Source of the DNA: an uncultured virus (IMG/VR IMGVR_UViG_3300021138_000003)
Lineage: Duplodnaviria; Heunggongvirae; Uroviricota; Caudoviricetes
IMG/VR virus record: IMGVR_UViG_3300021138_000003
Length of the DNA: 64,000 nucleotides
Direction: 5' to 3' (one strand)
Shown here piece by piece: positions 1-64,000 of this stretch (position 1 is its first letter; every line of letters begins with the position of its first letter). The translations under genes were made by a program, and so were the position numbers. The notes under the pieces were generated by a model that saw only the letters and a list, made by a program, of their open reading frames with translations, was not told where the DNA came from and searched no databases.

Positions 1-8
1 ACATACAG

Positions 9-335
9 GTGCAAGGCGGAATGCCCTCACCTGTATATTTCAACAACTTTAGTGGTGCAATGGGTGTCGGTGACGTAAGATATAACACAAATTCTCAGTC
101 ACTTGAAGTTTACGACGGCACCACTTGGATGCAATTTCAGGACGGATATCCTATGATAAGTCTCACCACCGAGGCAGAAACATTGTTAGATTGGGCTCGT
201 GAGCAGCGTAATAAGCAATGGGAATTAGATGAACTAGCTAAAACCAAACCTGCCGTACAAGCCGCAATAGCAAACCTAAATAACGCCAAAGCACAGTTAG
301 AAGCAACTGTGATATTAAGCAAAGAGACATTATGA
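9..335 (+). CDS. hypothetical phage protein (may be 5'-truncated by the window edge)
   Basis: 108-aa ORF whose stop overlaps the next ATG (ATGA); the frame is open back to the window start. Confidence 0.6.
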   Translation: MQGGMPSPVYFNNFSGAMGVGDVRYNTNSQSLEVYDGTTWMQFQDGYPMISLTTEAETLLDWAREQRNKQWELDELAKTKPAVQAAIANLNNAKAQLEATVILSKETL

Positions 336-1972
336 CACGACCACCAGTTAATTTAACTCCATTGCAGAAAGACTACGCTGTCTATTTGCCAGCTATCAGT
401 AGTTTTTACAGCACATATATTGCCAAGCAACGATTAGAAGAGTTTGTGCCAACAGAAAGAATTCCAGCAGGATTCGATCGAGGTATCGAAGGTATGAACT
501 TCTTAAATCCCGAAGAAGGATACTTTACCTATAAGTATGCACTTTATTCTGCAGGTCATGCCCAGCTAGATGTAGTTAAAGCACAAACACAAGAAAGCAT
601 GATTCAACAGCGCGACCGAAATAATACAATGATTTTAGGCGACTCGGGCGGTTATCAGATTGGTAAGGGTGTTCTTAAGTTTGATTGGTTAAATTTTGAC
701 GGTCCTGCTGCAAACAAGACCCGTCAGAGTATCTTAGAATGGCTCGAAGTCACTGCTGACTGGTCCATGATGTTAGACGTTCCGACTTGGGCCTGCGATC
801 ATATTCACAGTGAAAAAACAGGACTAAAAACGTTCGAAGATTGCTTAGATAAAACACGGTTCAATAATGATTACTTTTTAAAGAATCGGTTAGGTCAGAC
901 TAAATGGCTGAATGTGTTGCAGGGCAGTGACTGGGATACTGCTGAAAAGTGGTATCAAGGCGTTAAGGAATTTAGTGATCCGGCTGGTCCATATGCAGGT
1001 AAAGAAGCAGAAGGCTGGGCATTCGGTGGTGCTAATATGTGCAAGATGGATATCACTCTTAAGCGCCTAATGACCCTTAGAGAAGACGGTTTGTTAACAA
1101 ACAAAAACTGGATTCACTTCTTGGGCACCGCACAACTTGATTGGAGTTGCTATCTAACTCTAATTCAGCGACAGGTCAGAAAACATATTAATCCAGAACT
1201 TACAATTTCGTTTGACTGTGCTAGTCCGTTTATCGCAACAGCACACGGGCTAGTTTATACTAACGCAGTTCACACTCCGAAACGGTGGTCAGTTATTATG
1301 GATAAGGCACCAGATAATAAATCACTTGCTGAATCGGATATTCCATTTCCGTTTGAATCAGAATTCGGTCGTAGATTAACAATGGGTGACATTGCTTACT
1401 ACAATCTCGGCGTACCGAAAACACAAGAGGAACTAGGCAAAGGTGTCACATTTGATCACTTAAATCCTGATCATTACGTTGAAGTTCCTAAGCTAAACAA
1501 ATTAGGTAAAATTCCTAACAAAACCTCTTGGGATAGTTTTAGCTATGCACTAATGATGGGTCACAATGTATACTGCCACATTGTTGCTGTGCAGAGAGCA
1601 CAACAGTTAATGGATATCGAACTCGTTAAGACCAAGGGCAAATTGCACTGGAAGCACTGGAAAAAGGTCAAAGCCGCAGATATGAGTGACGAATACAGTG
1701 ATTGGGTTCCGCGCAATATTCTTTACTTTAACAGCTTTATCGAAGACTTGTTCAACACCAAGACCAAAGAAGAAGCATTCGAAATGATTGATAGTCGTCA
1801 AGGAAAAGCATTCTTAACTGATCTAGAAGGTGCTCGACTACAAGGTGGGCCTGCTCAAAATCACTTCGGTAACTTGTTCGATGTAGAAACAGTAACTAAG
1901 CAAATCGAAATCGATCTAGCAAATCCCGACGACGATGACCTTCGCGCTCTAGAAGAAAGCATCGACGAATGA
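332..1972 (+). CDS. dpdA: TGT-family DNA guanine transglycosylase (DpdA-like)
   Basis: TGT motifs ILGDSGGYQ, MMLDVP, IHFLG, SFDCASP; clustered with folE, queE and a T-fold gene. Confidence 0.75.
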   Translation: MTRPPVNLTPLQKDYAVYLPAISSFYSTYIAKQRLEEFVPTERIPAGFDRGIEGMNFLNPEEGYFTYKYALYSAGHAQLDVVKAQTQESMIQQRDRNNTMILGDSGGYQIGKGVLKFDWLNFDGPAANKTRQSILEWLEVTADWSMMLDVPTWACDHIHSEKTGLKTFEDCLDKTRFNNDYFLKNRLGQTKWLNVLQGSDWDTAEKWYQGVKEFSDPAGPYAGKEAEGWAFGGANMCKMDITLKRLMTLREDGLLTNKNWIHFLGTAQLDWSCYLTLIQRQVRKHINPELTISFDCASPFIATAHGLVYTNAVHTPKRWSVIMDKAPDNKSLAESDIPFPFESEFGRRLTMGDIAYYNLGVPKTQEELGKGVTFDHLNPDHYVEVPKLNKLGKIPNKTSWDSFSYALMMGHNVYCHIVAVQRAQQLMDIELVKTKGKLHWKHWKKVKAADMSDEYSDWVPRNILYFNSFIEDLFNTKTKEEAFEMIDSRQGKAFLTDLEGARLQGGPAQNHFGNLFDVETVTKQIEIDLANPDDDDLRALEESIDE

Positions 1973-2496
1973 AGAGAGATTACACCACAGGCGTTTCAAC
2001 TGATGTAACATTTTTTGTTGGTACAGAAATTGAAAAAACTCCTGCGTTTGGTATGAAAACTTTATTTGTTGTAGGAATTCAAGATACATCAGAAATAATC
2101 AAGTATGCTAACGAACACAATTGTAGACACATATACTTCGGTGCTAATCAAAGTTTTAGCACCGATGGTGTTGACGATTACGAAGGGTGGAAACCTTGGG
2201 AAGACATGATAAAAATCTGCTTAGATGCCGGTTTTTGGTGTACGTTAGATTTCGATGTTACAGAAGTAGAAGGAGTTGCCGAAAGCGGACTTTCAGAACA
2301 TCGTCGATTTATTCCGCAAATATCGGTAAAAATTCCTTACTTGCAATTACTCAATTATAATGCTACAATTAAGATAGATGATAAGGGATTTGAAGCAAGT
2401 AATGCAGGTATTTGGTGCTTACCTCTCAACGAACTCACAACACGCAAATATTTTAATAGCTGGGACGATTACAGCAAAGATGAGATTATTAAATGA
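1969..2496 (+). CDS. hypothetical protein in the deazaguanine cluster
   Basis: 175 aa, ATGA overlaps on both sides; HIYFGANQSF segment; function not recognised. Confidence 0.7.
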   Translation: MKRDYTTGVSTDVTFFVGTEIEKTPAFGMKTLFVVGIQDTSEIIKYANEHNCRHIYFGANQSFSTDGVDDYEGWKPWEDMIKICLDAGFWCTLDFDVTEVEGVAESGLSEHRRFIPQISVKIPYLQLLNYNATIKIDDKGFEASNAGIWCLPLNELTTRKYFNSWDDYSKDEIIK

Positions 2497-2882
2497 ACGA
2501 TAAGTCAATGATTTGGGTTACCTTTAGAAAAGAAGGTATCCATATGTATCCGGGTGCTGATACAGATCCGAAACTTGCTACTCGTGATTGGGATGATGTT
2601 AGCTTTTTAGGAGTTCCTCATCGACATATTTTCCACTTTAAGGTGTGGATTGAGGTATTTCACGACGACCGTGATATCGAATTTATTCAGTTTAAGCGTT
2701 GGCTAGAACGTGCATACGAAGACGGCACGTTAGAGCTTAACCACAGATCCTGTGAGATGATTGCAAGGGACTTATGGACAATCATCGAAGCAAGATATCC
2801 TAATAGAGAAATTAGGATCGAAGTAAGCGAGGACGGCGAGAACGGCTGTTACCTCATTTTTCCATCAACTACTAATAATTAA
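2493..2882 (+). CDS. dpdL: QueD-like T-fold protein, DpdL-type (putative 7-carboxy-7-deazaguanine decarboxylase)
   Basis: LGVPHRHIF fits LxxxHRHxF rather than the QueD CxxxHGH motif; SCE and C-terminal VSEDGENG T-fold features. Confidence 0.65.
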   Translation: MNDKSMIWVTFRKEGIHMYPGADTDPKLATRDWDDVSFLGVPHRHIFHFKVWIEVFHDDRDIEFIQFKRWLERAYEDGTLELNHRSCEMIARDLWTIIEARYPNREIRIEVSEDGENGCYLIFPSTTNN

Positions 2883-2889
2883 GGTAAAA

Positions 2890-3105
2890 ATGATTTCTAT
2901 GAAACCCGAAGTGACTAAGATTTTCGACGATCTCGATGCATGGCTCAACCACTGCCGCGAGGAATTGATCGAATACAATCCCGCAGATCTTTATAAGTCC
3001 AAGGCTTATAAGGAATGGAAGAGCAAGCAAGATTACTTGCAGCGCAAAGCCCGCCGGGATATCCGGGAAGCAAAAGAAGCAAGAGGTCATCAGCACAAAC
3101 GATGA
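2890..3105 (+). CDS. small hypothetical protein
   Basis: 71-aa ORF with AAGG RBS; stop overlaps the next ATG. Confidence 0.6.
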   Translation: MISMKPEVTKIFDDLDAWLNHCREELIEYNPADLYKSKAYKEWKSKQDYLQRKARRDIREAKEARGHQHKR

Positions 3106-4172
3106 CTGTCTTTCTAATCGATTTAGAAGCTGTAGAATCTAGGTATACAGGTCAATGGAAGACCCATGTACCTAGACTCCTAAAGAAACATGGACATTTA
3201 ATTCATGTTATCGAAGGACCAAAAGATATTCCTCGGGCGACTACGCCCGGGGCATTTCTCAATTTCGGCGGTACAAATATCTATAAAGCCAGCCAAGTCG
3301 AACAGATGGCTAGGTTATTCACTGAAGGTAAAGTACATGCAGGTGATCATTTTATCTTTACAGATGCATGGCACCCTGGAATTATTAACCTAAAATACAT
3401 GAGCGAACTTCTACAGATTCCTGTTACTACACACGGTCTTTGGCATGCAGGTAGCTACGATCCGCAAGACTTTTTAGGTCGGCTGATCGGAGACGAACCT
3501 TGGGTACGGAATGCTGAATTTAGTTTTTTCTATTGTTTCGACCACAACTATTTTGCCACCGATTTTCACATCGATATGTTTTGCACAAACCTATTAGATG
3601 ATGACAATGTCGAAGGCATCATGAGTTATCATCCAGGTAGAATTGTAAGAACAGGCTGGCCCATGGAATATATGGAGGGAACACTTACCCCATATAAAGG
3701 GATGCCTAAGCGAGATCTAATCTTATTCCCACATCGTATTGCACCAGAAAAGCAGGTCGAAATCTTTCGTGATTTGAAAGAACATTTGCCACAGTATGAA
3801 TTTATTGTATGTCAAGATCAAGAACTAACAAAGAATGAATATCATAATCTGTTAGGTGAAGCTAAAATGATTTTCAGTGCGAATTTGCAAGAAACCTTAG
3901 GTATTAGCTGTTACGAGGGTGCATTGCTAGATGCAATTCCAATGGTTCCGGATCGTTTGAGCTACAGCGAAATGTATTTTGACACATTTAAGTACCCTAG
4001 TGAATGGACCGAAGACTGGGATTCATACGTGCAATGTCGTCCGTATCTAATGCGTGAAATTATGCAACATATGGATTTTTATGATTCACGAATTGCATAT
4101 GTTCGCAAGCAGGCAATGGCATTAACTGAGACATTCTTCAGTGCAGATATTTTATTAAAAAATATTAAGTAA
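3102..4172 (+). CDS. GT-B fold glycosyltransferase
   Basis: Start reassigned to ATG 3102 (MTVFLID, ATGA overlap); FPHRIAPEKQ and ETLGISCYE (E-x7-E) nucleotide-sugar-binding motifs. Confidence 0.8.
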   Translation: MTVFLIDLEAVESRYTGQWKTHVPRLLKKHGHLIHVIEGPKDIPRATTPGAFLNFGGTNIYKASQVEQMARLFTEGKVHAGDHFIFTDAWHPGIINLKYMSELLQIPVTTHGLWHAGSYDPQDFLGRLIGDEPWVRNAEFSFFYCFDHNYFATDFHIDMFCTNLLDDDNVEGIMSYHPGRIVRTGWPMEYMEGTLTPYKGMPKRDLILFPHRIAPEKQVEIFRDLKEHLPQYEFIVCQDQELTKNEYHNLLGEAKMIFSANLQETLGISCYEGALLDAIPMVPDRLSYSEMYFDTFKYPSEWTEDWDSYVQCRPYLMREIMQHMDFYDSRIAYVRKQAMALTETFFSADILLKNIK

Positions 4173-4174
4173 GA

Positions 4175-4203
4175 TTGACATTGCCTAAATAAAACACTAT
4201 AAT
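4175..4203 (+). promoter_or_regulatory. sigma70-type promoter upstream of folE
   Basis: TTGACA-17 nt-TATAAT, perfect consensus. Confidence 0.85.
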
Positions 4204-4225
4204 ATAGTGTAATTAGGAAATAATA

Positions 4226-4912
4226 ATGAAAACAAGTAAACAAATTCGTGAAACCTTAAAAGCTGCCGGCAAGCGTTTTTGGGCTGGTGATAACATTTCA
4301 GAATATCTCACCGAAGAAGATATTGCAAAGCTAATCGACGAAACTACTGAAGCATTCGAAGGTGTTTTAGATTCGTTGGTAATCGATCGTGAAACCGACC
4401 CAAATAGCAAAGGCACTGCCAAGCGTTTGGCAAAAATGTATTTTAATGAAATTATGGCAGGTAGATATAAAACGGCACCAGACGCAACAGCATTTCCGAA
4501 TGACTCGCAGGACCGCTACGAAGGTATGCTCGTTGTTCGCAGCGAGCTTCGTAGCATGTGCAGCCATCATCACCAACCCGTTACTGGTGTTGCTTATATT
4601 GGTATTATTGCCGCGCAAAAACTCATCGGACTTAGCAAATACACACGAATCGCACAATGGTGTGCAAGACGTGGTACTCTCCAGGAGGAACTTTGTAATG
4701 ACATTGCTAGGGAAATCTCTCGCGCAACAGCCTCCGAAAATGTAGCTGTTTATATCCAAGCCTCTCATGGTTGCTGCGAAAATCGCGGCATTATGGCACA
4801 TAGTTCATTGACTCAAACTACTGTACTCAAAGGTTCATTTAACACAGATCCTGCCACTAAGAAAGAGTTTTTTGACAACATTAAATTGCAGCAAGAATTT
4901 GCTCCTCGATAA
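4226..4912 (+). CDS. folE: GTP cyclohydrolase I
   Basis: SMCSHH, IGLSKYTRI, LQEEL and HGCCENRG motifs. Confidence 0.95.
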   Translation: MKTSKQIRETLKAAGKRFWAGDNISEYLTEEDIAKLIDETTEAFEGVLDSLVIDRETDPNSKGTAKRLAKMYFNEIMAGRYKTAPDATAFPNDSQDRYEGMLVVRSELRSMCSHHHQPVTGVAYIGIIAAQKLIGLSKYTRIAQWCARRGTLQEELCNDIAREISRATASENVAVYIQASHGCCENRGIMAHSSLTQTTVLKGSFNTDPATKKEFFDNIKLQQEFAPR

Positions 4913-4921
4913 GGAAAAACA

Positions 4922-5296
4922 ATGTCTAATAGTTACTATGCAACAACAAGTAATATGATACCTCGGTCAGTAGGTAAATCATACGGAACGCATGTAACCT
5001 CTTTACCAAAGGAAAAGAAGATGAGTTGGTTTAAAAGAAAAGTAAAAAACTGGTTAGATAGCAGTGAAGAGTATCCGTTAGAAAAAGCATCTTATGCTTC
5101 GGTAAGTCGAGATACCATTAGCGCAAACGGTATGAACATTACAGTTCATAGGGCGACCGGTGGGTTTGTTATCGAATCAAGACAGTACGATGTTACAAGA
5201 GATTCTAATAACAATCGACTTTTTATTGTCACTGATGAACAAGATTTAGGCCAAGAACTTGGTAAAATGATTACCATGGAATGCCTGCGGGGGTAA
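4922..5296 (+). CDS. hypothetical protein
   Basis: 124-aa ORF with AAGGA RBS, in operon context. Confidence 0.65.
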   Translation: MSNSYYATTSNMIPRSVGKSYGTHVTSLPKEKKMSWFKRKVKNWLDSSEEYPLEKASYASVSRDTISANGMNITVHRATGGFVIESRQYDVTRDSNNNRLFIVTDEQDLGQELGKMITMECLRG

Positions 5297-5297
5297 T

Positions 5298-5846
5298 ATG
5301 AAAAAGCTCACACTTACACACAATCACATTAGTGCATACACAGCTAAACTATGTCGAGATATTGCCAATAGTAACTGGCGCCCAGATTATGTTGTAGGAC
5401 TAACACGCGGTGGTTTAATTCCTGCCGTAATGATCAGTCATTATTTCGATGTTCCGATGAATACTTTAAAAGTGTGCCTGCGTGACAATGAGGATACAGA
5501 AACTAACGCTTGGATGGCCGACGAAGCATTCGGTTATGTAAACGAAGACGAACGGCACTTGTATGGCAACTGTCGTTGGGATATCAAGAAGCGTAAAAAT
5601 ATTCTCATCGTCGACGATATCAACGATACTGGTGCAACCTTTGAATGGATTAAAAACGATTGGCAAGGATGCTGCTTACCACACGAGCCATCATGGGACA
5701 CTGTTTGGCACAAAAATGTACGATTCGCAGTTCTTGTAGACAATCTATCAAGCAACTTCAAAACTGATCATAATGCAATCGAAATCAACAAAGCTGAAGA
5801 CGATGTTTGGGTCGATTTTCCTTGGGAAGAGTGGTGGGCTAAATGA
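5298..5846 (+). CDS. type I purine phosphoribosyltransferase (Gpt/Hpt-like)
   Basis: [15 protein letters not shown]-binding loop [14 protein letters not shown]-terminal WVDFPWE. Confidence 0.9.
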
Positions 5847-6901
5847 GGATTGAGCCAGAAATTTTATTAGACTTTGAAGATGTATTAATTCGCCCAAAGC
5901 GGTCAACCCTGACTAGTCGCAAAGATGTAGATCTTCGGCGTGAATATACATTCAAACATAGCGGTCGAGCGTGGAGAGGCGTTCCTATTATGGCTGCCAA
6001 TATGGATGGAGTCGGCACCGTCAAAATGGCAGAATCATTGCAAAATTACGAGTTGTTTACCTGCTTAACCAAAGATACTGTTGAAATTCCTTTCGGATTA
6101 AATCCTCATAGATATGCAGTTAGCACTGGTACCAGCGACAAAGACTTCGAACGCTTACAACTGTTAATGCAAACGTATCCGTATATTCATTTTATCTGCA
6201 TCGATGTTGCTAACGGTTATAGTGAATCATTCGGTGACTTTGTTGCGTTAGTTCGCAGAACTTATCCCGAACACACTATCATTGCAGGTAATGTTGTTAC
6301 CGCAGATATGACACAGGAGTTAATTTTACGTGGAGCTGATATTATTAAAGTTGGTATTGGTCCTGGTAGTGTTTGCACTACTCGCATTCAAACTGGTGTC
6401 GGATATCCGCAGCTTTCGGCAATCATTGAATGTGCCGATGCTGCCCATGGTCTCGGCGGGCATATTATTGCTGACGGTGGCTGTACTTGTCCTGGTGACG
6501 TGGCTAAAGCATTTGGCGCAGGCGCTAATTTCGTAATGTTGGGAGGAATGCTTGCCGGTCACGACGAAGGTGGCGGTACAATAGTCACTCGTTGGAAGCA
6601 GTCTGGGCATACTGATGAAGGTAAACCTATTATAATCGGAGATCGTTGTGTACAATTCTACGGAATGAGCAGCGAAACTGCAATGAAAAAACACCACGGT
6701 GGAGTCGCCGAGTATAGAAGTTCAGAAGGTCGGACTGTAGAAGTACCTTATAAAGGGCCAGTTACAAGCACCCTACAAGATATACTCGGCGGCTTACGCA
6801 GCACTTGCACATACGTCGGTGCAGAAAATTTAAAACAGTTAAGCAAATGCACTACTTTTGTGCGAGTTAATAATCAGTTTAACAGAGTGTTTTCAAAGTA
6901 A
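5843..6901 (+). CDS. guaC: GMP reductase
   Basis: [52 protein letters not shown]; no CBS domains. Confidence 0.93.
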
Positions 6902-6906
6902 ATCAA

Positions 6907-7470
6907 ATGTTTGAATTAGTTAAAGCAAAAATAAAAGTTAAAATTCTTCCTAAAATTATCTATCTGCTATCTAGGTTGAGTTCATTAATTCTACATGTTG
7001 AAAGTGCAGCAATGATGAGTAATTCAAACGCAAGAGAATTCATCATTCGAAATAAATGGGCAAGCACCATGACAACGCTTAATGTAGCAAATGGCGGCAC
7101 TGGATTTACTTCACCTACGCATTATTACTCCACAGGAATGAATTTTAGTTCGAGTTTTCAAAATACCGGAATTACTTTCAATTCGCAGGGAAGTAAAGAA
7201 GTCGTAAGAATTACTCCAGAAGGAGATGTTAAGTGGAGCGGAACTCCTTCGCAGGCTGCAGAAGTTTTTAGACAATGCTTGCAGTTTCATGTAGAAGATC
7301 AAGTAAAATTTAAGGCGGCGGCCAGAAGTAGGTATTATATGCTGGCCTGTAAGAATATTCTAAATAAAGCCGAAACAATGCAGCACGACGAACTGCTTGA
7401 CTTTTTGAAAGATCAAGTGTATAATCGTGAAAGAAAAGTAATTATAGATAGTCTAAAGGGCAAAGAATAA
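6907..7470 (+). CDS. hypothetical protein (start uncertain)
   Basis: 187-aa ORF filling the gap; a later ATG may be the true start. Confidence 0.6.
   Translation: MFELVKAKIKVKILPKIIYLLSRLSSLILHVESAAMMSNSNAREFIIRNKWASTMTTLNVANGGTGFTSPTHYYSTGMNFSSSFQNTGITFNSQGSKEVVRITPEGDVKWSGTPSQAAEVFRQCLQFHVEDQVKFKAAARSRYYMLACKNILNKAETMQHDELLDFLKDQVYNRERKVIIDSLKGKE
7397..7425 (+). promoter_or_regulatory. internal sigma70-type promoter upstream of the queE block
   Basis: TTGACT-17 nt-TATAAT. Confidence 0.6.
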
Positions 7471-7644
7471 ATGAACGAATTTCAACAATGGATCGAACTT
7501 CAACGTACAAAAGACTTCAGCGACTTTCCTGAAATTTCAGAAGAAGTTGAAAAATGGATGGGTCATGCATTTTATGCAGGCCATTCTAAAGGGCATCTCG
7601 AAGGATACCTCCTCGGATTAGATGAATCAGGTGACGGCGAATGA
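7471..7644 (+). CDS. small hypothetical protein (57 aa, below the ORF-track cutoff)
   Basis: MNEFQQWIELQRTKDF...GLDESGDGE*; begins right after the previous stop and its TGA overlaps the queE ATG. Confidence 0.6.
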   Translation: MNEFQQWIELQRTKDFSDFPEISEEVEKWMGHAFYAGHSKGHLEGYLLGLDESGDGE

Positions 7645-8483
7645 GCAAGATTAAACTAGCAGAATTATTTTATAGTATTCAAGGCGAAGGTCGATACATG
7701 GGTGTCCCTTCAATTTTCTTACGCACATTTGGTTGCAATTTCAAGTGCGCGGGCTTCGGAATGCCCAAGGGAGAATTGAGCACCGAAGCATCCTCTCTTG
7801 ATCCGACACAATATACAGAGTATCATACTCTTCCACTTGTCACCACAGGCTGTGATAGTTACGCATCTTGGGACCCGCGTTTTAAAGGTCTGTCCCCGCA
7901 GGTAGAAACGGGTGAGATCGTAGATCGCATCTTGGGACTTCTTCCGTATAACGAATGGCGCGATGAGCACCTTGTTATCACGGGCGGCGAGCCGCTGCTA
8001 GGTTGGCAGCGTTCATATCCAGAATTGCTCGGCAATTTCAAGATGCGTGATCTTAAAGAAATCACGTTCGAAACAAATGGTACGCAAGAATTAGATAATG
8101 GATTTAAGCAGTATCTAATCGAATGGCAGCAACAAGACAATGCCAGAGAAATTACATTTAGTGTAAGTCCTAAGCTAAGTGTCAGCGGCGAAAAGCGCGA
8201 AGAAGCAATTCGGCCAGAAATTGTCTGCGATTATGAACGTGTAGGTTATGCTTATCTCAAGTTTGTAGTTGCTACAGACGACGATGCCAACGAAGCATTG
8301 GAAGTATCAAAGCTATATCGCGATGCAGGGTTTAAAGGTCCGATCTATTTAATGCCCGTAGGTGGTGTAGAAAGCGTGTATGCATTAAATAATAAGAATG
8401 TCGCATTGCTTGCATTGCAACACGGTTTGCGTTATAGTGATCGCTTACAAGTGCCACTGTTTAAAAATGCATGGGCTACATAG
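7641..8483 (+). CDS. queE: 7-carboxy-7-deazaguanine synthase (radical SAM)
   Basis: ELFYSIQGEG, FLRTFGCNFKC...GCDS, ITGGEPLL, FETNGT, SVSPKL. Confidence 0.9.
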   Translation: MSKIKLAELFYSIQGEGRYMGVPSIFLRTFGCNFKCAGFGMPKGELSTEASSLDPTQYTEYHTLPLVTTGCDSYASWDPRFKGLSPQVETGEIVDRILGLLPYNEWRDEHLVITGGEPLLGWQRSYPELLGNFKMRDLKEITFETNGTQELDNGFKQYLIEWQQQDNAREITFSVSPKLSVSGEKREEAIRPEIVCDYERVGYAYLKFVVATDDDANEALEVSKLYRDAGFKGPIYLMPVGGVESVYALNNKNVALLALQHGLRYSDRLQVPLFKNAWAT

Positions 8484-8492
8484 GGAATAACA

Positions 8493-8870
8493 ATGTTTAA
8501 TAGATTTATAAATTGGTTTACTGGCAAAAGTGCAGAGAAAGAAGCTGAAAAATATACTGTACCTAGTACTCCGCTAACTCCAAAAGAAATTGCTAACGCA
8601 AATAAAGAACCGTGGGTAGCTGTAATCGATGTGCAGGTTAATCAAGAAAATCCTAAGAATGGTTTTTTTGAACTCGACTGGAATGAATATTTTATTGTGT
8701 CATTACGCGAGGCAGGTTACACAGGCGGTACAGATGAAGAACTCGTCGATAAATGGTTTCAAGACCTTTGCCGAGAAATCGGCAACGACGAAGGGTTACC
8801 AATGGACCGTAGATACGGCGGTTACGTTAATGTCAACAATCTCGGAAACGGAAAGAGCGAAATCGGATAA
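8493..8870 (+). CDS. hypothetical protein
   Basis: 125-aa ORF (GFFELDWN segment), coupled to rnh by a TAATG overlap. Confidence 0.7.
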   Translation: MFNRFINWFTGKSAEKEAEKYTVPSTPLTPKEIANANKEPWVAVIDVQVNQENPKNGFFELDWNEYFIVSLREAGYTGGTDEELVDKWFQDLCREIGNDEGLPMDRRYGGYVNVNNLGNGKSEIG

Positions 8871-9856
8871 TGACATACATTTTAGTAGATACTGCGAATA
8901 CGTTTTTTAGAGCACGGCATGCTATGCGCGGCGATGCTCACGAAAAAGTCGGAATGAGCCTGCACGTTATTCTTAGTTCTATTCGAAAAGCGTGGGCAGA
9001 CTTTGATGGCAAACATGTTGTTTTCTGCCTCGAAGGTCGTTCGTGGCGCAAAGATTATTATGAGCCATATAAGCGTAATCGCAGTGATGCTCGTGCTGCT
9101 CATTCAGTTCGAGAAGCTGAAGAAGAAAAGCTGTTTTGGGAAACATTTGATGTGTTTAAAGAATACATCAACGAAAAAACTAATTGCTCCGTATTGCGCC
9201 ATCCTAACCTCGAAGCCGACGATCTAATCGCAGGTTGGATTGCTGCTCACCCTAATGACAACCATGTTATTATTTCAACAGACGGTGATTTTGCACAATT
9301 AATTGCGCCCAATGTAAAACAGTACAACGGTGTAATGAATATGACCATTACTCACGAAGGTTACTTCGACGACAAAGGTAAGCCGATCAAGGACAAAAAG
9401 ACAGGCGAAATTAAACCTGCTCCTGAGCCAGAATGGCAGTTGTTCAAGAAATGTATGCGCGGCGATACCAGTGATAATGTGTTCAGTGCATACCCAGGTG
9501 TTCGTGAAAAAGGCACTAAAAATAAAGTCGGATTGCAAGAAGCATTTGCAGATCGCAACTCTAAAGGTTGGGCATGGAATAATCTAATGCTGCAACGGTG
9601 GACTGATCACGAAGGTAAAGAACATCGCGTTCTAGAGGACTACAATCGAAACATTGTTCTTTGCGACCTTAAGGCTCAACCCGATGATGTTAAACTGCAA
9701 ATTGTAGAAACAATCCAGGCAGAAATCGACAAAGAAAAGAATATTAGTCAAGTCGGTATTCGACTTATGAAATTTTGCGGCCAGCACGATCTTGTCAAAG
9801 TCAGTGAACAAATACAAAGTTATGCAGAGCCGCTAAACGCAAGGTATCACCAATGA
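8870..9856 (+). CDS. rnh: T4-type RNase H / 5'-3' exonuclease
   Basis: ILVD, WRKDYYEPYKRNR, LEADDLIA, IISTDGDFAQL, GDTSDNV. Confidence 0.92.
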   Translation: MTYILVDTANTFFRARHAMRGDAHEKVGMSLHVILSSIRKAWADFDGKHVVFCLEGRSWRKDYYEPYKRNRSDARAAHSVREAEEEKLFWETFDVFKEYINEKTNCSVLRHPNLEADDLIAGWIAAHPNDNHVIISTDGDFAQLIAPNVKQYNGVMNMTITHEGYFDDKGKPIKDKKTGEIKPAPEPEWQLFKKCMRGDTSDNVFSAYPGVREKGTKNKVGLQEAFADRNSKGWAWNNLMLQRWTDHEGKEHRVLEDYNRNIVLCDLKAQPDDVKLQIVETIQAEIDKEKNISQVGIRLMKFCGQHDLVKVSEQIQSYAEPLNARYHQ

Positions 9857-10344
9857 TTACGAGAGCAAAAGTACTAGTTCCAAATAAATTTTGGATTCTA
9901 GAAAACGGCGGAGAAAAATTAGCTACCCTTAGCAAAGAGAAAAAAGGGTATAGCTTATTGTGCCGTGGTCAAAAATTCGAAGTACACGATCTAAAAGAAA
10001 TCAAGGAAAGATTTGGTATAACTCTTTCCGAAGATATCTCAAAGAAAGAAAAAGTAACAAAGCCTCCTTTGCCTACCGAAATTTACGGATTTCCAACTAA
10101 TGGTAAAGCGTACGGTCCACTTTGGAATGTTCAAAAACGTTTGCCAATCTATGCAAAAAGTTCCAAGAGTAAAAGCCTTTATTGTGCAGGCTATTATGTA
10201 ATTCAATTCCGCAAAGGATGGGTTAAGAGCTTTTGTCCTAAGTTAATTACACTCGAACGGTATCCTTATAAAGGTCCATTCAAAACAGACCTTGAAATGA
10301 GAACTGTGCTAAATTCAGTGAGTAAAGACCAATGCAACCCTTGA
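9853..10344 (+). CDS. hypothetical protein
   Basis: 163-aa ORF with ATGA overlap. Confidence 0.7.
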   Translation: MITRAKVLVPNKFWILENGGEKLATLSKEKKGYSLLCRGQKFEVHDLKEIKERFGITLSEDISKKEKVTKPPLPTEIYGFPTNGKAYGPLWNVQKRLPIYAKSSKSKSLYCAGYYVIQFRKGWVKSFCPKLITLERYPYKGPFKTDLEMRTVLNSVSKDQCNP

Positions 10345-10556
10345 ATACATTACCTATCGAAATGTTCCTAGAAAAGGCCAGAATCGCTCGAAAAAGCGGA
10401 CAAAAGAGCCTCAATTTGTCAATAAATGACGTCATTTTGCTCGAAGAATCTCTAGCAGTAGTAATGACTCGTCTAGCAGGCGATTTAGATGCCATTGCAT
10501 TCAATCTACAACAGCAAGGCGATATCACCATTAAGATGGACGGCGGATCTTTATAA
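10332..10556 (+). CDS. small hypothetical protein
   Basis: 74-aa ORF overlapping the upstream gene, ends MDGGSL. Confidence 0.6.
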   Translation: MQPLNTLPIEMFLEKARIARKSGQKSLNLSINDVILLEESLAVVMTRLAGDLDAIAFNLQQQGDITIKMDGGSL

Positions 10557-10562
10557 GAATGT

Positions 10563-10604
10563 AATAAATAACAGCGTATATATTAATAAGAGGTACGCTG
10601 CATG
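10563..10604 (+). promoter_or_regulatory. late-promoter-like AATAAATA followed by an RBS-occluding hairpin
   Basis: AATAAATA at 10563-10570; CAGCGTAT (10572-79) pairs with GTACGCTG (10593-10600), overlapping SD GAGGT. Confidence 0.6.
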
Positions 10605-10886
10605 TCTAGGCCAAAACCAAACATTTTGCTCGAAATAACGAATAAAAAAACATATAAAACCGAACAAGTCCTAGAAGCCGAAGCAATCTGGGCTGTTTTT
10701 TATAAAGATAAGCCAGTTAACCTTAAAACTACTAGCGTCCTCGGGCATCAGCTGGGACCTAAATATAAGAAAGTTTCATTCTCCAATAGCGGACATGCAA
10801 TTAATCTTGCGGAAAAACTAAACAAGTTATTCAATTGTGCAGACTTTGGAGTGTTTAAACTGACTGCAGGTGAAAAGCTCGACTAA
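10602..10886 (+). CDS. hypothetical protein
   Basis: 94-aa ORF with GAGG RBS. Confidence 0.75.
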   Translation: MSRPKPNILLEITNKKTYKTEQVLEAEAIWAVFYKDKPVNLKTTSVLGHQLGPKYKKVSFSNSGHAINLAEKLNKLFNCADFGVFKLTAGEKLD

Positions 10887-11263
10887 TGGATATCAAGCAA
10901 CAATTAACTAAAATTGTTTGTGATCATCTAGGTGTAGGTATCGACAGCGGTAGTTACGCTAAGACTTATAATTCAATATGGCAGAATCCACGAAAGAGCA
11001 GTGGCCTTCGTTTAACAGACGAAGGCTATTCCCTTTTTAAAGAAAAATTAGAAATGAAAAGTTATGAGATCGAATTTCCAAAAGATCTAACCATAACTAA
11101 TCAAGTCATGCTTTGGTTAGATCGATTCATCGATGGTCCATTTTATTTCAACAAAAAATCTATCATTGTGTTCAAAGAAAAAACTGCTGTTCAATTAATA
11201 CTGTTCAGCGGTGATATTCAAAAATTTGGTCTTGCCAAAGCAATGAATATTGCATATCAATAA
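10886..11263 (+). CDS. hypothetical protein
   Basis: 125-aa ORF, TAATG coupling. Confidence 0.7.
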   Translation: MDIKQQLTKIVCDHLGVGIDSGSYAKTYNSIWQNPRKSSGLRLTDEGYSLFKEKLEMKSYEIEFPKDLTITNQVMLWLDRFIDGPFYFNKKSIIVFKEKTAVQLILFSGDIQKFGLAKAMNIAYQ

Positions 11264-11299
11264 AAATTGATATTTTCAAAAATAATTTTTGAAACCCAC

Positions 11300-11328
11300 T
11301 TGACTACCTCCTACGTTTGCAGTACAAT
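11300..11328 (+). promoter_or_regulatory. sigma70-type promoter for the MoxR-like ATPase
   Basis: TTGACT-17 nt-TACAAT with an AT-rich upstream element. Confidence 0.75.
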
Positions 11329-11374
11329 GCACGAGTAATAAGCAATTACGCAACTCTAAACAATGAGGTCACAA

Positions 11375-12454
11375 ATGGCAGAATCAATGAGTATTAACCG
11401 CACCCAGACTCCGAACGAGGCTAAGGCTGCAATCCGCAAATGTTTTAAGGTAAACCGTCCGGTCTTTATGTGGGGACCTCCAGGTATCGGTAAGAGTGAT
11501 ATTGTTAAGCAGCTCGGCGATGAAGCAGATCGTGAAGTTATCGACGTTCGGTTGAGCCTTTGGGAGCCAACTGATATTAAGGGCATTCCGTTCTTCAATC
11601 CAGAATCGCATAAGATGGAATGGGCTCCGCCTATTGAACTTCCAAGCGATCCGGAATCCAATGCAATTTTGTTCCTTGACGAGTTGAACTCCGCTGCTCC
11701 TGCTACTCAGGCTGCTGCGTATCAGCTAATTCTTAACCGTCGAGTTGGTAGCTATCATTTGCCCAAGGGTGTTAGCATTGTTGCTGCAGGTAACCGTGAA
11801 ACTGACAAGGGTGTTACTTATCGTATGCCGGCGCCGCTGGCTAACCGCTTCCTGCACTTGGAACTGCGCACTAGCTTCGACGATTGGCAGGAATGGGCTG
11901 TTAAGAACAAGCTGCACGAACAGGTTATTGGTTATGTAGGTTTTGCCAAGCAGGATCTTTACGATTTCGATCCTCGTAGCCCAAGTCGTTCGTTTGCTAC
12001 TCCGCGTTCTTGGTCGTTTGTTTCGGACTTGCTCGGTGACGATGACCTTTCAGAAGGTACTCTAACTGATCTTGTTTCGGGTGCTATCGGCGACGGTCTT
12101 GCTGTCAAGTTTATGGCACACCGAAAGATTGCTAAGATGTTGCCTCGTCCAGAAGATATCCTTAACGGCAATGTTAAGAAGCTGGACATTAAGGAAATTT
12201 CCGCAATGTATTCTTTGACTATTTCCATGTGTTACGAATTGCAGACCGCACACGAGCGCAAGGAAGCCGATTGGAACTCGCAGGCAGATTGCTTCTTCCG
12301 CTTTATGATGGATAACTTCCCTACTGAAATTACTGTTATGGGCGCAAAGGTTGCACTTACCCAATACAACCTGCCATTTGATCCATCAAAGTTGAAGAGC
12401 TTCGATGAATTCCACGGCAAGTACGGTAAGTACATTATTACTGCAATGGAGTAA
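11375..12454 (+). CDS. MoxR-like AAA+ ATPase
   Basis: Walker A GPPGIGKS, Walker B ILFLDELN, AAGN sensor, LANRF arginine finger, TPRSW; start at ATG 11375 after GAGG. Confidence 0.9.
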   Translation: MAESMSINRTQTPNEAKAAIRKCFKVNRPVFMWGPPGIGKSDIVKQLGDEADREVIDVRLSLWEPTDIKGIPFFNPESHKMEWAPPIELPSDPESNAILFLDELNSAAPATQAAAYQLILNRRVGSYHLPKGVSIVAAGNRETDKGVTYRMPAPLANRFLHLELRTSFDDWQEWAVKNKLHEQVIGYVGFAKQDLYDFDPRSPSRSFATPRSWSFVSDLLGDDDLSEGTLTDLVSGAIGDGLAVKFMAHRKIAKMLPRPEDILNGNVKKLDIKEISAMYSLTISMCYELQTAHERKEADWNSQADCFFRFMMDNFPTEITVMGAKVALTQYNLPFDPSKLKSFDEFHGKYGKYIITAME

Positions 12455-12455
12455 T

Positions 12456-12481
12456 AAAAAGCCCCCTAACGGGGGCTTTTT
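12456..12481 (+). terminator. rho-independent terminator
   Basis: AAAAAGCCCCC-TAAC-GGGGGCTTTTT. Confidence 0.9.
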
Positions 12482-12494
12482 CATATAGTCTCTA

Positions 12495-12523
12495 TTGACA
12501 ACCATTGTAAATATCTATACAAT
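12495..12523 (+). promoter_or_regulatory. sigma70-type promoter for the vWA protein
   Basis: TTGACA-17 nt-TACAAT. Confidence 0.8.
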
Positions 12524-12553
12524 TAGACTACATTAAACACTAAGGAATATTTT

Positions 12554-13795
12554 ATGACTGTCATGAAACAAGAGCGTACTGCCAAGGCTGAAAAGCGCGA
12601 ATACACTGTTGCAGAAAAGAATGATGCAGTTGAACGTCTAGTTACTGCACGTATCGGTCTGCTGTTGCGGCATCCATTTTTTGGCAATCTGGCTACTCGA
12701 CTGAAAATTATCGATGCTTCAGATTGGCTACCTACCTTAGCCACCGACGGTCGCAATTTCTATTACAACGTCGGCTTTGTGTTGAAGTTAGATCCCAAAG
12801 AATGCGAATTCGGTTTTGCACACGAGGTTCTTCATAACGTGTTTGATCATATGGGTCGAGCAGGCAGTCGTGATAAAAAGCTAGCAAACATTGCAATGGA
12901 TTACGCTGTTAATCAGATCTGCAAGGACGATCATATCGGTGAATTTCCTCGGTGTATCAAGGTGTTTTATGATCCCAAATACCGTGGTTGGTCTTTCGAA
13001 GAAATCTACGACGATCTCTATGCAAAGGCCGACAAAATCGATCTAGACAAACTAGGCGAGCTTCTCGACGAGCATCTCGATGGTGAAGGTGATCCCGGCG
13101 GCGACGGCGATGGCGAAGAAGAAGGCAACGGGCGTCCTCGTTATTCTAAGGAAGAATTGCGTAAGATTCGAGATGAAATCAAAGAAGCAATGGTCAATGC
13201 TGCGCAGGCATCAGCTGGTCGAATTCCTGAAGGCGTTGCTCGACTGATCAAAGATTTCACCGAACCTAAGATGGATTGGCGCGAACTGCTTCGAATGAAC
13301 ATTCAAAGTATTCTCAAAAGCAATTTTAGCTTTTCTCGTCCTAATCGCAAGAGCCAGATGAGCGGTGCGATTCTTCCAGGCATGATCAACGAAGAAACTA
13401 TTGACGTATGTTGTGCTGTCGATATGAGCGGTTCTATTTCAGACAAGCAGGCCAAGGACTTTCTTTCCGAAGTCAAAGGTATTATGGATGAATATGTAGA
13501 CTTCAATCTCCAGCTGTGGTGCTTCGATACCAAGGTGTACAACTATGCAAAATTTAGTGCAGATAACGCAGACGAAATTATGTATTATGAAGTCAAAGGC
13601 GGTGGCGGTACGGATTTCGATGCAAACTTCAAATTCATGAAGGATGAGAATATCGAGCCAAAACGATTCATCATGTTTACTGACGGTTGGCCTTGCGGAA
13701 GTTGGGGAGATGAAGATTATTGTGAATCTTTGTTTATTATTCATGGTTCAGAATCCATTATTCCGCCGTTCGGACAGTATGCATATTATAAATAA
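12554..13795 (+). CDS. metallopeptidase-like plus vWA domain protein (DUF2201-like), likely MoxR partner
   Basis: TLATDG, HEVLH zinc motif, MIDAS DMSGS, GGGGTDF, FTDG. Confidence 0.88.
   Translation: MTVMKQERTAKAEKREYTVAEKNDAVERLVTARIGLLLRHPFFGNLATRLKIIDASDWLPTLATDGRNFYYNVGFVLKLDPKECEFGFAHEVLHNVFDHMGRAGSRDKKLANIAMDYAVNQICKDDHIGEFPRCIKVFYDPKYRGWSFEEIYDDLYAKADKIDLDKLGELLDEHLDGEGDPGGDGDGEEEGNGRPRYSKEELRKIRDEIKEAMVNAAQASAGRIPEGVARLIKDFTEPKMDWRELLRMNIQSILKSNFSFSRPNRKSQMSGAILPGMINEETIDVCCAVDMSGSISDKQAKDFLSEVKGIMDEYVDFNLQLWCFDTKVYNYAKFSADNADEIMYYEVKGGGGTDFDANFKFMKDENIEPKRFIMFTDGWPCGSWGDEDYCESLFIIHGSESIIPPFGQYAYYK
13787..13794 (+). promoter_or_regulatory. T4-type late promoter
   Basis: Exact TATAAATA shortly upstream of ATG 13808. 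Confidence 0.6.
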
Positions 13796-13807
13796 AGTAG
13801 GTACATT

Positions 13808-14089
13808 ATGTCGTTAACAAGAGGGTCAGTTAATGCATTAAATGTAGCGAATGTTAGGCGTTTACATTTTATGCCTGCACATTTTGCCAAAATGACCGTC
13901 AGTGCAAATATTGTATCTGCGCTTGACGGTTGGGTTTATCAAAACCTAGACAGTAGGTACGCTATTGTCAAAAATTTAAAATTGGACTCGGACAATAAGT
14001 TGGTCGAGATCCACGAATTAGGCGTAGAGGATGCAAAAGAACTAACTATGTTGAGTCTTTCGTGTCCTTTACTAGACAAAAAATACTAA
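13808..14089 (+). CDS. hypothetical protein
   Basis: 93-aa ORF. Confidence 0.65.
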   Translation: MSLTRGSVNALNVANVRRLHFMPAHFAKMTVSANIVSALDGWVYQNLDSRYAIVKNLKLDSDNKLVEIHELGVEDAKELTMLSLSCPLLDKKY

Positions 14090-14101
14090 TAGGAGATTTA
14101 T

Positions 14102-14329
14102 ATGTCTGATACTACTGAAACTGCTGCTCCAGCCGAAGCAGCACCTGAATTGACTGTTCAGGATCTTGGCAATCTACGTGCCGTTATCGATGTTGCTGCA
14201 CAGCGCGGCGCATTTAAGGCTGCCGAAATGGCTGCCGTAGGCGCTGTCTTTAATAAGCTAAATGACTTTTTGAATGTCGTAGCACCACAGTCTGATGCAG
14301 AGGCTCCTGCCGCTGCTCCAGCAGCCTAA
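14102..14329 (+). CDS. small hypothetical protein
   Basis: AGGAG RBS; IDVAAQRGAFKAAEM segment. Confidence 0.75.
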   Translation: MSDTTETAAPAEAAPELTVQDLGNLRAVIDVAAQRGAFKAAEMAAVGAVFNKLNDFLNVVAPQSDAEAPAAAPAA

Positions 14330-14340
14330 AAGGAGTTTCT

Positions 14341-14970
14341 ATGAAACACATTGGAAAAATGAAAAATAATGGAGCGAAGATTGTAATCGCTTATCGTACA
14401 TTGCCAGGTGATCCATATTCTGCTCTAGTTGTTGGTACTCAGCAACTTATGGACGCATATCACGACGGGCTAATGAGCCTAGTTGAATCTGATATGGGAC
14501 AACAAGCAGACGAATTAGCCGATGTTATGGCTGTACGCAGATTCCCAGATGGTACGAACATGCTCCATTATGTTCATACCAGTGGGTTTCTAAAGAAGGT
14601 ACCTACTAGCGAAGTACTAGTTACTCCTGACACAAAGTCTACTGTTCCGCTCAATGAGCTAAACAACATCATTGCTCAACAGCGTGGAATTACGTTGAAC
14701 GAATTAGCTGTCAAGGACGGTGCAAATGCAACTGTGCAGACACTTCCAGAGCCTGCAGAAGTCGTAGTCGACGACGAGGCTCCTGTCACAATCGGAGAGT
14801 CAACTAACGTTGTATTAACTCCTGCAGAAAAGCGGTCACGTGCTGATGCGTTATATAAGGAAGCTGCGAGGTTGCGCAAGGAGGCAGACGAGGCAGAGCC
14901 CGTTACCAAAAAGGCTCCAGCTAAGCCGGCTGCTAAAGCAACTACTAAAGCTGCTAAGACAGTAGCATAA
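14341..14970 (+). CDS. hypothetical protein with Lys/Ala-rich C-terminal tail
   Basis: AGGAG RBS; 209 aa; ends KKAPAKPAAKATTKAAK. Confidence 0.75.
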   Translation: MKHIGKMKNNGAKIVIAYRTLPGDPYSALVVGTQQLMDAYHDGLMSLVESDMGQQADELADVMAVRRFPDGTNMLHYVHTSGFLKKVPTSEVLVTPDTKSTVPLNELNNIIAQQRGITLNELAVKDGANATVQTLPEPAEVVVDDEAPVTIGESTNVVLTPAEKRSRADALYKEAARLRKEADEAEPVTKKAPAKPAAKATTKAAKTVA

Positions 14971-14972
14971 AC

Positions 14973-15001
14973 AAAAAGCCCTGGTTTCCCAGGGCTTTTT
15001 T
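14973..15001. terminator. bidirectional rho-independent terminator between convergent blocks
   Basis: AAAAAGCCCTGG-TTTC-CCAGGGCTTTTTT. Confidence 0.9.
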
Positions 15002-15012
15002 ATTGACTAAAT

Positions 15013-15531
15013 TTATGTAAGAGTTACCGTACAAGTTTGTCCAAGTGCAGGGAAAGGACTAGAAACCACTCCTGTCCAATACCACTCTGAATTTGTGCCA
15101 GACCAATAAAATGTTGCAGAACTCGAAGAGAAAGATACTCCATTAATAGTTAATGTAGTAAACTGTGATTGTGTTGCTGTTGAAGTTACACCAAAATACA
15201 CACTATTAGTTCCAGAAATAAGATCATCTTGTATAAAAGCAACAGGTGCTCCGCCAAATACAGCAGACGTATTAGGAGAAAGCGATCCTATAGATAACGC
15301 AGAATCATAACCCGATAGTGTTACATTATAAACGGTTGTGCTACCAACCGTAAGAGTCCAGGTATCCAACGTGCTTCCTCCACCACTACCACCGGAAGAT
15401 CCATTCCAGGCAGTGCCTGTCCACACTCTAGTTGTTCCGATTACCCATTGGCTACCGTTCCATACTTTTGGGTAAAGAAAATATGGGTAAATCCATGCAG
15501 ACCCATTCCAGACTTTAGTTACTACATTCAT
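15013..15531 (-). CDS. putative tail fibre tip / adhesin protein
   Basis: Three (K/R)VW(N/T)G(S/T)xW repeats, a Gly-Ser linker and a beta-rich C-terminus; last gene of the fibre operon. Confidence 0.6.
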   Translation of the reverse strand: MNVVTKVWNGSAWIYPYFLYPKVWNGSQWVIGTTRVWTGTAWNGSSGGSGGGSTLDTWTLTVGSTTVYNVTLSGYDSALSIGSLSPNTSAVFGGAPVAFIQDDLISGTNSVYFGVTSTATQSQFTTLTINGVSFSSSSATFYWSGTNSEWYWTGVVSSPFPALGQTCTVTLT

Positions 15532-15917
15532 GATTTTGCCTCAGGAATTGTTGGCCAAATAACTTTTCTCGGATCAGTAAATCTTTGAGGTATATCTCTT
15601 AACTGTTGACGATACAACGCCCATTCTTCTCTATTACCTAAATAATCTAATAGTTGAGTATAATCAGAATTACTTAATTTACGATTTCTTTTAGCTCTAA
15701 TACTATCCCAAGTGATATTCAAGGTATTCAAAATTTCAGGAATTATTTCAACTCCGTCAACTATAACTGGTGTGTTACTATGTATTAAGCTGAAAGCCGA
15801 TTTATATTGATCATCAGTAAGAGGCTTATTAGGTAAAGGGATAACAGTGTGGATATCTGAATCATAGAACCCAGCAAATTTATTAGTATCTTTATTATAA
15901 TGGATATAAATTGTCAT
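15528..15917 (-). CDS. tail fibre assembly chaperone
   Basis: WDSIRAKRNRKLSNSDYTQ...WALYRQQLRDIPQ...VIWP; start taken at MTIYIHY. Confidence 0.8.
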   Translation of the reverse strand: MTIYIHYNKDTNKFAGFYDSDIHTVIPLPNKPLTDDQYKSAFSLIHSNTPVIVDGVEIIPEILNTLNITWDSIRAKRNRKLSNSDYTQLLDYLGNREEWALYRQQLRDIPQRFTDPRKVIWPTIPEAKS

Positions 15918-15931
15918 TTTATTAATATCCC

Positions 15932-18541
15932 TTATGCCGGACCAATTGCAACCCAATCTATTCCGTATACATATGCTCCCGAATCGCCCGAGTCATCATC
16001 AGAAATATACCAAGTAAATGCTGTAGTAGTTCTTCCATAATTTGCATAGTGTTTCTGATTATATGTTTCTACAGTAGTAGCAATCCTGCCAACGGTAATA
16101 GAATATGGTGCTGCTGAAAATGCAATCGGAAAAGGAGTAGTAAACAAAGTCCCAGTCTGGTCTGTTACTTGACGATCTTGACCCCATTGCATGAGTAATC
16201 CGTTTGGTAATTTCATCCAACCATTTGTAGAAAGACTTTGTGTGTACCCAGTTCCACCAGAGATATCTAACCAAATATCTCCCTGGGTAGGTGAAGCAGG
16301 TGCAGTTGATGATACTGATACTGCACTACCACTTGTATACCCCGGAGTAACATTGTGTAACGCAGTATATCCTAATAGCGCAGTAATGTCAGATGCGTTA
16401 GCAGCAGTAACCACATTGCCCGATCCATTTCCTTTTAATAACCCAGAAATAGTTACAACTAAACCGCCATATAGATTTAAATTACCACTAGAATCGAGGC
16501 GCATCTTTTCACTAGGTGAACCAGGGCCGCCGCCGGTAGCAAACTGTAGGGTATTTCCAATAGTGGAATACACCATTCCGCCGCCGTTGTTAAATTCGAT
16601 GTTTGGACTAGCTGCTGACAATCGGATATTGCCACCGACATCAAGTTTTGCACCCGGGGACGCTTGTCCTATACCAACATTAGTTCCATTATCAAATACC
16701 AACGACGATACTACAAGACCGCTTGCGCTGCCTTTGATCATATAGTTTGTTGTAAACTGAGAGCCAAATGCTGCTGCTAATTGCGCAGAAGTAGCATTAC
16801 TCCACGCACTTGATCCGTTGGCATATGGAATACCCGATAATGTTCCAGCATTTCCGGTGCCTCCATTAGCGGCAGTTAGAGTTCCTCCTAAAGTAATTGC
16901 ACCATTTGTTGTGTTAGTAGGTGTTAATCCGGTTGTACCGCCTGCAAATGACGTTACCCCAGTTGCTGCCGTAAGTACTGGTGAATTATTTAATTGAAGA
17001 TTATTAGGAATTGAAAGTGTAACTGACCCAGTGTTAGCATTATAATTACCATTTACTAATATTTGATTGAGAGTACCTATTACCGCTCCAACTCCCGAAC
17101 TAGGAATAGTTCCAGCGGTAAGGCACGGTAATCCTCCCGAAAATACCTGTCCGGCCGGGGCATAAATTGCACTAGTAGCAGTTAATACGGTTACAGTAAC
17201 AGTATTAGCTAATGAAAGAGTCACAGAGCCTGTACTCGAACTAGCAACAATTTGATTAGTAGTGCCTGCAATAGAAGTAACACCGCTTCCTGGTATTGTG
17301 GCAGAAGTAAGGCAAGGTAGCCCTCCGGATAATACTTGACCAGCAGGAGCGGATATAAAACCAGTAGCGGTAACATTAACCGCCATCACCCCCGCCGATC
17401 GACTCTGCCCAGTAGTTAACAGTCCAGAAATTGATGCTGAATTTGCAGTAAGTGTAGTAATTGTGGCATTTGTAGCATTTACAGCATTGGCAGTAAGCGT
17501 TGTTGCATTAACAGTATTAGAAGTTACTGTGGTTACATACAATGTACTAAAATAATTGGCCGATGACCCTAATGCCACAGTCGAATTGCCTGAAGGCAGT
17601 ATTTGTAGTCCACTAAAATCATTGATTTGAAGAACATTGGTATAGGTACCTGCGTTTGTATTCAAATTAATATTTAATGGTGATCCATTATTAACCACGC
17701 TAATATTTGCATTATATGTACCTGTAGAATGGAACTGAAGAATTTTTGGCGTGCCGATAGTCAATCCGTTGTTATCCGAGATATATAACGGACTAAGACC
17801 TGAATATAGTTGTGTAGTTGTAACAAACTGATTGCTTCGAAGAATAACTGGAGTGCCACTCGAATCATCTACTAATCCTAAGGAACTTGCTGCGGTACCC
17901 CAAAGTAAAGTACCAACTTGACTAGTTGCAGTATAGTTGTTTAAAGTAAAATATCCACTAATACCTTGACTATTAGTACCGGATAAGTTTATACCAGGAT
18001 ATATATTATTGTATGTTGAATAAATGCTTTCACCGGTATATACACTAAATTGATCTTTAGCAATTACTGTGGCAACATTACCACCAATAGGAATTTCAAC
18101 CACCGAGTGAATATTTTGTGTTTCATCTTTAACTGAAATCGATGATAAACTACCACCATTAGAAGATTGGGAAATTATAGGAATAAAATCCGAACCATTA
18201 TATATCCATAATTGACTGCCATCGTAGAATAAATCTCCTACAATTGCTCCTATCGGTTTTTGACTTCCATAGGTTATAAAACTAAGAGATTTAAATGCTG
18301 ATCCATTATAAACATTCAAATTATTATTAGTAGAATTATACCATAGCTGGCCAGTTAACGGATTACTAGGTGCAGTGCTATTGGAAAAATTTTCCAATAG
18401 ATATATAAAATTTTCATCAACTGGACTACCGTATCCAGTATAATTGCGACCTACTAGAGTCAAAGATGTAGTGTTATCTATGGTACCATCTTGTACTGTA
18501 GCAATTAATTGTCCGTTTGTTTTGTTTATTGTATATGGCAT
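15932..18541 (-). CDS. tail fibre protein (paralog 4)
   Basis: Shared N-terminal domain TSLTLVGRNY...LLENF...GQLWY; C-terminal GWMKLPNGLLMQWG fibre domain. Confidence 0.8.
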   Translation of the reverse strand: MPYTINKTNGQLIATVQDGTIDNTTSLTLVGRNYTGYGSPVDENFIYLLENFSNSTAPSNPLTGQLWYNSTNNNLNVYNGSAFKSLSFITYGSQKPIGAIVGDLFYDGSQLWIYNGSDFIPIISQSSNGGSLSSISVKDETQNIHSVVEIPIGGNVATVIAKDQFSVYTGESIYSTYNNIYPGINLSGTNSQGISGYFTLNNYTATSQVGTLLWGTAASSLGLVDDSSGTPVILRSNQFVTTTQLYSGLSPLYISDNNGLTIGTPKILQFHSTGTYNANISVVNNGSPLNINLNTNAGTYTNVLQINDFSGLQILPSGNSTVALGSSANYFSTLYVTTVTSNTVNATTLTANAVNATNATITTLTANSASISGLLTTGQSRSAGVMAVNVTATGFISAPAGQVLSGGLPCLTSATIPGSGVTSIAGTTNQIVASSSTGSVTLSLANTVTVTVLTATSAIYAPAGQVFSGGLPCLTAGTIPSSGVGAVIGTLNQILVNGNYNANTGSVTLSIPNNLQLNNSPVLTAATGVTSFAGGTTGLTPTNTTNGAITLGGTLTAANGGTGNAGTLSGIPYANGSSAWSNATSAQLAAAFGSQFTTNYMIKGSASGLVVSSLVFDNGTNVGIGQASPGAKLDVGGNIRLSAASPNIEFNNGGGMVYSTIGNTLQFATGGGPGSPSEKMRLDSSGNLNLYGGLVVTISGLLKGNGSGNVVTAANASDITALLGYTALHNVTPGYTSGSAVSVSSTAPASPTQGDIWLDISGGTGYTQSLSTNGWMKLPNGLLMQWGQDRQVTDQTGTLFTTPFPIAFSAAPYSITVGRIATTVETYNQKHYANYGRTTTAFTWYISDDDSGDSGAYVYGIDWVAIGPA

Positions 18542-18555
18542 AACACTATTTACCC

Positions 18556-21204
18556 TTAATATTTGATAATCGGTAACAGGGCAACGTTGGTTGGGCGAGT
18601 TTCGACATCACCTGTAGATTGTGTAATTCTAGTAAATTCATACGAACCAGCATCCTCGTCATTTACTCCAATAGTTTGAGGATTACTATCTTCATTGTAT
18701 GGCACCGGATTCCCATACGCATCTTTAAGACCGGGCACTTGTTCTGCATCATAAACATCCCAACTATCTTGATATAAGTGAGTATGCGCCTTTAGCGCAT
18801 CAGATTGACTAGATCCAAAAATTCTTCCTCCATCAAGTAATCGACCTGCATCCCAACCTCGAATAAACTGTCCACGTAGGTCAGGAACGTTAAATTGATG
18901 GACGCTGCCGCCATATGTATATCCAATAGCAGCGGCTAATGCAGGATACGTAAGAGTAGAATATGATGATCCGTCACATAGTAGATAACCTGCAGGAGTA
19001 GATGTTGATGCAGTGTAAATTACTGTTCCGGCCGGCACAGTCGGTACGTTAAAATTAGCAAGCAAGTTAGTAACGTAAGTAACGATTGCCTTTTGTGTGG
19101 CTAAATTCAAATCTGAATTGGACGACAGTGTACCGTCTGTATCAATTTTAGTAATCTTATGAGAAAAACCATCTTGAATTGTTGCAAATGTCAATGTGCT
19201 GACCGCACTATACGTAGCATTTAAATTATTTACAGTGGCATAAGTTGCATTGAGATTGGTTATTGTAGCAGTTGTTAGAGTGCTAATTGCCGCAGTCAAA
19301 TTAGCCACTGTCTCATTGGTTACGTTGGCAACCGAAGCAGTCAATGTACCAATGTTAGCAGAAGTTGCAGTTAGGTTAGCAATAGTTGTAGCAGTAGATT
19401 GCAGACTGTTTATTGCAACATTAGTTGCATTAAGATTTGTTACTCCTGCATTTGTTGCATTTAGACTAGTAATAGTGCCGTTTGTTGCATTAAGAGTAGA
19501 ACTTACTGTAACATTGGTCGCAGTCAACCCTGTGATATTACCTGCACTTGCAGTTATATTTGTAATGTTGCCAGTAGCAGCAGTTAAATTAGTAATCGAT
19601 CCAGTGGTAATCGACGAAGTTCCTACTGTTTCAGATCCTATAGATACAACTGTTGCAGTCAGTGATGATACCGTTGCAGTAGTTGCAGTAAGATTACCAA
19701 TATTACCAACAGTTGCCTTTATTGAAGTTAATGTTCCTGCTACCGCTGTTAGGGTTACAAATGTACCAGTATTGACATACAGTGATGCGATAGTAGCAGT
19801 AGAACTCAATAAATTATGTGAATAAATCGATGACCAATTTAAATTACTTGCACCTAGAGCATACGTATTGTCAGCAGACGGATTAATCGATCCTGCAACG
19901 CTCGGAGAACCAATAATGCTCGTTAATCCCGATAATGCCGAAGCATATACGGTGCTAAATCTTTGAGAGGATCCGCCCAAGTTACTAGTTAAGTCGGCTA
20001 CTGGCGATATCAATGAACCTGAAGTTAAACTCCATTGTCCGTCTAATGTTCCTGCGGCAGCAGACGATCCTGCACTTACTTTTGAAGAATACACTGATCC
20101 AAACAGATTGCCCGAGGAACCTAAATTTGATGCTCCGCTAGTAACCGGAATTAAATTACTGGTTGGTGTTAATGTCCATTGACCTTCTAAATATCCAGTA
20201 GTTGCAGACGTTGCTGCACTAACCGTAGATACATATAGTCCACCAAATGTTGCAGTCGAAAGACCGAGTGTAACTGAATTAGACGACGGTAGCAAAGATG
20301 ACCCATTAAAAATCAGTGCATTAGTAGATTGAAGTACTAGACTTCCTGCTGATGTTAATCTCATCGCCGATGTACTAGTAGTATACGTAATGCTTGACTG
20401 TCCGGTTGTCCCGAAGTTTAATGAAGTGCCATTATTAAAATACCATGATGCACTGATATGTTCAAGGGTATCTGAACGTGTAAGTTGGCCATCCCTGTCA
20501 TATAGACCATAAAGAAGAATATCAGTCGACGAATTAGTCGAGATTACCGAAGGATCATAGTTCTTAAAAGTAATTCCTCGATACACAATCGGGAATCCTG
20601 GAACAGGATTATTAATAGTTTGTGTAAATGTTACATTACTAAAAACACTAATTACCTCACCATTTAGATAGGTTAAAATAACCGGATGAGTAAAATTGTT
20701 AATGTCAGTCATCGCAACTGATGACATTTTTGTTGTACCATACCCAGGAACGGCTTCCGGACCTATGAGAGAAGCATTTGATGCAGTGTTAGTTATTACA
20801 AATAGCTGATTAGATGCGCTATCGACCCAGAAATCACCAGGCTGTGTAGATGCAAACGGAATCGATGGAATAGACGTGGCATTGGTCAACGAATCAGTAG
20901 CGGATAAACCGTAAATCGAAACAGCTAGCTGGCGCCACGAGGTACCATCATATACTGCAGGCCGACATACTTGACTATTAGTATCAAACCAAATTTGTCC
21001 AGTTAGCGGTGATCTAGGAGCAGATCCAGTTGCACTGCTATTAGCAAAATTTTCTAACAAATAAATGAAATTTTCATTTTGCTCGGCACCGAAATTAGAA
21101 ACGTTTTTTCCAACCAATGTTAAGGATGTCAAAGACTGATCAACTAATCCGTCATTTAGAACTATTATTTGTTGATTATTAGATTTTCGTAAAACGTATG
21201 CCAT
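18556..21204 (-). CDS. tail fibre protein with collar domain (paralog 3)
   Basis: Shared N-terminal domain; ~10-aa NLxAT repeats; collar motif PAGYLLCDG...FNVPDLRGQFIRGWD. Confidence 0.85.
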   Translation of the reverse strand: MAYVLRKSNNQQIIVLNDGLVDQSLTSLTLVGKNVSNFGAEQNENFIYLLENFANSSATGSAPRSPLTGQIWFDTNSQVCRPAVYDGTSWRQLAVSIYGLSATDSLTNATSIPSIPFASTQPGDFWVDSASNQLFVITNTASNASLIGPEAVPGYGTTKMSSVAMTDINNFTHPVILTYLNGEVISVFSNVTFTQTINNPVPGFPIVYRGITFKNYDPSVISTNSSTDILLYGLYDRDGQLTRSDTLEHISASWYFNNGTSLNFGTTGQSSITYTTSTSAMRLTSAGSLVLQSTNALIFNGSSLLPSSNSVTLGLSTATFGGLYVSTVSAATSATTGYLEGQWTLTPTSNLIPVTSGASNLGSSGNLFGSVYSSKVSAGSSAAAGTLDGQWSLTSGSLISPVADLTSNLGGSSQRFSTVYASALSGLTSIIGSPSVAGSINPSADNTYALGASNLNWSSIYSHNLLSSTATIASLYVNTGTFVTLTAVAGTLTSIKATVGNIGNLTATTATVSSLTATVVSIGSETVGTSSITTGSITNLTAATGNITNITASAGNITGLTATNVTVSSTLNATNGTITSLNATNAGVTNLNATNVAINSLQSTATTIANLTATSANIGTLTASVANVTNETVANLTAAISTLTTATITNLNATYATVNNLNATYSAVSTLTFATIQDGFSHKITKIDTDGTLSSNSDLNLATQKAIVTYVTNLLANFNVPTVPAGTVIYTASTSTPAGYLLCDGSSYSTLTYPALAAAIGYTYGGSVHQFNVPDLRGQFIRGWDAGRLLDGGRIFGSSQSDALKAHTHLYQDSWDVYDAEQVPGLKDAYGNPVPYNEDSNPQTIGVNDEDAGSYEFTRITQSTGDVETRPTNVALLPIIKY

Positions 21205-21213
21205 TTAACTTCC

Positions 21214-23073
21214 TTACCATGTTCCGTCTGAATATACAACATTAGTTGCTGTATAATTGTACGCTGCCCATGCTCCGCCTGATACTACATATTGTTTAAT
21301 ACATCTATTAATAACTAATGTGCTCGCCGGAACAGTAGTATTTACAACATATCCGCTCTGATATTGTACCACTGATTGACCCGAAACTATCACAGGATTA
21401 AATGATATCGGATTACTGATTGCAGTAGTAGACGAAGTTTGATATCTAGTTGCAAGAACGCGGGCACGCGCACCATTAGGAACACCATACGGTGAAGGAT
21501 CACCCGGCGGGAGCATAAATCCGAGCATAGAAAGAATAAACGTATCCATATTCGGATCTAAAGGACTAGAAGCCTGCCCAGTTACGTCGATATTTAGACT
21601 AAATTGGCCTGCACGAGCAGTAGCAACAGCAGCGTTAACATATCCAACGTTAGCCGCAACTGTTGGAGCATCATAGATAGTAGCAGTATATACGTTTGCT
21701 AATTTTCGACTATTAAAGTCTATATAAGAAGTCGAACCTACTCCTAGGGATAACGGGACGTTAGTAGTAACACCAATACCAGCCGCGGTAATAATAATCG
21801 GAGCAACTGTAACTGTTGTTAAACTAGGTAACGAAGTTATTCCAGGGGCCGAAGTAATTCCAGCACCTAATGAAGTTGCTGACAATACCGATGTTCCATT
21901 AATCTCATAACCTTTTCCGGCAGCAAGATTAAAATTCTCCGAACTGTTCCATGCTTGGTTGCTGTTTTGCCAAGTAATAGTTTTATTAGTTGCACCATGT
22001 AGTACAATACCGCCGAGATCTGCAATAGTGTCACTTGTTGAAGTATAAGCTAGATCAATAGTTTTATTAGATACCTGTAGGTTAACAACTTGAGTATAAG
22101 TAGCAGTACCGGAAACTGTTAAATTACCTGAAATTCTAACATTACCAGTTACATCTAATGGATACGCAGGAATTTTATTAAAAATTCCTAAAAATCCAGT
22201 ACTTGAACTATAATACAAAATATTAACCGTAGCGTTAGTTGCTGTTTGACCAATCAGATTAAAATCTTGTTGATCAGCCATTGCCATAGTAACCACTCGA
22301 TTAGTACCAGTAATGTAAATCGCTAGATCTTCTTGGGTACCGACTGCAATTCCGCTATCATTAAATACGTTCAGTGAACTTTGCAGACTCTGTGTAGTAC
22401 CAGTATTATTAACAATTAAATGCGATGCCTGAATTCCTTGGAAAGAGTCAGTACTAGTAGCAGTACCATAAAACTTAACTCCAGGAGCAGCAGTAATACC
22501 ATCGTAAACATATGTAATGCCCGAAGATGTAGTGTAACTGGAATACGAACTTAATGTAAACGCAGTATTACTAACTACTCCTAGCAACGTTCCATTAGAA
22601 TAGATGCCGCTTACAATTTGCAGATTCGAATATTGATCTTGAACTGTTTCTACAAGAATTCCGGATTTACCTTGTGTTGAATCATATTGGGGGCCAACTG
22701 TGACTAAATTAACACCGTCGTAATAATTAAGCTGAGTTTTATTTGTGTCAATCCAAAAATCTCCCGAAACAAGATTATTTGGTTCCGACGACGAAACAAT
22801 CGGACCACCTACGGGCTTAAATTGTAGAGAATTATTATAAAAATACATCCTTTGATCAATTGTATCAAACCAAAGTTGTCCAACTAGCGGACTAGTCGGC
22901 GGAGAAGAATAAGCAAAATTCTCCATCAAACGAATAAAATTATCATTAATATCAGCGCCATAAGCATTTACATTCTTGCCGATTAACGTCAAGCTCGTAG
23001 ATACGTTATCTGTCTGCTGATCAGCAAGTGTTAAAAGAATCTGTCCATTTGTAAGTCGTAATGTATAGCTCAT
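21214..23073 (-). CDS. baseplate/fibre protein (paralog 2)
   Basis: Shared N-terminal domain TSLTLIGKN...LMENF...GQLWFD. Confidence 0.75.
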   Translation of the reverse strand: MSYTLRLTNGQILLTLADQQTDNVSTSLTLIGKNVNAYGADINDNFIRLMENFAYSSPPTSPLVGQLWFDTIDQRMYFYNNSLQFKPVGGPIVSSSEPNNLVSGDFWIDTNKTQLNYYDGVNLVTVGPQYDSTQGKSGILVETVQDQYSNLQIVSGIYSNGTLLGVVSNTAFTLSSYSSYTTSSGITYVYDGITAAPGVKFYGTATSTDSFQGIQASHLIVNNTGTTQSLQSSLNVFNDSGIAVGTQEDLAIYITGTNRVVTMAMADQQDFNLIGQTATNATVNILYYSSSTGFLGIFNKIPAYPLDVTGNVRISGNLTVSGTATYTQVVNLQVSNKTIDLAYTSTSDTIADLGGIVLHGATNKTITWQNSNQAWNSSENFNLAAGKGYEINGTSVLSATSLGAGITSAPGITSLPSLTTVTVAPIIITAAGIGVTTNVPLSLGVGSTSYIDFNSRKLANVYTATIYDAPTVAANVGYVNAAVATARAGQFSLNIDVTGQASSPLDPNMDTFILSMLGFMLPPGDPSPYGVPNGARARVLATRYQTSSTTAISNPISFNPVIVSGQSVVQYQSGYVVNTTVPASTLVINRCIKQYVVSGGAWAAYNYTATNVVYSDGTW

Positions 23074-23078
23074 AGTTT

Positions 23079-24938
23079 TTAATACTTTATAATATAATTA
23101 ATTGTTACATTCGGAGACGACGAAACCGGCCCTGTTAAATTCGGTACATTCCATGTAGATGTAGTCGATGAATACGTATGTCCAATTAAATTTTTCAAAT
23201 TCTGATATTTCGGATCAGTAGTTAATGCTTGTCCATTGCAGACCAACCATCCGCTTGGTGGTAAATTAGTTCCTGTTCCAGAGTATAGAATGATAGTTCC
23301 CAATGGAACTAAACTACCAGCGGGTGTACTAAGATTTGCGTTATACGTCGGGGCTATCGGATCTTGATAATTCACATCACTCAAGAAGTCTCGCTTTGTC
23401 TGCTTGACCAATAAAGTCGACGACGAACTGTACATTATTAATGTATCACTACCAGTAGTAATCGAAACTGCAGATCTGTTAGTTATTAGCCCAGTTGATG
23501 CTCTAACATTTAATGTTAGAGGAATTCCTGCGCCTACAAAATTAGAGCCAGTAGTTGTCTGGAATTCTCCAGTAACAGTTACCAGCGACGGACTTGCAAA
23601 TTGAGTAGCGTTAGTTGCAATACCAATAAAGGTAGCAGTCGATCCCGAACTAGTGCTTGATTGAAAAACATTAGCATAAACATTTCTCCATCTAACTACT
23701 GGGTCTCCTATATCAAATACCGAATCTTGCGACGGAACAACAATTGAAGTAGATGGGCTTCGAGGAGCCGTAATCGGCGAAGGTCCTACTGTTAACGGAC
23801 CTTCCAAAATGTGTTCACCAGTAACGACTAATGTGCTACCAATACCAACGCCACCTGCAATTTGAAGTGCATTATTCGATACTCCTGCAATATTAGATGC
23901 TGTTGAAGTAATGAATAGAGTGCTTACCGTTGCGCTCGACGAAGCCCATATCGAACCGTTAACTGCAAGGCCCGCGGTAGAGCTAACAGACGACGGATCG
24001 TTAACTGTGATCAATTGTGTACTTCCGTCCATTATCATTAATGGTTTATTAACGCCTGCTACTGTAAAATTAAATTGTCCATTGTTGATATTATTCACAA
24101 AATTTGCAATTCTTTGTGATACTATCGAAACATTCAACGAATTTGTAATACCAATTTGTAGACTGTTGTTATCAGAGATAGTCAACGATTTAGTTGTCTG
24201 AGGTATATCGTTTCGTAAAAGAAAATCCGAAATAACTTTAGTACCGTTATTAAGTTGAATATTTTGTGCAGCATTCGCAGTTGCATTGATTGCCGGATAT
24301 ATCGGAGATTGTAATGATCCTAAATTACTAGTAGATAAATTTACACCTGATACTAATCCGTTGCTAAATCCAGGAATTACTGGATTTGGGATAAAACTAT
24401 CTCGAGTAATAATTTCTACCGGTACATCGTCGACATAGTTAATAACTACTTCATGTGTTCCGTTAGAGATATCCGTTAGCGTTACAGGATAGCTACCAGT
24501 TTTAGTTGCACTAGAGTAATTCGGTCCTACTAGTGTAAAACTAGATCCATTATAAAAACTTAACTGATTCTGAGAAGTATCAACCCAAATATCACCGAGG
24601 CTAACATTAGTAGGTTGATTCGGCTGTTGATAAAGACCATTGATCGGTTTCCACAACGCCCCCGAGGCAATACCATCATTAATTCTTAATTTTTTATTAG
24701 TAGGATCACTAGTATCGAACCAAAGTTGACCTTCAATAGGGTTAGTCGGAGGAGTAGAACTTGAAAAATTTTCAAGTAACTGGACTAGATCTTGTGCAAG
24801 TGCTTGTCCATATCCCGGATAATTACGACCAATTAGTGTAAGACTAGTTGACCGAGAATTTTCTGTTCCATCCGCAATAAAAATAGGATTAGTATTCTTT
24901 GCCGGATCTGAATAATATATTGTATAGCCACTAGCCAT
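23079..24938 (-). CDS. baseplate/short fibre protein with collar-like C-terminus (paralog 1)
   Basis: Shared N-terminal domain; PLGTIILY...PSGWLVCNG...INYIIKY. Confidence 0.78.
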   Translation of the reverse strand: MASGYTIYYSDPAKNTNPIFIADGTENSRSTSLTLIGRNYPGYGQALAQDLVQLLENFSSSTPPTNPIEGQLWFDTSDPTNKKLRINDGIASGALWKPINGLYQQPNQPTNVSLGDIWVDTSQNQLSFYNGSSFTLVGPNYSSATKTGSYPVTLTDISNGTHEVVINYVDDVPVEIITRDSFIPNPVIPGFSNGLVSGVNLSTSNLGSLQSPIYPAINATANAAQNIQLNNGTKVISDFLLRNDIPQTTKSLTISDNNSLQIGITNSLNVSIVSQRIANFVNNINNGQFNFTVAGVNKPLMIMDGSTQLITVNDPSSVSSTAGLAVNGSIWASSSATVSTLFITSTASNIAGVSNNALQIAGGVGIGSTLVVTGEHILEGPLTVGPSPITAPRSPSTSIVVPSQDSVFDIGDPVVRWRNVYANVFQSSTSSGSTATFIGIATNATQFASPSLVTVTGEFQTTTGSNFVGAGIPLTLNVRASTGLITNRSAVSITTGSDTLIMYSSSSTLLVKQTKRDFLSDVNYQDPIAPTYNANLSTPAGSLVPLGTIILYSGTGTNLPPSGWLVCNGQALTTDPKYQNLKNLIGHTYSSTTSTWNVPNLTGPVSSSPNVTINYIIKY

Positions 24939-24943
24939 TTGTA

Positions 24944-25591
24944 TTATGCTCCGTTAGTAAGACTTTGAATTCTTACAGTGTAATCAATTTGTAATAATCT
25001 ATTGAGACTCTTTTGTACAGGGTGGAAAATAACATGAGTCAACAACATTCCTGCACCAGGACCGTCTGGACTATACGACCTAAGACCTAATTCGTCAAAA
25101 ATATATGTTCCATTTACATTTGTGCTATTATCAAACGCCTGCTGACCATTCGGTTCACCGTAATCCAATAAACAACTTACTAAAATATCTGTATATGCAG
25201 TACCGGTAATATGACGAACTTCCATAAAGTTTCTAGCAGGATCTAAATTTGTTGTACTGTTCGAATCAATATTTTTAATATATGTTTGATTGTACAAACT
25301 TGCATTTAAACCAACATTGTTCGGAGTAAGGTATGTGATAATACCTGTCGGATCAATTCGGCTGCCGCCATTGCCGAAGCACATTTCGGCAACAAATCCC
25401 TGCCCTTGATTACTCATAGCCTGCGCTAATCCGATACTAAAGTTTTCATAGTGAATAGCATTACGCTTGTTAATGTACACTTCTTTGGTTTCAGGATCAA
25501 AGATCTTAATATGTCCTTGAATGCTCAAGGAACCCTTCTCGTTCGGAGTAGTATCTACCATAGACGACTTTTTATTTTCTTTGTTATTCAT
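24944..25591 (-). CDS. baseplate-associated structural protein
   Basis: 215 aa between the giant wedge protein and the fibres; FDELGL and HPVQKSLNR segments. Confidence 0.65.
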   Translation of the reverse strand: MNNKENKKSSMVDTTPNEKGSLSIQGHIKIFDPETKEVYINKRNAIHYENFSIGLAQAMSNQGQGFVAEMCFGNGGSRIDPTGIITYLTPNNVGLNASLYNQTYIKNIDSNSTTNLDPARNFMEVRHITGTAYTDILVSCLLDYGEPNGQQAFDNSTNVNGTYIFDELGLRSYSPDGPGAGMLLTHVIFHPVQKSLNRLLQIDYTVRIQSLTNGA

Positions 25592-28500
25592 AGCGATATT
25601 TATCTGGCGAAGCTGCCGACCTTTCTAATAAAAACTTAACCTGCGGTGTATTATTTTCACTCAAAGTAAGATTTGAATTTGGCTGATACCAAATCTGCGA
25701 AGATCTTTTTATAACTTCGAGTGTTGCCCCTACAGTTGGTGTAAAATTAAGAGTTAATACACTACTTGTATTGATAGAAAATTGCGATGTAACAATTGTA
25801 TCAGCAGTAGAGGTGCTATCGTATCCTAGATCAAAATTATGAGATATAGTAGTTAGACCCGGTTTCAATAGCAATTGTCCTTGATAATACACTTCTACCT
25901 GATCCGAATATGCTGCACTAGAATTAAAAGTAATTCCATTCAACGTATAAGCTGTCTCTGTAGATGTAGTAGTTGCAGTTGTATATACCTGAATAACTTC
26001 GTTAAATGGCACTGTTTGGTTAACGCCTTGATCTATCACTAAAGTTCCTGTCGAATAGACTGCTTTTGGCGCAGTTCCTAGCGTACTTCTTCGCAACTGT
26101 CCTAGAGTATTTCCATTAACTGTAAAGAATTCGATTCTTTCTCCTTCAATTAATATTACTCCCGGAACATTAGTATTAACACTCGGAGATGTTAAAACAC
26201 TGCTGTCATTAACAGTGATAGAAGTCGAAGTAGTATACAATGGTTGAGTTAAGAAAGTGATGTTGTCACCGCTCAATCGCTTGAAGTGGGTTCTACCTAG
26301 CATATCCTTGAAAATTCTATAAGAAGTTGCCTGCTGTGTACTAGATGCAAAACTAGTAATCACTACGTCGTCATCGGTTGATTTAAACAATCCATTGCGA
26401 ATCGAGACAGTATAACCGTCCGTTCCGATAGAATAGTCAGTTTCTAAGCTAAGTGGTACACCATTGTATGATACCCACACATACGCAGAATCAAGAATCG
26501 GTCTTTGCATTAGATATTGATTGGTTTGATGTCCTTTGAATCTTTCTGTTCTAATAAAATCAGGATCGTGATTAGTAAACGAAGTAATTCGGATTTCATC
26601 TCCTATATTACTATTCGAAGTTAACACTATCTGATTATTTTGCACAATATAGTCATGATTTTTCTTAACAACAATTGCAATTACATCACCGTCGGAAAGA
26701 ACATTTGATTGGAACACTACCTGATTCACTGATTGGTCTAGTCTCCAAATTCCCGGTACAGGCGACAGTGTTCCATTAACGTATACTTCGATTCTCTTCA
26801 ATGCAATGGATCGATTTGGAAATATAATCGACTGACTAATATTAAAAGATGTTTGTCCATTAGCAACTTGGTAGTAAGTAGTAACCGGTGGATTGAGTCG
26901 CAAACCATTCTTAGTTACAATAACTTGACTGTGATACGGAGCAATATTGCCCGGAGGCTGTGTCAATGTAAATGTGCCAGTCGATGCAGCAACTTCAATG
27001 ATCTGCTCATGAATTTCACTGAATGATTTTACCGGTCCGCCAAACAAATACGCTTGTGTAAATCCAAGTTGATTAAATGTAATAACTGCTTCGTTTGTAG
27101 AAGAGTTAGCAGTTACAGTATAATCTACTCCTTGAACCGCAGGCGAACCATTAATAGTAACATAAGTGCTAGTTCCGTTGCTTCCAATATCATCAAACAA
27201 AACAAAAGAATTATATGTTGTGCCTGTATTGGTAATAGTACCAGCATATGAATCTAATAATTTGATCGAACCTAGTTGCATAGAAGTTAAGCTCAACCAA
27301 CCTGTGACAGTATTAGAAGAGTTAAAACTAAAGGTATTATCTGCATAATCAATTGAGTATTGACCAGTTAATAGCTTAGTATCATTAAAGACCGCAATTG
27401 TTGCATTCGAGTTTACTGGAGTAATTCCCAAAGAATATGTCCCCGGAGTTCCATTAATCCAATATTTTTTGTTAACAATTACCGGTGATGAATAATAAGG
27501 TTCAGTATAAACGCTAATTCCAACAGCTTCTTGAATTTGACCGGGAACACATTCCTCTGGAGCAGGACTATTAAATGCGTTCAAGAATCCATCGTCATTC
27601 ATTCCAGTAATAAACTGCGTAGAAGTTGATCCTCCGTCTAGAATGATTTCACTTGGAGTCAGACCCAATGCAGTTGTATAAGACATATTACCGCCATCAA
27701 TATATGCATCTAAGCTATTCAAGTCGGTAATTTGTAAAGTACCATCACTGGTTGCATATCTAAATACTACCAAACTATCGCTTGACGTAAAATTCGCCGA
27801 CGGAATAGTAATGCTTGTGAATACCGTAGTTGTTGAGGTTTCTGTAAATTCTGCCATCAACGTTGCTGATGCATATGCTTGAACAGTGGCTGTAGAATTT
27901 CCACTAATAGTAACATATGGTATATTAACATAGCCACTGCCCGGATTAACTATAGTAGCCGAAGTAACAACTCCGTTAACTACTGTAGCAGTTGCAGTCG
28001 CTTGTATACCACCGATAACGTCTGGTGCAGAAATAGCAATACCTACGTTGCCAGCAGTATATCCTGCACCACCGCTTTGGATAGTAATGTATTCAACAGC
28101 ACCAGTGCCTTGCCCAGTGATTGTAGGAACTGACGTATTAGTACCATCAACTCTTACACCGTTAATATAGGTGTTAACTTGAACTCCAGAAGGAATTGTA
28201 ATTCCAGTTAATACAAAAGTTTGAGTAGTGGTTGTAGTTACTGCAAAAGATTTATAACCTGTTTCTAATGAATAATTATCCCAATTTGAAGATCCAAACG
28301 GAACTACATCCCAGCCTCCTGCTGCGGAGAACGGAATTGTATCAACAACCAGTCCAGAAAATGACATTCCCGACATTAGTTGGTCTGGAACATTGCCCGG
28401 CATACCAGATGTAGGATTGTAATAATCTGCAATTCGATCCAATGCATTATACAATGATACATCTTTAGGATATGTTAATTCAATTGTATCACCTGCATTC

Positions 28501-31500
28501 GGAATAAATGTCAGTTGCAGCATCGCATAATTTTTAATGTATGAAGTATTTGTTTGAGGACTATAAGACGATTCACTGAATACAATACTGTAATCATCAA
28601 TTAACTTCATTACTCCATTCACTGTCAAGGTAATCTGAGACTTTTCAGGTACAGGAACCCAAGTTAAATTGTAATCAACTGTAGCACCATCACTGATAAA
28701 TGTGTCAGTAAAATACTGATTACCTATTTCTCGAACTGTCGAAATTCTATCAAACTTAATAGAGATATTGTTCTTTCTAACATTATTAAGTCCCAATCTA
28801 GCATATGCTCTAGCTGGAGTTAGCTGAGTACTGCCGCCACCATTAAACACAATTGTAGGTGGAGCAGTATATCCTGCGCCAGGATCGGTAACAATAACAC
28901 TAGTAACCTTGCCCAATGAAATATGTGCTACCGCGGTAGCACCATGCCCAGTATCACCATATGCAGGTATAATAGACACTGTAGGAACACTGGTATAAGT
29001 TCCGCCGCCATCGTATAGGAAGATGGATTCAATACCGTATGAATAATTCTTATACCAAGTATTCCAAGGATCTGATAACAGAAGTTCATTTCCGAATCCT
29101 ACGGTATTAAACTGCTGTGTCACAGTATTGAAATATGAAGGTAAATCAAAATCAGTATTGAATGTATTTGTTAATTCAGTACTTGTGTAAGATTCAGTAT
29201 ATTTTCTTATCTTGGTATGGTATGGCTTAATTTCTTCTAGGAAATTTTGATAGTTGACACTATTTTGTAATTTATAAGTGTGTCTCTGATCGAGCGCACC
29301 TAAGCTATTGTTTACATTGATAAATGTTGTTTTGAAAGCCCAATCCAAATAAGGTTGTTCACTAAATGCATAACGAACTGCCTTAAAGAAGAATTGATTC
29401 CAATAAATTTTATAAGCATTTACAAAAATATCCTTTTGTATAGCAGTTAAAATATATAATATTTCTTGCTCAGGTGCTTGGTCAAATTCAGTTTGATCCC
29501 ATCCTGCATATTCGTCCCATGCATAGATAGTGTTAGACAGATTCCAAAGAGTTGACAAAATCTGTATTGTACCATTCTGAGAAAATACTAGATCCCAGTT
29601 GTTATCAAAAGTACCGCCCGTGCCGCCGGTGCTACGTACAATTAAATATCGACCGTCGCCGCCGTTGTTTACCTTAATATATGTTCCAGCTGGTGAATTT
29701 TGGTATTCAAATAACCCATAAGGGGCATCTACTGTGGCAAAAATCTGTATTAATGGATCATAATCAGAACTTGACCAATCGACATATTCCCAGTATACTG
29801 TAGTATCGTATGACTGTGTTCTAATCTTATTCCATGACAGATTATTAGTGTTTCTAGTGTACAATGCCCATTTACCATTGCTCGATTGATCGGTCTGCAC
29901 TACCACTGTAAACGGACGCACTGTTAATTTTGGTGCTTGCAAATATCCAGAACCCGAATTATTAATGATTACTTCAATTACTCGACCATTAGCATCAATC
30001 ACCGCAGTAAATGAAGCATCAAGTTCTTGAATAATTTCAGAAATATTACCACTAGGCTGAGATCCAACAGTAATAGTCGGTGCTGTAATATAACCATACC
30101 CTGGATTGATAATTATTACCTCAGTAACAGTTCCATTTGAATCAATTACTGCTTCTAATTCTGCGGTCTGAAGCAACGAAGTTGATAGACGATCTAGTGA
30201 ATAAACATCTTCCACCAACACATCGTATGATGAAGCGTCAGGGATAGGTTCTTTAGAATTCAAGTTTGTAAAATCAATTTGTCCTGTAACTTGTAAATTG
30301 ATTAACGTATTATTAGTAAATTCTACTAAATTGCGAAGTGCTTCATTACGATTTACAAACAGGCTCTGTCTAGGTCGAATGCTAACACCGTATTTTAGTT
30401 TAGACGGTAACGACGGATCTGGCACTGGATTGCCAAGACTATCTCGTCCTAATAAACTATCTATTAACTTCTTTTCGAGCAGAGGATTTATAGTAGCATT
30501 GGCATCGTTTTCTTGTATCAATGTCCATTCAGTATGTCTCTTTGCAGCATCAGTAATACTGTCAAATTCAATCTTAAGATTATATTGATTTCCGGTTAAT
30601 TCTTTCGAATTAGCAACCATAAGAGCAGTAGGACTCAGGATCGATAAGAATTGATTTCCCGAACCTGCAGGATCAGCAATTTGTTGTGCAACATTTAATG
30701 CTGTCATTCTGCGATTCTTAACCGAAGTCGGTATAACATTCTTATTTTTAACCCAGAAATAATAGACATTCGTAAATGCATTTGAAATATTATTATAAAC
30801 TTGCTTTACAGAAAGCACATTATTCCCAGAAAATCTCGGTTGACCGCTGATACCTTGTGCCAATCCATCAGCTGTGTCTGCTAACTGACTCCATTCTGAT
30901 GGCAAATATGGACTTTCTACCCATTCATATACATCAATCGAACTTCCTGGAAAAATACCATTCCAATTATTTTTTCTATATTCAAGTTCGCCTTGTTCAT
31001 ACCAGACATATCTTACAGCAGAAAGATCCCACCATAGATCACCTACGTGATTATCTGACCAATTTGAATTAACATCAACGTTAGTGCCATTAATACCGAT
31101 ACTATAAATTGCAGGGTCATATGCTGTGATATACTTCAATTCTTGAGTAGCAGTACCTAAGATTTTTCCCTTAATAGGATCGATGATATCAAGATAATCT
31201 TGAGTTTGATCCGTAGTAGCATTGATTATTGACGAATTCTTAATTAACGATAGATCTACCAGTGGTTCTTGCTCTCTATATACCGTCCAGCCGGTGCTAG
31301 AACTATCAATTTTATTAAAGATAAAGAGCTGACCAGTACCCGAATTTGCAGCATTTAACAAAGACGGAGCGCCAATGTATACCGAAGAAGTGGTAACCGA
31401 GATGCTAGTACCAAATGAACTTGTAGAAAGAACATTACTATTTGCTAGTTCTTGAGAATACGCCCAGTTGCTGCCATATCTGTAATAAGAATGTGCAGAC

Positions 31501-34500
31501 CCTGTATCGGTTACTCCATGATAAAACTTAGTAGAACCACTATCAAATGTAGTAATATTCTTTCTCAGAGCACTGGTTGAATCATTTACGTAGACTGTGC
31601 CGTATGTATTAGTTGCAGTAGTAGCGTTTAGTCTTACGGTATAATTATCAAACGTCGGAACTTGAGTTTTTGATGCACCTGATAGAGAAATTACTAATTG
31701 TAGCCCATCATCACTTAGCGCAATATCATAACCAAATTCAGTACCGTTCGTAGTAATAGGAGGGTCTATTCTTTGCTGGTGTGCAAATTGTGTTCCATTC
31801 CACGCAAATATGTCAACTACACCTGAAGTTGAATTTCTAACAGGATCAGCAGCTTGTGGACTACCAATAACAAGATAGTTACCATCTGAAGACATCTTAA
31901 TAACTGTACCAAATGTATCAGATGGTCCAAATGGTACAGGCAAATCTGTATTGTCACCTGAGATAATCTGAATTGGAGTTGTCGATGTAGTATATACGTA
32001 TACTGCACCCGATGATCCGTTACCTAATACTGATGAATAATTAGGCGCAGATACTGCGTAAACAGACAATCCATTATTTCCAGAGATAGACGAGCCAAAC
32101 TGTGCATTCGGAATAATAGTAGTCAATGATGAAACATACTCAATTGTAGTAGCACTGTTTGCCACAGTTAAATTATATATATAAACTGCTCCATAATTGT
32201 TATTGTAGCCCGGGGCTCCTACTAATAATGTACCTGTAGTTGCAGATATCGGAGAATATGCTACACTAGTACCAAATGTTGCAGAATTAGCAGGAGTAGG
32301 AGTTGTTAATACTTGGACTGAATCTTCGAAACCATTCGACGGATCGAGTACTGAAATTTTCACAATTCCCTGATTAATGTAATGGAGTGTCGAAGATAGG
32401 GTGCTAACAACTGTACTCGAATTTGCAGATCTTACGTAAGATGCATATGGAGCGCCTGCGATAACTAATCGCTGGTCTCCGTTATACATTAGACTAGAAC
32501 CTAACAACGTATCAGTAGTTCCTGTATAGTAATTGTTAACTCCAGTATTGACTGTATAACTAAAATTAACTGAGACCGTATCAGTGCCCGATCGTTGAAG
32601 CACATACACGCGACCTCTATATCCGTATATTGAATCATAGTACGTCGGAGAAGAAACAACAAAAGTACCAGTATTATCATCAGTTGCTATATTATAACCA
32701 AAATGTTGATATTGTACTGTAGTACCTAAATCATATTCAAAGGATTGGAAATTATCAGTTTTTTGATATACTGCCCAATCGCCATTGCCTGAGTCGTCAA
32801 CCCAAATCAATTCTCCAGCTTTCCATCTTTCTAGATATGGGAGAGCGTAAAGGTTATCTAAATTTGATAACCTAGATGATTTAAAATGGAACAACGATCC
32901 AACAATAGGAGTAACTATCGAAGGCGATAGAATAGTTATAGTCGAAAATACTGTAAATTGGGTAGGGCTCAACACTTCTGCTACAACATAGCAACTATCA
33001 ATAGTCGGATCAACTCGATTAATTGCTATTAAATCGTTAACCGAAAGCGTAGTCGGATCCTGGGTTGTAATTATTAAAGTTTGACCAGGAATATACAAAT
33101 CTACACCAATAACATTAGTAGGAACTGTAGTATAGCGAAGAACATCCCAGCTACCATTTTCAGAAAATCCTAGCCAAAATACAGAACCTTCTTTAATTGC
33201 TGTTGTATTTTTAATATCTAGAATACTGTTTTTATTATAAACTGTAGCAAAAATATCATCATATCTTGCATATCCAGCTACTGGCATCTGAAAATCATCA
33301 AATCCATAAGGACTAGGTACGGTCGAAAATACCTCAGTTATATCAAAGTTAGTCGGAGACATTACAATGTCAGACGGAGTTTGATAGTAGATTGCATCTG
33401 TAGAATTCATCGGAGTATTCTCTACAAAACTTACAATCTGCGGATTTTCAATAAATTGTGTAAAATCTAGATTAGTTTCTAGTTCTTGATATGTGTTAAA
33501 TCCACCGTAATGACCGAGACGGAACGCCCATTCTTCGTTGGCAGTAATGCTGCTTTGCCACTCGTTTAAACTAGATTTGCTAAGTTTAGCTAACGGATTA
33601 ATGGTGCCCTTTTCTCTAATATACCCTTGATAGAATTTATATTCAGCAATCGGATCACCGATAATATTATCGAGATAGGATCTTGGAATATACCCTACTA
33701 AGTTTTGAGCAGCTGACTGTTGGCCAGCATCAAAATTATCGATATCAAGACTATAAAAATCCTCAAATTGGTTGATCTTATAATCAAAATTCGGATATAA
33801 CTGAGATACCGGTTTCGATGGCAGTAATGCCCATTGAGTAAAATCAAATGACTGTGTACCTGGAATAGATGACAGTGCAGAATAATAATTGCCAGAGAAA
33901 CTTACAACTTGACCAACGGTGTAATCAGCATAACTCTGCCAAGGAACAACTTTAGCTTGATCAAAAATAAATCCAGGACTAAAGAAATCTCCGTTCCAAT
34001 TTGATGTTCTAAATCCTTTAAGACTAATACGACGCTGGCGATATCCTGAACCAATATCATATACAACATCATTGAATAAAGTATAGTTATTAAACACAAT
34101 TGCGTGTTCTTTTTGTATAACATTTAATCTAGCAAAAAACAATCCTTCCTGGGTGTTCACTGTTGATAATGTAAACACTCCATTTAGGCGAGTAATTGTA
34201 AAATTAGCCTGAGGAAGCGGAGAACCATTTGCTTTTAGAATACTATATTCATTATTATTCACCAAACTGTCAACTACTCCAGTAGAAGAATTAAATGTTA
34301 TCTTATCAGCAAATGGGCTCAATGTAATTACAGAATTAACTGCCCAGTTTTGTGTAGACCAATATAAAAATTCTTTAGCAGTAAAATTCCAATCAGAAAT
34401 CTGATTTAAATCACTGATGAATTGATCAAAGACAAATCCATTAGAAGTTAACCATTTTCCATAGCCAAGAATTAAATCATATATTTCTTGAATTGTAGTA

Positions 34501-37500
34501 AATTCAGTTCCGTACGGTACAATAGTCGGAGTAGTGTTAAACGAAGTTCTGAGAAGAACTGCTACTCCTCCAGTTGTTGGCAAGAACGGTAAACTTTGGT
34601 AATACGCCGAAGTGAATGTAGTATCACTATTATGTTTCTGTGTTACTCTATAATAACGATCGAGATAAAAAACTATCTGTCCAGCATTGTATGTTGTATT
34701 TTGTGTCCAATTTACAAAAGTTTCAGATTTGCCACCTACATGAATAGCTTGCCCAGAGGTTGATTGGAATGGTGCAAGAATTGTAAAATATGGATTGAAT
34801 TGATCATATCCTCTGACAGCAAAACCTCTTTCAGTTTTTTGTACAATTATACCAGAAATTCCAATACTTTGAATTGGAGCACTTTGATTAAAGAAAATTT
34901 GATAATCTTCAGATGCAATTAATACACCAGGAGCAGGACTAGTAGGATCTACTGCATCGATTGTAACTTGCAATTTATCTTTACTAGCAAACCCACCTAA
35001 TTTAACCATTAGATTATAATCAAGAGTAGATAAATCACTCTTGAGTCGGGTAAGATAATTAGCGTCTTTGACTAAACCTGTTTCAATAACAAATACGCTG
35101 TATCCTGAAGACAACACTCTTACACCGTTTACTGTATCTCTGTACAAGGAAACTGTCGATAAATCGAGGTATTCTTCAGCCGTGCCGTATTTGTATTGTC
35201 CAATCTTATTCACTGAAAGTCTTGAAGGATCAAAAAACTTAGCAGAATACGTCGACGGCTTAGCTAATGCTAATAATATCTGGCAAGCAAATGGCCAATA
35301 ACTACTTCTTCTCCATGATGTCTCGGCCGGTCCTTGATCACCAACATTCCAGTTAGCTCCAATTAATGTACTACGAAGAGTAACAACTCTAGCAGGATCG
35401 TTAGGATTGATGATCGGAGTCGTTGCTAGACCAGAATCAACAGGACTTAATAAATTTCCTGACGGATCAACTGGAATAATCTTGCTCAATCCCGGTCTTG
35501 CGTACAATGGATTTATGCCAGCATTATCACCTTGTGCAATATTACCTGCTTCTAGATCTTTCCATAAAATAAGATTACCACTAGTATATGGCGCCGGACC
35601 ATATACTGATTCCCACCAGGATGGTTGTTTAGTAAATCCTAACATTTCCCACGGATTAGTGTGGGGGCGATCAGTGTCATAGAAGAACTTATAAATTGCT
35701 CTCCAATATCCAGGTAATTTACGCTTCTTTAGAGTATCAATATCTGACGAATAGTTGAAAGTAAACGGATTAGTTTCATCAAAAGTATTGTTGGTTTGAT
35801 AATCAACACCAAAGAATCCTATCCATTTTAGAAAATCAGGTGTTATTAAAGAATTAATATCTGCTAATGAATAGCCAGTATTTCTAAAAGCACCTGGAAT
35901 AATCGAATAGATATCCAATAAATTCGAATCATAGTTAGATTTTAGATTATTGTAAACTCTTTTTTCAAATTCTAAAATTATATCATCTCGGTAATCGCCA
36001 AAAGCAATCATAATGCTGCCGTCGTGACCTTGGATTACTAACTGGGGTGTTTCTGCGTAAGTATCGTCAAGGAAAATCGAAGGAACAAACTTCGGATATA
36101 GTCCTAGCTTAGTCGGAGTAGGCGGAACGTAATTTCCTACAGTACTAGAATAGTCAGATATTACAATAGTGTCTCCAGCAGTTAGCGGAATAATCATTTG
36201 AATACTCGGACTATATTGATTTACAATGTAATCTCGATCCTTAACTAACAAAGTCCCGTTAAGATATACTAAAATTGATCGTTCGCTAAGAATAGTGGTA
36301 TCAAATGTGCTTTCTAAGCTATACTGTACATTTTTAGAATTTGTAACTGTATAGGTTCTATCACTATGGACACTTCCATATGCAAGCATATCGGAATATC
36401 CATAAGGAAAAGTCGGATCTTTACCCGAGTTAATTGCAGAAATTGCTTGATCTAACATCACCGCAGTAGTATTAACATCTTTAATCAATGCTACTTGCTT
36501 AATTAAATTAGTCTTGAACTGAGAATAATCAAACGATATCTTTCTAATAGCATCAATCAGATTGTTATCTTTGGTTCCAAGAAAATAATGTGCAAAACTA
36601 ATAGGTGTCTGATGACTTACTAAACGAGTACCATATTCACTAAGATTTGATAAATCTCTAAGATTTCCAGTTCCAGGAAATGTTCCTACAAAATTAGGAT
36701 TATTATTAACAATAGTGTTAACATGATCACTTAATTCTGTAAATGTAAAATCACTAATCGGACCATTCAAAGGATTGTTAGTTAAGTTAATAGGTACCTC
36801 ATAATATCCGTTAGAATTTGGAGTTTTAGAAGTATATAAGTTTATCTGCACTCGATCATTTGATGAGAATGTAGTTATAGATACGACATATGCTCGTGCC
36901 TTTTTACGGCTTATTCTGTAGTCAACATTATGAATCTGTTTAACACTGTTTACAAATACTTCCACTACTAAATCATTAGTGTGACCAGGATTATCAATTG
37001 CGATAAGTTCAATATATTTTGTAGGTTGCTCTACTACCTGAAATTGAATAATCGGAATAGGTCTATCAACAGATTTAACCCAGACATCTTTAAAATAGCT
37101 GCCTGTTAGTGTATTAACTTTTAAATAATTTCCTGCGACAGTAAGAATCTCTAACTGATCGTTAGTGAAATTAGTAAAGGTATCTGAAGTAAAATAATTT
37201 TTAAACAGATAATCTCCAACATCTGCAACATTTTTATATTGAAGTGGGAATCCTAACACACTATCTGGAGTACCCGCGCCGACAGCGTATCCAAAAATTC
37301 CAGTTCCCTTGAATGAACTATTATAAAAATTGATATCTGAGAATTCATTACCGTTATCGTCATATAGACCAAATAATGGTTGTTGATTTAATACTGTTTT
37401 TTGCTGTGCGAATAGCCATTCCGAGCCATTGTACCACCAATTTGTACCACCATACTGGTTTCCTCTAGTAACTACCACAGCATCATTTTGATCAGGTACA

Positions 37501-39026
37501 CTATCGTCAGATTCTTCAAGGTTCACCACTTGGTTACCATTGACTGAAACATATTTTACAGTGTATACTTTTCCATTAACCAAGGAATCAGTATCTGCAT
37601 TAAAAATTACTCTAAATCCGTGTTCAACAAAAATTCCATCAATATAAAATCCAGGACTTCCTTCAAATGTTCTAAATGCGTTCTTAGTAGTTGTATCAAT
37701 TAAATCGATGTTCGTTTTTGCTCGAGCACCAAAATTAAACAATTGCAGACCTGCGGTAAATTCAATAATAGGTCTTTGTGCTCGCATAGTTGAATCATAA
37801 ACCGGTGTAACCCCGTTCGCCACAGCAGTGGCAGCGATTACATCTTGATGAACCCAACGATTATATCTGGACCACGAGTTTTTATCGAGAGCAGCACGAT
37901 TAATCGTTACATATTCAGGAGTTAATGGAATATAGCTAAAATCATCAAACGGATATACGTCAAACGGTGTTCCATCAAAGTTAGTATCCAAGTTTGTTGT
38001 AATAGATCCTATATTTGTTAGACTATCATAATCAACTAAAGTGATTGCACTGCCTACACCTTCAACAAACCAATCCTTATTCAAATAAGATGAAGGAGTT
38101 ACATTGCCAGTAAAATGAACTTTCATTCCGTTAGTAAATGTAACTCCATTCGGTGATCCGTAAGAAATTTTTCCAATAATTTCATTTTCGATATCTAACA
38201 ATGTGTCTTCAGTTATCGCCCTTACTGCAATTTGTCCGATAGCATAATCGTTGCCCTCGGCAAAATAAAATAGCACATTCGGAGTTGTATCGTCAACTGT
38301 AATAGTCACGGAACCATTCTTAGTACCTTGATTCAGCACATTGGGATAAAGATTCTGTGCACCTTTTACATAAGCAGTTTTAATATAGAAAGGATATTTG
38401 CTAGTTACGTTGAAAGTATATGTTACTCCTCTGTAAAGAGTTAGAAGAGGAGTAACCGTCAATCCGTCCGGAGTGAATAATAATCCCTTCCCATCAGATG
38501 AATCAACAACAGTGTAAGTAGTTGTAATCGATTGCTGATGTCCAGTAATTTCGATACTGTCAGGACCGGTTGGCATCCAATAGTACTGTCTAAAGTTTAC
38601 AAACTTATCCCAATCAATATTAGGGTCATAAGAGACAGATTCTGGTCTGAATAGTCTATCAAGATCAGAAGTATTTGCATTATTTGCCTGCAATTGATTA
38701 ATTAAATCATCATATCCAACTGATCTAGAAATAACATTATCAACGTCCTTGACAACTAGAGCAGGTTCTAACTGGTATGCATTCCTTAGAGGACTTCCGC
38801 CGTCGATGTACGTGTCAGTAGCAGGATTATAATTTAAACTTAGTTTGCTACCAACAAATCCGTTAATTCTTTCTAATTGCGGTTGCTGAATAAATTGATC
38901 TAACGTACTGGCTAGAAACTTGATATTTTTGTCTGTTCTGTGGTATCCTGGCAAAAGATCTGATGATCTTCTAACATTGGAAGGATTATTAACATCTTCT
39001 TGATTAACTGCGTCGTTTCCGGCCAT
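25584..39026 (-). CDS. giant (4480 aa) baseplate wedge / structural protein
   Basis: Uninterrupted ORF directly after gp6 (gp7 position); FG-GAP-like repeats, CBM5/12-like W...Y..G..V...YY motifs, GSGY..AP repeats, IKPYHTKIR. Confidence 0.8.
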   Translation of the reverse strand: MAGNDAVNQEDVNNPSNVRRSSDLLPGYHRTDKNIKFLASTLDQFIQQPQLERINGFVGSKLSLNYNPATDTYIDGGSPLRNAYQLEPALVVKDVDNVISRSVGYDDLINQLQANNANTSDLDRLFRPESVSYDPNIDWDKFVNFRQYYWMPTGPDSIEITGHQQSITTTYTVVDSSDGKGLLFTPDGLTVTPLLTLYRGVTYTFNVTSKYPFYIKTAYVKGAQNLYPNVLNQGTKNGSVTITVDDTTPNVLFYFAEGNDYAIGQIAVRAITEDTLLDIENEIIGKISYGSPNGVTFTNGMKVHFTGNVTPSSYLNKDWFVEGVGSAITLVDYDSLTNIGSITTNLDTNFDGTPFDVYPFDDFSYIPLTPEYVTINRAALDKNSWSRYNRWVHQDVIAATAVANGVTPVYDSTMRAQRPIIEFTAGLQLFNFGARAKTNIDLIDTTTKNAFRTFEGSPGFYIDGIFVEHGFRVIFNADTDSLVNGKVYTVKYVSVNGNQVVNLEESDDSVPDQNDAVVVTRGNQYGGTNWWYNGSEWLFAQQKTVLNQQPLFGLYDDNGNEFSDINFYNSSFKGTGIFGYAVGAGTPDSVLGFPLQYKNVADVGDYLFKNYFTSDTFTNFTNDQLEILTVAGNYLKVNTLTGSYFKDVWVKSVDRPIPIIQFQVVEQPTKYIELIAIDNPGHTNDLVVEVFVNSVKQIHNVDYRISRKKARAYVVSITTFSSNDRVQINLYTSKTPNSNGYYEVPINLTNNPLNGPISDFTFTELSDHVNTIVNNNPNFVGTFPGTGNLRDLSNLSEYGTRLVSHQTPISFAHYFLGTKDNNLIDAIRKISFDYSQFKTNLIKQVALIKDVNTTAVMLDQAISAINSGKDPTFPYGYSDMLAYGSVHSDRTYTVTNSKNVQYSLESTFDTTILSERSILVYLNGTLLVKDRDYIVNQYSPSIQMIIPLTAGDTIVISDYSSTVGNYVPPTPTKLGLYPKFVPSIFLDDTYAETPQLVIQGHDGSIMIAFGDYRDDIILEFEKRVYNNLKSNYDSNLLDIYSIIPGAFRNTGYSLADINSLITPDFLKWIGFFGVDYQTNNTFDETNPFTFNYSSDIDTLKKRKLPGYWRAIYKFFYDTDRPHTNPWEMLGFTKQPSWWESVYGPAPYTSGNLILWKDLEAGNIAQGDNAGINPLYARPGLSKIIPVDPSGNLLSPVDSGLATTPIINPNDPARVVTLRSTLIGANWNVGDQGPAETSWRRSSYWPFACQILLALAKPSTYSAKFFDPSRLSVNKIGQYKYGTAEEYLDLSTVSLYRDTVNGVRVLSSGYSVFVIETGLVKDANYLTRLKSDLSTLDYNLMVKLGGFASKDKLQVTIDAVDPTSPAPGVLIASEDYQIFFNQSAPIQSIGISGIIVQKTERGFAVRGYDQFNPYFTILAPFQSTSGQAIHVGGKSETFVNWTQNTTYNAGQIVFYLDRYYRVTQKHNSDTTFTSAYYQSLPFLPTTGGVAVLLRTSFNTTPTIVPYGTEFTTIQEIYDLILGYGKWLTSNGFVFDQFISDLNQISDWNFTAKEFLYWSTQNWAVNSVITLSPFADKITFNSSTGVVDSLVNNNEYSILKANGSPLPQANFTITRLNGVFTLSTVNTQEGLFFARLNVIQKEHAIVFNNYTLFNDVVYDIGSGYRQRRISLKGFRTSNWNGDFFSPGFIFDQAKVVPWQSYADYTVGQVVSFSGNYYSALSSIPGTQSFDFTQWALLPSKPVSQLYPNFDYKINQFEDFYSLDIDNFDAGQQSAAQNLVGYIPRSYLDNIIGDPIAEYKFYQGYIREKGTINPLAKLSKSSLNEWQSSITANEEWAFRLGHYGGFNTYQELETNLDFTQFIENPQIVSFVENTPMNSTDAIYYQTPSDIVMSPTNFDITEVFSTVPSPYGFDDFQMPVAGYARYDDIFATVYNKNSILDIKNTTAIKEGSVFWLGFSENGSWDVLRYTTVPTNVIGVDLYIPGQTLIITTQDPTTLSVNDLIAINRVDPTIDSCYVVAEVLSPTQFTVFSTITILSPSIVTPIVGSLFHFKSSRLSNLDNLYALPYLERWKAGELIWVDDSGNGDWAVYQKTDNFQSFEYDLGTTVQYQHFGYNIATDDNTGTFVVSSPTYYDSIYGYRGRVYVLQRSGTDTVSVNFSYTVNTGVNNYYTGTTDTLLGSSLMYNGDQRLVIAGAPYASYVRSANSSTVVSTLSSTLHYINQGIVKISVLDPSNGFEDSVQVLTTPTPANSATFGTSVAYSPISATTGTLLVGAPGYNNNYGAVYIYNLTVANSATTIEYVSSLTTIIPNAQFGSSISGNNGLSVYAVSAPNYSSVLGNGSSGAVYVYTTSTTPIQIISGDNTDLPVPFGPSDTFGTVIKMSSDGNYLVIGSPQAADPVRNSTSGVVDIFAWNGTQFAHQQRIDPPITTNGTEFGYDIALSDDGLQLVISLSGASKTQVPTFDNYTVRLNATTATNTYGTVYVNDSTSALRKNITTFDSGSTKFYHGVTDTGSAHSYYRYGSNWAYSQELANSNVLSTSSFGTSISVTTSSVYIGAPSLLNAANSGTGQLFIFNKIDSSSTGWTVYREQEPLVDLSLIKNSSIINATTDQTQDYLDIIDPIKGKILGTATQELKYITAYDPAIYSIGINGTNVDVNSNWSDNHVGDLWWDLSAVRYVWYEQGELEYRKNNWNGIFPGSSIDVYEWVESPYLPSEWSQLADTADGLAQGISGQPRFSGNNVLSVKQVYNNISNAFTNVYYFWVKNKNVIPTSVKNRRMTALNVAQQIADPAGSGNQFLSILSPTALMVANSKELTGNQYNLKIEFDSITDAAKRHTEWTLIQENDANATINPLLEKKLIDSLLGRDSLGNPVPDPSLPSKLKYGVSIRPRQSLFVNRNEALRNLVEFTNNTLINLQVTGQIDFTNLNSKEPIPDASSYDVLVEDVYSLDRLSTSLLQTAELEAVIDSNGTVTEVIIINPGYGYITAPTITVGSQPSGNISEIIQELDASFTAVIDANGRVIEVIINNSGSGYLQAPKLTVRPFTVVVQTDQSSNGKWALYTRNTNNLSWNKIRTQSYDTTVYWEYVDWSSSDYDPLIQIFATVDAPYGLFEYQNSPAGTYIKVNNGGDGRYLIVRSTGGTGGTFDNNWDLVFSQNGTIQILSTLWNLSNTIYAWDEYAGWDQTEFDQAPEQEILYILTAIQKDIFVNAYKIYWNQFFFKAVRYAFSEQPYLDWAFKTTFINVNNSLGALDQRHTYKLQNSVNYQNFLEEIKPYHTKIRKYTESYTSTELTNTFNTDFDLPSYFNTVTQQFNTVGFGNELLLSDPWNTWYKNYSYGIESIFLYDGGGTYTSVPTVSIIPAYGDTGHGATAVAHISLGKVTSVIVTDPGAGYTAPPTIVFNGGGSTQLTPARAYARLGLNNVRKNNISIKFDRISTVREIGNQYFTDTFISDGATVDYNLTWVPVPEKSQITLTVNGVMKLIDDYSIVFSESSYSPQTNTSYIKNYAMLQLTFIPNAGDTIELTYPKDVSLYNALDRIADYYNPTSGMPGNVPDQLMSGMSFSGLVVDTIPFSAAGGWDVVPFGSSNWDNYSLETGYKSFAVTTTTTQTFVLTGITIPSGVQVNTYINGVRVDGTNTSVPTITGQGTGAVEYITIQSGGAGYTAGNVGIAISAPDVIGGIQATATATVVNGVVTSATIVNPGSGYVNIPYVTISGNSTATVQAYASATLMAEFTETSTTTVFTSITIPSANFTSSDSLVVFRYATSDGTLQITDLNSLDAYIDGGNMSYTTALGLTPSEIILDGGSTSTQFITGMNDDGFLNAFNSPAPEECVPGQIQEAVGISVYTEPYYSSPVIVNKKYWINGTPGTYSLGITPVNSNATIAVFNDTKLLTGQYSIDYADNTFSFNSSNTVTGWLSLTSMQLGSIKLLDSYAGTITNTGTTYNSFVLFDDIGSNGTSTYVTINGSPAVQGVDYTVTANSSTNEAVITFNQLGFTQAYLFGGPVKSFSEIHEQIIEVAASTGTFTLTQPPGNIAPYHSQVIVTKNGLRLNPPVTTYYQVANGQTSFNISQSIIFPNRSIALKRIEVYVNGTLSPVPGIWRLDQSVNQVVFQSNVLSDGDVIAIVVKKNHDYIVQNNQIVLTSNSNIGDEIRITSFTNHDPDFIRTERFKGHQTNQYLMQRPILDSAYVWVSYNGVPLSLETDYSIGTDGYTVSIRNGLFKSTDDDVVITSFASSTQQATSYRIFKDMLGRTHFKRLSGDNITFLTQPLYTTSTSITVNDSSVLTSPSVNTNVPGVILIEGERIEFFTVNGNTLGQLRRSTLGTAPKAVYSTGTLVIDQGVNQTVPFNEVIQVYTTATTTSTETAYTLNGITFNSSAAYSDQVEVYYQGQLLLKPGLTTISHNFDLGYDSTSTADTIVTSQFSINTSSVLTLNFTPTVGATLEVIKRSSQIWYQPNSNLTLSENNTPQVKFLLERSAASPDKYRYE

Positions 39027-39028
39027 TT

Positions 39029-42000
39029 TTAATTGCTCACATTCGTATTGGTAATAACAGGTGAAGTTGCATTGATTTGTGCAGCAGTTACCGCATCAAT
39101 GATTTCTATATCAGTAGTAGTTGCTCCGCTAATCAAAATTTCATAACTTTGACACGAAATTTCAAATAAACTACCGAACGGTAGATTCGGATTCTTTGGT
39201 ACTATAATAAAATTAGTAATATCAGGAGTCATTCGATTAAGCACATATGTTGATAATTCTCCAAAATTAAATGATTGACCAAAGTCCCAATTAGTTAAAT
39301 TGAAGAAACTATTAATTGCTGCAAGAATCCTTGTTTGTAAATCGTTATCACTGGTAATTCTATTAGGATTACGAACAGCTTTAAATGTTCCTTGAAGATT
39401 AGGTGTAGCTTGAGATCCAAATAATACTTTATAACTCGCAGGATGGTAAATTAGAGTATCCGAAATTGACTTAATCGGATCTAATGCTGCTGAAAAATTA
39501 CTTTCAAGACTTTGACTAGTAGGCGCCATCGGAGCAGAACCTGTTCCAGATGCCAACCATGTTCTGTATGCAGTATCATAATCTGCAGTCAACATGTATA
39601 TATCTATAATGTTAGACTTACTTGGATCGATTCTTCTTTCTTCTCCACTGTTATGAGTATAATGAAATTTCAAATTACAACGTCCAGGTTTAGCAAAATA
39701 TTGATTAGTTAATTCTAAAATTTGGCCCGATGTTACAATTTTAACAACATCTGCTGTGGAAAAATAAAACAAATCTCCTACTGTAGCAGTAGCCAAATTT
39801 ACATAACTTTCATCAGGATATGCAGTAATCATTGTTTGATCGGAAAGTAAGCTATATCGATTTCCGTCACTTGAAATTTGGAAATACACAAAACTATTAG
39901 TTGCAGTTCCTACAATATTTGTAAATGCATCAGGAGTATCAATCTGTCCGTCATTGTTTGCATCATAGAAGCTAATCACTACTTTCTTAGGTTCTACATA
40001 TCCGTCTGGTTCAATTACTGCATTCTCAATCTGCCAGCGATAATCAACTCCTAAGCCCAATGATGTTACAGGATCAGGATTTACAGATAGTACATCGATC
40101 TGATCTCTAATTACTGTATCAGTAACGAAATCATAATTAACATTAGAATAATCTACAAAAAATGCTGTCTGATTTGCGCTTTCAAAAATATATTCTAATA
40201 CACGATAGCTAACTTGATAACCTGTTCCAGTCCATTGAAATAAAACCATCCAACTCGCATCTTTCTGTGAATTAGAAGAATCGCCTTGGTAAGAAAGGTT
40301 AAAATTACTATTAATATTTAGATTGCTATCAACAATAATAAACCATTGACGTGTTATATTATCAAAACTTAAACCAAAATTTCGTTGTGCTGTGCAAAGA
40401 TTTACCATTTGAGTTTCAAATGCATAGCTAAAAGTACTGACAAAATTTGGAATAACTTCTACTGGTACTGTACTCGAATTAATCCTACCTGATAATATCA
40501 CAGGGCCTGTACCATCACTTAATGCGCCTTTACCGCTATTGGCGCCGTCGCCGACTACTTGTATAACTTTCGACCAAAATGTCGATCCGTTATAAGTAAG
40601 CTGAACCAATGCACCTGGCGTGATATATGACGCAGTAGAATTACTAAAATATCCGGTCTGAACTGGATTTCCAAATTGATCCACAAAATATCCTGTAGTT
40701 TGGTTAGGAAGTTTAGTAACTGTTACCCAAGTAAGACCTAATTGAGAAAACGTAGGTCTGAAATAATTTTCATAATAAAAGTTTTTAAAACTATTTGATG
40801 AAATAATAGGTGCAAGCTGATTCTTTAAAACACTATAAACTTGATTCCTAGACTGAAATTTAAAATCAAAAGTTGGTAACTTAGATTCATAATATAATAT
40901 ACCATCATGCGCAAAAATATCTGTACTAGAATACATTCCAGTAATATCTGTTAATTCAAAATATTTAGAAATACCACTCGACAAACGATTTATACTGGTA
41001 ACTTTTAGAACATTGTTGCCAGCAGTTAGTGGTCCGATGTTATAATCTTCGCCAGTAATCATTCTATTTTGCAAATAATAAGTTTGTGGTGCTTTGGTTT
41101 TAATACTAGCCGCAGACTCTGGACCGCTACTGTTGGTAACTGTATATTGCAATGACAATGTTATTGTTAGCTGATACACATTTCCTGATTTATTAACATA
41201 AGGAATTGTAACATTAACTCCTGAAAGTTGATCAGGAGTAATCGAATACGTCTGTCCGTTACTTTGACGATAAAAAATTCTAAAATTGCCTTTAGGTAAA
41301 TCAGCAAAACTACCATCGGCAAAATTTAAATCAATCTGGTCATTTGCTCGCGAAGTAACAGTATATAATGTTCTAAGGTTATTAGAAAGATTATTATAAA
41401 TGACATTATTACCGACTAGCGCAGGTACTTGAGTCCAAAGTGTAGAATAATTTCCATTTGCATCTAACTGCCACAACCAAACATCTGTATCATTAATTCC
41501 ATTTGCATTAACGCCAATGATTTCATTTGACACTGGCGCAGTTACAGAGAATCCTGTAGAAGCCATACTTCCTTGTTTAAAATATGCAAAAAAACCAGAA
41601 TTAGAAGAACCCGCTCCTTGATTATCATTTTGGAAAACATAAGAAAAGCTACCTCCCGGAATAGGAGGTACTTCATAAATGTAATTTTGACCATTAAACG
41701 AAGCTCCGGTAACTTCGAATGTCATAGGAGTTCCGTTAATTGCCTTTGTGACACTGAAAATAGGCAGGTCGTTACTTTGAGTATTGACTACATATTGTTG
41801 CGTATTAATTCCGTTAATCGTTGCAGAATCATAGGGTTTTCCAAAACTGGCTCCTGCAGGCATAGCAGAATTTAAAATACTAACAAATTGCTGATACCAA
41901 TTAACATTTGACGAGTCGTTCCATGCAATTACCTGATTAGCTAGATTGAATCCATTTGCATCTATAACGTTTTCATTGGTTCTAATTGCGGTCATCTTTA

Positions 42001-42349
42001 ATAGACCATTAGCTGGAATATTTCTCGAAGGATTATAGCTGATTAGCTGTGCCAACCTTAAAATGCTATCCTGTCGCTGTGCTGTTTCGAGGAAATTTTC
42101 TCGAGCATTTAAATCAACACGAAAACTTAGGTTTTGTCCAAGATATGCAATTAGATCAATGAGCGCAATATATTCGCTCGAATCGATATAATCGTTAAAT
42201 TCTTCCGGATAAGTTTCCTGAAGATAATTGATCATTGTCCTACGCAGTGTGTCAAAGTCATAGCTTTGGAAATCCGCGTTACGGAAACTTTGATAAATCT
42301 TAGTCCAATCTTCTGCGACTAATAATTGAGTGTTCGTTGCTGGTATCAT
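39029..42349 (-). CDS. baseplate wedge subunit gp6-like
   Basis: DFDTLR...LIDLIAY...ENFLETAQ, FADG, ESAASIK..AP...QNRMITGEDY. Confidence 0.88.
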   Translation of the reverse strand: MIPATNTQLLVAEDWTKIYQSFRNADFQSYDFDTLRRTMINYLQETYPEEFNDYIDSSEYIALIDLIAYLGQNLSFRVDLNARENFLETAQRQDSILRLAQLISYNPSRNIPANGLLKMTAIRTNENVIDANGFNLANQVIAWNDSSNVNWYQQFVSILNSAMPAGASFGKPYDSATINGINTQQYVVNTQSNDLPIFSVTKAINGTPMTFEVTGASFNGQNYIYEVPPIPGGSFSYVFQNDNQGAGSSNSGFFAYFKQGSMASTGFSVTAPVSNEIIGVNANGINDTDVWLWQLDANGNYSTLWTQVPALVGNNVIYNNLSNNLRTLYTVTSRANDQIDLNFADGSFADLPKGNFRIFYRQSNGQTYSITPDQLSGVNVTIPYVNKSGNVYQLTITLSLQYTVTNSSGPESAASIKTKAPQTYYLQNRMITGEDYNIGPLTAGNNVLKVTSINRLSSGISKYFELTDITGMYSSTDIFAHDGILYYESKLPTFDFKFQSRNQVYSVLKNQLAPIISSNSFKNFYYENYFRPTFSQLGLTWVTVTKLPNQTTGYFVDQFGNPVQTGYFSNSTASYITPGALVQLTYNGSTFWSKVIQVVGDGANSGKGALSDGTGPVILSGRINSSTVPVEVIPNFVSTFSYAFETQMVNLCTAQRNFGLSFDNITRQWFIIVDSNLNINSNFNLSYQGDSSNSQKDASWMVLFQWTGTGYQVSYRVLEYIFESANQTAFFVDYSNVNYDFVTDTVIRDQIDVLSVNPDPVTSLGLGVDYRWQIENAVIEPDGYVEPKKVVISFYDANNDGQIDTPDAFTNIVGTATNSFVYFQISSDGNRYSLLSDQTMITAYPDESYVNLATATVGDLFYFSTADVVKIVTSGQILELTNQYFAKPGRCNLKFHYTHNSGEERRIDPSKSNIIDIYMLTADYDTAYRTWLASGTGSAPMAPTSQSLESNFSAALDPIKSISDTLIYHPASYKVLFGSQATPNLQGTFKAVRNPNRITSDNDLQTRILAAINSFFNLTNWDFGQSFNFGELSTYVLNRMTPDITNFIIVPKNPNLPFGSLFEISCQSYEILISGATTTDIEIIDAVTAAQINATSPVITNTNVSN

Positions 42350-42402
42350 ATGTTATTTACTGCCCTAGATAACATATTTATTGAAAAAATTATCTAGGTA
42401 TA

Positions 42403-42843
42403 TTATTGTGCAGTAACTAAACCGATTTCTTTATTAAATGCTAGAGACATCGATTGGCTTAAATTTTGACGCTTAAAATACAGCGTTGCATCTATCAATA
42501 AGCCATATTCTGCTTCTGATATGTTAATTCTTGTAGGAGTGACCCTTGGGTCATAATTTAAAATTCTAGTCACGTCATCACTGATTTTCTGTTTAACATC
42601 ATTTGTAAATGGTTCGTATATCATGTCCCAAATAATAGTGCCAAATGTAGGATTCATAACACGTTCGCCCTGTCTAGTTTGAAACATATTTAGAATGTCT
42701 TGTTGTACTAGAGCAAAATCAAAAATCTTAGTAGTCAGGGCAGTATCGTCGGCTGAACTAAATCCCTTGTAGAATTGACTAGATTGCACACTAACTTGAC
42801 TGCTAATATTATTTGGTTTTAATATGATGTTTTTATATGCCAT
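42403..42843 (-). CDS. baseplate wedge subunit gp25-like
   Basis: YKGFS, FQTRQGERVMNPTFG, YDPRV. Confidence 0.9.
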   Translation of the reverse strand: MAYKNIILKPNNISSQVSVQSSQFYKGFSSADDTALTTKIFDFALVQQDILNMFQTRQGERVMNPTFGTIIWDMIYEPFTNDVKQKISDDVTRILNYDPRVTPTRINISEAEYGLLIDATLYFKRQNLSQSMSLAFNKEIGLVTAQ

Positions 42844-42853
42844 GACTTAATAT

Positions 42854-44974
42854 TTATGTCCCAATACCTTTAGTAGTATACTCCTGCTTATAAGCATTAA
42901 AATATGCTAATCGTTTATCATAATGAAGACACCCTGTTCCGTTTACCATTGCTGTAACTGATAAGCAATCATTCCAAAATGCAGTAGTATCAGTATAAGG
43001 TTGGGACATTTTTTTATTATATTTGTGTCCGGTTTTATATAGAACATTAAAGAAAAATACAACGCTAGCCGATGCCAATGGAAGTGTTTCTACTAGTTCG
43101 GGATGAGTTACCACATCCTGTTTACAATATGCAGCAAACTTTGTATAATTATTACGACCTGTAAGCTGGAGAAATCCTCTTCCCATAAATCTTTTTCCGT
43201 CTCCTGGTTGATCATTCCCAAGACCTTTATTATTTTCATATTTTGCCTGCCAGGGGCTCGGACCCCATAATTCGTGCAAGTATATAAATCCAGTTTCTTC
43301 CTTGCATTGCGCCATCCATGCTGCTAACTTAATAGGATCTTTAATTCCTGCTCGAATGAGATAAGATTTGAGATAAGCCTCGTTTGCTTTAGCATTTTTA
43401 GAAAGAGGTTGATTTGGCGGTGAAAAATCTGCAGGTAAAGAGGAGCCCGGACCCTGGGCACCATCTCTTGCACTAACCATGGAATCAGTATTAGCAGCAG
43501 AAAATTGACTTGGATTAATATTTTCATGTTGATCCCAAGGTTCATGAGTCGGCACACGTTGCATAATAGAAGTAATACTCGATGCCTTATAAAAATTTCC
43601 ATTTGCCCAACCTGCACTAGCAGATCTACCAGGCAGGGTGAATATGTCTAACGGCGTCGGTGTATCTGCCGGTGTTCCTGCACTTGCTACTGCTGCTGCA
43701 GGACCATTCATATCAATTTTTCCTGCCGATTCTATATGGTGCCCGGCTGAAATATTTGTCGTTCCTGCGCTAACCATCCAATTTGCGCCAGTTACATTGC
43801 TATCACCTGCTGCATTTGAGTACATGTCGCCGCCCGAAATAAACGATGAATCTGCACCAGATGATAGATTTATATTATTACCCGTAGAAACATTGAAATC
43901 TATACCGAAATTAAGTTTACCACTAGCATCACAAATGAGATTAAATCTATCAACAACATTAATATCAAATCCGCCGGAAGCCTTCATATTAATATTTCGG
44001 CCTGCTTCTATATTAACATCTCTAGCGGCTTTAAAATTAAAATCATTCTCTGTATGAATACTAACACTGTCTTGTGCAAAAACATCAATTTTACCATTAG
44101 ATGTGAGTTCTATCCAAGCTGAACCTTTACTATTTCCGATGTAGATCAAATCTGATGAATTATGTAAAAGAATCTGATGCCCAGTTCTCGTACGAATTCT
44201 AAATAATTCATTCTTTCCATCAAGATCACCATCATCCATAACAAACTGATGACCGCCTAAACGGCTGACTGGCAACATAATAGAACCGGCTCCATTTTGG
44301 AAGCCTGCTTCTTTTAGCGGAGAATTTACGTTAACTGGACCAGGTGTACTAATACCAAAAACCCTGCTAGGCACTTCTCGGCGGGCACTACTTGATGTTA
44401 CACCTCTCACATTATCAATAAGTAGTCCTTGATTAACTAACCTATCTGCAAATGGATGAACGGGTTTGGTAAATTTATCCGGATTAGGATCTTCCATTGT
44501 CCTGCTACCTTTATGGTATTCAGCAACAGGCACATTTCTTGTTCCATATTTCTTTAACTGTTCCGGTGTCATTGCAGAATATTGGCTAGCAGCAATTCCA
44601 GGAACTTCTTGATTTTGATACATATCTGGAACACATCCGAACCAATATCCTTGGTTGATATCCCCTCCAACAAACATGACCATAACAGTACTGCCAATGT
44701 CCGGTGGTACCATCCAAAAACCATAAGATTTTTGCACATCATCAAAATTAGCAGAATTATTGCCTTCATATTTTTGTGCAGTTGATCCAAAAAATGGACT
44801 ACAGTATTTTACAATAACATTCGATGTTTCTGTATTAGATAACCCCGGAATGGATTTAATAAGTGTTACTTGCAAGCTACCCATATATGTAGGATCTAAA
44901 TGATTTACAATCGTTGCCAAATATGGACCCGGATTAATCCACGATGTATCCTGCGATCGTGTTTGAATTGCCAT
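42854..44974 (-). CDS. baseplate hub/spike gp5-like with C-terminal GH19 muramidase domain
   Basis: OB-fold DPTYMGSL...VPPDIGSTVMV; GHQFVMDD and RIRTRTGHQ; beta-helix repeats; GH19 motif GRGFLQLTGRNNY. Confidence 0.88.
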   Translation of the reverse strand: MAIQTRSQDTSWINPGPYLATIVNHLDPTYMGSLQVTLIKSIPGLSNTETSNVIVKYCSPFFGSTAQKYEGNNSANFDDVQKSYGFWMVPPDIGSTVMVMFVGGDINQGYWFGCVPDMYQNQEVPGIAASQYSAMTPEQLKKYGTRNVPVAEYHKGSRTMEDPNPDKFTKPVHPFADRLVNQGLLIDNVRGVTSSSARREVPSRVFGISTPGPVNVNSPLKEAGFQNGAGSIMLPVSRLGGHQFVMDDGDLDGKNELFRIRTRTGHQILLHNSSDLIYIGNSKGSAWIELTSNGKIDVFAQDSVSIHTENDFNFKAARDVNIEAGRNINMKASGGFDINVVDRFNLICDASGKLNFGIDFNVSTGNNINLSSGADSSFISGGDMYSNAAGDSNVTGANWMVSAGTTNISAGHHIESAGKIDMNGPAAAVASAGTPADTPTPLDIFTLPGRSASAGWANGNFYKASSITSIMQRVPTHEPWDQHENINPSQFSAANTDSMVSARDGAQGPGSSLPADFSPPNQPLSKNAKANEAYLKSYLIRAGIKDPIKLAAWMAQCKEETGFIYLHELWGPSPWQAKYENNKGLGNDQPGDGKRFMGRGFLQLTGRNNYTKFAAYCKQDVVTHPELVETLPLASASVVFFFNVLYKTGHKYNKKMSQPYTDTTAFWNDCLSVTAMVNGTGCLHYDKRLAYFNAYKQEYTTKGIGT

Positions 44975-47900
44975 TATATACTTCCTTGAATATTAGAACT
45001 TTGTATTAGCTTAGTTAGCGGACTTATTGTCTGTTGACTGCCTAAAATGGAGTTTGCACTAGCTGCTAGATTAGAATTTCCAATTTGTGCAATCGAAGAT
45101 ACATTAGCGGCAGCACTTTCAACAGAACCCAAGCCTACAGTGGCGGGCATTAAGCTACCTAGAGAATTTTGACTCAGGGAACCTATTGGATTTGTTACAC
45201 CTAATGACGATCCTACCACAGAGTTTACTTGCCCCTGTATTCCCGAGACTTGATCTACAACAGACTGAGCAGATCCCAAGGCTCCAGTCAATCCGGCAGT
45301 TACACTACCTAGAGGATTTGATATGTTATTGATATCAGTTAACGCTGGAAGATTTGCTGCATCGCCGACTACGCTGCTAACATTTCCATAATCACTGGCT
45401 AATGTATCTAAAGCCGGGTCAGTTATTGCATCTGGAGTCGGCACACTCGGTTGTAGTGCTGGGAGATTAGGTAGTTGATCGCTTGATAGATCACCGAATA
45501 CAACACCATTACTTTCTAATCCTGTAATATTAGTATTCGGAGGTACTAACGCTGCAACGCTGGCCAATTGACTGGTGAGATTGCTGGCCAATTGCGGATC
45601 TAATCCAGATAGAACTGAGGGATCAATGCCTAATTGTGAACTAATTCCAGAAATATCAGTAGGAACTGCATTCTGCAAACTGTTAATTGCATTACCGACT
45701 CCGCCAATTAAACTAGAGACATTTGAATTAACTAATCCGCTTACAGATTGCACCAGCGACGATGCTCCCGGAATCGAAGACACTGCGGTAGGTACTTGAG
45801 ATGCAATAGAATCGAGCACATTATTTGCTAATCCTACCGCAGCATTAGAAATATTTGCAATATTTCCGATAGAAGAACCTGCTGCACTTATTGCAGCAGC
45901 CGATAAGTTAGGAGTAGATAATGCAGCACCCAAAGAGGACGGAGATATACTAATGCCTTGAGTTAACGGGTTTGTTCCGCCTAACGGGTTTGAACCTAAT
46001 GGATTAGCGCCTAATTGGCTAGCAATCGCACTGATCTGTCCAGTGACTCCAGAGACTTGATTTAATAACCCGTTGACTGATCTTAATGGGGACCCAGTCA
46101 CTGAACCTAGCGCCCCTGCTACTTGTGTTAATTGGTTTAATGCTGACTGGTTTAGTGCGTCCGATAAACTACCTATTGCATTAGTAAAGTTACTAGGTAC
46201 TCCTGGCAATCCCTGGCTAGGCAGTCCTCTATTTAACAATGAATCAATATTGATACTATCCGGTGTAATACCCGACGAAGGCACCGTCGATGGTCTTGAA
46301 TCTTGTGCAACCTGTGTTCCCGGATCTGCTGATGGTAAAGTTGAAATATCGCCTGCAGGATCAGATTTTTGATTTCCTAAAATTTGACCATTTATTCTAA
46401 CAAGGTCCAATGCTTGCGTGAATACACCATCTTTAAAAGTGTTTACTAACGTAGTGACCATAAAAATTCCGCTAAATGGCAAAAGATTTTTGTCGTCAAA
46501 TTGTGCAAATCCTGCGTTCGGGCCAGCAGTGTTTATATCTATAGGATTTCTAAAATTGATATTAATATATGTATCACCTTGGGTAATCGGTGCCTGACCA
46601 TCGTTTGTCAAATATTGGCTATTCAAAGTTAAATTTTGATTTCCCATACCACCAGTAACTAGAAAATACGGATCGCCTAAGATTTCCATGTTTGCAGTCA
46701 CCATCGATGCTTTATCAGCACTTAATACTGCATCATGCATTGTTTGTGCTAATTTATAATAAGGATCGGCTTGTTGTTGACCAGCCGTAGTAGTAGGCAG
46801 AGAATTTGCCTTAGGATCGACCTGAGTAGGAGTTGTCGATACCGCAGGTGTAGGGGATGCTGCTTGGGGTTTAGGAGCAGAAGTTGCAGCAGGTGCAGCA
46901 GTGGAATTGGCTTGTTTAGCCTGAGTATTATTATTCGGTGGTGCTGCATTAGGAGCATTCGACGTCGGTTGTTTAGCATCTGTCTTGTTAGCCGGAGCAG
47001 CAGCAACCGTTGTACTAGGAGTTTCAGGTCTATTACCTAACTTTGCAGGAATAGCAGAAAAATAAAGATTATTAAAACTTAACTGGAATTTAACAATATC
47101 AGTATTTTCACCAGTATATATGTAACTGTATGCCCTTTTAATCTGTTTAGATACCGCAGACATGTCATCCTGACCTTGTTCCTGACCAGGAATTCTAGTA
47201 TAAATCATCCTATACGGTTCTAAAACATATCGATAAATTTTAAAATATTTGTTACCTTTGGGATCATAATCGCCGGTTTCTACTTCCAATCGAATAGTAA
47301 AATAGGTAACCATTTTGTCACCTTTTTTTGCAGATTCTAATTGTTTTTGTAAAACATCTACTCTAACATATTCACTGTCTCTTACTACCGCAGCAATAGC
47401 ATCATGAATTTGCTTACCTGCAGAGAATATTACAGTACCTTGCGTAGGAACTAATTTCGCAGTAGCAGGATCATTATTGGCCAAAGAGCTAGTAGGAACA
47501 GTTTGAACTGCGCCCGAAGATTGAACAACTATCGTCGATGTAGTAGGAGTAGTCGCTGACGTCGAAGTGTTAGCTAAATTAGTTGCAGTAGATACAGTAG
47601 CAGCAGGAATTGATTGGTGTGCCGGAGTAGTATTTTGGGGCGAGGTTGATGCACCTGCAGGCCTCGCCCCAGCATATCCGCTTTTTGTAGTAGATGGATC
47701 TGCTGTTTGAAATACATTTACTTCTTTTAATCCATCATTTACTTTAGCTTTAATAATATCACTTTGATACGCATTCGGACCTCCTGAAGTAATATTAGAC
47801 CTAGGACTATAAAGCATCGCTTTCATTATATCTTGAGGAGCAGATGGAGTTGACAATGCAGGACATGATATTTCGTAAATATCCGACGGTGCCGGTTGAT

Positions 47901-48798
47901 TTCCGTTAGCCTTTTTAGCATCATCCTGTACTGCATGATTAATTGCTACGAAATAATTTTTTAATATTTCCCAAACGTGATTACCCGGTACTTTAATGTC
48001 AGTAGTTTGTTGATTCGGAGTACCAAATCCTAACTGATTACTAGGTGTTGCTGTACATTTATATCTAGTGCCTTGCTCGTTTACATCAACGTCAATTCCT
48101 GTAATAGTAATACAAAAAAATCTAGTACTATTTGGAATTATTTCAGGAGTAGAGTCTTCTACTGGATCAGTATCGTTATAACCATTAAATTGCATTCTTA
48201 GACAGAATGTTGCTGTTACATAATCACTCCATCCAGCTGCTTGAGCAGCCACCTGCATTGCTTCAATAAATCCATTCATACTATATGGTTCAATTACCGT
48301 GAAAGATATAGCAGTAGCAATCGCCGATCCAGATTTATCACTACCTGCACCGATTAAACTGTTGATAGATACCTCATCGATATACATATCGAATCTACCC
48401 GGACTATTTTTGTTAAACGACTCAATCAAACTAGAAACATTAGATGAAGTAGTTCCGCTACCACTCGAAACACCCTTACTAACTTGTATACCAGCAGAAC
48501 CTTTACCTGCAGAATCGAGCACGGTATATCTTGAAATAGCATCTGCAATTAGAGTTTCACTTGTACTGCTAGTTACTTCTTTAGGTAATGCAGCAAATGC
48601 AAAATTATAATTCCAAGATCTATAATTATTCAGCGGGTTTTTTTCAACTGCTGCAAGGAAAGTACCAGTTGTAGCAGTGGTAACCTCAGTTCCACTTTTT
48701 TGTTGAGAAGTATTTTGATTATTAGGTGGTGGGGCCTGCGTTCCTGCAGGGTTAGAAGCAGGCGGTTTATTATTTGCAGGAGTCGGTGACGCAGCCAT
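44974..48798 (-). CDS. baseplate hub protein (gp27/gpD-like) with a low-complexity C-terminal extension
   Basis: Lies between gp53 and gp5; ILGDPYF and FSGIFMVTTLVNTFKDGVFTQAL hub motifs. Confidence 0.7.
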   Translation of the reverse strand: MAASPTPANNKPPASNPAGTQAPPPNNQNTSQQKSGTEVTTATTGTFLAAVEKNPLNNYRSWNYNFAFAALPKEVTSSTSETLIADAISRYTVLDSAGKGSAGIQVSKGVSSGSGTTSSNVSSLIESFNKNSPGRFDMYIDEVSINSLIGAGSDKSGSAIATAISFTVIEPYSMNGFIEAMQVAAQAAGWSDYVTATFCLRMQFNGYNDTDPVEDSTPEIIPNSTRFFCITITGIDVDVNEQGTRYKCTATPSNQLGFGTPNQQTTDIKVPGNHVWEILKNYFVAINHAVQDDAKKANGNQPAPSDIYEISCPALSTPSAPQDIMKAMLYSPRSNITSGGPNAYQSDIIKAKVNDGLKEVNVFQTADPSTTKSGYAGARPAGASTSPQNTTPAHQSIPAATVSTATNLANTSTSATTPTTSTIVVQSSGAVQTVPTSSLANNDPATAKLVPTQGTVIFSAGKQIHDAIAAVVRDSEYVRVDVLQKQLESAKKGDKMVTYFTIRLEVETGDYDPKGNKYFKIYRYVLEPYRMIYTRIPGQEQGQDDMSAVSKQIKRAYSYIYTGENTDIVKFQLSFNNLYFSAIPAKLGNRPETPSTTVAAAPANKTDAKQPTSNAPNAAPPNNNTQAKQANSTAAPAATSAPKPQAASPTPAVSTTPTQVDPKANSLPTTTAGQQQADPYYKLAQTMHDAVLSADKASMVTANMEILGDPYFLVTGGMGNQNLTLNSQYLTNDGQAPITQGDTYININFRNPIDINTAGPNAGFAQFDDKNLLPFSGIFMVTTLVNTFKDGVFTQALDLVRINGQILGNQKSDPAGDISTLPSADPGTQVAQDSRPSTVPSSGITPDSINIDSLLNRGLPSQGLPGVPSNFTNAIGSLSDALNQSALNQLTQVAGALGSVTGSPLRSVNGLLNQVSGVTGQISAIASQLGANPLGSNPLGGTNPLTQGISISPSSLGAALSTPNLSAAAISAAGSSIGNIANISNAAVGLANNVLDSIASQVPTAVSSIPGASSLVQSVSGLVNSNVSSLIGGVGNAINSLQNAVPTDISGISSQLGIDPSVLSGLDPQLASNLTSQLASVAALVPPNTNITGLESNGVVFGDLSSDQLPNLPALQPSVPTPDAITDPALDTLASDYGNVSSVVGDAANLPALTDINNISNPLGSVTAGLTGALGSAQSVVDQVSGIQGQVNSVVGSSLGVTNPIGSLSQNSLGSLMPATVGLGSVESAAANVSSIAQIGNSNLAASANSILGSQQTISPLTKLIQSSNIQGSI

Positions 48799-49098
48799 TT
48801 AGATTCCTATCGCAGCTCTAATAGTAGCCATCTTCGGTAAAAATATTGTTTGTCCTGGAACAAAATCAAAAATTGAATCTGTAATTACATCTTTATTTCT
48901 GGCGGCAAAAACCCACCATAGTTGTGTATTTCCGTAAACATCATATGCCAGCAAATCAGGTCTATGAAGATATTTTGCTGTTAAGGTGTATTGAACATCA
49001 TCCGGATACGAAGGAATATCTGTAAAATTTAATACATCAAGATATCCGTTAACTACATCTGTATGTGCGTATGGGCTTGCTGAGTTATATGCCGGCAT
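48799..49098 (-). CDS. baseplate protein gp53-like (LysM-related)
   Basis: RPDLLAYDVYGNTQLWWVFA. Confidence 0.88.
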   Translation of the reverse strand: MPAYNSASPYAHTDVVNGYLDVLNFTDIPSYPDDVQYTLTAKYLHRPDLLAYDVYGNTQLWWVFAARNKDVITDSIFDFVPGQTIFLPKMATIRAAIGI

Positions 49099-50423
49099 TA
49101 TAAGTATCCTTGTCCACTAAGATTTCCATTAAGCCAATCAGGAACATTATGATTCAGCATTTCCTGGCGACTGTACATAATATTTAAATCTAATGAGATA
49201 GTGCTAAGTACCGGAACCATAGTAACTCCATATGTAGTGGGACTTTTTGGTCGACCGACAGTGATATAATCAACATTATCCGGTAAAGTATGTTTCCAAG
49301 AAGCTACTGCTACAGGAACGTTAGAAAGCATATAATCACCATATGCATCTAATCTACAAACCGGGGGCGGACTACCTTTTTGTGGATCATCACCAAATCG
49401 CATTTTTGTTAAAGCTCTTAAAAGGTGGATTACTCCTAGTAAAACTGCGCCGTCCTCTTCTGTCTGAACTGTAAATTTAGCAGTAATCGAAATAGGTCCC
49501 ACCATGCTGTGTTTGTAAAAATACTGTGCAAAATTGGAATGAAGTGGAGTTTGTTGTGCGTATTCTGCCTTATTATCCATAGAAATTTCTGGAGTATAAG
49601 GAAATAGTATTCCTCCATTATTGGCTAATATATTGTTTGGCCCTGCGGCAGGTCCAACTAGGTATGAACTAGGAACTCGCAATTTTGCTCGAAGATCTTG
49701 AGCACCATTCCATGTTGCTTGTGCTGCTTGCGGATTAGGTGGTTCACCGTCTACCGGTGCAGATGTATCATCTTCCGAAATACTTGTATCGTCGCTAACA
49801 TCTGCACCTTGACCATACACACTATCATCTAAACTACCCGGGTTATCTCCCTGTCTAGGAGCATTTACTACAATTTCTTCACCCTGTGTTTCAGGAATAG
49901 CAGCACTTGCGGTTGCTGGTTGCTGCGGATCGGTGGGATTATCTGCACTATTACCATCACTGCCTGTAGAAACCGAGGCGGCGGCAGTAGTAACGGTAGT
50001 AGTTACGCCATCGTCATATGTAGTAGTAACTGTTGTACTCGAACTTGTTACTGTAGGATTGTTATCTGTAGCAGGATCTGTAGCAGGTGCCGGATACAAA
50101 GATTGTATTTGTGCAATTATAGCAGCCGACTGATCTTCAAGTGAGTTAATTTGTGCCCGTGCATCATCAATTGCTTTCCCAGCTTGATTATATGTACTCT
50201 GTGCGGTGTTGAGTGCAGCTTGTAATGTTGCGATAGTACCTGCATTGGCTCCAGATGCAGTTGCTGAGCTCAATGCGGTTGAGGCATCTACTAGTGCAAT
50301 CCGCGCCTGCACAAGTGCAGGGTCTAACGTAGAATTTTCAATAGCAGTACTTTGACTAATCTGAGTATTAATATTAGAGAGTTGCGAGTCAAGATCATCT
50401 TCAGATGGAGTAGTATCAGCCAT
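49098..50423 (-). CDS. tail tube initiator / baseplate protein (gp48/gp54-like) with acidic N-terminal extension
   Basis: C-terminal FPYTP, GSPPPVCRLDAYG...NVPV motifs; directly upstream of gp53. Confidence 0.65.
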   Translation of the reverse strand: MADTTPSEDDLDSQLSNINTQISQSTAIENSTLDPALVQARIALVDASTALSSATASGANAGTIATLQAALNTAQSTYNQAGKAIDDARAQINSLEDQSAAIIAQIQSLYPAPATDPATDNNPTVTSSSTTVTTTYDDGVTTTVTTAAASVSTGSDGNSADNPTDPQQPATASAAIPETQGEEIVVNAPRQGDNPGSLDDSVYGQGADVSDDTSISEDDTSAPVDGEPPNPQAAQATWNGAQDLRAKLRVPSSYLVGPAAGPNNILANNGGILFPYTPEISMDNKAEYAQQTPLHSNFAQYFYKHSMVGPISITAKFTVQTEEDGAVLLGVIHLLRALTKMRFGDDPQKGSPPPVCRLDAYGDYMLSNVPVAVASWKHTLPDNVDYITVGRPKSPTTYGVTMVPVLSTISLDLNIMYSRQEMLNHNVPDWLNGNLSGQGYL

Positions 50424-50450
50424 TATTATTTCCTATAGAATTCGTATAGT

Positions 50451-50469
50451 GTATTTACTCCGATAAATA
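50451..50469. promoter_or_regulatory. back-to-back late-promoter-like motifs
   Basis: GTAAATAC (-) at 50451-58 and GATAAATA (+) at 50462-69 in the divergent intergenic region. Confidence 0.5.
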
Positions 50470-50492
50470 AACTACATACTTTATACATTTGG

Positions 50493-50521
50493 TTGACATT
50501 TTACGATTTTATTGCTATAAT
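50493..50521 (+). promoter_or_regulatory. sigma70-type promoter for gp55
   Basis: TTGACA-17 nt-TATAAT. Confidence 0.85.
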
Positions 50522-50547
50522 ATGTCCAATAGGAGAGCATCTAAAAT

Positions 50548-51459
50548 ATGCCGAATTCATTAATCGTAAACCCTTCAGGCAGAAGGCAAAAATACCTAAA
50601 TAACAAAGATCTACTAGCAGAAATTCACAAAAGCAAAGCAAGTTTTAGCAGCTACCTAGAGCCAGAATACAAGCAGCACGATCTTATATTGCCAAACATT
50701 GACAAGATCAATATCAGAACTATTGCAGATGCCAAAAGAAATCGTGCAAAACGCATCGGTTTAGAGGAATTTGCAAAAGCTAGAATGGCGGGAGATAAAA
50801 AAGTAAAACTCGCAGATGTTACTCCCGATTATAAGACTATCAAGAAAACTGATTTAATCTTTAGAATTATGACATTTGATCATATTCCGTTAACACCAGG
50901 ACGTAAAAAGACCACCAAGACTGTTGCTGATGGTCACGAAAAAATCAACTTCCCTCCATACCAACATTGGAAATTCGACGAGGAAGATAATCTATTCTGC
51001 GTAGGAAAAAGCCACTGGCGAGGTGGTTTGCAGAATGGGTATTTCTCTAAAGATCACGGTCGTATTACAGAAAATCTAGGTAAAATGTTTATGAAGCTAG
51101 CAGAACGCTATGCCCAACGTTCTAATTGGCGAGGATATACCTACGTCGAAGAAATGAAGGGACAAGCAATTCTACAGCTCAGTCAGATCGGATTACAGTT
51201 CGACGAATCAAAGTCTGAAAATCCATTTGCGTATTACACTGCCGCAGTGACTAACTCTTTCACTAGAATTCTTAATCTAGAAAAGAAAGCTCAAAATATT
51301 CGAGATGACTTACTAGAAGAAAATGGGCTAGCACCTAGTATGACTAGACAAAACAGCGGTGATTTTGCAGACGAAATTGCTAGACAGGCCAAATTATACA
51401 AGAGTCAACGGATGCCTAAATCTGTCGAAACCCCAGAAGAATCCGAAGAGCAGTCTTGA
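50548..51459 (+). CDS. late-transcription sigma factor gp55-like
   Basis: YLNNKDLL, SNWRGYTYVEEM, FDESKSENPFAYYT; gp55-gp47-gp46 synteny. Confidence 0.88.
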   Translation: MPNSLIVNPSGRRQKYLNNKDLLAEIHKSKASFSSYLEPEYKQHDLILPNIDKINIRTIADAKRNRAKRIGLEEFAKARMAGDKKVKLADVTPDYKTIKKTDLIFRIMTFDHIPLTPGRKKTTKTVADGHEKINFPPYQHWKFDEEDNLFCVGKSHWRGGLQNGYFSKDHGRITENLGKMFMKLAERYAQRSNWRGYTYVEEMKGQAILQLSQIGLQFDESKSENPFAYYTAAVTNSFTRILNLEKKAQNIRDDLLEENGLAPSMTRQNSGDFADEIARQAKLYKSQRMPKSVETPEESEEQS

Positions 51460-51484
51460 TTTGTTACCTATTATGTTGTATAAT
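51456..51484 (+). promoter_or_regulatory. sigma70-type promoter for gp47
   Basis: TTGATT-17 nt-TATAAT. Confidence 0.6.
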
Positions 51485-51506
51485 ATAGGTAAGGATAAAA
51501 ATAATA

Positions 51507-52520
51507 ATGCAATTGTTTAAAAAAGTAGCAGCGTTTACCGATATTCACTTCGGTCTTAAAAGTAATAGTGCAACTCACAACAATGATTGTGAAGAATTTG
51601 TTGATTGGTTTATCGAGGAATCTAAAAAAGCAGGTGCAGAAACCTGCATATTCCTCGGTGACTGGCATCATAATCGAAACACTATTAATTTAACCACACT
51701 CGATACCAGTTTGCGATGCTTAGAAAAACTAGGTGCTGCTTTTGAGCAGTTCTTTTGGTTTCCGGGCAATCACGATTTGTTCTATAAAGACAAAAGAGAT
51801 GTGCATTCTAGTGCTTTTGGTAAACATATTCCAGGAGTAACTATCGTCAATAAAATCACAACAATCGGTGATGTTACACTTGTTCCGTGGTTAATTAAAG
51901 ACGAATGGAAAAACATCAGCAAAATCAAAAGCAAATATATGTTTGGTCATTTTGAATTGCCACTGTTTTATATGAATGCAATGGTCCAGATGCCAGATCA
52001 CGGCGAACTTCAATCCGTGCATTTCAAACATCAGGATTATGTGTTCTCTGGACATTTTCACAAGCGTCAAAATCGTGATAAGATTTGGTACATCGGAAAT
52101 GCATTCCCACATAACTTTGCAGACACAGGCGACGACGATCGCGGTATGATGCTCCTAGATTGGGGTGGAAAACCAGAGTTTATCTCATGGGACGATGCTC
52201 CTAAGTTTAGAAATCTTAAACTCAGCGAGCTTATCGATCAAAAAGACGACATTCTCAAAAGTAAAATGTATCTGAGAGTTAATCTCGACATCGATATCTC
52301 ATATGAAGAAGCTAATTTCATTAAGGAATCATTTGTTAATGAGTATGATATTAGAGAAATTAGTCTAATTCAAGACAAAGTTAGTTTAGATGCTGCAACC
52401 GAGGATAACCCAGATGTAGAATTCGAATCTGTAGATAAAATCGTAATGGAACAACTGATCAAAATAGAATCAGATGCATTTGATACCAAAATGCTTTTAG
52501 AGATTTATAATAACCTATAA
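51507..52520 (+). CDS. recombination endonuclease subunit gp47 (Mre11/SbcD-like)
   Basis: DIHFG, GDWHH, GNHD, GHFE, SGHFH. Confidence 0.93.
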   Translation: MQLFKKVAAFTDIHFGLKSNSATHNNDCEEFVDWFIEESKKAGAETCIFLGDWHHNRNTINLTTLDTSLRCLEKLGAAFEQFFWFPGNHDLFYKDKRDVHSSAFGKHIPGVTIVNKITTIGDVTLVPWLIKDEWKNISKIKSKYMFGHFELPLFYMNAMVQMPDHGELQSVHFKHQDYVFSGHFHKRQNRDKIWYIGNAFPHNFADTGDDDRGMMLLDWGGKPEFISWDDAPKFRNLKLSELIDQKDDILKSKMYLRVNLDIDISYEEANFIKESFVNEYDIREISLIQDKVSLDAATEDNPDVEFESVDKIVMEQLIKIESDAFDTKMLLEIYNNL

Positions 52521-52558
52521 TGTCATTCAATATTAAAACACTCACCGTTAAGAGGTAA
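52520..52558 (+). pseudogene. remnant 5' end of gp46 (12 aa)
   Basis: MSFNIKTLTVKR*, coupled to the gp47 stop by TAATG; aligns with the gp46 start MAFRIKSLTLKN. Confidence 0.65.
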
Positions 52559-52578
52559 ATATATCAAAAAGGTTTACC

Positions 52579-53244
52579 ATGAGACGACAATTTAATGACA
52601 AAGAATTAGAATTATTACACAATTTAGATTATAGTTCGAAAGAATTAGAAGAAATTTTAGGATTACCTAGTTATACTATTCAGCAATCTCGCAATAAATT
52701 AGGTATTAAAGCAAAAATTGGGCGGCCTTCGGGTATACCTTCATCGTTAAAAGGTGTAAAGAGATCAATCGAAATAGGTAAAAAAATTTCGTTAGCAAAA
52801 AAAGGAAAAGCTAATCCTAATAAAACGCGAAAAGAAACTAGAGAATGCATAGGTAAAGAATGTAATAATATGTTTATAGTTGTACAGTCTAGTTCTAAAA
52901 AATATTGTTCTCATTCCTGCCAACAACGAACAACAAATGTTGCAAAAAAAGGAATAGGTACTAGAAAAATTCGTAATATATTAACGCCAGAATATAAACG
53001 TTACGCAAGAAAAGTTCACGGGTTAAGTCAAAAAATATATGAACAAAATATCAATATAATCAATCCTAACAATTACCCCAGAACACGTTGCGGAATAGAT
53101 GGCGGCTGGCAACTAGATCATATAATTCCTATCAAAGAATGTTTCGAAAAAGGGTTAACTCCTCAAGAAGCATCACAAATCAGTAACCTTAGAATGTTAC
53201 CATGGAAAGATAATTTAATGAGGCAATATGGCATTTCGAATTAA
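52579..53244 (+). mobile_element. free-standing HNH homing endonuclease gene
   Basis: C-terminal WQLDHIIP...SNLRMLPWKDN; Cys-rich CxxxxC...YCSHSC segment; basic N-terminus; lies between gp47 and gp46. Confidence 0.8.
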
Positions 53245-55015
53245 GAGTTTAACTTTGAAAAACTTCCTCTCAGTAGGAAATCAAACCCAGGCAGTCGATT
53301 TTGACAAAGAACATCTCACACTAGTTCTAGGTGAAAACCTAGATCTCGGTGGTGATGATAGCGGTAGTCGAAATGGAACGGGCAAAACTACTATGATCAA
53401 CGCACTTAGCTATGCATTATATGGCCAAGCGTTGACCAACATTCGAAAAGAGAATTTAATCAATAAAACTAATGGTAAACACATGTTGGTTACTGTAGAG
53501 TTTGAAACAAAGGGTTCTACTTATCGAATCGAGCGTGGTCGTAAGCCTAACGTCTTAAAACTGTTTAAAGATGATCAAGAACAGAAAAAAGACGAAACCG
53601 AAGACGACGCACAAGGGGATAGCAGAGAAACCCAAAAAGATATTGAACAACTCCTAGGCATGAAGCATACTATGTTTAAGCACTTGGTTGCGCTTAACAC
53701 ATATACCGAACCGTTCTTATCTATGGGTGCTGCTGCACAACGAGAAGTCATCGAACAGCTATTAGGTATTACTGTTCTCAGCGAAAAAGCTGAAAATCTT
53801 AAAATAGCAATGAAAAAAGTCAAAGACGACATTCAATTAGAAACATTTAAAATTGAAAGTATTAAGACCGCCAACAGCAATGTTCAAAAAAGCATCGATA
53901 GCATCTCTATTAAAAGTACTGCTTGGGAAAATAAACAACAACAAGAAATAGATAAGCTAGGTAAAGCTATTATAGAATTAAGTTCTGTTGATATCGATGC
54001 AGAACTCAATGCCCATGTTACTCTTAAAGAATGGAATACAAATATTTCAACTAAAAGAGAACTGGTAAAACAGCAGGCAACATTAGAGTCTGCACTAAGT
54101 CGAGCAGAAAAGGCTGTGGACAAATACGCTAGAGAAATTTCTTCTCTAGAAGATAAAAAATGTCCCAGCTGCGAACAATCATTGCTCGATCATAAACACA
54201 GCGAAATGGTAGAAATTGTTAAAAAAGATCACAAAGAAAGCGTCATTTATGCAGATAAAGTCCGCAATGACTTATCAGTAATCAATGTCGCATTACAAGA
54301 GCTCGGAGATTTAACAAAGCCCGCTGATACATTTTATGAAACAGAGAGTGAAGCTCTAGGTCATAAAAATAATCTTGCTAGTTTAGAAAACAGTTTGGAA
54401 TCTAAACTATTAGAGATGAACCCTTATCTTGAGCAAATTGAAGATCTAACGGAAACTGCACTCCAAGAAATTGATTGGACTACAGTTAATGAGTTGACAA
54501 AACTTAAAGATCATCAAGATTTCATGCATAAGCTACTAACAAATAAAGATTCTTTCATTAGAAAAAAGATCATAGATCAAAATCTAAGTTACCTAAACAA
54601 AAGATTGAGTTACTATGTCAGTAAACTAGGATTGCCGCATTTAGTGGTATTCCAAAATGACCTATCTGTAGAAATTACACAGCTAGGTCAAGAACTAGAT
54701 TTTGACAATCTAAGTCGTGGTGAACGAAATCGACTAATTTTAAGTCTAAGTTTTGCGTTCCGCGATGTTTGGGAAAACTTATATCAACACATTAACCTAC
54801 TGTTTGTAGACGAGCTAATCGATGCTGGCATGGATGCCGCTGGCGTAGAAGCAGGGTTAAGCGTACTGAAGAAAATGGCCAGAGAAAGAAATAAAAACGT
54901 ATTTTTGATCAGTCATAAAGATGACTTAGTTGGTCGAGTAAACACCGTTCTACGAGTAATCAAGGAGAACGGTTTCACGAGCTATGATTCAAATCCAGAA
55001 TATGTGGAGGCCTGA
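53228..55015 (+). CDS. recombination ATPase subunit gp46 (Rad50/SbcC-like)
   Basis: KNFLSVGN, Walker A NGTGKT, zinc hook CPSC, signature LSRGE, LFVDE, ISHK. Confidence 0.95.
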   Translation: MAFRIKSLTLKNFLSVGNQTQAVDFDKEHLTLVLGENLDLGGDDSGSRNGTGKTTMINALSYALYGQALTNIRKENLINKTNGKHMLVTVEFETKGSTYRIERGRKPNVLKLFKDDQEQKKDETEDDAQGDSRETQKDIEQLLGMKHTMFKHLVALNTYTEPFLSMGAAAQREVIEQLLGITVLSEKAENLKIAMKKVKDDIQLETFKIESIKTANSNVQKSIDSISIKSTAWENKQQQEIDKLGKAIIELSSVDIDAELNAHVTLKEWNTNISTKRELVKQQATLESALSRAEKAVDKYAREISSLEDKKCPSCEQSLLDHKHSEMVEIVKKDHKESVIYADKVRNDLSVINVALQELGDLTKPADTFYETESEALGHKNNLASLENSLESKLLEMNPYLEQIEDLTETALQEIDWTTVNELTKLKDHQDFMHKLLTNKDSFIRKKIIDQNLSYLNKRLSYYVSKLGLPHLVVFQNDLSVEITQLGQELDFDNLSRGERNRLILSLSFAFRDVWENLYQHINLLFVDELIDAGMDAAGVEAGLSVLKKMARERNKNVFLISHKDDLVGRVNTVLRVIKENGFTSYDSNPEYVEA

Positions 55016-55266
55016 TGTCAGAACTGATAAACAAGTATACTGAACTACATGACGAGTTTATAGACGCATTAGTTGAGTACCATACTTTACATCTATCGTT
55101 TTTAGAAAGACAAAGTCCATCTAGAACTTCAGATTTAAGAAAAGTTTTAAAAAGATTGCGACTAACCGCGAAGGCCATGGAACAAATTGCCCAACTACGT
55201 AAAAAAGAAAGAAGCGTAGAATGGAGCGCAGTCAACAGAGTAAAAAAGGATAATACAAATGAGTGA
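55015..55266 (+). CDS. small helical protein, possible divergent paralog of the downstream histone-like protein
   Basis: 83 aa; TSDLRKVLKRL resembles GTRARKALGDL of the next ORF. Confidence 0.6.
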   Translation: MSELINKYTELHDEFIDALVEYHTLHLSFLERQSPSRTSDLRKVLKRLRLTAKAMEQIAQLRKKERSVEWSAVNRVKKDNTNE

Positions 55267-55453
55267 TACAACAACCGCAATTCAGACCGCAGTAGATTCG
55301 TTTCTAGCAGAAGATGCTAAGTTTACCAAGGGTAATGCTGCTGCCGGTACTCGTGCTCGCAAGGCACTAGGTGACCTCGGCAAGCTCGTTAAGACTCGTC
55401 GTAACGAAATTACTGCTGAAAAGAATGCACGCAAGGAAGCCAAGGCCAAGTAA
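55259..55453 (+). CDS. histone H1-like (Hc1-family) basic protein
   Basis: KFTKGNAAAGTRARKAL...KTRRNEI. Confidence 0.7.
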   Translation: MSDTTTAIQTAVDSFLAEDAKFTKGNAAAGTRARKALGDLGKLVKTRRNEITAEKNARKEAKAK

Positions 55454-55879
55454 TTGACCTGGTTCTTTCAGAACAATATTGTATCTGAACTACCCGAAGA
55501 CTGTGTTGGTTTCGTTTATTTGATTACCAACACGGTCTCCGGCCGTATGTACATAGGCAAAAAACTAGCAAAATTTTCAAAGACGACCTACAAAACTGTA
55601 AAGTTGAAGAACGGCACAAAAAAACGTAAAAAAATTCGAGGCAAAATTGAATCTGATTGGCAAACGTATTATGGTTCAAGTGAGAACCTAAATGCAGACG
55701 TTGAGGCCTTAGGCAAGGATAAATTCAAGCGAGAGATTCTTTATTACTGCAAGTCTAAAGCAGAATGCAGTTATGTTGAAGCTCGGGAACAATTTAACCG
55801 TAAAGTTTTAGAAACAACAGATTATTATAACGGACATATTTCCGTCCGTGTACATGGCTCACACATTAAGAAACTGTAA
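55454..55879 (+). CDS. small GIY-YIG nuclease-family protein (Seg-like)
   Basis: TTG start; GFVYLITN...MYIGKK, YYGSS, FKREIL, YYN. Confidence 0.85.
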   Translation: MTWFFQNNIVSELPEDCVGFVYLITNTVSGRMYIGKKLAKFSKTTYKTVKLKNGTKKRKKIRGKIESDWQTYYGSSENLNADVEALGKDKFKREILYYCKSKAECSYVEAREQFNRKVLETTDYYNGHISVRVHGSHIKKL

Positions 55880-55880
55880 T

Positions 55881-56162
55881 ATGACTGACTATAATAACGC
55901 AAAAAAACACGATTATGATCTACAAGATATAATTGCGTTGGAAAAAATTAGGCACAAAATTCAAGATCCTAAATGGCAAAACTATAGTCTCGGCAAAACT
56001 AAAAACAGACCACTATCTCAAAATACAAAAATCAACTTAGGCAAACACGAACAACACGATTGGCAACCACTCAAAGGTCCATTTGGTCCACATGCAGGCA
56101 AGATAATTTGTAAGACCTGCAAAGACAAATGGGTCGCATGGCTTCCTAAAGGCTCCATCTAA
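55881..56162 (+). CDS. small putative zinc-binding protein
   Basis: ATG 55881 immediately after the previous stop; GPHAGKIICKTC...WVAWL. Confidence 0.65.
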   Translation: MTDYNNAKKHDYDLQDIIALEKIRHKIQDPKWQNYSLGKTKNRPLSQNTKINLGKHEQHDWQPLKGPFGPHAGKIICKTCKDKWVAWLPKGSI

Positions 56163-56164
56163 GG

Positions 56165-56545
56165 CACTACAGTTCGTAACACATAAGGGTGTCGGCCCAG
56201 TACTAAACCGATGTGGAAAAGGCGATGATTCCTAGTCGCACACGTAACATGTTAAGCATTCCCCACTGGGTCTAAGATTGACATAGAATGTCTGTTACCA
56301 TTCGAAAACACTAATGCTCTTAAAAACCTTGAGGACGGAACGAACCCAAGGATACTACAAAATTGCTTGTAGGATGTCGCGGTAGGCAGGGAAAGCGCAG
56401 AGCCCATAGAGCGGGTGTATAAACAAGGAACCTACTTCCAATGTCTTGGCTGTGAGAACTCACATGAAAACCAAGGATGGCGGAACCTTTAAGGAGGTTC
56501 CGTCTGACTGCAACAATCTACATGAATATTAAGTTGCTTCGCTCA
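56165..56545. ncRNA. candidate large structured non-coding RNA (family not recognised; strand unproven, likely +)
   Basis: No ORF of 60 aa or more; about 46% GC by hand count over 56161-56520; at least 9 complementary helices including a probable pseudoknot. Confidence 0.55.
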
Positions 56546-56665
56546 TAGATTCATATAAATCAAACTAAATGAAAAAAGAAAAATTGCTTCGAACGATTAG
56601 TGAAGAAGCAAATGAGCTTCAGCTCATTATTATAATAAATAAAACATCGCTTGTGGAGCATAAGA

Positions 56666-57499
56666 ATGAAAATCAATGAATTAATGACTGAATCGCAGAT
56701 AGATGAATTAAGTCTAGGTGGGATTGGCAGAGGGCTAGCTAAAGGAGTAGGTGGGTTTGCTAGAGGTGCAGGCGCACTAGCTGGCGGCCTTGCAGGCGCT
56801 GGCGCTGCTGCTCGACAAGGATATGCTGCTGGTCGATCAGCAGTTAGTGGTCAAACTCTGACTCATTCAAATGGCAGATCAATTAAAAAAGGCGAACAGT
56901 TTGATGCTGTAACTGGTAAACCATTACCACAAGCTAGTGAACAACCATCTCCGCAAGCTACTACAGCAGCGCCTATTTCGCAGGGTACAACTCCTACACA
57001 AGGTACTGCAACTACTTCACAGACTACAAATCCATTTGCTGCACCTACTGTTCCTCAAAGACCTGCAACTACTACTAATTTTAGAAGTCCAACTAGCGGA
57101 GGCATCACTACAGGTGGTAGCTTATTACGTACTGGTTCAACAACTGCTGCTTCAAAGGCTCCGCAAGCCGTTGCTCCTACTCCTAAAGCTGCTGCTCCTC
57201 AGGCCGCTAAGATATCTCCAGAAGAACAGCAATGGGAAGCAAATCTTAAAAAGCAAGGTATGACTCCTGACGAAATTGAAAAGGCTCGTCCGGCTTATCG
57301 AGCTCGTCAAAATAGACCACTTCCGCAGGCAGGTGGTACAACACTAGCTGCTAATAGACCAGCAATGAAGTCTGGAGATTATGATTGGGCAGGCGGAGGA
57401 GTTGGTCCAGACACTAAAATAGGCGATATTAAAAATATGCAGAAACCTACATCAGAATCTGTGATTTTTTATAGTAAATTTCTAGGTCAAGACATTTAA
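56666..57499 (+). CDS. putative virion internal protein, low complexity
   Basis: Start MKINELMTESQIDE after GGAG RBS and AATAAATA; rich in Gly/Ala/Thr/Pro. Confidence 0.65.
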   Translation: MKINELMTESQIDELSLGGIGRGLAKGVGGFARGAGALAGGLAGAGAAARQGYAAGRSAVSGQTLTHSNGRSIKKGEQFDAVTGKPLPQASEQPSPQATTAAPISQGTTPTQGTATTSQTTNPFAAPTVPQRPATTTNFRSPTSGGITTGGSLLRTGSTTAASKAPQAVAPTPKAAAPQAAKISPEEQQWEANLKKQGMTPDEIEKARPAYRARQNRPLPQAGGTTLAANRPAMKSGDYDWAGGGVGPDTKIGDIKNMQKPTSESVIFYSKFLGQDI

Positions 57500-58242
57500 T
57501 TATTGGAATTTTTAAGAGATGCAAATCGCGCCTTGCGGCCTTCTGAAATTGCTCTCTTATGTTCTTCGGATTTAGGCTTACGCATTTTTTGTTTAGTCTC
57601 TTCAGATTTTGGTCCAAGTTTCTTTCCCTTGAGGCTATCTGATAATTTCTGTTTATGTTCTTCGGATTTAATTTTGCCTTTGAGGCCAGCCGATATTTTT
57701 TTAGATATTTCTTTTTTCTGTTGGTCTGAAAATTCTACAGGATCTCTATTTTTCTGCGCAATACTCATTCTTTCTTTTTGCGCTAAAGTTCGCGTTTTTC
57801 CTATATTTGCTATCCGGCGTTTTTCTATAGTTTCTGGAGAAGATATGCGCCCTAAATTTCCTTTTGAAATATTAGCACGATGTTCACTACTTAATATTTT
57901 ACCTTTAAATTTCTCACTTTGAATTTTAGAGGCTTCTTTTTTAATAACTTCATATAATCTAGAATTAATATATCGATGTTGATATTGTCGTGCGCGTTTC
58001 ATTCCGTTGCACGCATAAATCATTTTATGATAATCATTACCAATTGTGAACTTAGTTAATAAAAAATGACAAATAAAATGTTCTCTAGCTGTTAATCTCA
58101 CAAGATTTGATTCATCATTATTACCACCTAAGCTTCTTGGTATTATATGATGTACTTCGGAATAATCTAAAATCCTATATTGTGATTTTGCATTCTGAAT
58201 GATATTATTATACCATTTATTATATTTGTTATCTATAAACAT
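57496..58242 (-). mobile_element. free-standing HNH endonuclease gene with NUMOD3 repeats
   Basis: EVHHIIPRSLGG...NLVRLTAREHFICH; repeated SEEHKxKxS NUMOD3-like units. Confidence 0.88.
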
Positions 58243-58262
58243 TAAGTCTGTATCCTTATGTT

Positions 58263-58270
58263 TATTTATA
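58263..58270 (-). promoter_or_regulatory. T4-type late promoter for the HNH gene
   Basis: Exact TATAAATA 20 nt upstream of the ATG. Confidence 0.7.
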
Positions 58271-58295
58271 CTTATAAATGCAGGCTAGTGTTTTT

Positions 58296-58532
58296 CTAAA
58301 AGAAATTAAGACCAGTTTCTTTGGTTGTATTGAGATTATCTTCGATAATTCCGTAGATAATCTCACGAGTTTCAACATCTAGTTGAAATGCTAGGTCTAG
58401 GGTAACACTACCTCTCATAAACCAACAAATTTTAAGTAGATCTTTTTTAATAGCCTTGGAATCTTTGTCAAATTGAAGTACAAAATCTTCAATCTCAGAG
58501 CTATCGAGTGTTAAGATCTTTGCGCGAAAAAA
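58296..58532 (-). CDS. -1 frame extension of the gp26-like gene (gp51 / gpT-like), probably reached by programmed frameshift
   Basis: 78 open codons FFRAKILTLD...CWFMRGSV...ETGLNFF*, beginning at T TTT TTC; the only ATG lies halfway (58418). Confidence 0.65.
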   Translation of the reverse strand, partial: FFRAKILTLDSSEIEDFVLQFDKDSKAIKKDLLKICWFMRGSVTLDLAFQLDVETREIIYGIIEDNLNTTKETGLNFF

Positions 58533-59380
58533 TCCGAGTTGTCCATTGTCACTGGGAGAAGATATGTTTCAGGTGCACCTGCTTCAATCTGCTCTTCAGA
58601 TGATCTAATTGTTATTGGCTTAAGACTGTTTGCATCGCGCATGGCAGCAATGTGTTCTTGTATTTTTTTGTAAACATCTTTGTCTGCATTATCGAGAAAT
58701 TCTTTAATAAATTCTCGTTCTCTAACAATTGTGCCCGGGATTTCTATGGCTTTAATACTTTCGACTGTGAGATCTAAAGTAATATCGCTCATAGAGCCTA
58801 GTCCTTGATTGTAAATTTCTAATTTTTGTTCTTCACTTAACTCGTCATTATTTGCCGCCTGTAATAGACGCTGAGTTTCAAAAGTTTTTAAACTGGTATT
58901 TGTAAGATGTTTGTATGTTAGCGGACGAATGAAACAAGTTAAATTATCAGTGATCTGCACAGCTTCTTTCCACGGATCTGATCTTGATAATTCGTCGAGC
59001 AAGATGCGTAGGTCGACTTGGTAGGTTACATCTTCGTTGGTGTTAGGAACTCGATGAGTGAGATCCATCATTTCTCCGTAGGTTGCTAATCTAATAGCAA
59101 TTAACAGAGTATCAACGTCGATGTTTGGAGTATCCCAGGCATTTTTGATGTTAGGAATGCAGCTCTCGATCACATCAACTACTGCTTGACCGTTGAGTAG
59201 CGCATCAGGAGTTTTAAACATTAGTTCATCTTTGGCAGTCATGGAATAAACTGGCAATTGGCCGTTTTCTGGATAATTGATACTACCATCGGGCCAATAG
59301 GCTCCGTTGCTGGGTAAACTAATGTAGATCTTAGGTTGTCTCATGAAGTTAGACAACGGATTTTGTTTAGATACAGTCAT
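58511..59380 (-). CDS. gp26-like baseplate hub / tail assembly chaperone, paralog B
   Basis: NPLSNFMRQPK...LPSNG...YSMTAKDE...IAIRLATYG...RPLTYK...DFF. Confidence 0.8.
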   Translation of the reverse strand: MTVSKQNPLSNFMRQPKIYISLPSNGAYWPDGSINYPENGQLPVYSMTAKDELMFKTPDALLNGQAVVDVIESCIPNIKNAWDTPNIDVDTLLIAIRLATYGEMMDLTHRVPNTNEDVTYQVDLRILLDELSRSDPWKEAVQITDNLTCFIRPLTYKHLTNTSLKTFETQRLLQAANNDELSEEQKLEIYNQGLGSMSDITLDLTVESIKAIEIPGTIVREREFIKEFLDNADKDVYKKIQEHIAAMRDANSLKPITIRSSEEQIEAGAPETYLLPVTMDNSDFFAQRS

Positions 59381-59389
59381 GTATTATCC

Positions 59390-60256
59390 TTATAAGAAGA
59401 AATTAGTAGGTGTAAACTCTACAGTTACTTCGATTTCTTCCTCTTTACTGATTTGTTTAATCTCGTCTGTGGCCTTAACCTTAACGGGTTTAACGCTATT
59501 TGCAGAGGATTCGGTGTCAATTTTGTTTTTAATTATATTGAACAATTCTCTGTCACATTGTTCTACAAATTCTTTGATAAAGAATTCATTTTCTACAACT
59601 TCTTCTCCGGATTCAACTCGTGATATTGAATCTGCTACAGTGCTAAGGGTATATTGAGATAATTTATTGAAACTATTTTTAAATAATTCTAATTTTCTAT
59701 CCTCGGACATTTCGTCATCATTGACTACACTCATAATTTTCTGAGTTTCTAGTGCTTCTAATCCAGCTTTAGCAATTGTTTTATAAGACAACGGTTTGAT
59801 ATAAATTTTCAAATCATCATTGATTACTAGTTCTTCGTCCCAGGATGCATCATTATATAATTGATCTAAAATTAGTGAAAGATCGACATCAACTGAAAAT
59901 AATACATTATTAACAGTTACTGGAGATTTTAAAATATTACCATAGGTTGCAATCCTTATTGCAACCAATAACGCATCTAAATCTATACTAGGAATCGACC
60001 AAGCATTTTTTATAGACGGAATGCAACTTTGAATAATGCTTACTAATGCCTGTCCGTTTGCAAGTGCAACTGGATTTTTCAATGCAATTTCGTCTTTGGC
60101 AGTCATGGAAAATACATCATATTCATTGTTCTCTGAAAAGTCGATAGACCCTTCGTCCCAATAAATTCCTCTACTTGGTAATTTTACCTGTAATTTAGGC
60201 TGCCGCATGAGGTTTGATAAAGGGTTGACCTTTGGTTTATGTAGTGTTTTCTGCAT
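59390..60256 (-). CDS. gp26-like baseplate hub / tail assembly chaperone, paralog A
   Basis: NPLSNLMRQPK...LPSRG...FSMTAKDE...VAIRIATYG...KPLSYK...NFF. Confidence 0.8.
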   Translation of the reverse strand: MQKTLHKPKVNPLSNLMRQPKLQVKLPSRGIYWDEGSIDFSENNEYDVFSMTAKDEIALKNPVALANGQALVSIIQSCIPSIKNAWSIPSIDLDALLVAIRIATYGNILKSPVTVNNVLFSVDVDLSLILDQLYNDASWDEELVINDDLKIYIKPLSYKTIAKAGLEALETQKIMSVVNDDEMSEDRKLELFKNSFNKLSQYTLSTVADSISRVESGEEVVENEFFIKEFVEQCDRELFNIIKNKIDTESSANSVKPVKVKATDEIKQISKEEEIEVTVEFTPTNFFL

Positions 60257-60269
60257 ACTTTTGTGTCCC

Positions 60270-60304
60270 GATAAATACTTTTGATATGTACAGCTTTATT
60301 TATG
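60270..60304. promoter_or_regulatory. face-to-face late-promoter-like motifs for the tape measure gene (+) and the gp26 pair (-)
   Basis: GATAAATA (+) at 60270-77 and CATAAATA (-) at 60297-304. Confidence 0.55.
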
Positions 60305-60329
60305 TGTGCATTTAACCAGAGATTTTTAT

Positions 60330-63300
60330 ATGAGTAATGTCACCGGCCAAATTGGTAATGATCAAGTTATTTTAGATAATGCTGCTACTGAAGCTACTCT
60401 GCGATTAATTTTGCAGGCTACTTTAGCAACAACTAAAGCACAAAAAGAAGCTATCTCCGGTTTAGCTAAAAACTCTGGCTTAGATCCTAGTAAAGTAGCC
60501 GCAGTTCACACTCAAATGAATGCATTAGGTGAAGCTGCTGTATACACAGGTGCAGTGCTCGGAGGATTAACCGCAGCAGGTGAAACTTTTACTAGAGGAA
60601 TTAATAATGCTTCTAGAGTGTTAGGTGTTCTTACATCTGGTGAAGGCTCTATTAGTGCTGTAACAAAATTATTTGAAGGGCTGCCTTTTGGCATAGGCGC
60701 AGTAGCTACTGGGTTTACTAAACTAGCGGAATTTCAAGAAAAAACATTTTCAACATATCAACAGCTTACCAATTCTGGTATAAATTTTAACGGTAGTTTA
60801 ACTGATATGAGAATGGCTGCTGCAAATACATATATGACCCTTGATCAGTTCGGTAATTTATTAAAAAGTAACAGTGAAACATTTGCTAGATTAGGTGGAA
60901 CTGCAAACGACGGTGCAATGGCATTTGTTAAGATGAGTAACCAGTTATTAAAAAGTGGAGCAGGGGATAATCTAAGGGCATTAGGATACACTACTGAAGA
61001 AGTTAATCAAGGATTGGCTTCGTATTTACAAATGACTGGTGCTAGAAACAAACAGGAAATGCAGAACACTACGCAAATTACTGAAGCAGCAGCTGGCTAT
61101 ATGGAACAGCTAAATGGTCTTGCAGAACTTACTGGTAAGAGTCGAAAAGAGCAGGAAGATCAACTAAAACAAGCATCTTTAAATGCAGCTTGGCAATCAA
61201 AATTAGCAAAAATGTCTCCTGAAGAAAAAGAAAAAGCTATTGCTGGGTTAAATTATGCGTTAGCTACTGGCGGTAAAGACGCTGTAGAAGCTTTTCAAGC
61301 ACATGCTATGAAAGTTCCACCGTTAACCAAAGGAGCACAGGCGTATACGGCAATGTATAGTGATGCAGCAGCCGGCCTTAACAAATCTGCAGATATGATA
61401 TATGACAAAACTAAAACTAAAGATGATTTAGAAAATCAATATATTGAAAATAGAAAGGCTCAAATCGCAGATGGACAAAAATACAGTGATCAACTAAATT
61501 ATGCATTAATTGCCCAAGGTGGTGCAATGGGCGATCTCCAACAAACTGTCGGAGATCTTAATAATACCGCCAAAACACAATCTGATGATGATGTACGGCG
61601 TGCCCTTGCTAAAAAAGATATGGATGGAAAACAGGCAGAAGCCGCTGAAAAAGCACAAGCAGCAATACAACAAATGGGGCAAGACATGTGGGAAAAATTA
61701 CTTCCTGTTATTGCAAAATTATTACCTATTGTAAATTCTATGGTTACTGGATTTGTTTCATTAGTAGAATGGATTAGTAAATTCCCTAAGTTACTTGAAA
61801 CATTGGTAATTGGATTTGGCGGACTTATTGTAGTAACAAAGGTGCTAAATGCGATCGAAGCAGCTAGATCTTTAATTGGCGGCGGCGGACGCGGCGGCGG
61901 AATTGCTGGTGCAGTTGAGGGTGCTGTCGGAGGCGGCCCTAAAGGTGGAGGTGGCATCGGCGGAGTTATCGGCGGAGTAGCTGAAGGTGCTGGAAAAATT
62001 GGACCAGCATTGAGTTCGATCGGTAAGGGCGCCGGTGGCCTAATACAAGGATTCTTAGAAGGACTAGCCGCTGGCTTAACTGCATTTGCAGATCCGGTTA
62101 TTTTGTTAGGTGCTGGCGTTTTTGCAGGAACTATTGCAATTATTTCGGCGGGTATCGGTGCATCTGCAATTATCATTGGCGAATCATTACCATTTCTTGC
62201 TAAAGGTCTGCAAAGTTTTGAAAAAGTCGACGGTAAGAATCTTATTAGTGTAGGAGAGGGCCTCGGTGCGCTAGCATTAGGATTTGCCGCGTTCGGCGCT
62301 GGCGCAGTAATGGGGTCAATTGGCGGCTTAATTGGAAATATGGTCGACGGTATTGGTACATTATTTGGCGGGAAAACTCCGATCGAGAAAATGATCGATT
62401 TTGGTAAAATGCCAATCGACGCTAAAAAAGTTAAAGAAAATGCAGAAGCATTTGTTGCATTTTCTAATGCAATGGCTTCATATAAAGGCGGCCCGACTAA
62501 CGATATGATCGGTCATATCTCAAACGCTGTTACTAGATGGTTTGGCGCTAAAGTACCTGTTGATAAAATGGTTGATTTTAACAAAGTCAACATAGATGCC
62601 AAAAAAGTCAAAGGTAATGCAGAAGCATTTATTGCATTTAGCCAAGCAATGGCCGCTTACAAAGGCGGCCCTGCAAACCCTGGAATTTTGTCAGCAATGG
62701 CTGATTCGTTAAGAGCAGTATTCCACGTACCATTGCCATTGGATCAGTTTAAACAATTTGCCGGACTTGATCTAGGACCTAACATCGGAGTAAATGCCAA
62801 AGCATTTGCAGATTTTGCCACAGGTATGGCTGCAATTGGCAGCACATCACCTGGAGTAGGTGGAGCAATAAGTGAGTCTATGGCAGGTTTTTTTGCCAAA
62901 ACTCCTATTGATAAATTTGTAGAATTTGCGGGATTATCTATCGATTCAAAGAATGCTGAAAGCAATGCAGCAGCGTTTACTGCATTTTCTAATGCACTTA
63001 GTGGGTTCAAAGGAGTGCCGGCGGGTGCAGGAGAGCTAGGAAAATCTGGATGGTTTGGCAACGATATGCTAGATAATCTACGGAGATTTTCTAATCTAAA
63101 ATTAGGTGCAGATACGCAAAAAAATGCTGATGCATTTACTGCATTTTCAACAGCACTAGGTAATTTTAAAGGATTTAGCGGGTCGGCCGACCTAGGAGGT
63201 GGATTTTTTAGCAATGATCTTTTAGATAATTTACAAAGATTTTCTAATCTAAAACTAGGTGCAGATACACAAAAAAATGCCGATGCTTTGAAGAGTATCG

Positions 63301-63764
63301 GAGACGGAATGGAGCAACCTGCTAAAAACATTGCTACATTTAATTCAAGTCTTTCAGATTTACTAAAAATAGATATTTCACAAATTGACAAACTATCTGG
63401 ATCGATGTCAAAATTAAAAGATAGTGTACAACCTGATCAAAAAATGGATGGATTTCAAAGCGGAATCGATTCGTCGATTAATAGTTTCTTATCAAGTGTT
63501 GGGTTAAATGCTAATCCAAGTGCAACAACATCTGCTGCAACTCACGCTTCAAATCTACCACCACTAACACATGCTGCCCAAGAATTTGCAGCTACAAACA
63601 AGCTGAATGCTCCAGCAGATCCTATGGAAATATTGCTAAGAGAAGTGCAGACGTTAAATAAGAACACAATGGATATGGTAAGAGCAATGCGAGATACTTC
63701 GGATAATACTAAGAAGACAGCTAATGTACTTGCATCTAATGGCAATTTGTTCAAAGCAGTATAA
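60330..63764 (+). CDS. tape-measure-like protein
   Basis: About 1144 aa, Ala/Gly-rich and helical with hydrophobic segments and C-terminal repeats; divergent from the gp26 pair, upstream of the portal. Confidence 0.75.
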   Translation: MSNVTGQIGNDQVILDNAATEATLRLILQATLATTKAQKEAISGLAKNSGLDPSKVAAVHTQMNALGEAAVYTGAVLGGLTAAGETFTRGINNASRVLGVLTSGEGSISAVTKLFEGLPFGIGAVATGFTKLAEFQEKTFSTYQQLTNSGINFNGSLTDMRMAAANTYMTLDQFGNLLKSNSETFARLGGTANDGAMAFVKMSNQLLKSGAGDNLRALGYTTEEVNQGLASYLQMTGARNKQEMQNTTQITEAAAGYMEQLNGLAELTGKSRKEQEDQLKQASLNAAWQSKLAKMSPEEKEKAIAGLNYALATGGKDAVEAFQAHAMKVPPLTKGAQAYTAMYSDAAAGLNKSADMIYDKTKTKDDLENQYIENRKAQIADGQKYSDQLNYALIAQGGAMGDLQQTVGDLNNTAKTQSDDDVRRALAKKDMDGKQAEAAEKAQAAIQQMGQDMWEKLLPVIAKLLPIVNSMVTGFVSLVEWISKFPKLLETLVIGFGGLIVVTKVLNAIEAARSLIGGGGRGGGIAGAVEGAVGGGPKGGGGIGGVIGGVAEGAGKIGPALSSIGKGAGGLIQGFLEGLAAGLTAFADPVILLGAGVFAGTIAIISAGIGASAIIIGESLPFLAKGLQSFEKVDGKNLISVGEGLGALALGFAAFGAGAVMGSIGGLIGNMVDGIGTLFGGKTPIEKMIDFGKMPIDAKKVKENAEAFVAFSNAMASYKGGPTNDMIGHISNAVTRWFGAKVPVDKMVDFNKVNIDAKKVKGNAEAFIAFSQAMAAYKGGPANPGILSAMADSLRAVFHVPLPLDQFKQFAGLDLGPNIGVNAKAFADFATGMAAIGSTSPGVGGAISESMAGFFAKTPIDKFVEFAGLSIDSKNAESNAAAFTAFSNALSGFKGVPAGAGELGKSGWFGNDMLDNLRRFSNLKLGADTQKNADAFTAFSTALGNFKGFSGSADLGGGFFSNDLLDNLQRFSNLKLGADTQKNADALKSIGDGMEQPAKNIATFNSSLSDLLKIDISQIDKLSGSMSKLKDSVQPDQKMDGFQSGIDSSINSFLSSVGLNANPSATTSAATHASNLPPLTHAAQEFAATNKLNAPADPMEILLREVQTLNKNTMDMVRAMRDTSDNTKKTANVLASNGNLFKAV
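63084..63286 (+). repeat. near-identical ~50-bp direct repeat, 153-bp period, inside the tape measure gene
   Basis: AGATTTTCTAATCTAAAAyTAGGTGCAGATACrCAAAAAAATGCyGATGC at 63084 and 63237. Confidence 0.85.
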
Positions 63765-63777
63765 GGAAATTAACTAA

Positions 63778-64000
63778 ATGGCATGGAAGAAGTATTTTAC
63801 TCCCGTTGTAAATGACGGAAGTACAAGTCCTGTAGGCAGTGTCGGTAACCGTGCGAATCCTAGTCGTACTAACTATTCAAGCTATTTGCCTGATGTGTAT
63901 AGCGGCCACCCGAACAGACTAGAACGTTATCAGCAATATGATACTATGGACAGCGACAGTGAAGTTAATGCTGCGCTAGATATTCTTGCAGAATTCTGCA
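63778..64000 (+). CDS. portal protein gp20-like, 5' part (runs off the window)
   Basis: AAGGA RBS; MAWKKYF...RYQQYDTMDSDSEVNAALDILAEFC matches the T4-like portal N-terminal pattern. Confidence 0.8.
   Translation, partial: MAWKKYFTPVVNDGSTSPVGSVGNRANPSRTNYSSYLPDVYSGHPNRLERYQQYDTMDSDSEVNAALDILAEFC

Follow-up and report, generated by a model that had tools for sequence, protein, structure and literature searches.

The 64,000-nt stretch of DNA that we analysed (the window), from an uncultured T4-like water phage, carries the gene of a large structured RNA. On comparative evidence, positions 56177-56527 (+ strand) are the gene of a non-coding RNA of about 350 nt with no conserved open reading frame (ORF), and relatives of this RNA are present in many related phages (at least 120 IMG/VR contigs). 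A preliminary description of this DNA had proposed just such an object, a ~350-nt structured phage RNA on the + strand and of no recognized class; it is upheld by these contigs, by covariation in most helices and by the lack of an Rfam match. The RNA contains two identical 7-nt boxes, and we refer to it as the twin-box RNA. With its relatives (350-450 nt) it represents a pseudoknotted RNA found almost throughout a large clade of uncultured aquatic T4-like phages, with a constant place by small nuclease genes of two unrelated folds and beside the gp46/gp47 recombination nuclease genes. With this position beside nucleases, one can test whether the RNA has a part in phage DNA transactions or in competition between phages.

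The composition of the locus sets it apart. The preliminary description had called it the window's longest non-coding stretch, and indeed the run 56163-56650 (488 nt) is the longest without an ORF of at least 70 aa; the higher GC content remarked on there (~46%) was measured as 45.4% for 56165-56545, against 38.5% for the whole window. A protein-coding or pseudogene reading of 56177-56527 was rejected, as there is no conserved frame and indels do not come in threes. Upstream of the RNA lie gp46, a GIY-YIG gene and one inserted ORF (Table 1); the upstream ORFs close with stop codons and none runs on past 56527. The GIY-YIG protein, which has 580 relatives in IMG/VR, matches Pfam PF19835 (SegE_GIY-YIG, E 9.5e-34) over profile positions 1-123 of 123. 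It is thus the SegE catalytic domain alone (123 profile positions) without a DNA-binding domain, as had been suspected. The small Cys/His-containing ORF matched no Pfam or PHROG family and has a homologue in only 5 of 80 RNA loci.

Table 1. Features of the twin-box RNA locus (window coordinates)
Feature	Sequence elements	Position	Strand	Remarks
SegE-type GIY-YIG nuclease gene	141 aa	55454..55879	+	catalytic domain only; directly upstream, same transcription direction
Small Cys/His-containing ORF	93 aa	55881..56162	+	optional insert between nuclease gene and RNA
5' leader	UAACACNNAAGG	56177..56190	+	single-stranded; A-type (window-type) RNA; (near-)invariant columns in alignments A1 and A5
Hairpin H1	GUCGG/CCGAU	56191..56212	+	conserved CCAG-containing loop
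Helix P2a	GUG 56213-15 / CAC 56241-43	56213..56243	+	encloses GAAAA and hairpin H2
Hairpin H2	GCGAU 56222-26 / GUCGC 56235-39		+	many pair types
Helix H3	AUGUUAA 56249-55 / UUGACAU 56278-84	56249..56284	+	covarying
Hairpin H4	GAAUG 56286-90 / CAUUC 56299-303	56286..56303	+	
Hairpin Pa	CCUUG/CAAGG	56327..56351	+	loop motif GGAACGA 56337-56343
Hairpin Pb	CUACAA/UUGUAG	56355..56372	+	variable
Pseudoknotted core	Pc GUAGG 56382-86 / CCUAC 56431-35	56379..56435	+	enclosed by Pc
Pseudoknot	GCG 56379-81 with CGC 56396-98		+	CGC in loop of hairpin Pd
Hairpin Pd	GGG 56389-91 / CCC 56403-05		+	
Helix Pe	UCUUGG/CCAAGG	56444..56476	+	around module 1: GUGAG, ACUC, box 1
Box 1	ACAUGAA	56462-56468	+	invariant in A and B types
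Hairpin Pg	GGCGGAACC/GGUUCCGUC	56479..56504	+	between the boxes
Twin-box module 2	UGAC, 6 nt, AAUCU, box 2	56505..56526	+	
Box 2	ACAUGAA	56520-56526	+	closes module 2
Post-RNA motif	UUGCUUCGC	56535..56543	+	conserved; degenerate in window

The evidence for a fold is comparative and not thermodynamic, because the single-sequence minimum free energy of the window RNA (-99.2 kcal/mol) is no better than that of its shuffles (-98.2 +/- 6.1 kcal/mol; z -0.16), 41 of 100 of which fold at least as well. The preliminary description had said that a folding energy indistinguishable from shuffled controls would count against the RNA, and formally this is what was found. The comparative data override this null result. 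Conservation and covariation, for which the same description had asked, are both present in relatives, in 55 full-length sequences for the helices of the 5' half and in 108 sequences for the 3' half. In the 3' half, 81.7% of the cells are paired, compared with 29.5-47.1% when the partners are slid, and the covariation score of 0.193 (at most 0.068 when slid) was reached by 0 of 500 shuffles; in the 5' half, five helices are 83.5-100% paired (n=55). Seven of the eleven helices proposed by eye hold across relatives, three fail (the proposed pseudoknot among them) and one is neutral. The RNA does have a pseudoknot, as had been claimed, but its pairing differs from the one drawn. The + strand, argued at the outset from G-U pairs, was called correctly: such pairs are frequent and fit this strand alone. 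In the GGAACC stem, for instance, 74 of 108 sequences have U-G at one pair, which on the opposite strand would read A.C.

From its 5' end, the RNA opens with a single-stranded leader followed by H1, a helix already proposed (GTCGG/CCGAT), which is 100% paired in 275 cells and shows changes on both sides (e.g. GC to UA, GC to CG). The originally drawn pseudoknot (CCCAGT/ACTGGG) is 46.5% paired, no better than slid controls. P2a pairs fully (100%); U-A is seen in 48 of the 55 sequences and A-U in the other 7. A long-range GUGGA/UCUAC pairing offered by RNAalifold was rejected, since UCUAC is invariant; in the 7 sequences with GAGU in place of GUGG, it is the nearby CAC of P2a, not UCUAC, that compensates. 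H2, foreseen as GCGAT/GTCGC, is 83.5% paired with many both-side changes. H3 (99.0% paired in 385 cells; slid controls 24-36%) surrounds variable insertions of up to about 60 nt in relatives, and H4 is 98.9% paired with at least five pair types at its central positions. Two other helices once proposed, AGCATT/AATGCT (41% paired) and GACAT/ATGTC (56.6%), do no better than slid controls, and the second competes with both H3 and H4, which covary.

The 3' half begins with Pa, whose GGAACGA loop is invariant in all 108 sequences; its helix had been recognized from the start (CCTTG/CAAGG) and is 84% paired, with both-side changes in all four counted pairs. Pb (CTACAA/TTGTAG, likewise recognized) is about 80% paired with both-side changes in all counted pairs, and in relatives it holds inserts of tens of nucleotides, up to about 130 nt in one locus (L183). 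At the centre of this half is the pseudoknotted core. Here Pc, another of the helices seen by eye (GTAGG/CCTAC), is 100% paired and Pd 98%, with G-C to A-U changes, and the pseudoknot pairs are 99.1% paired through the strongly covarying variants GAC/GUC, GAU/AUC, GUG/CAC, GCG/CGC and GUA/UAC. The hallmark of A- and B-type RNAs, a pseudoknot between the three nucleotides before Pc and the Pd loop together with the GGAACGA motif, is present in the window at these positions. For Pe, noted earlier as TCTTGG/CCAAGG, a shuffle control was too permissive (at least 5 bp in 95 of 108 real sequences, but also in 77 of 108 after shuffling), so that the case for this helix is made by compensatory variants such as GUCUCGG/UUGAGAU and UCUCGA/UCGAGA. 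Within it, the suggested TGTGAG/CTCACA helix is paired in 65% of cases and does not covary, a neutral outcome. Pg, first written as GGCGGAACC/GGTTCCGTC, is 98% paired; its 3' strand is invariant and its 5' strand differs through G-U/A-U wobble only. Just beyond the RNA, at the site of UUGCUUCGC, relatives of all RNA types form a short hairpin whose loop is UUC and whose stem covaries (ACGC/GCGU, CGUC/GACG, CAUC/GAUG, CUAC/GUAG), and the motif is likely a 3' end or processing signal.

These RNAs form a family in which a shared 3' twin-box module is joined to an interchangeable 5' body of three non-alignable types. In 70 of 77 assessable close GIY-YIG loci the 5' domain differs from that of the window. 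The 5' body of these C-type RNAs, tested in 7 of the 70 loci, is the Rfam motif Polynucleobacter-1 (RF01718), which matches the first ~140 nt at 90-121 bits in all seven (gathering score 37). The window itself gives no RF01718 match at gathering (37 bits), nor does 55900-56800 at E up to 10. Nor does the C-type profile HMM match in the window, which means that A and C bodies cannot be aligned; the link between A- and C-type RNAs is accordingly a weak one, made only by position and the short twin-box pattern. Still, Polynucleobacter-1-containing RNAs share much with the window RNA: in sister phages they sit at the identical place, immediately downstream of the GIY-YIG gene, and they carry the same 3' twin-box module and UUC-loop hairpin, while their 5' body has a different fold. 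RF01718 is a 141-nt motif, whereas the C-type RNA is about 400 nt long, with its twin-box domain outside the Rfam model. This orphan motif, listed by Weinberg et al. 2010 (PMC2864571) under 'Burkholderiales, fresh water/estuary', is thereby re-framed as one of several interchangeable 5' bodies of a longer phage RNA.

The view that the RNA belongs to an unrecognized class therefore needs amending on one side only. It stands for the window, where Rfam gave no match at gathering, nor for 55900-56800 at E up to 10, and nine A/B-type relatives had no match at E up to 5; it does not stand for the sister RNAs at the same position, which contain Polynucleobacter-1. Among cultured phages, a blastn search with 55200-57500 as query gave, across 50,697 phage records, a match to the Hc1-like gene of S-SRM01 and nothing else; the nearest record (G001) is a 19-kb fragment that does not include the RNA region. 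Searches of Melnitz-3, P-HM1 and phiM12 found neither the window RNA nor RF01718; the RF01718 search, equally without a match in the control genomes, lacked a positive control. We found no published description of the twin-box RNA in the literature searched on GIY-YIG and T4-like phages, large non-coding RNAs and Polynucleobacter-1, and the window's form of the RNA is catalogued nowhere. Parts of it may be among the 10,006 candidates, each at most 151 nt, of Fremin et al. 2023 (PMC10690425).

The most distinctive property of the family is the pair of boxes, whose double occurrence at 56462 and 56520 had been spotted as a repeated ACATGAA. All types have a 3' module that reads GAC, a few nucleotides, ACUC, box, hairpin, UGAC, 5-6 nt, AAUCU and the same box again; modules 1 and 2 have only short motifs in common. 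We searched for this arrangement as A[CA]UC plus NNAURAN, then 15-110 nt with a hairpin, then G[AG]C plus 3-10 nt plus [AGU][AU]UCU and the same NNAURAN. The pattern matches once in the 64-kb window (56458, +), in 188 of 205 loci and never in five shuffles of all loci. Ten 7-nt box variants occur, and the two boxes of an RNA never differ from each other. Among 54 unique C-type RNAs the boxes agree at all four variable positions (54/54), and each box-1 column has as its best mutual-information partner the same column of box 2 (0.94, 0.53, 0.99 and 1.01 bits; next-best partners 0.26-0.50 bits). What is kept through ten variants is identity, not complementarity, which points to a programmable recognition element and offers a direct experimental handle. 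Three of the seven positions (A3, U4, A6) never vary, a pattern as compatible with a structural or protein-binding motif as with a base-pairing seed.

On the tree of 122 GIY-YIG proteins there are at least 30 box changes and 12 A/B-to-C flips, although a FastTree phylogeny of a 140-aa protein is weakly resolved; box variants and body types thus appear to switch often relative to the nuclease. Our searches revealed no partner that the boxes could bind. A conserved complement of the 7-nt box was found neither inside the RNA, where an internal pairing partner was rejected, nor within 1.5 kb upstream and 1.2 kb downstream (largest bin 18 of 177 sequences). Other roles were set aside as well. As self-complementary kissing sites the boxes fail by eye, with short palindromes in some variants only. 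Some variants, those with ATAAT, would pass as -10 promoter hexamers, whereas CATGAA and GATGAG would not. Position 37 of tRNAs is usually A, and pairing there would need U at box position 2; that position is never U, so a role as mimics that pair with a tRNA anticodon loop (CAU or UAU with U33) seems unlikely. Avoidance of ACATGAA across the genome was rejected too: the 7 occurrences in the window compare with 15 from dinucleotide shuffles and 4.7 expected under an order-3 Markov model, and no specific signal remains once tetranucleotide content is allowed for.

We give about an even chance to the following overall explanation: the twin-box RNA is a + strand RNA from the 3' end of an operon, and acts as a scaffold that offers two identical boxes to an outside partner. 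Between the upstream genes and the RNA, promoter-like and terminator-like sites do not exceed chance, so the RNA is most likely the 3' end of the early/middle upstream transcript. This transcript would run through gp47, gp46, the Hc1-like gene, the GIY-YIG gene and the small ORF, and the RNA would end near the UUC-loop hairpin motif that follows box 2. The multi-helix body with its pseudoknotted core would then serve as the scaffold, displaying the two boxes, of the form NNAURAN, in trans to a partner present in two copies. Such a partner could be a nucleic acid, through a short complementary stretch, or a protein able to bind at two sites. Box sequence would set the specificity, and both boxes would change together when the partner differs. 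Exposure of box 1 is less certain, because in the window's best local fold it is partly paired (TGTGAG/CTCACA).

The nature of the partner bears on the neighbouring genes. A same-strand SegE-type GIY-YIG gene lies upstream of the RNA in 75 of 80 RNA loci, and in 3 more the slot is taken by a PDDEXK nuclease gene (PF24608) of unrelated fold; 78 of the 80 thus have one or the other gene, and the window has the GIY-YIG gene. Conversely, all 77 assessable close GIY-YIG loci have a twin-box RNA, and in most of them no more than about 10 nt separate the stop codon from its start. This synteny is much stronger than chance, yet not obligate. It invites the reading that the RNA is a working partner of the nuclease, as a putative guide, targeting subunit, activator or inhibitor, a possibility of which the preliminary description had also spoken. 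The RNA would bind the bare GIY-YIG domain, which brings no DNA-binding domain of its own, and the boxes would address two sites (e.g. both strands of an inverted repeat), or else the RNA would keep the enzyme inactive. The variation of the boxes, too, is what specificity elements would show, and their switches do not follow the protein tree. We nevertheless hold a partnership to be unlikely. The unrelated nuclease at three loci and the two loci without any nuclease nearby (L083, L084; the same RNA in a quite different gene context) speak against it, as do Melnitz-3, P-HM1 and phiM12, which are among the 368 cultured phage records with GIY-YIG homologues (41-52% identity in these three) but have no such RNA. 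Moreover, the boxes are merely 7 nt long with three invariant positions, and the conserved gene order of T4-like core regions can explain synteny without interaction. The boldest form, in which the RNA is the specificity subunit of the upstream GIY-YIG or PDDEXK protein and its identical boxes address two copies of a short site, making an RNA-programmed nuclease, we consider highly improbable. If true, an inverted repeat, by offering a site on either strand, would let a nuclease with a single active site make a double-strand break, and phages could re-aim it by altering both boxes together.

Alternatively, the RNA might act in cis, as a 3' untranslated element of the gp46-nuclease operon that blocks 3' exonucleases, signals processing or controls read-through into downstream late genes. 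Its location suits this: it adjoins the stop codon of the upstream ORF, conserved small hairpins follow it, and it sits at the border of the + strand replication/recombination genes and convergent baseplate genes. However, a body of 350-450 nt with a pseudoknot, invariant single-stranded blocks and concerted boxes exceeds what a stabilizer or terminator needs. The same RNA in the different context of L083 and L084, and downstream genes that differ from locus to locus and frequently lie on the opposite strand, likewise make a purely cis-acting element decidedly unlikely.

The boxes could also matter as DNA. The RNA gene would then be a homing or cleavage target beside which selfish nuclease genes with two different folds have settled, its twin boxes being recognition or immunity sites or recombination cores, with the RNA's own role unrelated. 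Two unrelated nuclease families in one slot, the two HNH genes near the RNA in the window and the swapping of RNA body types relative to the nuclease tree all lend this some weight, as does a paper (PMC10055350) with the title 'Nuclease genes occupy boundaries of genetic exchange between bacteriophages'. Against it, the GIY-YIG gene is found in every assessable locus, unlike mobile endonuclease genes, which are usually sporadic; ACATGAA is not specifically avoided in the window; and covariation and G-U pairs show selection on the RNA fold. We take a DNA-level role to be very unlikely. To a ribozyme, for example one that cleaves itself from the operon transcript at the conserved 5' leader, we give the slimmest chance of all. 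The RNA is indeed large and pseudoknotted, with a highly conserved core and invariant unpaired nucleotides, and a start directly after a stop codon implies that its 5' end must be generated somehow. But no ribozyme or intron of Rfam 15 matches even at E up to 10, there are no joinable flanking exons, and three different 5' bodies are hard to square with one catalytic core.

How does the twin-box RNA compare with known systems? Group I and II introns gave no Rfam match here, and there are no flanking exons to join into one frame. T-box riboswitches, which combine a codon-like specifier with an antiterminator that pairs with tRNA NCCA, likewise have no Rfam match in the window; the boxes hold AUG or AUA followed by A, a loose resemblance to the T-box specifier only. 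Tandem repeats of about 34-45 nt by an endoribonuclease gene, as in the RNA antitoxins of type III toxin-antitoxin systems, are not seen: 56163-56568 has no tandem repeats and the sole array (56767-56799) lies inside the next gene. The window's GIY-YIG protein resembles the free-standing Seg-type homing endonucleases of T4, having a SegE GIY-YIG domain over its whole length, but it lacks their C-terminal DNA-binding part, and its gene is a constant element of all assessable loci in the clade rather than a sporadic one. We know of no RNA partner for Seg enzymes.

Closer in layout are omega RNA and HEARO, guide RNAs encoded beside the small nucleases IscB and TnpB. As there, a structured RNA of a few hundred nucleotides adjoins a small nuclease gene and has, towards its 3' end, a short segment that varies. 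Yet the nuclease here is GIY-YIG or PDDEXK instead of RuvC/HNH, the variable segment is 7 nt long, occurs twice and has three fixed positions, the locus has no transposon ends and no Rfam match, and RNA and nuclease are each found alone in some genomes. GOLLD and ROOL, large phage-associated non-coding RNAs that are both in Rfam and have, to our knowledge, no known function, are similar in another way. Like the twin-box RNA, they are large, complex-folded and phage-borne, have variable peripheral insertions and were found by comparative genomics. The twin-box RNA is smaller, has no Rfam match, does not lie beside tRNA genes (ARAGORN finds no tRNA or tmRNA gene in the whole window) and has its twin identical boxes. 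It would nonetheless join them among the few large structured RNAs known from phages.

The stretch 56163-56650 is the longest in the window free of ORFs of at least 70 aa, in line with the preliminary description of a non-coding RNA at this place, and GC is higher in 56165-56545 (45.4%) than in the window (38.5%). At gathering thresholds, Rfam 15 matched no known family in the whole window; around the element, E values up to 10 gave two chance-level matches only, and ARAGORN found no tRNA or tmRNA. The + strand minimum free energy (-99.2 kcal/mol) is indistinguishable from that of shuffled sequences (-98.2 +/- 6.1; z -0.16), an outcome that the preliminary description itself counted, taken alone, against the RNA; the minus strand has a z of -1.67. 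Comparative evidence reverses this picture from single-sequence tests: the phage RNA is real, large in size and pseudoknotted, and belongs to a barely characterised family.

For the neighbouring GIY-YIG protein, IMG/VR yielded 580 confirmed relatives, 80 of which were kept for locus analysis. In seven of these 80 loci nhmmer aligned the spacer over its entire length, right behind the stop codon of the GIY-YIG gene. The 3'-end motif GGTTCCGTCTGAC-N5-8-AATCTACATGAA matched at least 120 further viral contigs and, among 185,579 species genomes, two contigs of one marine MAG labelled Candidatus Neomarinimicrobiota. The latter (PBPT01000016.1, 335 kb; PBPT01000082.1, 153 kb; our L209 and L210) carry gp46, a GIY-YIG gene and an RNA with another 5' body (type B) in phage order, and may be phage DNA that ended up in the MAG's bin. 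The alignments consist of invariant blocks with two-sided helix changes in between, peripheral hairpins carry insertions of variable length, and there is no conserved reading frame. Conservation and covariation are both present in relatives.

The 3' half, with a pseudoknotted core of helices Pc and Pd, was tested on 108 distinct sequences with a 43-pair model. Paired cells amount to 81.7% vs 29.5-47.1% for slid partners, and the covariation score is 0.193 vs at most 0.068 in controls; neither observed value was reached in 500 shuffles. In the 5' half (55 distinct sequences), pairing is 100% in H1 and P2a, 83.5% in H2, 99.0% in H3 and 98.9% in H4, against 20-45% in slid controls. P2a slid by two columns still pairs at 80-92% because of the GUGUG-like repeat that makes up its strand; the helix is supported by a U-A to A-U switch in seven sequences. 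Eleven helices had been proposed by eye: seven are supported, TGTGAG/CTCACA is neutral, and AGCATT/AATGCT, GACAT/ATGTC and the pseudoknot CCCAGT/ACTGGG pair at control level in relatives. A pseudoknot nevertheless exists, with other strands: GCG 56379-81, the last three nt ahead of Pc, pairs with CGC 56396-98 in the loop of hairpin Pd. Relatives carry GAC/GUC, GAU/AUC, GUG/CAC, GCG/CGC or GUA/UAC here, and sequence comparison strongly supports this predicted pairing. G-U pairs, from which the + strand had been deduced, are also frequent in the alignments. In the opposite strand they would turn into A.C, hence the RNA is read from the + strand. A + strand fold is under selection. A ribozyme is a rival reading; the one that we prefer, presentation to an outside partner, draws on the RNA's 3' end.

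All body types, the window's (A) and two others (B and C), share this end, and the architecture is modular. From 5' to 3' the end has a helix, then (U)GAC, ACUC after a few nt, the first 7-nt box, a hairpin, UGAC, AAUCU after 5-6 nt, a second copy of the box, and a small UUC-loop hairpin with a covarying stem. In the window both boxes read ACATGAA (56462 and 56520), a repeat correctly noticed at the outset. A regular expression for this module hits the 64-kb window a single time (56458, +) and 188 of 205 loci a single time each; shuffling all loci five times gave no match. Ten box variants occur (ACAUGAA, AGAUAAU, GGAUGAU, GGAUGAA, GGAUAAU, AGAUGAG, GCAUAAU, GAAUAAU, AGAUGAU and GGAUGAG). Applied to the 80 GIY-YIG loci, a looser pattern found equal boxes in 44 distinct loci, four unequal strings at evidently wrong places, and nothing in 22 that are A-type, short or divergent. 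In 54/54 distinct C-type RNAs, box 1 equals box 2 at all variable positions, and for each column of box 1 mutual information peaks at the corresponding column of box 2. No complementary 7-mer recurs at a fixed position within the RNA or near it. Covariation thus keeps the boxes identical rather than complementary, and they have no partner in cis. The simplest cause would be one outside partner that reads both boxes; the RNA body may present them to two copies of one trans partner, nucleic acid or protein.

The RNA keeps a constant place in these phages, after the small nuclease gene and next to gp46/gp47. The source of the window is itself an uncultured T4-like phage.

Features around the RNA in the window
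Feature	Position	Strand	Remark
gp47/SbcD-like gene	51507-52520	+	
HNH endonuclease gene (HNH/NUMOD3)	52579-53244	+	between gp47-like and gp46 genes
gp46/SbcC-like gene	53228-55015	+	
83-aa ORF		+	between gp46/SbcC-like and Hc1-like genes
Hc1-like histone gene	55259-55453	+	
SegE-type GIY-YIG gene	55454-55879	+	141 aa
Cys/His ORF	55881-56162	+	93 aa, no family; between nuclease gene and RNA
RNA element	56177-56527	+	
Hairpin UUGCUUC/GAAGCAA	around 56583-56609		
Hairpin AUGAGC/GCUCAU	56611-56628		
277-aa low-complexity gene			downstream of RNA
Second HNH/NUMOD3 endonuclease gene	57496-58242	-	
Baseplate-hub gene	58511-59380	-	PHROG 150; PF12322
Adjacent paralogous baseplate-hub gene	59390-60256	-	PHROG 150

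The upstream HNH gene looks like a free-standing homing endonuclease insertion; in one other locus (L081) the gp47-like and gp46 genes abut without it. The SegE-type protein is labelled 'NAD synthetase' in PHROG 447 and many GenBank phage records, which looks like a propagated mis-annotation; Pfam and a CDD note in phiM12 make it a GIY-YIG nuclease. The Cys/His ORF is an occasional insert (5/80 RNA loci; noted in L073, L095, L104, L125 and L150), and there the RNA begins just past that ORF's stop codon instead. Past the RNA, the two further hairpins lie in a mechanical 36-aa ORF's region (56569-56650), where TTGCTTCG occurs twice at 50-nt spacing; a TATAAATA-like late promoter motif follows them near 56640. 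Comparable hairpins in relatives have a GAGCGNNAGCGA-type loop.

Of 80 RNA loci whose upstream sequence extends for 1 kb or more, 75 have a GIY-YIG gene upstream on the same strand. Three (L104, L126, L158) have a PF24608 PDDEXK phage endonuclease in its slot (E 1e-24 to 1e-27), and in two contigs that are nearly identical (L083, L084) the context differs and no nuclease is present; there, L084 380-1006 includes a PP-loop ATPase-like ORF (by eye, from an SGGVDS motif) as well as a ClpP-like one. That the RNA is a partner or guide of the neighbouring nuclease would be a rival explanation. Among cultured phages, 368 records contain a GIY-YIG homologue; in the three examined, Melnitz-3, P-HM1 and phiM12 (41-52% identity), the gene is not followed by a long gap, and the genomes gave no match to either RNA type. 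Within the clade of the window, RNA and nuclease gene are thus tightly linked, yet each can also be found alone. On a FastTree phylogeny of 122 GIY-YIG proteins, box state changes at least 30 times (47-50 when shuffled) and A/B-versus-C state 12 times; on this tree, itself weak, the specificity element of the RNA does not strictly follow the protein's line of descent. A DNA-level role in homing or recombination is another rival to a trans partner. Since no promoter-like site above chance lies between the upstream genes and the RNA, it would be made from the operon transcript, where it could also be a cis 3'-UTR element.

The body types connect this RNA to a known family. Upstream sequence sufficed for 83 elements: 59 align full-length to type A and 24 (type B) only from the middle onward, their 5' part being different. 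Seemingly, 73 of the 80 GIY-YIG loci lacked an RNA; a profile from their downstream gaps revealed type C (~400 nt) at the same place in 70, the other three being too short, so that an RNA follows the nuclease gene in 77/77 assessable loci. In L004, L009, L012, L068 and L077 the C-type RNA lies 820-1220 nt past the gene; all of these save L068 have an ORF of about 300-340 aa inserted. A C-type HMM does not match the window, and the window's RNA is not a member of RF01718 (Polynucleobacter-1). A search outside the alignment supplements of PMC10690425 found no published description of the full-length RNA, twin boxes or nuclease link. Polynucleobacter-1 was reported from Burkholderiales and fresh water/estuary as a motif with no assigned role, in one table row of the main text (Weinberg et al. 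2010, PMC2864571). This 141-nt motif is the 5' third of the conserved ~400-nt RNA (L001-L080; e.g. L064:4420-4808, L030:2527-2922): RF01718 scores 90-121 bits on the first ~140 nt of type C (7/7 loci tested), its gathering score being 37. Beyond the motif, type C has a second pseudoknot-like region (by eye, GUUGU with the ACAAC loop of a GAGG/CCUC hairpin), and the twin-box module forms its end. The RNA had been called of an unrecognised class, which holds for the window's form and not for its C-type sister. Polynucleobacter-1 is the closest known family; it is part of a longer RNA to which the window's RNA is a sister form, and the RF01718 model could be extended to that longer RNA.
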